Virus record (IMG/VR): IMGVR_UViG_3300023176_003360
Length of the DNA stretch: 20,000 nucleotides
Source: an uncultured virus (IMG/VR IMGVR_UViG_3300023176_003360)
Lineage: Duplodnaviria; Heunggongvirae; Uroviricota; Caudoviricetes
Reading direction: 5' to 3' (one strand)
Part shown: positions 1 through 20,000 of the stretch, in pieces
How positions within the stretch are numbered: position 1 is the stretch's first letter
Layout of the letters: every line of letters begins with the position of its first letter
Program-made: the position numbers and the translations under genes
The notes under the pieces: model-generated
Seen by the model: only the letters and a program-made list of their open reading frames with translations
Told to the model about the DNA's origin: nothing
The model's database searches: none

Positions 1-1813
1 CTGGAGTGCTTTTGCCTTTAGGTTGTAAGTTGTCTAAGAACAAGTAGAAGAAATCGTCTTTAGTACGTTTATATGTTTCGTTACCAATAATACATAACAT
101 ACCGTATGCTTTACAACGTGCTTCAAGACGAGCCGCTACACTAACCATATCACCTAAGATATCGTAACTGTGTCTTGCACTTGATCCCATCTCACCAATA
201 AATCCTTTACCCGAGTTTACACCAAATCCCATAGCGGCTGGTGGTAAACCTTTTGCTTCTGCTTCCTTAGTATAAGCATCAACAGCGTCTAACATTTTTA
301 ATCCTACTTCAACAATAGTGTGTGCGTGATTAGGATCATCGATAGGAGCACCATGTATGTGCATACTTGCGTCACCTACATATTTGATAACCATACCGTT
401 CTTTTCAAGAATAGGTTTAGTAATACTATCCATATAGCCATTCATATAATCGCCTAAGCCTTTTACGTCATCGCCATAGTGATCACCAATTGGAGTAAAG
501 CCACGCAAGTCACTAAACATAACACTCACGTCTTTCTTAACACCCTTCTTGATTAGATCTGGATCTTCCTGTAGCATTTTAACAACTTCTGGAGAGCAGT
601 ATCCTGCGAACTGTTTTTTGATTGCTTGCTTCTCTAAAAACTCACGCACAAATTTTATACCATAAACTTGAAGTGCGATTAATACCAAAGTGATAACTGG
701 TGCTGTAACATCTACTAGTAGTTTTTCAGTTTGGAAAAGATACATCGAAGCAGGTATGGTTCCTCCAATTAGAACAACTGTTGCACCTAGTCCAACCAAC
801 ATCCATCTGCTGAGTAATATCAGCAATAATCCGCCTGCTAAGAGCCCTAAGACTTCGTATAACGCTATCTCTGCAGGTCTTTGTATGTTTGTACCATTAA
901 TCATAGTTCCAAGCATAGCGGCTTGTACAGTGCCCGCAAATTCGCCACCTGTTGCTGTTGCTACCGGATTGGCTACACCTCTTGCTGTAACATCTACAAT
1001 TACAATTTTACCTTCCAAACTGTCTGGCAAATTGGATACACTTACTGTTTCATTTTTCTGTGCCCAATCTATCCAAGTGCGGCCTTCTGAATCAACAGGA
1101 ATATAATAAAACTCTCTTGTGCGGAAATCTTTTAACATACGGAACATTGTAACACCATAAGGCGATATTTGTACGTCTATGCTTTTGGCGTTTGAATCTA
1201 CCCTTAGTGCTTCAAGTGCTAAACTTGGAAAAACAAAACCTTCAAAAGGTTGTATGATAGCAATATTTGGAATACGTCTTACTACACCATCTACTTCTGG
1301 TTCCACTCCAACAATACCACTACCAGCGGCATTGTCTTCTACTTCTGGTATGTTATTGATTAGTCCTGGATAGGCTTGTAGTATTCCTGCGTTTTCTACA
1401 CCTACCACGTTTACCTTTGGAGCCAATGGAGGATTGACTACTGTAAAGTCCGGACGTAACGGAACAACCACACGGTGTTTGCTCATTGTTTCTGCTAGAG
1501 CATCATCCTTGCCAAAACGATCTGTTTCTGGCATCATGACATTGAATACTATGGTTGATGCTTTTTTGTCTGCTATGCTTTGTATGATTTCAGCATATAA
1601 ATCTCTTGGGAAAGGATACTGTCCATACTTTTGTAATGTAGCATCATCAATTTCTGCGACAACAATATTATTTTGTACAGGTTCTTGATTAACAATTAAA
1701 CTGTCAAAATAACGAAGTTTGATGCTTTCGATAAAAGCAGGATTTTGTAAGAATGTGTAGGCTAAAAAGCCAAGTGTGATCAGTGCCCACCAAGGCGATA
1801 ATAATTTTTTCAT
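1..1813 (-). CDS. CHASE2-domain membrane-bound class III adenylate cyclase (3' end runs off the window; absent from the ORF track)
   Basis: Manual translation from ATG at 1813 gives MKKLLSPWWALITLGFLAY..., CHASE2 motifs (IDDATLQKYGQYPFPR, EVDGVVRRIP), about 3 TM helices, then cyclase motifs VMFSDLRGFT, IKYVGDA, GFGVNSG and YDILGDMVSVAARLE. The frame is open to position 2. Confidence 0.93.
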   Translation of the reverse strand, partial: MKKLLSPWWALITLGFLAYTFLQNPAFIESIKLRYFDSLIVNQEPVQNNIVVAEIDDATLQKYGQYPFPRDLYAEIIQSIADKKASTIVFNVMMPETDRFGKDDALAETMSKHRVVVPLRPDFTVVNPPLAPKVNVVGVENAGILQAYPGLINNIPEVEDNAAGSGIVGVEPEVDGVVRRIPNIAIIQPFEGFVFPSLALEALRVDSNAKSIDVQISPYGVTMFRMLKDFRTREFYYIPVDSEGRTWIDWAQKNETVSVSNLPDSLEGKIVIVDVTARGVANPVATATGGEFAGTVQAAMLGTMINGTNIQRPAEIALYEVLGLLAGGLLLILLSRWMLVGLGATVVLIGGTIPASMYLFQTEKLLVDVTAPVITLVLIALQVYGIKFVREFLEKQAIKKQFAGYCSPEVVKMLQEDPDLIKKGVKKDVSVMFSDLRGFTPIGDHYGDDVKGLGDYMNGYMDSITKPILEKNGMVIKYVGDASMHIHGAPIDDPNHAHTIVEVGLKMLDAVDAYTKEAEAKGLPPAAMGFGVNSGKGFIGEMGSSARHSYDILGDMVSVAARLEARCKAYGMLCIIGNETYKRTKDDFFYLFLDNLQPKGKSTP

Positions 1814-1825
1814 ACTGGTATTTAA

Positions 1826-1901
1826 TCAAAAAGAAAGGATAGGTGCTACAGTTCTGTCAACTTAGTGAGGGTTTTCAGAAACTGGTGTGTAGCACCTATC
1901 C
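1826..1901 (-). terminator. Long intrinsic terminator hairpin after the 633-aa gene; carries an antisense copy of that gene's RBS region
   Basis: 14-bp perfect stem GGATAGGTGCTACA (1837-1850 / 1888-1901), an inner stem, then TTTCTTTTT on the minus strand. Confidence 0.85.
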
Positions 1902-3840
1902 CTATTGTAGTTATTAGAATTTAATTACGAGTCCCGCAGAAATGGCGTTTGTATTGCCTAGATCTGTCATGCTTCTTGTTGCTCCAACTCTCCAAGTAAC
2001 TTTGTCTGTTTGTTTTTCAATACCAAGTGAAATATCATTTGTACCATCTGTGTGATGTAGTGCTGTAAAGTCAACCAGTCCTAGATCTCCACGCAATCCT
2101 ACAGTACCATAACCGTACATTTCGCTTGTAGCATCTACTGTTCTAGCACTTTGTATCGAACCTGCTTCTGTATAACCATCCACAGACCTTTTGCCACGTG
2201 TGTAACCGATCACAGGATTAACTTTTCCTGTGTCTGGTGAATACATGATTCTAGCACTGGTATCTTTACCTTTGGTTTCACTACCATTAGCAAAGTCACC
2301 GATTGTTCTTGAAACTGTGTAGTCAGTCATTGCGTGTCTAATTTCCAATGAAACATTGTTCTTTTCAACACCAAGGCCGATCATGTCAGTGTCTGCTTTT
2401 ACAGTGTCATTGTTGCCTGATAAGTCAGCACCTAATCTTATAAAACCACCTGACACTGTTACACCGTTTTCTAGTTCTTTTGAACCTCCTACTACAGCAC
2501 CTGTTGTTTTACCTGTCATGCCGTTTTTCATTTTGTGATCCATTCTTATACCTTGAATGTTGTCAAAGTCTAGATTTCTAAGTGTGCTTGAAACTGCGTC
2601 CTGTACAGTTGCAATTTGATCAACACGCCCTGTAAACGAACCCGGATCACTTACAGTTGTTACTGCAACACTGTCAGTTGATGTTCTTGCAGTTTCTACA
2701 CCGTCTGTATATGTAATAATTTCCATTGGTGTTGTAACAATAGTTGTAGTTTCTCTATCGATAGTTTGTACAGTTGTGGTTTCACTTGCATCATGTGTAG
2801 TTTGTGTTTGTGTAAGCACAGGTAAGTCTGTGTCTACAACAGGGTCACTGTATGTAATGACTGGTTCGCTCGCTCCGTCTGCCGCATCAGTTGCCGAACC
2901 TACATCTTCAAATTCACCAGTTAAGATGTCTGCACCACCGCCTGCGCCACCTTCAATTGCATCATCAGCCGCGGCAAACGCACTAGGCCCAAAGATGTAA
3001 GCATAACTTGCTGTTAAGATATCACCACTCGATACTGAACTCCAGTGCCAACTTAAACCAATAGTGTTATCGCCTGTGTTGGTTAAACTGCCGTCACCAT
3101 CTACAGTGTTTTCAGTATAACCATCTGCTTCACTGCTCCATCTACTTATACCTGCATCAACATTAGAATCTGTCGAGTACAAACCTAGTGCATAACGACT
3201 CACAGTTGCTTCTGAGAACGCAACGTTTGAATCTGGAATAGCACCGTAGCCAAGCACGTTGTCAGTTGCCGAACTATCGCCATCTGCCGCTCTAGCATCT
3301 GGATCGATAAAGCGTCCAAAGTAAACATCAGTAGCCGCTGTACCCATTGTGATTTGTGAACTAATGTCAATGTAAGGACTAGTTGCTCCTAGGCTATAGG
3401 TATTAGTAATATCAAAAATACTATCAACACCGCCCGTCCAACTTAGAGTGTTATCTCCGTTAGTAAGTCCATTACCGTCACCTGCGATAGCAGTTCCGCC
3501 ACCGTTGTTGTTTGTATAGTTTGTGCCATCAATCTTAACACTAAATCCGTCAAATGGTGATCCCGGTGTTAGATAGTCGTATGCTGTATTAAATGTTCCT
3601 GTTCCTGTGCTGTCAAACAGCAACCCTGGTGATGTATTGCCACCAGAACCAAAAGTACCTGTTGTACCATTTACACCTGCACGAACATAATCGTTTTCAA
3701 GTATGCCCATACCTGTTACGCTTGAATTCATGCTTGATGTGTCAGCAATGGCTACAGATAATGCCCCTGCCATTAGAGATACCGAGACGATGCCCGTTAT
3801 AAAAAGTTTTTTCATGTTGTACCCTCACTAAGTTGACAGA
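1853..3840. repeat. 20-bp perfect inverted repeat flanking the 633-aa gene (arms 1853-1872 and 3821-3840)
   Basis: TCTGTCAACTTAGTGAGGGT at 1853-1872 is the exact reverse complement of ACCCTCACTAAGTTGACAGA at 3821-3840. Confidence 0.97.
1914..3815 (-). CDS. Secreted/outer-membrane protein with Gly/Thr/Asp-rich passenger and C-terminal autotransporter-like beta-barrel
   Basis: Sec signal peptide (…SVAIA-D), beta-rich passenger, Thr-rich linker, amphipathic beta-strands and a terminal BAM-type motif AGLVIKF. SD GAGGG. Confidence 0.75.
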   Translation of the reverse strand: MKKLFITGIVSVSLMAGALSVAIADTSSMNSSVTGMGILENDYVRAGVNGTTGTFGSGGNTSPGLLFDSTGTGTFNTAYDYLTPGSPFDGFSVKIDGTNYTNNNGGGTAIAGDGNGLTNGDNTLSWTGGVDSIFDITNTYSLGATSPYIDISSQITMGTAATDVYFGRFIDPDARAADGDSSATDNVLGYGAIPDSNVAFSEATVSRYALGLYSTDSNVDAGISRWSSEADGYTENTVDGDGSLTNTGDNTIGLSWHWSSVSSGDILTASYAYIFGPSAFAAADDAIEGGAGGGADILTGEFEDVGSATDAADGASEPVITYSDPVVDTDLPVLTQTQTTHDASETTTVQTIDRETTTIVTTPMEIITYTDGVETARTSTDSVAVTTVSDPGSFTGRVDQIATVQDAVSSTLRNLDFDNIQGIRMDHKMKNGMTGKTTGAVVGGSKELENGVTVSGGFIRLGADLSGNNDTVKADTDMIGLGVEKNNVSLEIRHAMTDYTVSRTIGDFANGSETKGKDTSARIMYSPDTGKVNPVIGYTRGKRSVDGYTEAGSIQSARTVDATSEMYGYGTVGLRGDLGLVDFTALHHTDGTNDISLGIEKQTDKVTWRVGATRSMTDLGNTNAISAGLVIKF

Positions 3841-3894
3841 TCCTCTTCTGTCTATATTATTTAAATCTTTTTGTTGTATATTAATCAGACAGTA

Positions 3895-4326
3895 TTAATG
3901 TAGATCTCTGTTGTCCCAAGGTGCTGTTTCATAGCAACCTGCTGGTATAGTATCCTTGTAGTTTACCCAAGCACGGTATCCGCCCTCGCCATCAAATTCA
4001 ATGCCTGAACTTTCAAACGGTTGTACCCTCGGTTTACCCCAACACTTATTGTTGCTTTGCCCTGGATATCTATAACGTGGATTGTGTTTTAGGAAGTCAC
4101 GCATTTCTGCGTATTCCTTTTTCATTTCTCCAACCTTCCATTGCGAATAACAAGCACTGGCTTTTGTCCAATCAACACTATTAACATCAGATCCTGTTCT
4201 GTAATGCTGAACACAATCTTTTATCATTTTGTTGTTTAGGTTTTCTTCTGCTTGTGCTGTTGTTACCCATAACCACGACAGTGCCGCCGCGGTGAGTAAT
4301 CCGAATCCTATTATCCAATCTTTCAT
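3895..4326 (-). CDS. Hypothetical secreted protein, 143 aa, 4 Cys
   Basis: RBS AGGAGCGAG, signal peptide ending AQA, co-oriented within the cluster. Confidence 0.8.
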   Translation of the reverse strand: MKDWIIGFGLLTAAALSWLWVTTAQAEENLNNKMIKDCVQHYRTGSDVNSVDWTKASACYSQWKVGEMKKEYAEMRDFLKHNPRYRYPGQSNNKCWGKPRVQPFESSGIEFDGEGGYRAWVNYKDTIPAGCYETAPWDNRDLH

Positions 4327-4338
4327 TTTCTCGCTCCT

Positions 4339-5649
4339 CTAATCGTCTTGGATGACTGTTAATGAACAGCCTGCGGCAACGTAACACGTACCGCTTGTGG
4401 TGCTACCATCGCTCATCGAATGTGGTAGACTGTATTCTTTGTCTGTAGTGCCTTTTTGATTTAAATTAAAATCCCAAGCACCCCCTCCGTTTTCTAACTC
4501 TATAGTTGCGTCATGACTGCCACTACCCTCTTGTACGATTGTAGCATTATGACCGTCACCTATTAGGTCAAGTTGTAGATAGTGCTGTCCACTATCTTTT
4601 TGTATTACATCAACCGTGTTTGAATTACCATCAACACCTATAAATGCTGTTTTGCTTCCACTGCCTGTTTGTAGTAAATCCAGTGTGTTTGAATTACCGT
4701 CAATCACCACATCGCCAAAATGTGTTCCAACACCTGCTGTATCATTTTGATCAATATCAACTGTGTTGCTGTTTCCTACAATAGTAAGTTCTAAGTAATG
4801 TTCAGCATCGTGTTGGTCAATATCTATTACGTTACTGTTACCTGTAACATTGACATGTGCTTCCATACCGTGTGCGGCTGTATCGCTTAGTTTACTAGAA
4901 CGCTTTGTGCTTTGTGCGCCTGTTATACCTGATGAATACACAGGTGTTACACTTGAACTACTAGATGTATACAGGCCTTCTTCTTCTGCCACCGTTGTGA
5001 GGAACACGGTCATATTAGAAGTGTTTTGTATATTGGTTTGAAACTGATCATATCCCATAGCAACTATTATGCTACCACCGTTGGAGCCATAGTCCCATTT
5101 GTACCAAGTGTGCCAACTACTGCCTGAGGAGTTGGATGCCATTGCTGTTCCGCCCGTGGCGTTAAACACTTGCCCTGCTCCTGGTAATACTTCTTGAGAT
5201 GCTGTGGCGTAATCTCCCACTGACATACTATAGTAACACAGATCAGTGCTACAGGTGCCGGTGTGGTAGGACATGGTTCCCACGTTCATCTTGCTTTCAA
5301 TCAGTGTCTCGATGTTGCTCTGTCTGTTGGAGGCTCCTTGTGGTGCGGCTATGATTAGTTTGCCACCACCACTAACATATGAGTCATACACTGAACGACA
5401 GGTGCTACCACAGTTGGAGTTGCCTGCTATGTCAATCACCAGTTCCTTGCCTGACACATCACTTGAACTCACTGTTGTCGAGGTGCTACCCGTAACTGTG
5501 AAACCTAATCCTTCATAATGCGACTTTAGACGACTGTATTCAGCACCAGTGTCTGTTGAGTTATAGTAGATGAATAGATCATTGGCCCACACAGGTGTAG
5601 CAAATAGCAAGAACAATACGCTACTGATTTTGAATAATGTTGATCTCAA
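4339..5649 (-). CDS. Secreted fusion: N-terminal alpha/beta domain plus C-terminal curlin-like repeats
   Basis: Signal peptide (…PVWA-N). Repeats GNSNVIDIDQ, GNSNTVDIDQ, GNSNTLDLLQ, GNSNTVDVIQ. Start is probably TTG 5649 or GTG 5652 behind GGAGG, not ATG 5664. Confidence 0.8.
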   Translation of the reverse strand: MRSTLFKISSVLFLLFATPVWANDLFIYYNSTDTGAEYSRLKSHYEGLGFTVTGSTSTTVSSSDVSGKELVIDIAGNSNCGSTCRSVYDSYVSGGGKLIIAAPQGASNRQSNIETLIESKMNVGTMSYHTGTCSTDLCYYSMSVGDYATASQEVLPGAGQVFNATGGTAMASNSSGSSWHTWYKWDYGSNGGSIIVAMGYDQFQTNIQNTSNMTVFLTTVAEEEGLYTSSSSSVTPVYSSGITGAQSTKRSSKLSDTAAHGMEAHVNVTGNSNVIDIDQHDAEHYLELTIVGNSNTVDIDQNDTAGVGTHFGDVVIDGNSNTLDLLQTGSGSKTAFIGVDGNSNTVDVIQKDSGQHYLQLDLIGDGHNATIVQEGSGSHDATIELENGGGAWDFNLNQKGTTDKEYSLPHSMSDGSTTSGTCYVAAGCSLTVIQDD

Positions 5650-6736
5650 CACTTGATCCTCCATTAATTATTATTTCAGCAGGTACGTTGTCCTGTGTTA
5701 TGTTTAGATTCACATTGCCGTCACGCTCTGTATTAATATCTGCTATGTGTGGAACACGTTCCGAACGAACAAAGACGCCTTGTTCGTTGTAGTAACTTTG
5801 ATTTTTAATCCAAGGATACTTGTTGATTGTAGGAAGTACACCATCAAATTCTTCCATAGCATCACCAAGATCACCTTTGGTTAAGTCTAGCAAGTTATCT
5901 AAGAAATCACCACCATATTGATCTCTATCTAGTTCATTTTTTTCTAATTCGTCATTTGCTAACAGGTCTTTCATTAGTTCGTCAAATTCTAACAAGTCTA
6001 TATCTAAAAAACTTGATGTAGTTTGTTCTTCGTCACTGGTTTGAAATCCTTTTGGAAACTGATAAGGTGGACTAATAATAAGCAGATTGCTCAGTGTTGG
6101 CTTGTCAGTAAGTATTTTTGGTTTTGAAGGACGAGCAAAGGCGCTGGATACGACAGTACTTTCGTAAGGGCGATTCATAATAACGTATCCAGCACCAGTG
6201 CTGACCATGATTTCACCTACGGGGCAATTATTTTCGTCGTCTTTGTTTTCTATAAGACCAAAGTCGGGGCATGAAGGGAGGAGCGTAACCATACTTTGTC
6301 CTATTTCATTTACAACCATTGCGAAGTCAGTACCACGTACTGACACGGTTGCTGTAGGTGTTCTAAGACGAACGTTTTCGGGGTTATTTTTAGCGACACC
6401 ACCACTCGCATAACGCACAGTTCCCATCGCAACAGTCATAGCCAATTTACCCGTTTGAGCATTTGGGTTATAAGCAAATTCGTCGATGATAAACTGTGAT
6501 CCTTCTATCACTGCTACCTTTGTGTTGTCTTCAAAGGTTAGTGCTAGTTTTGTGTTTTTAGTTTCAATAGCATCATTCATTTCAAGGCCCACACCCTTTT
6601 TGGCCGTAAGGGTATCCTTGTCCCGATACAATGAGGCGTCAGGACCTTGTTGCTCTGTGATAGAGCCAATCTCTGCAAAAGCAGAGGTTATGAACAGTAG
6701 ACTACAGACCGTCGCCCTGAGTAATGTTGATCTCAT
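5621..6736 (-). CDS. Periplasmic FecR-domain protein
   Basis: Signal peptide (SAFA-E); FecR-like motifs DAIETK…LTFEDNTKV and RTPTATVSVRGTDF; acidic linker; beta-strand tail. Confidence 0.85.
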   Translation of the reverse strand: MRSTLLRATVCSLLFITSAFAEIGSITEQQGPDASLYRDKDTLTAKKGVGLEMNDAIETKNTKLALTFEDNTKVAVIEGSQFIIDEFAYNPNAQTGKLAMTVAMGTVRYASGGVAKNNPENVRLRTPTATVSVRGTDFAMVVNEIGQSMVTLLPSCPDFGLIENKDDENNCPVGEIMVSTGAGYVIMNRPYESTVVSSAFARPSKPKILTDKPTLSNLLIISPPYQFPKGFQTSDEEQTTSSFLDIDLLEFDELMKDLLANDELEKNELDRDQYGGDFLDNLLDLTKGDLGDAMEEFDGVLPTINKYPWIKNQSYYNEQGVFVRSERVPHIADINTERDGNVNLNITQDNVPAEIIINGGSSVEINIIQNQ

Positions 6737-7385
6737 TGCCTGTACCGTCTATTGTTAGGTCCACTACTCCTGATTCCGTTGTACTATCTTGTGTTATGTT
6801 AACTATGTTGCTGTCACTGCCTGCTGTGGTTCCACCGATGCTTACTTTAACTTCTGTAGTTCCATCAGTACCTGTGATACCGCTTCTGCCAATAGCAATT
6901 TTGTTACTGTCAGATGAGTTAGCAATGTCAATGTCTACGCCAATGTAGTCCTGACTCATATCAGTTCCACACACAGCATCTGTTACACTGCTTGCCGCTG
7001 TTGTTACTGTTCCACAAACATCTACTTTGTTACTAGAACCAACCACGTTTACATCAATTGCTGGGTCACTAACTGAACCTAAATCAATATTAAGTTCGTT
7101 GCTAGAACCATCTTGTACAACATCAATGTCTGGTGCTGTTGTTGATGATCCTGTTTCGATGTCAACGGTGTTGCTTGATCCGTCTTGTGAAATGTCGATA
7201 TCGGCGCTAGATCCGTTAATGGTTGTTCTTTCACTTGAACTACCTACACGGTTTCCATCACCTTGTTGTGTTATGTCAATAGTCGAAGATGAACCTGCTT
7301 GATCAAGATATACATCAGCCGCTTTAGCCGTTGTTACTCCTATCATTAATGTTATCATCGCTATCCAAGTTATCTTGTTTAGCAT
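6702..7385 (-). CDS. Curlin-like (CsgA/CsgB-type) repeat protein
   Basis: Start moved to ATG 7385 behind AAGGAGCGAG. Signal peptide ends AKA. QxGxxNxxxIxQ-type repeats: QAGSSSTIDITQQGDGN, QDGSSNTVDI, QDGSSNELNI. Confidence 0.8.
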   Translation of the reverse strand: MLNKITWIAMITLMIGVTTAKAADVYLDQAGSSSTIDITQQGDGNRVGSSSERTTINGSSADIDISQDGSSNTVDIETGSSTTAPDIDVVQDGSSNELNIDLGSVSDPAIDVNVVGSSNKVDVCGTVTTAASSVTDAVCGTDMSQDYIGVDIDIANSSDSNKIAIGRSGITGTDGTTEVKVSIGGTTAGSDSNIVNITQDSTTESGVVDLTIDGTGNEINITQGDGL

Positions 7386-8292
7386 TTTCTCGCTCCTTTT
7401 GATCTGCCCCTTGCACGACAGACGTTTGTTTAAATTCGAAAGGCTCACTCAATTTCCAGTAACCCTTTCGTTCCCCCTCTTTGATCACTTCTACTACCGC
7501 TTGATCAATTGCCGCCCTCACAGCATAACCAACCGGTTCATTAATAGTGTGACCTGCTTCTATTTCTGCCGCCTGTGTACCCATATCAAAGAATCTAAAG
7601 AACGTAAAACTATTACCTGTGCTTAGTATTGTTTTGGTAGTGCTTACTGTTATTATTACTTCTCCTGTGGTAACTGCGACAACTCGCATACTAACTGTCA
7701 CAACATCTTGTCTATATTGTGTACTAGGACCAATACCTAGGTATCTTGCTCCGGCCCCGCCTGTTAGTATATTGCTATCATAGCCTGTGATGCCTCCCTC
7801 CACTATCATACCTGCCTGCATCAATGGCGGTAGTGGTTTATCCTTACACTGTATCGTATCAGGATTAATGCCCTTCTCTTGGGCTAGTTTTGCTTTTTCT
7901 TTTTCACAAGCATCTTCAGCAAACTGCTGTCTTGCTTGTCTTATAATCTGTCTTTCTTTAGTAAGACTGTCGAGGTTTACACGTTCAACAACTGTGAACC
8001 ACTCGCCTTTTCCTACATCTTGTAGTGCGTTTATCACCCAAGCATCTGCGCCTTGTGTAACTGCGTAACTGATATTACTGAACTTTTCACCTGGTTTACG
8101 CTGTCCTGTTAGATCCTTAAAACTGTAAACAGCAACCACAACTTTTCCACGTTCTGGTTTTGGAACAGCATCAAAGTCGCTTACCATGCTGGGCTCAATT
8201 GCTTTAGGCAGTTCAGGTTTATGTACAGGTTGCATGGTAGCACACCCTGTAACCAAGGCAAGTGTTAATAATAAAGTTGCTATAAGTTTCAT
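7324..8292 (-). CDS. csgG: Curli secretion channel lipoprotein CsgG (CsgG/HfaB family)
   Basis: Lipobox LVTGC; motifs VAVYSFKDLTGQRK, AVTQGA, WFTVVER…LTKERQIIR, EGGITGYDSN, GGAGARYLGIG, YRQDVVTVSMR, NEPV. Confidence 0.95.
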   Translation of the reverse strand: MKLIATLLLTLALVTGCATMQPVHKPELPKAIEPSMVSDFDAVPKPERGKVVVAVYSFKDLTGQRKPGEKFSNISYAVTQGADAWVINALQDVGKGEWFTVVERVNLDSLTKERQIIRQARQQFAEDACEKEKAKLAQEKGINPDTIQCKDKPLPPLMQAGMIVEGGITGYDSNILTGGAGARYLGIGPSTQYRQDVVTVSMRVVAVTTGEVIITVSTTKTILSTGNSFTFFRFFDMGTQAAEIEAGHTINEPVGYAVRAAIDQAVVEVIKEGERKGYWKLSEPFEFKQTSVVQGADQKERENAKQDNLDSDDNINDRSNNG

Positions 8293-8754
8293 TTAAAAAG
8301 CAAAGTCCCCAACAGGTGTTTCAAACTCACTTGCTAGATTTCCATTACTGTCGTAGATCTCAACATAGATTACACCATTCTCTCTTTTCCATTTGATAGT
8401 ATCACCAAATGGTGTTTCACTTTCTGCCCATTGACCGTCTACTATATCGCCGCCTTCGCCAAACAGGCTATCAGCAATATTCTTAGATAATTGAGCATAA
8501 ATTCTTGATTCTAGGTTGTTTTTGAACTTGTACATATTGGTGCTCTTTTCTTCACGCTCTGCTTTGTCAATTGCGGCTTGAGCATCCTCTTTGTTTTTGT
8601 CTTTTCTTTGTTGTTCAAGTTGATGTATTGTAAGAACGTGTGTGCTATATCCTTGTCCACTGAAACTCGGGCTCTTAAAATCGTGTGTCAATTCGCCAGA
8701 GAAAGCGGTTGTAGCAAACATCATGGTTACAATAATTGTGCTAATTTTATACAT
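8293..8754 (-). CDS. csgF: Curli assembly component CsgF
   Basis: Signal peptide, then ELTHDFKSPSFSG (CsgF N-terminal FxxPxFxG) and FKNNLESRIYAQLS; directly upstream of csgG. Confidence 0.85.
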   Translation of the reverse strand: MYKISTIIVTMMFATTAFSGELTHDFKSPSFSGQGYSTHVLTIHQLEQQRKDKNKEDAQAAIDKAEREEKSTNMYKFKNNLESRIYAQLSKNIADSLFGEGGDIVDGQWAESETPFGDTIKWKRENGVIYVEIYDSNGNLASEFETPVGDFAF

Positions 8755-8839
8755 TCCTCGCTCCTATTCGCATGTATTTACCGTTAAATCAGACGAACTG
8801 ACACTAATATACTATTATTTACGGGAGGAGAAAATATAA

Positions 8840-9229
8840 TTAAATTGGAGTATTATGAACTTGTAGTTCTTCTAAACCGTGTTCACGATCGATATATTTG
8901 GTATCAACCTTGATAGGTTTGTACTGCTGTAACCATGCTAACACTATTTGTGGATCAAAAGGTCCACAGGTATAAACGTCAAGTTGAATTATAGCAGGAT
9001 CGCATTCGTCCCACGTGTGCATTACAATGTGTGAAGTTTCTATGATTGCGGCAACTGTTAGTCCTCTGTTACCGGGCATGGTCACATACTTTGCATATGG
9101 ACCCATAAGCAGTTTCATGCCTATGCGATCTATCAGATCTTTAACGTGTTCGCTTGCTAGTTTTTCTACTGTGGGCGGATTTAGCACTTCCGCTCTAATA
9201 ATAACATGTTTGTGCACCAACGGCTCCAT
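8840..9229 (-). CDS. Pyruvoyl-dependent S-adenosylmethionine decarboxylase family proenzyme (SpeD/SpeH-like)
   Basis: GLTVAAIIETSHIVMHTWDE…LDVYTCG matches the family SH/HTW/DxxTCG motifs. ATG 9229 preferred over TTG 9235. Confidence 0.88.
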   Translation of the reverse strand: MEPLVHKHVIIRAEVLNPPTVEKLASEHVKDLIDRIGMKLLMGPYAKYVTMPGNRGLTVAAIIETSHIVMHTWDECDPAIIQLDVYTCGPFDPQIVLAWLQQYKPIKVDTKYIDREHGLEELQVHNTPI

Positions 9230-9272
9230 TAACAAGTACCAGATCTATTTATGATCAAGGTCATAAAATAGA

Positions 9273-9356
9273 TGGTGCTCTAGGAGAGATTCGAACTCTC
9301 ACGCCTTGCGGCACTGGTTCCTAAGACCAGCGTGTCTACCGTTCCACCACCAGAGC
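9273..9356 (-). tRNA. tRNA-Leu(UAG)
   Basis: Cloverleaf with CTGGT-CT-TAG-GA-ACCAG, long variable arm, GTTCGAATC and encoded CCA. Confidence 0.96.
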
Positions 9357-9357
9357 A

Positions 9358-9433
9358 TGGTAGTCCGTAGGGGAATCGAACCCCTCTTTCCGCCGTGAAA
9401 GGGCGGTGTCCTAAACCGATAGACGAACGGACC
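9358..9433 (-). tRNA. tRNA-Glu(UUC)
   Basis: CCGCC-CT-TTC-AC-GGCGG anticodon arm, GGTTCGATTCC, encoded CCA. Confidence 0.96.
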
Positions 9434-9540
9434 ATAATCTAGTGCTTTAGAACTTGACAGGTAAACCATGAATCGCTGTTCTACAGTTTTAGCACTAGAA
9501 TAATAGTTAACAGTACACTCTTTCGAGCATACTGTCAACC

Positions 9541-10062
9541 TTATTTTATCCTCAACTCCTCTATGTTTATAGGAGTAAAGTTAATTTGTTCCACACAAAC
9601 ACACCTGTGATTTGGTGTAGGACTAGGGTTAGTGTGTATGTGTCCATGCACGTTAACCATTTTGGTGTCCTTGAACCTACCTTCACCCAATGTGCTGTTG
9701 TGTACAGGAACGTGTGTTAAAAGCAATCCAAACTCTGGAAACATTCTCCACACGTCAATTTTAGCAACCAACTCGTGTTTAGCAAAGAACTTGGCATCAT
9801 CGTGGTTGCCCAATATCAAACGCTTTTGACCGTTAAGTCTTTTCCAAAGCGTCTTGAATGTGTCCTTGTTGCCAAAGAACACGTCACCCAAGTGATACAC
9901 TTTGTCGCCAGGTTTCACAACACTGTTCCAGTTGTCCACCATGGTTTCATCCATGTGTTCTACACTGTCAAACGCACGAACAGGCTTGCCATCACTATCC
10001 TTAAAGGTCAAGATATTGCTGTGCTGAAAGTGCGTGTCGCTTATTACCCATATGTTTCTCAT
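9541..10062 (-). CDS. Calcineurin-like metallophosphoesterase
   Basis: Motifs SDTH, HLGD, GNHD, LTH and HGHIH; SD GAGGTG. Confidence 0.93.
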   Translation of the reverse strand: MRNIWVISDTHFQHSNILTFKDSDGKPVRAFDSVEHMDETMVDNWNSVVKPGDKVYHLGDVFFGNKDTFKTLWKRLNGQKRLILGNHDDAKFFAKHELVAKIDVWRMFPEFGLLLTHVPVHNSTLGEGRFKDTKMVNVHGHIHTNPSPTPNHRCVCVEQINFTPINIEELRIK

Positions 10063-10080
10063 GTATCACCTCTTATAAAT

Positions 10081-10154
10081 TGGAGTGGACGACAGGAATC
10101 GAACCTGTATGGATGGATTTGCAATCCACTGCGTAACCATTCCGCCACGCCCAC
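10081..10154 (-). tRNA. tRNA-Cys(GCA)
   Basis: GTGGA-TT-GCA-AA-TCCAT, U73 discriminator, encoded CCA. Confidence 0.95.
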
Positions 10155-10247
10155 AAAGTGGAGACCTTTCTCGAGGGCGCCTCCTATTCCCGCCTGATCT
10201 TATATGTAGGGGCTCAGGCCTAACCACGTTTATACTCGTACCCTATT

Positions 10248-10321
10248 TGGCACCGGAACAAGGAATCGAACCTCAGTTTGCGGTTTTGGAGACCGTCGTG
10301 TTACCACTACACCATTCCGGC
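10248..10321 (-). tRNA. tRNA-Trp(CCA)
   Basis: ACGGT-CT-CCA-AA-ACCGC, G73, encoded CCA. Confidence 0.94.
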
Positions 10322-10323
10322 TT

Positions 10324-10363
10324 AAAAACAAAAAACCCCCGTAAGCATTTCTACTTCGGGGGT
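10324..10363 (-). terminator. Attenuator terminator immediately upstream of tRNA-Trp
   Basis: ACCCCCGAAGTAGAAATGCTTACGGGGGT followed by TTTTTGTTTTT on the minus strand. Confidence 0.9.
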
Positions 10364-10388
10364 CTAAATCTTGTTGTTGAAACAATTC

Positions 10389-10457
10389 CTACAAGATACC
10401 CCCTGGTGGTTCATAGCACCAAATACAAATGTCATTATGTAGAGTCTGTGTATTCAT
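10389..10457 (-). CDS. Putative attenuator leader peptide MNTQTLHNDICIWCYEPPGGIL (22 aa)
   Basis: SD AAGGA, ATG 10457 to TAG 10389, codons TGT-ATT-TGG-TGC. The 3' end overlaps the 5' arm of an antiterminator. Confidence 0.8.
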   Translation of the reverse strand: MNTQTLHNDICIWCYEPPGGIL

Positions 10458-10480
10458 TGTTTCGCTTTCCTTATTAACTA

Positions 10481-10514
10481 TATTTATAATACTATCTGTT
10501 TGTGGTCTTGTCAA
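10481..10514 (-). promoter_or_regulatory. Overlapping sigma70-like and T4-late-like promoters for the leader/tRNA unit
   Basis: TTGACA (10514-10509)-17 nt-TATTAT (10491-10486), overlapping TATAAATA (10488-10481). Confidence 0.75.
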
Positions 10515-10827
10515 CCAGAAAAGACTTAATTTTTTCAAAATTTTTCGCAGTCTGTTCTTTACCTGACTGCCAGTTTGTTTTTTGAAACTGTTTAATGTCT
10601 TCCCATTCGTTTGTTGCCCAGTTACCTATTGCTTGAGGTCTTTCGTTTAACCAAGTCCCAAACGAATTTAGTTTTGTTTGTAACTGTATGCTTACAGGTT
10701 TCTTTTCTGGTAACACTGTATTTGTTTCATTAGCCACAGCATTATTATTCAATACAATACCTATTAGTACACCTATCACTAGAATAGTAATAATATATAC
10801 TGCTTTTTTCATTTGCTTTTTTATCAT
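10492..10827 (-). CDS. Hypothetical membrane-anchored/secreted protein
   Basis: Start moved to ATG 10827 (SD AAGGAAAGG) because the longer ORF overlaps tRNA-Arg. Hydrophobic N-terminal helix. Confidence 0.75.
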   Translation of the reverse strand: MIKKQMKKAVYIITILVIGVLIGIVLNNNAVANETNTVLPEKKPVSIQLQTKLNSFGTWLNERPQAIGNWATNEWEDIKQFQKTNWQSGKEQTAKNFEKIKSFLVDKTTNR

Positions 10828-10848
10828 GCCTTTCCTTTTGTTATAATT

Positions 10849-10925
10849 TGGCCTGCCTGGGAGGACTCGAACCACCGACCTTCAGTTCCGCAAACTGACG
10901 TTCTATCCAACTGAACTACAGGCAG
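10849..10925 (-). tRNA. tRNA-Arg(GCG)
   Basis: TCAGT-TT-GCG-GA-ACTGA, A20 in the D-loop, G73, encoded CCA. Confidence 0.93.
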
Positions 10926-10933
10926 ATAGTTAT

Positions 10934-10962
10934 AATATATATGGTTTTACCAGAATTGTCAA
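10934..10962 (-). promoter_or_regulatory. Sigma70-like promoter for tRNA-Arg
   Basis: TTGACA-17 nt-TATATT ending 8 nt upstream of the tRNA. Confidence 0.7.
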
Positions 10963-10980
10963 TTGGAATATTTTACCAAT

Positions 10981-11145
10981 TTAGAAGTCGCACTTTACAT
11001 TTGCTTTTGGAGTAACCTGATCTCTAATTGGTTTCTCTGTAGAGATTCCGTCCACTTCAGCACCCGGCTCTACTTCACAATTTCGTATTTTAAATGTGCA
11101 AGATTGTAAAGCCAAAATGGCTAATATGATTAAAACGTGTCGCAT
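10981..11145 (-). CDS. Small lipoprotein, 54 aa (absent from the ORF track)
   Basis: MRHVLIILAILALQSCTFKIRNCEVEPGAEVDGISTEKPIRDQVTPKANVKCDF with lipobox LQSC; preceded by TATAAATA-N5-ATG. Confidence 0.78.
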   Translation of the reverse strand: MRHVLIILAILALQSCTFKIRNCEVEPGAEVDGISTEKPIRDQVTPKANVKCDF

Positions 11146-11167
11146 GGTTTTATTTATAGATTGAAAC

Positions 11168-11740
11168 TTATCTAATAAGTCTGTATATATCTTTTGTGCT
11201 GGTCTTAATCCAATCCGGATTTTGTTTTGGATTAAAATAAAAATTGTGTTTTCCTAGAACACAATCTCGTTTGGTAAGAACACTGTAATTAAATTTTTGG
11301 TGTCCTAGTGTGTCATAACCCAGTGGTCTGTTTTTACAGCAATCTTCCCAAGTTTGTCCAAATATAAAAATGTTGTCAATCTTGGCAAAATCAACAACCC
11401 TGTTTACTTCAAAAGGATAGCACATCGCATATTGTTGTTTACTGCTTTTCCAGGACAATATGCTTTTGTGTGTATGCCTATTTTCTTTATTGTTTTGTTG
11501 TTTGTGCTTTAGTACACTAAAATATTCCGCACCAAGCACACCTTTAGAATTGGTGTACCAATGATTGTCTAAATCATATTCAGATACAGGGCAATCATAA
11601 TTGGCAAGAAAAACATCAGTAATTAAACTGTTACTTTCAATATATTTTATTATATTATTGTAGCATCTACGATATGGATTTCCTGGTATCCAACTAAATG
11701 CTGTTTTCCATGGATCAATTATGATCGCAATAGATTTCAT
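11168..11740 (-). CDS. Hypothetical protein, possibly isochorismatase/cysteine-hydrolase-like fold
   Basis: 190-aa ORF. IAIIIDPW and IFIFGQTWEDCC loosely resemble the Asp and Cys motifs of that fold; the function call is weak. Confidence 0.6.
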   Translation of the reverse strand: MKSIAIIIDPWKTAFSWIPGNPYRRCYNNIIKYIESNSLITDVFLANYDCPVSEYDLDNHWYTNSKGVLGAEYFSVLKHKQQNNKENRHTHKSILSWKSSKQQYAMCYPFEVNRVVDFAKIDNIFIFGQTWEDCCKNRPLGYDTLGHQKFNYSVLTKRDCVLGKHNFYFNPKQNPDWIKTSTKDIYRLIR

Positions 11741-11953
11741 TTAAAAATATTTGTTTAAAACTTCAAGTTGATCGTGATATTCAGCAATAATTTTTAATTC
11801 TTTTTCAATTGCTTCTAGGATATCTGGATGTTCGCCAACACCTGCGGCATTTGCTAGATACACTTCAACGTTCATTGCGTGTTTAGCAATATGTCCTTTA
11901 GCGTGTTCTTTTATCGCTTCGATCATGTTTTCTCTGTTATATGGTCCAGCCAT
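11741..11953 (-). CDS. Hypothetical small helical phage protein
   Basis: 70-aa ORF with SD AAAGG; helical hairpin pattern around GVGEHPDI. Confidence 0.8.
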   Translation of the reverse strand: MAGPYNRENMIEAIKEHAKGHIAKHAMNVEVYLANAAGVGEHPDILEAIEKELKIIAEYHDQLEVLNKYF

Positions 11954-11971
11954 TGTTTTACCTTTCTAAAT

Positions 11972-12045
11972 TGGTGCCCAGTGACAGAATCGAACTGCCA
12001 ATTGATGATTACAAATCAACTGTTATACCGTTTAACTAACCGGGC
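11972..12045 (-). tRNA. tRNA-Thr(UGU)
   Basis: GTTGA-TT-TGT-AA-TCATC (one U.U mismatch), GTTCGATTC, encoded CCA. Confidence 0.93.
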
Positions 12046-12057
12046 AACGTTAGTTCT

Positions 12058-12086
12058 ATAATACTTATTATTAATTAAAAAGTCAA
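12058..12086 (-). promoter_or_regulatory. Sigma70-like promoter for tRNA-Thr
   Basis: TTGACT-17 nt-TATTAT. Confidence 0.7.
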
Positions 12087-12090
12087 CCTT

Positions 12091-13248
12091 TTATTTGGAA
12101 GTAGGGTTTACTTGGAAAAATGTATCAGTTCCTTGTGTAGGAATAATTGATGGCAACGATTTTTTAATAGCGCCACTTTGTAATAATTTAATCATTCCGT
12201 CGCCTGAACTTGCTGTTATCATAGATCTAGCACCAACTACTATGCTAGAAGCAACTTGCCATGCTCCGCCCATATCATGATGTTCTTTGTACCAATCAAA
12301 ATTGGCTTTTATGTAAGCACTTAATACTTTGTCTGGATTTTGGTTTGGAGTTTTAAAAACTTCTGTTATTGTATCACCATAATTTTGGAAACGCTGTTGG
12401 AAGATTGCTTTTCCTAATGCTTCACGTTCGTTTGATGATAAGCCTAAGTGGTTTACTACTCTCACAAAATCAATTACGTTAATACTTTTTTGTGGCTTAT
12501 CAGGAGTACGCAATTTGCTTGCTTTATAACCTTCCATGTCTTGCAATCCGCCACTTTGATAATCACTTATTGCTTGTGATATTGTTGGAAACTTCTGTAA
12601 AACATCTAAAACATCTCTAGTGCTTACACCACCTTCGCCTAGTCTTCCTGAACCAGTTGATCCTTTAGTTCCTCCGATATTTTCAGAGTGAGCAACTTTT
12701 AATTCAACTGGAACGCCTTTACTAGTACCGTCTGGATTAGTACCAGTTGATACAAACAAATCGCCTGTTCCTTGTTGTGTAATATTTTGACTTAAGATAG
12801 CAAACGCATGTTCACCTTTACCTGCTCTTTTTTGCCCCAAGCCAAATTTGATAAATTCCATAAACATTTGTTCATTGACAGGATCACCATAGAATAGGTC
12901 ATCAAAACTATAATGTCCATCTTTTAAAAAACATTGATGGTTAACGCATTTATTTTTTTCGAAATTATCTAAGAATTTATTTTTTTGTTGAATATTTAGA
13001 CTAGAAGCACCAGCCATTTTTTCTGCTATTAGTTGTATAGTTTTTTCGCTGTATTCTTGTTTTAACTTTTCTTCAATTTTAGGAAAAATTCTATCTACAA
13101 CATTAGTTTTATGAAGCAATGTGTAAACACGATCAAGCAAAGCAACTTGTTCTTCGTCAGAAGGATCTAAATCATTAACACGATCAAGTATTTCTTTTTT
13201 TGCTTGATCTGGATCAGTATATTCTCTTAAAAATTCTAATGCTCTCAT
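12091..13248 (-). CDS. Hypothetical protein with PD-(D/E)xK nuclease-like motifs
   Basis: 385-aa ORF with spaced GKGE…GDL…VELK motif; TATAAATA-N5-ATG upstream. Confidence 0.65.
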   Translation of the reverse strand: MRALEFLREYTDPDQAKKEILDRVNDLDPSDEEQVALLDRVYTLLHKTNVVDRIFPKIEEKLKQEYSEKTIQLIAEKMAGASSLNIQQKNKFLDNFEKNKCVNHQCFLKDGHYSFDDLFYGDPVNEQMFMEFIKFGLGQKRAGKGEHAFAILSQNITQQGTGDLFVSTGTNPDGTSKGVPVELKVAHSENIGGTKGSTGSGRLGEGGVSTRDVLDVLQKFPTISQAISDYQSGGLQDMEGYKASKLRTPDKPQKSINVIDFVRVVNHLGLSSNEREALGKAIFQQRFQNYGDTITEVFKTPNQNPDKVLSAYIKANFDWYKEHHDMGGAWQVASSIVVGARSMITASSGDGMIKLLQSGAIKKSLPSIIPTQGTDTFFQVNPTSK

Positions 13249-13256
13249 ATCAATAT

Positions 13257-13964
13257 TTATACCGTTTTTGGAAATAGCATATCAGTACAAAAACGCTCTA
13301 CATCCGCTTCATTAAGTCCTAATGACTTCATTACCTTGGGTGTATGTGGGTTTTGTTGCTGATTATGACAGTACCAATTCTGCCCTTCTAGCACTGCATT
13401 GCGTTCACCTTTATTGTTGTGATCACCAATACATTCTAGGTAAACTTTTAGATTGGTTGTTGCTAGTTGTACAATGGTTTTGGCTTCTTCAATGTCTGTT
13501 ACATTACCTGCCGCGATCATGCTACCACTGAATATGTTCAATGCCCATTCAGGCAATTCACGTTTTTTGCTAGGAACATACTCACTTACAGTATCTTCAA
13601 ACCATTCTACCATATTGTGATGTACACCATCGCCGTTGGGCCCACCTAGTGGACTATAGTCATGAAAGGCGCCGGTCATTTTGTTCTTACCTGCAATTAC
13701 ATCAAATCCGTATATTGGTCCGTTGTTGTGTAACTGTGGAAAGACACATACGTGCATCATCCAAAGACCTTTTGTAGTACGGGCATCCACCACATCAATG
13801 TGAGCCCTTCGTACACTATCATTAGACCAAACACGATTAATCCAACCGTTATCGGGTTGGTTAAAATAGTCAAGGCCTTCTTCTTGAGTTTCTGTAGCAT
13901 ATTCATCAAACATATCAAGAATGTCGTTTTGACATTCTATTAGTTTATCCCAAATTTCACTCAC
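13257..13964 (-). CDS. pcyX: Ferredoxin-dependent bilin reductase, most likely PcyX type
   Basis: FDBR motifs RRAHIDV, MHVCVFP…PIYGFDVI, FHDYSP, RELPEWA-IFS and QQQNPHT; overlaps the end of the heme oxygenase gene. Confidence 0.85.
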   Translation of the reverse strand: MSEIWDKLIECQNDILDMFDEYATETQEEGLDYFNQPDNGWINRVWSNDSVRRAHIDVVDARTTKGLWMMHVCVFPQLHNNGPIYGFDVIAGKNKMTGAFHDYSPLGGPNGDGVHHNMVEWFEDTVSEYVPSKKRELPEWALNIFSGSMIAAGNVTDIEEAKTIVQLATTNLKVYLECIGDHNNKGERNAVLEGQNWYCHNQQQNPHTPKVMKSLGLNEADVERFCTDMLFPKTV

Positions 13965-14499
13965 CGCTTAATTCCTTAAACAGTTCTGTTGCAAATTCAA
14001 AACATTTAATGGCTTCATCGACAAAAAGGTCTTCTTTGCCATCCAGTCTGCTTCTTACTTCTGCAATTAAGTCTTTTTCTTTTCCATTGAATTGGTAGTA
14101 TGCACCACTACCTGGTACACGCCTAGCAATCATTTGTCCGCCATGTAAGTCTCCAAAATGTCTTACATAAATGTGTGCAAGTAATTGTTCTGGCTTGTTT
14201 TCATATAATTCTTTGCACCAGTCACTATATCGAACTGCCGATTCTTTAATTTTAAATCCACCAAAACCTAATTCATCTAGATCTTGTTTAATTGCTTCTG
14301 CACGACATATATCTTCAATGCCATCTAGTATTCCTGCTTTTTGTGAAAAGCGTTCCAGTGCTTCATAGATGAAATACTGATTAGCAAGGTATTCCGCATA
14401 ACCTTCTTCGGTTAGTTCACCTTTAAGAAGTTTGCGGGCAAAGTCTTGCCTTTCAGCATTTTTGTGAAATTCCCATGTTAATTCTTTGAGCGTTGCCAT
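13957..14499 (-). CDS. hemO: Heme oxygenase
   Basis: LKELTWEFHKNAE (proximal His), AHIYVRHFGDLHGGQMI, EAIKCFEF. Confidence 0.93.
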   Translation of the reverse strand: MATLKELTWEFHKNAERQDFARKLLKGELTEEGYAEYLANQYFIYEALERFSQKAGILDGIEDICRAEAIKQDLDELGFGGFKIKESAVRYSDWCKELYENKPEQLLAHIYVRHFGDLHGGQMIARRVPGSGAYYQFNGKEKDLIAEVRSRLDGKEDLFVDEAIKCFEFATELFKELSGE

Positions 14500-14521
14500 A
14501 CTGGTATTTACCGCTCTATAA

Positions 14522-14827
14522 TTACGCAGGATCTATTTTGACTTGTAATGGATAACCGTTTTCTCTTGCAAGAACACTAGTCTCTACGCCTTTTTGTTCT
14601 GCAATTTCGTAAGGATAAATTCCTGCCACACCACTGCCGTTATTGTGTATCTGTTGCATTATGGAATTAGCACGTTCGGAATTGTGTTTGAATAGTTCAA
14701 CCAAAATTTGAACAACAAAGTTCATTGGAGTAATGTCGTCGTTAAAAAAGACAACCTTGTACATTCCAGGTTCTTTTAGTGTATACGTCTGCTTTTCTTT
14801 GGTAATTGTATCCGCTTGTGTTGTCAT
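14522..14827 (-). CDS. clpS: N-degron adaptor ClpS
   Basis: YKVVFFNDDITPMNFVV…IHNNGSGVAGIYPYEIAEQK…YPL. Confidence 0.95.
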   Translation of the reverse strand: MTTQADTITKEKQTYTLKEPGMYKVVFFNDDITPMNFVVQILVELFKHNSERANSIMQQIHNNGSGVAGIYPYEIAEQKGVETSVLARENGYPLQVKIDPA

Positions 14828-14892
14828 TTAGTTGTTACCCCTTAACATATTTATTTTAATACTATACACTATAATATGAGTATTTGCAAGTA

Positions 14893-14916
14893 GGGAGAGC
14901 ACCAAAGTACCCTCCC
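14893..14916 (-). terminator. Hairpin after hsp20 (possible terminator, weak U-tract)
   Basis: GGGAGGGTAC-TTTG-GTGCTCTCCC. Confidence 0.55.
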
Positions 14917-14930
14917 ATTTTGCTACGTGA

Positions 14931-15371
14931 TTACTTCGCTTCTAGAACTTCAATCTTGCGAGGTTTTAATGCCTCTGGGATTTGTTTTTCAAGCGATACA
15001 GTAAGGATACCGTTTTTCATTTCAGCACCTTTTACTTCCACGTGATCCGCAAGTTTGAACACTCTCTTAAATGCTCTGCCGGCAATGCCTTTGTGCATAT
15101 AGTTGCGAGTGTCGCCTTCGTCCTTGCCTTCTGTGTTACCAGAAATAACAAGATCTCCTTGGTCGATTTGGATATCAACATCTTTACGATCAAATCCAGC
15201 AAGTGCTAGTTCAATAGCATAGTTGCTTTCATCAGTCTTGATGATGTTGTATGGTGGATAAGATGTGCCGTTTACTGTGTTAGTAAAGAAGCGGTTTTCT
15301 AACTCATCAAATAATGAGTCAAATCCTACTGTTGCACGATGAAATGGGGTTAGATCAAATGTATTAGTCAT
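14931..15371 (-). CDS. Small heat-shock protein (Hsp20/IbpA family)
   Basis: VGFDSLF, SYPPYNI, YAIELALAGF, YMHKGIAGRAFKRVFKL, NGILTVSL, PRKIEV. Confidence 0.96.
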   Translation of the reverse strand: MTNTFDLTPFHRATVGFDSLFDELENRFFTNTVNGTSYPPYNIIKTDESNYAIELALAGFDRKDVDIQIDQGDLVISGNTEGKDEGDTRNYMHKGIAGRAFKRVFKLADHVEVKGAEMKNGILTVSLEKQIPEALKPRKIEVLEAK

Positions 15372-15465
15372 TTTAGTTTCCTCCTATAATTAGCAAGGTT
15401 TATACCTTGGTTTTTTAACCCAAAAATTGTAGAACCCATTATGGCCTTCTACAACTTTATTTATA
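15372..15465 (-). promoter_or_regulatory. TATAAATA promoter plus ROSE-like RNA thermometer 5' UTR of hsp20
   Basis: TATAAATA at 15465-15458, two upstream hairpins, then CCTTGCT (15398-15392) able to pair with SD AGGAGG (15385-15380). Confidence 0.72.
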
Positions 15466-15585
15466 ACAGTTTTATCTGTTATATATATTATATAGTAACT
15501 CTTTTGTAAAAGTCAACCACTTTTGGATAATTTTTTTATCAATCATACATATGCTAAATAATATACGTACTTAATAGGATATATT

Positions 15586-15870
15586 ATGGATACCAAAAAA
15601 CGACTAGACATACTTGAAGAAAAAGTTGATATGATTATGGCAAGATTGGGCATTCAATACAATGTAAAGCCGGAACTTGAAGTTATCAGCAAAGACGATT
15701 CTAGCACTAGATTAGAACTACAAAAAACAAAAAACGAAATTAAAGTTCTTAAAATTAAGTTTCGCAAAACGCCTGTACAAAGTCCTGTGCGTGGAGAAAC
15801 ATTAAAATCACTTGAAGAACTAATTGAAAAACAATCTAAACTAGAGGCGGAATTAAGTGAATCAAACTGA
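15586..15870 (+). CDS. Hypothetical coiled-coil protein
   Basis: 94 aa, SD AGGA, TAAATA at 15555-15560, heptad pattern; overlaps the hemA start. Confidence 0.75.
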
Positions 15871-17053
15871 TCTAGATAAATTCGAACACGCAATTCAAAC
15901 GTTAAAAGACGAGGGTAGATATCGTGTGTTTAACGATATTCTTAGAGAGTGCGGAGACTTTCCTCGAGCAATATGGTATTCAAAGTACGCAATCAAAAAA
16001 ATTATCAATTGGTGTAGCAATGACTACTTAGGTATGGGCCAACATCAGTTTGTTTTAGATAGTATGCGAACAGCACTAGAAACAGCCGGTGCTGGTAGTG
16101 GCGGTACACGCAACATATCAGGAACAACACATTATCATGTAGCACTTGAAGCAGAACTTGCTCGACTACACAACAAAGAAGCCGCACTGCTTTTTACAAG
16201 TGCTTTTAATGCTAACGAAACTACACTAGAAACAGTTGCTAAAATTATTCCAGATATTACTTTTATTAGTGATAGCAAAAATCACAGTTCACTAATACAA
16301 GGTATTAGGCATTCACGTGCCAACAAGGTTATTTGGACACACAACGATTTAGAAGAATTAGAACTTAAACTTCAACAAATTGAAGGACCTAAAATGGTTG
16401 TGTTTGAATCAGTTTACTCTATGGACGGAGATATCGCTCCCGTCAACGACATAGTGGATCTTTGTAAGAAATACGATGCTATGAGTTACATTGATGAAGT
16501 CCACGCTGTAGGACTATATGGTTCTACCGGTGCTGGAGTTTGTGAGGAAAGGGGAGTAGACCCTGACATTATCAATGGAACTCTTGCAAAGGCTTATGGG
16601 GTCCAAGGTGGTTATATTGCCGCTAGTAAAACATTCATTGACGCCATAAGAAGTTATGCGCCAGCATTTATATTCACTACCTCACTATCCCCCGTGTTAT
16701 GTGCAGGTGCTTTGGCGTCAGTGAAGTATGTTAAAGAACATGCTGAATTAAGAATGATGATACAAGTAAAAGCAGAAGAACTTAAACGTAAATTAACAGA
16801 TCGCAACATACCTATCCTAGAAAACAACAGTCATATTGTGCCTGTTATGATTAAAGATCCGGTTAAGTGTAAACAAATTTCTGATGACTTGTTATACAAA
16901 GACGGCATTTATGTACAGCCGATTAACTATCCTACAGTTGATAAAGGTACCGAACGATTACGTTTTTGTCCAGGACCTAATCACACCACAGCAATGATGG
17001 ACGAACTAGTTGATAAATTAATAGTAGTGTTAGAAAGGCACAAAATAATATGA
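15857..17053 (+). CDS. hemA: 5-aminolevulinate synthase (C4/Shemin pathway)
   Basis: [60 protein letters not shown] (PLP lysine), [16 protein letters not shown]. Confidence 0.97.
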
Positions 17054-17469
17054 ATAAAATAAAAAGATATATGTATATGGGTCTTGGATTCCTTTGTGTG
17101 GGATTAGCATACATTGGAATAGTTACACCCGGTATACCATTTTCAATCTTTCTTGTTATAGCGGCTTGGGCATTTGCCAAAAGCAGTCCAAAAATGGAGG
17201 CATGGTTGTATAATCACCCTTGGTTTGGCAAGTTTCTAACTAACTGGAATAAGAAACGAGTATTTCCTACAAGAGGAAAATATGCAATGGTAATTGTGAT
17301 GGCATCAACCCTTGCTATTACATATCACGCAACAGGTAATCTAAAAGCAGTTCTATGGAGCGGTGCATTTATGTTAGGTGTTGCTATTTGGGCATGGAGA
17401 TATCCAGGCTCGGTTGAAGAACATCAGCGTAGAATAGATGCTGGAGAAAAAGTAGCGTGGCTAAAATAA
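17050..17469 (+). CDS. ybaN: YbaN/DUF454 family inner-membrane protein
   Basis: [38 protein letters not shown]. Confidence 0.88.
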
Positions 17470-17477
17470 CCACGCTA
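17453..17477. terminator. Hairpin between convergent ybaN and porin genes
   Basis: TAGCGTGG-N9-CCACGCTA spanning the ybaN stop codon. Confidence 0.65.
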
Positions 17478-17482
17478 TCTTC

Positions 17483-18049
17483 TTAGAATTTAAATTCTAA
17501 AGTAGTTCCAAGGAACATATTTGTTTTGTTAAAATCGCCGTCGGCTTCATGTTGTACAAACATGTTTAACTTGGCATTCTGAGCAATATCAAAGTTGTAA
17601 CCAACCTTGCTTTGGTACTCGTCAATGCTCATATCATCACTTACACCTTGACCATAATGTAGCATAGGTGTAATTTCAGCATAAGCATTGCCTAGTTTTA
17701 CACCAAACTGTGAACGTACTCTAAAGTAATCATCGGTAGTACCTTCAAAGTATCTATATTCAACTCTTGGTTTAATGTAAACAAATTCGTTATTCAATAA
17801 CGTATAGGTTATTTTAGGACGATGTTCAGTTTTACCCGTTTGTTCATCATAACGATATGCAAGTTCCCAATCACCTACATATTTTTCAAGTTGAATATGA
17901 TCTCTACTTGAGTTAGTGTATGTTCTTACTTCGATCCCCATATCATCTGTTTTAACTTTAAAGTTAAACTGATTAGTATCGAAATCATCAGCAAGTGCCA
18001 TACCTGATAGTAAAGTCATACCAATAGTCAATAAAAATTTCTTAAACAT
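17483..18049 (-). CDS. Small outer-membrane beta-barrel/porin-like protein
   Basis: Signal peptide ending ALA, alternating strands (PRVEYRYF, DYFRVRSQFG), C-terminal LEFKF; SD AAGGAG. Confidence 0.75.
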   Translation of the reverse strand: MFKKFLLTIGMTLLSGMALADDFDTNQFNFKVKTDDMGIEVRTYTNSSRDHIQLEKYVGDWELAYRYDEQTGKTEHRPKITYTLLNNEFVYIKPRVEYRYFEGTTDDYFRVRSQFGVKLGNAYAEITPMLHYGQGVSDDMSIDEYQSKVGYNFDIAQNAKLNMFVQHEADGDFNKTNMFLGTTLEFKF

Positions 18050-18058
18050 ATATCTCCT

Positions 18059-19096
18059 TTAAATGAATGTAATAAGACCGGCGGTTGCTATTACGCTTCC
18101 GCCCCATAAGCCTAAAATTGTAGCATAGTATCTTAACTTTGTTCCAAAGTACAGCATACCTATTGCTACACACTTATGCATTGGTGATATCAAGTATCCA
18201 ACAAAATCTACAGCAAAGAACCAAGGTAGGTACTCTAGTCCGTAGATACTTGCCATCAATACTGTAATAGCACCAAATCGAGAACTGGAGCCTAGTGCAA
18301 ATGCTCCAGCAAAACTAAACAAACTTAGTAACGCAAATCCACTTAATGTATTAATATCAAGTCCTGCATTGCCTAAAAAGTTTTTAATATTATCTGTATT
18401 TTCTACAGCATAGTTGGCCGCAACAATAATAAGTGCCACCCAACCTACGAGTTTCCAATCAACATATCCTAATAATTTTTTATAATCAAATGTTCTTGTG
18501 CAGAACATGTAATAAATTGTTAGAGATCCAAATGCCCATATAAAATCAATGCCAGCAATAATAGCACCAACGCCTGCTATGTATGGAAATACATATCTTG
18601 TTATGCGACTAATTTTTATATCTGTTTCACAGTCTTTTAGTTCTATGTCGTTTTCTTTTACTCCCCAAATTAGGTAAGCAAGAATAAATGCAATCGAAAC
18701 TAATAATAGAGGCCAAATAATTCCAATCCAAGCACCATAACTTAAACCAAATGCCGCCATGGGTAGAATAACTGTTTTTTCTAGTGGTGACCAAAAGTAA
18801 TAGTGGTGTGTGCTAACATAGTCAATAGGACCAAACTTTTCACGCCCACAACACCCTTTATCCGGAGCAAGTGTTTCAAGCATACCTGCACTTACTGTTA
18901 CTCGTCCTTTGATTGGTAATAGTCCTGTTAGGGCACTTACCACAGCAACAACGGCTTTTTTGCTTTTAAGTGTTTGTTCGAAATAACAAAAGATGTCTTT
19001 AAATAGTCCGTGTTCTTTGATCATTCCTGCGATCATCATTACGAACACAATAAGAAGCAGATAAATCTGTCCGTTGTATAATAAACTATAATCCAT
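18059..19096 (-). CDS. Multi-pass inner-membrane permease-like protein (IT-superfamily/DUF401-like, uncertain)
   Basis: About 10 hydrophobic segments; motifs GLLPIKG, HHYYFWSPLE and GYLISPMHKC. Confidence 0.7.
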   Translation of the reverse strand: MDYSLLYNGQIYLLLIVFVMMIAGMIKEHGLFKDIFCYFEQTLKSKKAVVAVVSALTGLLPIKGRVTVSAGMLETLAPDKGCCGREKFGPIDYVSTHHYYFWSPLEKTVILPMAAFGLSYGAWIGIIWPLLLVSIAFILAYLIWGVKENDIELKDCETDIKISRITRYVFPYIAGVGAIIAGIDFIWAFGSLTIYYMFCTRTFDYKKLLGYVDWKLVGWVALIIVAANYAVENTDNIKNFLGNAGLDINTLSGFALLSLFSFAGAFALGSSSRFGAITVLMASIYGLEYLPWFFAVDFVGYLISPMHKCVAIGMLYFGTKLRYYATILGLWGGSVIATAGLITFI

Positions 19097-19130
19097 GAAG
19101 TCCTCTAATATATTATATAATTATACAATC

Positions 19131-19162
19131 AAAAAAAGGGACAGTCTATATATGACTGCCCC
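19131..19162 (-). terminator. Intrinsic terminator after peroxiredoxin
   Basis: GGGGCAGTC-loop-GACTGTCCC-TTTTTTT on the minus strand. Confidence 0.8.
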
Positions 19163-19169
19163 AAATTTT

Positions 19170-19721
19170 TTAAGCCGCTTCTACGACTTTACTGTTTAGA
19201 TATTCCATTACATTTTCAGGTGAAGTTTCACCGTATGGATCTGGATTATCTGCTGATGATTCTGGTTCAACAAACATTCTTTCAACTTTACCATCGTTAA
19301 TTACAACAGCAAAGCGTCTTGAACGCTTACCAAAACCAACTGCACTCATATCAACAAGCATACCCAATGACTTAGCAAGTTCGCCGTTGCCATCTGGAAT
19401 TACTTTGATATTCTTAATGCCTAGGTGTTGTGCCCATGCATTCATTACAAAACTATCATTAACGCTCGATACATAAACTTCATCGATGTCGTTGTTAATA
19501 ATAGTTTCATAATTTTCTTCAAACCCTGGAAGTTGATAAGTTGAACAGGTTGGTGTAAACGCACCTGGTAGTGAGAATACTAATACTCTTTTACCACCAA
19601 ATAGTTCAGTTGTAGTTTTACCTACAAACTCGCCACCGATTGGACAACCGCCTTCTTCGGGTTCTTCATCGCCTACGCGACATTGAAACGTGATCTCTGG
19701 GATCTTGTAATTGTCATTCAT
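19170..19721 (-). CDS. Peroxiredoxin, Prx5/type II family
   Basis: LPGAFTPTCS, SVNDSFVMNAW, IPDGNGE, RSRRFAVVI. Start moved to ATG 19721 behind AAGGAG. Confidence 0.95.
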   Translation of the reverse strand: MNDNYKIPEITFQCRVGDEEPEEGGCPIGGEFVGKTTTELFGGKRVLVFSLPGAFTPTCSTYQLPGFEENYETIINNDIDEVYVSSVNDSFVMNAWAQHLGIKNIKVIPDGNGELAKSLGMLVDMSAVGFGKRSRRFAVVINDGKVERMFVEPESSADNPDPYGETSPENVMEYLNSKVVEAA

Positions 19722-19755
19722 AAGTGTGTGTCTCCTTTTAGTGTTGACAATACTA

Positions 19756-19783
19756 ATTATACGCAAAACCTATTAAAAGTCAA
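19756..19783 (-). promoter_or_regulatory. Sigma70-like promoter for peroxiredoxin
   Basis: TTGACT-16 nt-TATAAT. Confidence 0.65.
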
Positions 19784-19845
19784 GCGATCTATTAGTTTTT
19801 TCTATTGTATTTTTCAATAGGTGTTATTGTTTATATCTATTATAA

Positions 19846-20000
19846 TCAAGCATAAACGCTATTGAATTGGTTGTTAGCACGAACAAATGTAGCACACTTG
19901 CTCAACTGCTTTAGTGTTGGTGCCCCAACGTAAGTACAAGTAGAACGCAACCCACCCAAAATATTTTGAATAGTATCGCCCACTGCTCCTCTGTAAGGCA
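19846..20000 (-). CDS. guaC: GMP reductase, 3' end only
   Basis: [40 protein letters not shown]… matches the GuaC C-terminus; stop TGA at 19848-19846. Confidence 0.85.

Follow-up and report, generated by a model that had tools for sequence, protein, structure and literature searches.

An autotransporter-like gene inserted in a phage curli operon

The window (the whole 20-kb stretch of DNA that was analysed) is a fragment of an uncultured marine T4-like myophage of the pelagimyophage/Melnitz type. On one strand, genes for a 143-aa secreted protein, a 633-aa autotransporter-like protein and a nucleotidyl cyclase follow each other in that order, with a conserved hairpin (hp3) between the last two (Table 1). 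The cyclase showed matches to Pfam CHASE2 (4.5e-36) and Guanylate_cyc (1.7e-16) and to phrog_35576 (1e-152), and was 41 and 33% identical to the cyclases of Melnitz and HTVC008M, respectively. A phage curli (T8SS)-FecR-cyclase cassette has been described for pelagimyophages and Melnitz (PMC7029224, PMC9004378), and its order, csgF-csgG-curlin repeat-FecR-curlin repeat-cyclase, is shared by the window. However, the 143-aa gene, the 633-aa gene and hp3 are all missing from the Melnitz and HTVC008M operons and were therefore counted as an inserted cassette within this published operon. The RNA feature described below is not mentioned in the portions of PMC7029224 and PMC9004378 considered here, and the word 'hairpin' does not occur in PMC7029224. 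No match to the 633-aa protein was found by tblastn against 50,697 GenBank phage records, which leaves the cassette without a known cultured phage carrier. Contig searches with the single 633-aa protein returned zero relatives, and those with a protein alignment yielded nothing but remote cellular proteins homologous over the N-terminal domain (28 loci, 28–62% identity), which were uninformative on the RNA question.

Table 1. Features of the autotransporter-cyclase region in window coordinates.
Feature	Position	Strand	Remark
CHASE2/class III nucleotidyl cyclase gene	2..1813	-	extends past window edge; Pfam and PHROG matches
P3, TAAATA motif 5 nt before cyclase ATG	1819..1824	-	motif match; predicted start on A of AUG
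U-rich tract TTTCTTTTT directly after hp3	1828..1836	-	terminator-like look in this window only
hp3, conserved hairpin with 14–16 bp stem and 37-nt loop displaying anti-RBS	1835..1903	-	folding; stems of 19 loci
Anti-RBS arm, exact complement of 3840-3821	1853..1872	-	CCCTC in apical loop part
633-aa secreted autotransporter-like protein gene	1914..3815	-	fold of predicted model
RBS arm, 20 nt including SD GAGGG (3826-3822)	3821..3840	-	ends 5 nt short of ATG at 3815
hp5, small hairpin GACAGA/TCTGTC of predicted 5' UTR	3835..3852	-	3' arm overlaps first 6 nt of RBS arm
P1, T4-type late-promoter-like TAAATA motif upstream of autotransporter gene	3858..3863	-	motif match
143-aa secreted protein gene	3895..4326	-	cassette member

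The 633-aa protein is laid out as a signal peptide, a beta-rich passenger, a helix (residues 397-413) and a 12-strand C-terminal barrel, with F as its final residue. In the AF2 model, in which barrel blocks mostly reached pLDDT values of 75–87, DSSP assigned this same helix, followed by 12 strands up to residue 631. A Foldseek search with the model retrieved the NalP translocator (1uyn/1uyo, E 1e-8, TM(target) 0.62–0.68), then EstA, EspP, Hbp and BrkA. Neither Pfam nor PHROG yielded a match, and a search of PDB sequences with a profile of the protein gave 0 matches. Signal peptide, passenger, linker helix and 12-strand barrel, as predicted, are together those of a type Va autotransporter; since no Pfam family matched, this assignment is by fold alone, on a model with a mean pLDDT of 66.

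In a correction to the original prediction, the host of the element is a T4-like phage and not a bacterium, and the element is placed amid late-promoter-like TAAATA motifs. These motifs resemble the late-promoter consensus TATAAAT(A) given in parts of PMC9004378 and PMC3014915, and the promoters named here are putative, being assigned by motif. Late-promoter prediction is reported to fail in pelagimyophages in the section of PMC7029224 considered. A TAAATA motif was located 35–49 nt ahead of the autotransporter ATG in 20/20 loci, and AAATA was invariant in all 18 aligned upstream regions of the gene. The predicted transcription starts use an exact spacing from TAAATA that we take to apply in this phage. 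Downstream of P1, the small 5' hairpin hp5 was present as predicted; its first base, G3852, is the sixth base past the P1 TAAATA, and relatives have an equivalent at the same place. The arrangement TAAATA-N4-5-ATG was found at the cyclase start in 18/20 loci and also in Melnitz and HTVC008M; with its predicted start on the A of AUG, P3 is a candidate promoter for a leaderless late cyclase mRNA. A sigma-70 scan gave, on the plus strand (3833-3860), an 11/12 match with TTGACA inside the repeat; total matches were below the shuffle mean.

Complementarity between the ribosome-binding site and the hp3 loop

An anti-SD sequence complementary to the SD region of the autotransporter gene (20/20 nt exact) lies downstream of the same gene's coding region, 1.95 kb from the RBS. 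The two arms were the sole 100%-complementary long inverted repeat among the best 25 longest pairs listed for the 20-kb window, a search with the 20-mer allowing up to 3 mismatches returned these two sites only, and 0/200 dinucleotide shuffles of the window reproduced such a match. These repeat and shuffle searches, together with inspection of the minus strand, confirmed the previously claimed exact 20-nt complement that includes GAGGG and ends 5 nt from the AUG. The complement had been described as lying 'largely' in the hairpin loop; its location in the loop was borne out but the qualifier was not, the 20-mer falling wholly inside the loop of a 14-bp stem. The core stem pairs 1901-1888 with 1850-1837 and extends to 1903/1835 via a G.U and an A-U pair, and the 37-nt loop (1887-1851) holds the entire 20-mer. 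The hairpin had a minimum free energy (MFE) of -29.7 kcal/mol (z -5.5), with 0/200 shuffles equally stable, and the duplex of 5' UTR and hp3 in the window was calculated at -42 kcal/mol. A 20-bp helix within a closed 37-nt loop would be sterically strained unless the stem opens. When other targets of the loop were sought in the window (11-mer, at most 2 mismatches), 5 matches were obtained versus 5.3 expected, and a second target was thus not indicated.

The label 'terminator hairpin', given to hp3 in the original prediction, did not hold as a conserved trait. A U-rich tail (at least 6 T of 9) followed the stem in 1/20 loci, so that the label suits this window alone; the combination of a GC-rich hairpin with a U-tract was not kept in relatives, and the 37-nt loop exceeds the terminator definition of the terminator scan. 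Elsewhere hp3 is mostly an intergenic element, always 20–25 nt upstream of the cyclase ATG, even where other genes intervene. While the window has no TAAATA motif between the autotransporter gene and hp3, such a motif was found 3–10 nt before the hp3 arm in 12/20 loci, where it would start a transcript at the hairpin base. Because conserved TAAATA motifs flank hp3, the cyclase mRNA may begin with this hairpin as its 5' leader, which would allow action in trans alongside a role in cis as 3' trailer of the autotransporter mRNA.

Rfam at gathering score recovered tRNAs only, with no family on the RBS/hp3 element. A match to STnc280 over 3794-3878 in a permissive Rfam scan was attributed to chance (23.8 bits versus a threshold of 80), and a short ORF within hp3, present in locus L004, was dropped since it was not kept in L056.

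Conservation and covariation in relatives

Conservation was surveyed in 68 metagenomic loci in which the homolog was complete and the upstream sequence long enough, using the 45 nt before the ATG as query. In 24 of these (19 distinct), an exact RBS/loop complement of 13–20 nt was kept while its sequence differed, 39–682 nt beyond the stop codon and always in a hairpin loop; the remaining 44 had complements of 7–11 nt at scattered positions. The check for loop/RBS complementarity in diverged homologs, proposed with the original prediction, was therefore positive, with compensatory changes in the conserved pairs. Among 66 further IMG/VR loci, such a match was found in 2, and a mismatched 18-nt version in three (L120, L121 and L124); in the rest the longest match was 7–12 nt, plus one A/T run of 14. 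Pairing was retained across intervening genes, with hp3 at +118, +156, about +360 and +682 nt; complementarity holds even where the hairpin is displaced to 2.4–2.7 kb by one or two additional genes.

By lineage, the paired sequences fell into about six groups. Duplexes between cognate 5' UTR and hp3 ranged from -32 to -62 kcal/mol in 20/20 loci and were in every case lower than all of 100 shuffles; pairs across groups were far weaker than cognate ones. In several groups, complementarity runs from the loop into the hp3 3' arm and beyond, up to a duplex of about 31 bp (-62 to -74 kcal/mol) in L024. When the whole mRNA of about 2 kb was folded, RBS core and anti-RBS core were paired with each other in the MFE structure of 5/5 loci (20/20, 16/16, 15/16, 17/17 and 23/26 positions paired).

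In a formal covariation count on 14 aligned full-length regions (12 long-range pairs, 157 cells), 96.8% of the cells were paired; 0/500 shuffles scored as high and slid controls reached 37–44%. Compensatory double changes were found in 5/12 pairs (11 cells; 1/500 and 0/500 shuffles), and the RBS/loop partners were still exactly complementary in carrier lineages whose proteins are only 48–75% identical. The complementary core always spans the autotransporter SD, around which identity drops sharply while the flanks diverge. Embedded non-Watson-Crick positions of the long-range duplex comprised 4 G.U, 0 A.C and 5 other mismatches, so that G.U support for this duplex itself is thin. The hp3 stems across 19 loci differ in sequence yet pair, with 231 Watson-Crick, 28 G.U, 0 A.C and 1 other combination, counted by per-locus arm matching with a scoring that favoured G.U at helix ends. 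The excess of G.U over A.C points to selection on the sense-strand RNA, not on a DNA palindrome. Per-locus matching superseded RNAalifold on a MAFFT alignment of hp3, whose stems have diverged too far for sequence alignment, so that no more than 6 pairs were recovered.

Apparent covariation would also result if recombination kept the two DNA copies evolving in concert. Recombination is intense in T4-like phages. The arms might be inverted repeats that serve at the DNA level, as an inversion switch or as homology for phage recombination, and that owe their identity to recombination and not to selection on RNA. The whole gene is indeed flanked by perfect inverted repeats, in a mosaic cassette region with loose contig ends at 3808 and 3864 and a swapped 5' UTR in L060, where the anti-RBS is present and the replaced 5' UTR does not match it. 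On the other hand, none of the 19 distinct loci was inverted, hp3 being intact and in one orientation throughout, and no strand-change joint was seen in two DNA and two RNA runs, as judged from assembled contigs, in which rare forms are lost. The 23 ORFs of the window included no member of a recombinase or invertase family. Moreover, the 3' arm is a loop sequence closed by a stem that accepts G.U but not A.C, the mismatches adjacent to the core include 4 G.U on the sense strand and no A.C, and the identity ends abruptly near the SD. We consider DNA-level repeats very unlikely; the original prediction had already ranked an invertible segment as the lesser alternative, and inversion found no support in these loci or in the contigs of the four runs.

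A further alternative is that a mobile 'late promoter + leader' module was duplicated in inverted orientation at the edge of the cassette, giving rise to hp3 and leaving the complementarity as a functionless residue. Consistent with such an origin, the 5' UTR and the 5' half of hp3 look alike, each having TAAATA-N5 and then an arm of the GAGGGC type, and the cassette is inserted relative to Melnitz and HTVC008M. Residual similarity would decay, however, whereas the exact complement was kept between diverged lineages with double changes in its pairs; the left half of the hp3 loop, in contrast, has diverged locally and no longer pairs with the anti-RBS. A mere by-product therefore appears highly improbable.

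When the proteins of 92 rows were placed in a tree, the 20 carriers formed a basal grade of a 65-row clade, which suggests an old origin of the RBS/loop pairing and several subsequent losses. Its absence from 45 of the 65 rows indicates that the trait is dispensable.

A probable anti-SD pairing in the late operon

The analysis shows a complementarity that is conserved through compensatory changes, an RNA-level, G.U-tolerant nature of hp3 and a long-range duplex that is thermodynamically preferred. Together these probably reflect an RNA-RNA anti-SD pairing, of the kind known from icaR, that is conserved within one clade of marine T4-like phages and caps autotransporter translation. The original inference that RBS-loop pairing caps translation was thereby partly supported: the compensatory changes substantiate a conserved pairing at the RNA level, and transcript ends, action in cis or in trans, translational repression and RNase cleavage are inferred. 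The autotransporter mRNA would start at P1, probably a late promoter, and carry a terminal 5' hairpin and, after it, an exposed SD. The hairpin hp3, two kilobases further downstream, would offer its loop anti-SD as a 14–20 nt exact complement and, once transcribed, pair with the RBS by this loop. The source of hp3 could be the autotransporter transcript itself or, in those relatives whose hp3 has a late-promoter motif at the base, the start of the cyclase transcript. By growing into the hp3 3' arm and the 5' hairpin, the duplex could reach about 30 bp in many relatives. Binding of 30S subunits would be blocked, and a long duplex would be open to cutting by double-strand RNase, so that synthesis of the outer-membrane autotransporter would be capped in late infection.

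One contig from an RNA library covers 1300-2133 across hp3; it may be DNA and need not be a single transcript. Contig breaks at 3837 were rejected as transcript ends, since they occurred in DNA and RNA runs alike and correspond to branches of the strain graph. Cover gaps in X14 were without meaning.

The same RNA pairing could have a different main target, hp3 and the downstream cyclase instead of the autotransporter. A free 5' UTR would then invade the hp3 loop and 3' arm and open the hairpin, opposing termination in the window and remodelling the cyclase leader in relatives, and cyclase expression would hinge on a ribosome-free autotransporter RBS. The constant distance of hp3 to the cyclase ATG despite intervening genes, the extension of loop complementarity into the 3' arm in several groups, the U-tract in the window and the TAAATA motifs that would make hp3 a leader are in line with such a role. 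Merely opening hp3 would, however, not need a core that always covers the autotransporter SD. The cyclase start lies outside hp3 and has its own TAAATA-N4-5-ATG, the U-tract is confined to one locus, and co-transcriptional invasion must win a very brief time window. Taken together, control chiefly of the cyclase seems distinctly unlikely.

Anti-SD capping of the autotransporter could also be one side of a two-faced late-operon RNA. Here hp3 would end the autotransporter transcript as its trailer and, in many relatives, also serve as a capless 5' leader of the cyclase transcript; kissing of its loop with the SD in the autotransporter 5' UTR, followed by strand displacement to about 30 bp, would constitute a self-contained mRNA-mRNA toggle that shuts off the surface protein, unfolds hp3 and thereby governs in which order or proportion autotransporter and cyclase are made during infection. 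We regard this extension as doubtful. If true, it would be the first covariation-supported long-range (2–2.7 kb) mRNA switch in a DNA phage.

Pairing of the start of a bacterial mRNA with its far end has been studied experimentally in a handful of cases, for which phylogenetic support is rare. The about six versions of the RBS/loop duplex, spanning 2–2.7 kb in abundant, uncultured phages of marine bacteria, amount to a natural compensatory-mutation experiment and make the RBS/hp3 pair a clean, portable model for distant anti-SD action in vivo. With them, the unexplained curli-cyclase cassette of phages gains an RNA level, and the TAAATA motifs, 5'-terminal hairpins and possibly leaderless messages hint at how late expression is organised in T4-like phages of streamlined hosts.

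This type of anti-SD pairing is already known from icaR of Staphylococcus aureus. In the portion of PMC3868564 considered, pairing of the icaR 3' UTR with the SD blocks initiation and feeds RNase III. In both cases, an anti-SD downstream of the coding region is complementary to the SD region of the same gene, and both genes are tied to cell-surface or biofilm biology. Whereas icaR uses a 7-nt UCCCCUG core, according to the same portion, the phage gene has a 14–20 nt complement in a conserved hairpin loop 2.0–2.7 kb off, sometimes across other genes, and its intergenic hairpin may also head the next transcript. Sequences resembling an anti-SD (aSD) also repress through the RBS from hundreds of nt downstream in Bacillus subtilis, as stated in the part of PMC12697547 considered. 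There, as in the phage, a pyrimidine-rich distal aSD-like sequence pairs with the RBS; such sequences are, however, described in that part as generally depleted from B. subtilis genes, whereas the phage sequence is conserved, extended and co-evolving with the RBS.

In hok/Sok fold-back inhibition and in the long-distance RBS pairings of the RNA phage MS2, a 5' start region pairs with a distant segment of the same RNA, and translation depends on folding kinetics or processing. The phage element would share the long-range pairing at a translation start but has no toxin and no antisense partner gene, and belongs to a DNA phage with a multi-promoter late operon. A hok-type fold-back inhibitory element, which by definition combines a toxin ORF, a cis antisense RNA and 3' processing that relieves the block, was not recognised, the gene encoding the autotransporter-like protein.

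A parallel within the phage lineage is provided by the T4 genes e, soc, 49 and I-TevI, for which RBS-sequestering hairpins that enclose a late promoter are described in the part of PMC3014915 considered. Lineage, an occluded SD and TATAAATA-type late promoters whose transcript 5' ends decide folding are common to these genes and the phage gene. In T4 e-type genes, as described there, late transcripts lack the occluding strand, which is located immediately upstream, while in the phage it lies 2 kb downstream and would be present on every transcript that reaches it. An occluding strand upstream of the late promoter was not found in the window, TAAATA being upstream of both arms. Two distant relatives, L012 and L016, showed exactly the T4 e-type local layout, at the gene following the autotransporter.

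RBS complement in the loop of a downstream hairpin

Directly upstream of the gene for a 633-aa protein, a GAGGG-containing 20-mer was found whose exact reverse complement lies in a hairpin (hp3) between this gene and a CHASE2 cyclase gene. Among the 25 longest pairs listed by a repeat search, the two arms were the sole long inverted repeat with 100% complementarity. A pattern search with 3 mismatches allowed returned these two sites only and none in 200 shuffles (0/200), thus recovering the perfect 20-nt antisense copy of the RBS region claimed in the original prediction. Display of this copy by a hairpin was likewise found, as the 37-nt loop of hp3 (-29.7 kcal/mol, z -5.5) holds it entirely; the proposed small 5'-UTR hairpin was also present. 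TTTCTTTTT comes directly after hp3.

Coordinates of features in the window
Feature	Position	Strand	Remark
Autotransporter gene (633 aa)	3815-1914	minus	
CHASE2 cyclase gene	1813-2	minus	
RBS arm	3840-3821	minus	5 nt short of start codon ATG 3815
Anti-RBS arm	1872-1853	minus	exact reverse complement of RBS arm
hp3 core stem	1901-1888 with 1850-1837	minus	14 bp
5' hairpin GACAGA/TCTGTC	3852-3835	minus	
Sigma-70-like match	3833-3860	plus	11/12
Six tRNA genes (Leu, Glu, Cys, Trp, Arg, Thr)	9273-12045		small ORFs in between
TAAATA	1819-1824	minus	exactly 5 nt before cyclase ATG
TAAATA	11151-11156	minus	exactly 5 nt before further ATG at about 11143
TAAATA	13254-13259	minus	exactly 5 nt before ATG of 385-aa ORF
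TAAATA	14505-14510	minus	exactly 5 nt before heme oxygenase ATG; 14-mer same as cyclase's

The 633-aa protein had no match in Pfam, PHROG or PDB sequences. In its structure model (pLDDT 66 on average, 75-87 in most barrel blocks), a helix precedes a barrel of 12 strands, in agreement with the barrel gene proposed earlier. The best barrel matches were autotransporter translocators, with NalP first (E 1e-8, TM 0.62-0.68), followed by EstA, EspP, Hbp, and BrkA. The modelled product is a predicted autotransporter-like surface protein of a phage. On the plus strand, the TTGACA of the repeat, with TATTAT 16 nt on, forms a sigma-70-like match directed away from the gene; in total, sigma-70-like matches in the region were below the shuffle mean.

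Conservation across homologous loci

Relatives of the 633-aa protein were numerous in metagenomes. From 80 fetched metagenome and 80 fetched IMG/VR loci, the longest exact reverse complement of the 45 nt before the ATG was sought across the entire locus wherever the gene was complete. Loop/RBS complementarity proved to be kept in diverged homologs: 24 of 68 metagenome loci (window counted) had an exact complement of 13-20 nt, representing 19 distinct sequence pairs in about six groups, with sequences differing between lineages. In all 24 carrier loci, the match covered the SD on its 5' side and lay in a hairpin loop on its 3' side, 39-682 nt past the stop. The other 44 loci had 7-11 nt at most, at scattered positions. 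Of the 66 IMG/VR loci, two repeated versions already known, and three (L120, L121, L124) had an 18-nt variant containing one G.U pair and one mismatch.

Cognate duplexes had energies of -32 to -62 kcal/mol in 20/20 loci, every one below all 100 shuffles, and cross-group duplexes were much weaker. Between loci L014 and L077, a T/C change adjoining GAGGG in the RBS arm was matched by an A/G change in the loop arm. Covariation was counted in an alignment of 14 full-length regions (12 long-range pairs, 157 cells). Of these cells, 96.8% were paired, as compared to 37-44% when partners were slid by 1-3 columns, a comparison that is favoured by derivation of the counted structure from the same 14 sequences; none of 500 shuffles reached as high. 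Changes on both sides, counts that are independent of this derivation, occurred in 5 of 12 pairs and in 11 cells (1/500 and 0/500 shuffles, respectively). Concerted evolution of the two DNA copies is a formal alternative.

The complement was kept despite intervening genes. In L054, a 41-codon ORF separates the autotransporter gene from hp3 (at +156), in L004, L020, L056, and L066 a small barrel-like gene intervenes (hp3 at about +360), and L077 and L079 contain further intervening sequence (hp3 at +682). Across loci, the distance from hp3 to the cyclase ATG downstream of it stayed constant at 20-25 nt. The L054 ORF, at a locus that retains the complement, encodes a small hydrophobic peptide.

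In a protein tree of 92 rows (quick method, midpoint root), the 20 carriers made up the basal grade within a clade of 65 rows, and at least 6-7 changes were required. This distribution is best read as one probable old gain of the trait followed by several losses; its absence from most of the clade indicated that it is dispensable. L060 and L056 encode near-identical proteins and have identical hp3, while the 5' UTR of L060 is unrelated (SD GGAGGAG). L060 is a recent recombinant, with an anti-RBS that has no partner.

Level of action and proposed mechanism

In hp3 stems of 19 loci, sequences diverged between lineages yet stayed paired, with 231 Watson-Crick, 28 G.U, 0 A.C, and 1 other pair; scoring favoured G.U at helix ends, and about 20 G.U were internal by reading of the count. 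The G was always in the 5' arm. Because the opposite strand would have C.A mismatches at these positions, it was concluded that hp3 is selected as sense-strand RNA. In the long-range duplex, a strict rule gave 4 G.U, 0 A.C, and 5 other embedded mismatches, which is the right direction with small numbers. When the whole mRNA of about 2 kb was folded, the cores of RBS and anti-RBS paired with each other in 5/5 loci tried.

These G.U patterns and folds also bear on a DNA-level explanation, in which the arms would be the inverted repeats of an invertible segment. All 19 distinct loci had the same orientation with hp3 intact, and no strand-change joint was seen in contigs of two DNA and two RNA runs, in which rare forms would be missed. 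The window contains no recombinase gene, arm identity ends sharply around the SD, and the left half of the loop, the local potential partner, has diverged. Since all these observations favour RNA, inversion, already ranked as less likely in the original prediction, is considered very improbable.

The best-supported reading is that RBS/loop pairing represents an anti-SD interaction of the kind known from Staphylococcus aureus icaR, where 5'/3' pairing occurs at the SD. The hp3 loop offers CCCUC inside 14-20 nt complementary to the autotransporter RBS. Pairing would keep the 30S subunit off and build a long duplex, as suggested by analogy with the available text on icaR (PMC3868564) and on long-range anti-SD effects in Bacillus subtilis (PMC12697547). 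In several groups, complementarity runs on beyond the loop, taking in the 3' arm of hp3 and the UTR's 5' hairpin (about 31 bp in L024), an arrangement of the type in which a kissing contact leads on to strand displacement. That the main target is instead hp3 and the cyclase, with pairing opening the hairpin or opposing termination, is unlikely.

For the anti-SD reading, action of hp3 in cis on its own mRNA, as originally proposed, would be the natural version in the window, because no promoter motif precedes hp3 and a U-tract follows it. The terminator hairpin originally predicted was only partly borne out: only in the window is the stem followed by a U-rich tail (6 or more T in 9 nt), with 5 T in L037, L047, and L051 and 1-4 in the rest. 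In most relatives, hp3 is an intergenic element and not simply a terminator. In relatives where TAAATA precedes hp3, the hairpin may form the leader of the cyclase mRNA and work in trans. Where transcripts begin and end, whether hp3 acts in cis or in trans, and which way the effect goes are all inferred.

An invariant TAAATA motif recurs in the region; it makes up the core of the late promoter TATAAAT(A) of the T4 type (PMC9004378 and PMC3014915, available text), and the motif sits at the -10 position according to PMC7892883. In 20/20 loci it was found upstream of the autotransporter ATG, at a distance of 35-49 nt, and in 12/20 it precedes the 5' arm of hp3 by 3-10 nt; the window, with a one-base variant at the latter place, is not one of these 12. 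It also occurred 4-5 nt before the cyclase ATG in 18/20 loci and in phages Melnitz and HTVC008M, which share the window's spacing. Transcription starts about six bases after late-promoter motifs. If this spacing holds, the autotransporter mRNA would start exactly at its 5' hairpin (G3852), many relatives would have a second transcript starting at the base of hp3, and the cyclase message could be leaderless. If TAAATA is a late promoter, leaderless late mRNAs would extend to the 385-aa ORF, heme oxygenase, and the ATG at about 11143. These assignments are hypotheses, because late-promoter prediction failed in pelagimyophages according to the available text of PMC7029224.

Gene setting and related layouts

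By its genes, the window was identified as DNA of a T4-like myophage of marine origin. Besides the six tRNA genes, it carries genes for speD, heme oxygenase, bilin reductase, Hsp20, ClpS, and peroxiredoxin (PHROG matches). Near the tRNA genes lie speD, heme oxygenase with ferredoxin-dependent bilin reductase, ClpS, and Hsp20; this region is a typical auxiliary-gene island of such phages. The operon order, csgF-csgG-curlin repeat-FecR-curlin repeat-...-CHASE2 cyclase, is the same in Methylophilales phage Melnitz and Pelagibacter phage HTVC008M, whose cyclases share 41% (over 99% of length) and 33% identity with that of the window, and the csgF-csgG-curlin-FecR-cyclase cassette is already described in the available text of PMC7029224 and PMC9004378. 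Since in both phages the second curlin-repeat gene is directly followed by the cyclase, the genes for a 143-aa secreted protein and the 633-aa protein, together with hp3, which occupy this position in the window, constitute an inserted cassette. Contigs of co-occurring strains have the 5' UTR in common, but their sequences part at 3808, shortly after the gene start, or at 3864, immediately before the promoter motif. With loose ends on either side, the autotransporter leader looks like a recombination joint between cassettes.

No description of the RBS/loop feature was found in the literature searched, including the available text of the cassette papers (PMC7029224, PMC9004378), and Rfam contained no family for the RBS/hp3 element. 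Pairing at the SD and long-range anti-SD effects are documented; new are the distance of 2-2.7 kb across genes, the presentation of the anti-RBS by the loop of a conserved hairpin, the occurrence in a phage late operon where promoter motifs flank the element, and the strength of the covariation evidence.

Local RBS-sequestering hairpins are described for T4 genes e, soc, 49, and I-TevI (PMC3014915, available text). In distant relatives L012 and L016, the first 60 nt past the stop of the homolog contain a hairpin with anti-SD GCCCTCA in its 5' arm, GATAAATAC in its loop, and a 3' arm, TGAGGGC, that serves as SD for the following gene, whose ATG comes 8 nt later: a textbook gene-e-type layout with a late-promoter motif in the loop. 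Within the first 80 nt past the stop in L046, the SD of the next gene (GGAGGGCAA) has its pairing partner about 40 nt further on, in the coding region of that same gene, which represents a further mode of SD occlusion in these phages. GTGAGGGCG recurs in the 5'-terminal hairpin loop of L004, L020, L056, L066, L012, L018, and L126, where it forms an additional SD-like element ahead of the real SD; at these loci, the 5' arm of hp3 begins with a similar GAGGGC.

Follow-up and report, generated by a model that had tools for sequence, protein, structure and literature searches.

A putative leader-peptide transcription attenuator in front of the tRNA-Trp and tRNA-Cys genes of an uncultured marine giant phage

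The tRNA-Trp and tRNA-Cys genes of an uncultured marine giant phage are likely preceded by a ribosome-mediated leader-peptide transcription attenuator, one whose regulated output would be the phage's own tRNA genes. The underlying arrangement, in the order promoter, Shine-Dalgarno (SD) sequence, leader ORF, antiterminator/terminator, U-tract, tRNA-Trp and tRNA-Cys, is confirmed as real, and its recurrence in ~65 distinct relatives places it far beyond chance. The codons within the leader ORF follow the identity of the tRNAs encoded downstream, and folding of truncated transcripts predicts that the position of the ribosome on the leader decides which of two competing RNA structures is formed.

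Organization of the locus

All of the elements are located on the (-) strand of the window, the whole stretch of 20,000 nt that was analysed. The leader ORF is preceded by a strong sigma-70-type promoter (10486..10514) with 11 of 12 consensus matches, a -35 TTGACA (10514-10509) being separated by a 17-nt spacer from a -10 TATTAT (10491-10486). This promoter overlaps the stop codon of an upstream membrane-protein ORF, and GGTTGACA-type promoters are found at the equivalent place in the relatives. A preliminary description of the region listed a dual promoter, of which this one is clear; the second fell away, with the 10 promoter-like sites in positions 9000-12500 showing no enrichment over the 11.3 +/- 2.9 in shuffled sequences. 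The SD sequence AAGGAAAG (10465..10472), as read from the sequence, is followed by a 22-codon leader ORF, MNTQTLHNDICIWCYEPPGGIL plus TAG (10389..10457; ATG at 10457, TAG at 10391-10389), and in relatives an AAGGAA is kept at an equal distance from the start codon. Codons 11 to 14 (10416..10427) are the control codons TGT (10427-10425), ATT (10424-10422), TGG (10421-10419) and TGC (10418-10416), encoding Cys-Ile-Trp-Cys, and re-reading of the (-) strand places the SD and the ORF with these four codons where they were originally described. Based on a check of wobble pairing, TGT and TGC are both decoded by tRNA-Cys(GCA), and TGG by tRNA-Trp(CCA).

Downstream, a U-tract TTTTTTGTTTT (10324..10334, also read from the sequence) is followed after 2 nt by tRNA-Trp(CCA) (10248..10321), leaving no room for a separate tRNA-Trp promoter, and then by tRNA-Cys(GCA) (10081..10154). 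Both ARAGORN and Rfam identify these tRNAs, in agreement with their initial assignment. The 93-nt spacer between them (10155..10247) is without an Rfam match and is missing from two relatives, L178 and L179. Directly 3' of tRNA-Cys, on the same strand, is a metallophosphoesterase gene (9541..10062; PF00149, PF12850; phrog_547, E 9e-50).

Predicted RNA structures in the leader

The antiterminator 5' arm, GGGGGUAUCUUGU (10391..10403), comprises the last four sense codons and the first base of the stop codon. It pairs with positions 10374-10368 and 10363-10358 of a 3' arm, ACAAGAU..ACCCCC (10358..10374), the ACCCCC of which doubles as the 5' arm of the terminator hairpin, ACCCCCGAAGUA-GAAA-UGCUU-A-CGGGGGU (10335..10363), a structure conserved in relatives. 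The antiterminator fold has an energy of -17.4 kcal/mol (z -3.35), equalled by 1 of 200 shuffles, and the terminator fold -18.0 kcal/mol (z -4.47), equalled by 0 of 200. The terminator was not picked up by a simple terminator scan because its stem is bulged. As first reported, the GGGGG arm begins at 10403, 15 nt past TGG. The helices originally proposed are retained, with the small UGGUG/CACCA hairpin forming part of the minimum free energy (MFE) structure of the window, and to them must be added a longer-range helix, H12, that had been missed. In the MFE structure, H12 pairs GAAACAAU (10456..10463), which includes the AU of the AUG, with AUUGUUUC (10379..10386), located 3-10 nt past the stop codon, and so closes the 5' domain (duplex -13.8 kcal/mol, z -2.9). 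L166-type relatives have a compensated 1-nt deletion in both H12 arms.

Conservation of the module in related phages

Relatives were collected by anchoring on the neighbouring phosphoesterase, with 80 kept from 128 confirmed, and in a second collection by the leader motif, which provided 83 stretches. The upstream membrane protein, used as a search anchor, gave 1 weak match, and a degenerate back-translated pattern of the window control region gave no match in viral contigs. The relatives, all related uncultured phages, have 59 distinct Trp-led tRNA blocks. The preliminary description held that the ORF and its Trp codon should be conserved, and an 18-25-codon ORF with a Trp codon is present upstream of all 59. 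A terminator is located within 100 nt upstream of 52 of the 59 Trp-led blocks but of just 2 of the 44 blocks that begin with another tRNA, and both of these exceptions are themselves leaders. In the collected loci, the first tRNA after the terminator is tRNA-Trp. All leaders retain the SD, the start codon and an open frame whose end has a set place in the RNA structure, with changes in leader length occurring in multiples of three. There are 14 distinct window-type leader sequences before Trp-Cys blocks, corresponding to about five peptide forms, and these always have one Trp and two Cys codons, the order of which varies (CIWC, CKWC, WCGC). The N-terminal half of the peptide differs freely among these window-type relatives. 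The C-terminal residues of the leader peptide are conserved, and outside of the stretches constrained by RNA arms it is poorly conserved.

The leader DNA has no relative in 50,697 phage records, in which the tRNAs alone match, and isolates have phosphoesterases of no more than 62% identity; there is, therefore, no cultured carrier and no published transcriptome. The stretch is contained in 20 sequencing runs, mostly salt-marsh metagenomes, 6 of which are RNA libraries. Contigs from four RNA libraries span the leader and terminator into tRNA-Trp (e.g. 10125-10667 and 9200-10415), and these are contigs without ends, strand or level that could result from DNA carry-over.

Leader codons match the downstream tRNAs

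Comparison of 52 distinct leader/block pairs supports the conclusion that the leader codons follow the identity of the downstream tRNAs, as had been predicted from the window. At the amino acid level, a matching leader codon is present for 115 of the 117 non-Trp tRNAs. Shuffling the blocks among all leaders resulted in a mean of 95.1 matches (sd 3.0; p<5e-5), and shuffling within leader types in a mean of 107.2 (sd 2.0; p=1.5e-4), p-values that overstate independence because the sequences are related. Under strict wobble pairing, a codon that the tRNA can read is found in the leader for 161 of 170 tRNAs, with Arg matched at this level in 2 of 6 cases. Many of the matches are to amino acids present in nearly all leaders (Gly, Ser, Pro, Met), and several leaders retain Cys and Pro codons in front of a block with only a tRNA-Trp.

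More specific associations are also apparent. Ten leaders have at least two ATA codons, of which 6 precede a tRNA-Ile(UAU), 3 a CAU tRNA and 1 neither, versus 0 of the 43 leaders with fewer than two ATA codons that precede a tRNA-Ile(UAU). The leader Pro codons are CCA (58), CCG (16), CCT (9) and CCC (0), and all 25 blocks with a tRNA-Pro have Pro codons in the leader. There are also natural swaps. L086 has ..IIGWPS.. before Trp-Pro-Gly-Ser-Met-Ile and L158 has ..IICWPS.. before Trp-Pro-Cys-Ser-Ile; similarly, L051 has ..CWCPS.. before Trp-Pro-Ser-Cys and L052 has ..RWCPE.. before Trp-Pro-Cys-Glu-Arg. In L172, from the lineage of the window, ..HNMFYCIRLW.. is found before Tyr-Trp-Cys-Arg-His-Phe, and the amino acids encoded by the L005 segment MMKHIQQYCIRWF are exactly the 10 of its 10-tRNA block. 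Some of the matched codons, two or three positions past Trp (W+2, W+3), are so near the G-run that a ribosome halted on them should hide it; in L172, stalling even at the Trp codon should have this effect. As the control codons are single, without runs, low sensitivity is predicted.

Covariation and folding across relatives

Counted together, the start:stop helix (the equivalent in relatives of H12), the mid-ORF hairpin and the terminator have 71 double-change cells versus 25.8 in shuffles, a total reached by 0 of 500 shuffles. At the start codon, the first base (A/G) covaries with a base past the stop (AU 37, GC 17, other 1) and one pair in the terminator is CG in 31 and UA in 17 leaders. Of 65 leaders, 59 have a start:stop duplex with z<-2, scored by per-sequence duplex energies because gap placement breaks column-wise counting in the window-type leaders. 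The covariation initially looked for is thus present in these three elements and absent from the antiterminator, which has 0 compensatory double changes among the collected leaders, in part because the search patterns fixed its 5' arm. The existence of the antiterminator is instead suggested by an architecture conserved across three sequence types and by folding energies. From nine window-type leaders, RNAalifold recovered the terminator and a 6-pair hairpin alone, without covariation.

Equilibrium folding with ribosome masks, as proposed in the preliminary description, was indiscriminate and was dropped as a test: 55 of 55 leaders form the terminator when unmasked, as do 55 of 55 with the mask at the stop codon and 54 of 55 with the mask at Trp. 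With equilibrium favouring the terminator, the switch has to be kinetic. Transcripts truncated inside the terminator loop were folded instead, and here ribosome position did discriminate. With Trp in the ribosomal A site, the G-run at the end of the ORF captures the C-run of the terminator in 64 of 65 leaders, and with the ribosome three codons before Trp in 65 of 65, whereas a ribosome that has reached the stop codon allows this capture in 0 of 65. With no ribosome, the antiterminator forms in 57 of 65, and so in this model the absence of translation may result in read-through, unlike in trpL.

Proposed mechanism

As transcription proceeds from the strong promoter, a ribosome would translate the 22-codon leader close behind the RNA polymerase. 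If the Trp and Cys codons were decoded fast, this ribosome would reach the stop codon, inside the antiterminator 5' arm, and cover the arm. The ACCCCC would then be free for the terminator, and transcription would stop 2 nt before tRNA-Trp. Were the ribosome to dwell at the control codons, GGGGGUAUCUUGU would remain free to pair with ACAAGAU..ACCCCC, the terminator would be blocked and the polymerase would continue into tRNA-Trp and tRNA-Cys and probably further, into the genes that follow, with RNase P then freeing the tRNAs from the read-through transcript. The outcome would be negative feedback on the charged-tRNA supply of exactly the species encoded downstream. Translation of the ORF and a shift in fold upon stalling are presumed here, and the start:stop helix could function as an anti-antiterminator or as a block to re-initiation. 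The natural trigger might, by conjecture, be starvation or host anticodon nucleases.

With somewhat less confidence, we also favour a broader reading in which the leader is a programmable 'codon test strip'. The leader ORF would carry one or a few codons for each downstream tRNA and be rewritten in the course of evolution whenever a tRNA is gained, lost or swapped, and the operon would be transcribed on demand when decoding by exactly those tRNAs is slow. Decoding could be slowed by a codon usage mismatched to that of the current host, by the decay of host tRNAs as infection proceeds or by cleavage of tRNAs by host anticodon nucleases.

Alternative explanations

An attenuator that senses the general status of translation, in which any slowing of the ribosome, whether by host shut-off, a ribosome-targeting defence, a nutrient downshift or lost transcription-translation coupling, opens the terminator and the particular codons are secondary, would fit with control codons that are single rather than in tandem runs, with the default of the ribosome-free truncated transcript to the antiterminator, and with the leaders that have Cys and Pro codons before a Trp-only block. 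It leaves unexplained, however, the co-change of codons and tRNAs (p=1.5e-4; ATA with tRNA-Ile(UAU); the L086/L158 Gly/Cys swap) and the restriction of the module to Trp-led blocks, and we consider it unlikely. Slightly less likely again is that the short ORF simply encodes a small protein from its own promoter, and that constitutive read-through of a leaky terminator behind it supplies the tRNAs with no sensing. A complete promoter-SD-ORF-terminator unit is present, C-terminal residues are conserved and, as described in excerpts of PMC7298713, trans-acting leader peptides (peTrpL) are known in alphaproteobacteria. But conservation of the peptide is poor beyond the RNA-arm constraints, with the N-terminal half free in window-type relatives, the variable residues go with the tRNAs of the block, the stop codon is always within an arm of the helix that competes with the terminator, and the tRNAs, with only 2 nt from the U-tract to tRNA-Trp, have no promoter of their own.

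The W-P-P in most type-A leaders raises a further alternative, that Trp-Pro-Pro or a similar sequence is itself a stall signal, dependent on EF-P or a ligand as in TnaC or WPPP, and so sets the level of read-through. WPPP is an arrest peptide in E. coli, according to bioRxiv 10.1101/2024.02.28.582505, and PMC5021804 reports that EF-P affects termination behind polyproline stretches, both of which count in favour of such arrest. Nevertheless, W-P-P is not universal, as WFS, WCY, WCG, WPS, WPL and WSE also occur, the Pro codons are equally well explained by tracking wherever the block has a tRNA-Pro (25 of 25), and in 19-codon leaders the antiterminator arm would lie under a ribosome positioned at the second Pro codon, all of which makes nascent-peptide arrest very improbable. 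We give the least credence to direct sensing of tRNA by the leader RNA, T-box-like and with no translation. A structured leader with a tRNA-related output is consistent with such sensing, but neither the window leader nor those of 8 relatives matches the T-box model or another Rfam family, all leaders preserve an SD, a start codon and a frame whose end is structurally fixed even though their lengths differ by multiples of three, and in one leader (L005) up to 10 different codons track tRNAs.

Significance

Phage tRNA genes are usually seen as constitutive helpers that adjust codon usage or as spares against the loss of host tRNAs. If the leader is a ribosome-mediated attenuator, this phage probably makes tRNA-Trp and tRNA-Cys only when ribosomes read the leader codons slowly, and phages would measure the decoding speed of particular codons and tune their tRNA supply to it. 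To our knowledge, attenuation has so far been described for amino acid and synthetase genes, and the logic would be extended to tRNA genes themselves, with one short leader monitoring many tRNA species simultaneously. Consistent with the preliminary description, a literature search found no leader-peptide attenuator with cognate tRNA genes as its output; the codon test strip, if correct, would be the first case of tRNA genes under feedback control that is demand-driven and read by ribosomes. When and why phage tRNAs are needed would become directly testable through the state of the attenuator, and the element, being compact (~155 nt) and modular, might be put to use for sensing how much of a tRNA is available.

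Comparison with known systems

The phage leader most resembles, in layout, the trpL class of E. coli and Salmonella attenuators (with hisL, pheL, thrL, leuL and ilvL). As in that class, a short, SD-led ORF near the promoter has cognate regulatory codons and is followed by an intrinsic terminator located before the controlled genes, the predicted antiterminator shares a strand with the terminator, and the stop codon lies where an arriving ribosome would keep the antiterminator from forming. The 15 nt that separate the Trp codon from the antiterminator arm in the window are also close to the spacing in trpL. The output differs, being amino acid biosynthesis genes in the trpL class and tRNA genes in the phage, where tRNA-Trp, tRNA-Cys and a phosphoesterase are downstream rather than the biosynthesis or synthetase genes typical of the class. 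The phage leaders also have single codons for up to 10 amino acids, whereas the trpL class has runs of one, and the phage stall site is in the loop of the start:stop helix rather than inside 'segment 1' as in trpL. The start:stop helix and the mid-ORF hairpin may correspond to the 1:2 (pause or anti-antiterminator) structure of trpL, with a different geometry. The Rfam Trp_leader model (RF00513) has no match in the window, either at E<=1 or at the gathering score, and gives 25.1 bits (E 0.31) for the L122 leader, below the gathering threshold of 41.

The pheST operon of E. coli has a leader-peptide attenuator, with the leader pheM, for phenylalanyl-tRNA synthetase. Its output is thus, as in the phage, in the translation apparatus and not in biosynthesis, but is a synthetase protein rather than a tRNA, and a single amino acid is monitored. 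T-boxes likewise couple the supply of a specific tRNA to terminator read-through through an antiterminator but do so by binding the uncharged tRNA directly, with translation unnecessary; the T-box Rfam model (Stem I, specifier loop, T-box sequence) had no match in the window or in 8 relatives. The trpE(G) attenuator (rnTrpL) of the alphaproteobacterium Sinorhizobium meliloti, as described in excerpts of PMC6614838, is ribosome-dependent, with the three stem-loops SL1, an antiterminator SL2 and a terminator SL3, and termination liberates the leader as an sRNA. Its peptide, peTrpL, as given in excerpts of PMC7298713, resembles the type-A phage leaders in an N-T-x-N-I-x-x-W pattern and the window leader in an N-terminal NTQ, similarities that are short and provide a lead only; the same excerpts indicate that alphaproteobacterial peTrpL peptides are not conserved in sequence. 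The S. meliloti attenuator differs from the phage leaders in having three consecutive Trp codons and in controlling trpE(G).

Gene context and anatomy of the leader

No named phage has DNA in common with the window. The sequences related to it are viral contigs in IMG/VR, up to 275 kb in length, and one 266-kb metagenome contig, from which it follows that the source is a large phage that has not been cultured. Salt-marsh metagenomes contain the stretch, which has auxiliary genes typical of phages, all on the minus strand, encoding heme oxygenase and ferredoxin-dependent bilin reductase (13257-14499), S-adenosylmethionine decarboxylase (speD; 8840-9235), and ClpS and Hsp20 (14522-15371). A curli-like secretion set is also present in this phage context (4339-8754, minus), comprising CsgG (E 1.7e-51), CsgF, a pair of curlin-repeat proteins and one FecR-domain protein, and a CHASE2-adenylate/guanylate cyclase is located at 2-1813.

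The tRNA-Trp unit is on the minus strand. A promoter with TTGACA and TATTAT separated by 17 nt (10514-10486) conforms to the consensus at 11 of 12 positions and is followed by AAGGAAAG (10472-10465), upstream of a 22-codon leader ORF (10457-10389) that encodes the peptide MNTQTLHNDICIWCYEPPGGIL. There is then a GC-rich, bulged terminator hairpin (10363-10335) with the U-tract TTTTTTGTTTT (10334-10324), two bases past which tRNA-Trp(CCA) begins (10321-10248), and, after a 93-nt spacer, tRNA-Cys(GCA) (10154-10081) and a metallophosphoesterase gene (10062-9541). Re-reading the sequence bore out the coordinates of the preliminary description and the 15 nt from the TGG codon to the G-run, the 5′-arm of the antiterminator at the ORF end. 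A dual promoter, also proposed there, was not confirmed. The two next-best regional promoter matches belong to tRNA-Arg(GCG) and tRNA-Thr(UGU). In contrast to the Trp block, these two tRNAs have near-consensus promoters (10934-10962 and 12058-12086, minus) that end ~9-13 nt before the tRNA, without a leader or terminator, and the leader is thus special to the Trp block. The spacer (10155-10247, minus) has no Rfam match and is an insertion, given that the same two tRNAs are only 4-5 nt apart in the related loci L178 and L179.

Folded alone, the terminator has a free energy of -18.0 kcal/mol (z -4.47; equaled by none of 200 shuffles). Its ACCCCC (the C-run) is taken up by an alternative hairpin, the antiterminator GGGGGUAUCUUGU / ACAAGAU..ACCCCC (10403-10358; -17.4 kcal/mol, z -3.35; equaled by 1 of 200 shuffles). 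An element that the preliminary description did not list is a start:stop helix, formed between GAAACAAU (10463-10456), which extends into the AUG, and AUUGUUUC (10386-10379) directly past the stop codon; in the MFE structure of the window leader, the 5′-domain is closed by this helix.

Conservation among related phages

Relatives were gathered with a phosphoesterase anchor (128 confirmed, 80 kept) and then with a leader motif (83 stretches), yielding 117 tRNA-Trp genes in 165 records and 61 distinct 230-nt upstream regions. In two of these, tRNA-Trp is not the first gene of the block; in each of the remaining 59, Trp-led regions, a promoter and an SD accompany an ATG or GTG ORF of 18-25 codons that includes a Trp codon. 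Of 58 rows inspected, 55 have a terminator with a G-run and a T-run, and the others have variant U-tracts (two) or an N (one); in the collected loci the first tRNA past the terminator is tRNA-Trp. By the crude criterion of a terminator within 100 nt upstream, 52 of 59 Trp-led blocks were flagged, and 7 were not, versus 2 of 44 blocks that begin with another tRNA; of these two exceptions, one starts with tRNA-Tyr and has a leader of this kind, and the other contains a tRNA-Trp missed by ARAGORN. The module is a real feature that is conserved and is specific to phage tRNA blocks led by tRNA-Trp.

An insert of ~95 nt with a long closing stem, ACTACACTAC...GTAGTGTAGT, lies between the U-tract and tRNA-Trp in the related locus L161 (227-320) and at the equivalent site in L102, L104, L106, L121, L143, L149 and L164, and may shift the terminator beyond 100 nt in some Trp-led loci. 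These inserts have no Rfam match. A second insert type occupies this interval in L052 and L130 and in L064 and L140. The tRNA region of another related contig, L005, contains a GOLLD RNA (RF02032; 379-838; 185.9 bits, gathering score 150, E 3.5e-51) that encloses a tRNA-Ser gene (442-512). In L106, a manA RNA (RF01745; 417-627; 58.0 bits, gathering score 55.2) follows a promoter-like, TATA-rich stretch (~position 400) and precedes the leader ORF's SD, so that the leader transcript would start with manA RNA. Past the terminator, L172 and L122 have an additional small ORF that has an SD of its own, before tRNA-Tyr in L172 and before tRNA-Trp in L122, and the two encoded peptides have the motif SEYW(K/R)WMKS in common.

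Within the window's own lineage, the terminator sequence as query gave nine matches in viral contigs, four of them leaders, and the ORF-end motif identified 17 metagenome loci, five identical to the window across the leader. This motif fixes the codons E-P-P-G-G-I/V-L, whose conservation is therefore by construction, and the peptide shows unrestricted variation in its N-terminal half. tRNA-Arg is upstream in all of these loci, and Trp then Cys are downstream wherever the locus extends far enough. Every leader has one Trp and two Cys codons, in the orders C-I-W-C, C-K-W-C or W-C-G-C. In L172, a relative with the window's terminator, MNTQKMHNMFYCIRLWSEGGLL precedes a Tyr-Trp-Cys-Arg-His-Phe block and represents all six amino acids.

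Leader codons and downstream tRNAs

Among 52 distinct leader/block pairs, the leader has a codon for the amino acid of 115 of the 117 non-Trp tRNAs (exceptions, Arg in L007 and Ala in L102), although much of this recall is uninformative as Gly, Ser, Pro, Met and Thr are present in almost all leaders. Shuffling blocks among all leaders gave 95.1 +/- 3.0 matches (p<5e-5), and shuffling only inside the five leader types gave 107.2 +/- 2.0 (p=1.5e-4); a score limited to eight residues around Trp was 144 versus 118.6 +/- 4.6 when shuffled (p=5e-5). The less common amino acids show a clear contrast: the leader has a Cys codon in 30/30 cases when the block has that tRNA versus 15/22 when it does not, with corresponding values of 9/9 versus 21/43 for Gln and 6/6 versus 16/46 for Tyr. 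tRNAs upstream of the leader match less often (61/83).

With strict wobble rules, 161 of 170 tRNAs have a readable codon in the leader. All six blocks with tRNA-Ile(UAU) follow leaders with two or three ATA codons, this tRNA never follows any of the 43 leaders that have one ATA codon or none, and both blocks with tRNA-Ile(GAU) follow leaders with ATT. TCA or TCG is present before 12 of 13 tRNA-Ser(UGA) blocks, and none of 83 leader Pro codons is CCC. Arg is a weak case at the codon level (2/6). Near-identical leader pairs constitute natural swap experiments: L086 (..IIGWPS..) precedes Trp-Pro-Gly-Ser-Met-Ile and L158 (..IICWPS..) Trp-Pro-Cys-Ser-Ile; L051 (..QCWCPS..) precedes Trp-Pro-Ser-Cys and L052 (..QRWCPE..) Trp-Pro-Cys-Glu-Arg; L063 (..CWCPP..) precedes Trp-Cys-Ile and L064 (..CWCPS..) Trp-Ser-Gln-Cys-Ile. 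There are counter-examples: tRNA-Trp alone makes up the block behind one common leader, ..ITCWPPSGGMS, one such contig having no further downstream tRNA, and in L054 and L060 residues adjoining Trp have no matching tRNA.

RNA structure and proposed switching

Covariation was evaluated in an alignment of 55 distinct leaders for a structure comprising the start:stop helix, a mid-ORF hairpin, a small AU hairpin and the terminator. This structure is 88.4% paired (slid controls, 36-51%), with 71 double-change cells versus 25.8 in shuffles, none of 500 being as high. The covariation is clearest between position 1 of the start codon (ATG or GTG) and the base four positions past the stop (AU 37, GC 17, other 1). 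The mid-ORF hairpin takes in the pre-Trp codon together with the TG of TGG, and compensatory changes restore its pairing when this codon varies (AU 22, UA 11, GC 4 at one pair); one terminator pair is CG in 31 and UA in 17. The start:stop duplex has z<-2 relative to shuffles in 59 of 65 leaders (window, -13.8 kcal/mol, z -2.9). The antiterminator is 88.1% paired with no compensatory changes, a low-power test since the motif searches fixed its 5′-arm. Its support is a fold far better than shuffles and an overlap of ORF end, antiterminator and terminator that is kept in three sequence-divergent types, GGGGUAUGUCUU.., GGGAGUGUGU.. and the window's GGGGGUAUCUUGU.

As equilibrium folding always formed the terminator, transcripts cut inside the terminator loop were folded. 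The G-run captured the C-run in 64/65 cut transcripts with Trp in the ribosomal A site, in 65/65 with the ribosome three codons earlier, in 57/65 without a ribosome and in 0/65 with the ribosome on the stop codon. Stalling at the second or third codon after Trp, or at the Trp codon of L172, should not help, being too near the G-run. The start:stop helix may sequester the G-run while no ribosome is stalled or, alternatively, may prevent re-initiation on finished leaders. The data fit a trpL-style kinetic switch and, well supported by the comparative evidence, the module is probably a translation-sensing attenuator that provides a demand-driven supply of tRNAs.

Comparison with known attenuators

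The module probably belongs to the functional class of leader-peptide attenuators. It is not a T-box, and membership of the Rfam Trp_leader family was rejected, as there is no match in the window and one relative scored 25.1 bits, below the gathering score of 41. A full-text search of the freely accessible literature found no description of a leader-peptide attenuator before tRNA genes. The predicted phage stall sites are in the loop of the start:stop helix, whereas those of trpL are inside a '1' strand, and absence of translation may not cause super-attenuation as in trpL. The S. meliloti trp attenuator (PMC6614838) has the same three-stem logic as the phage leader, and its leader peptide, as given in PMC7298713, loosely resembles the phage peptides, an N-terminal NTQ being common to the window's leader and the pattern N-T-x-N-I-x-x-W to type A leaders. 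This peptide likeness may be due to chance, or may hint at a host trp attenuator as the ancestor of the phage leader.
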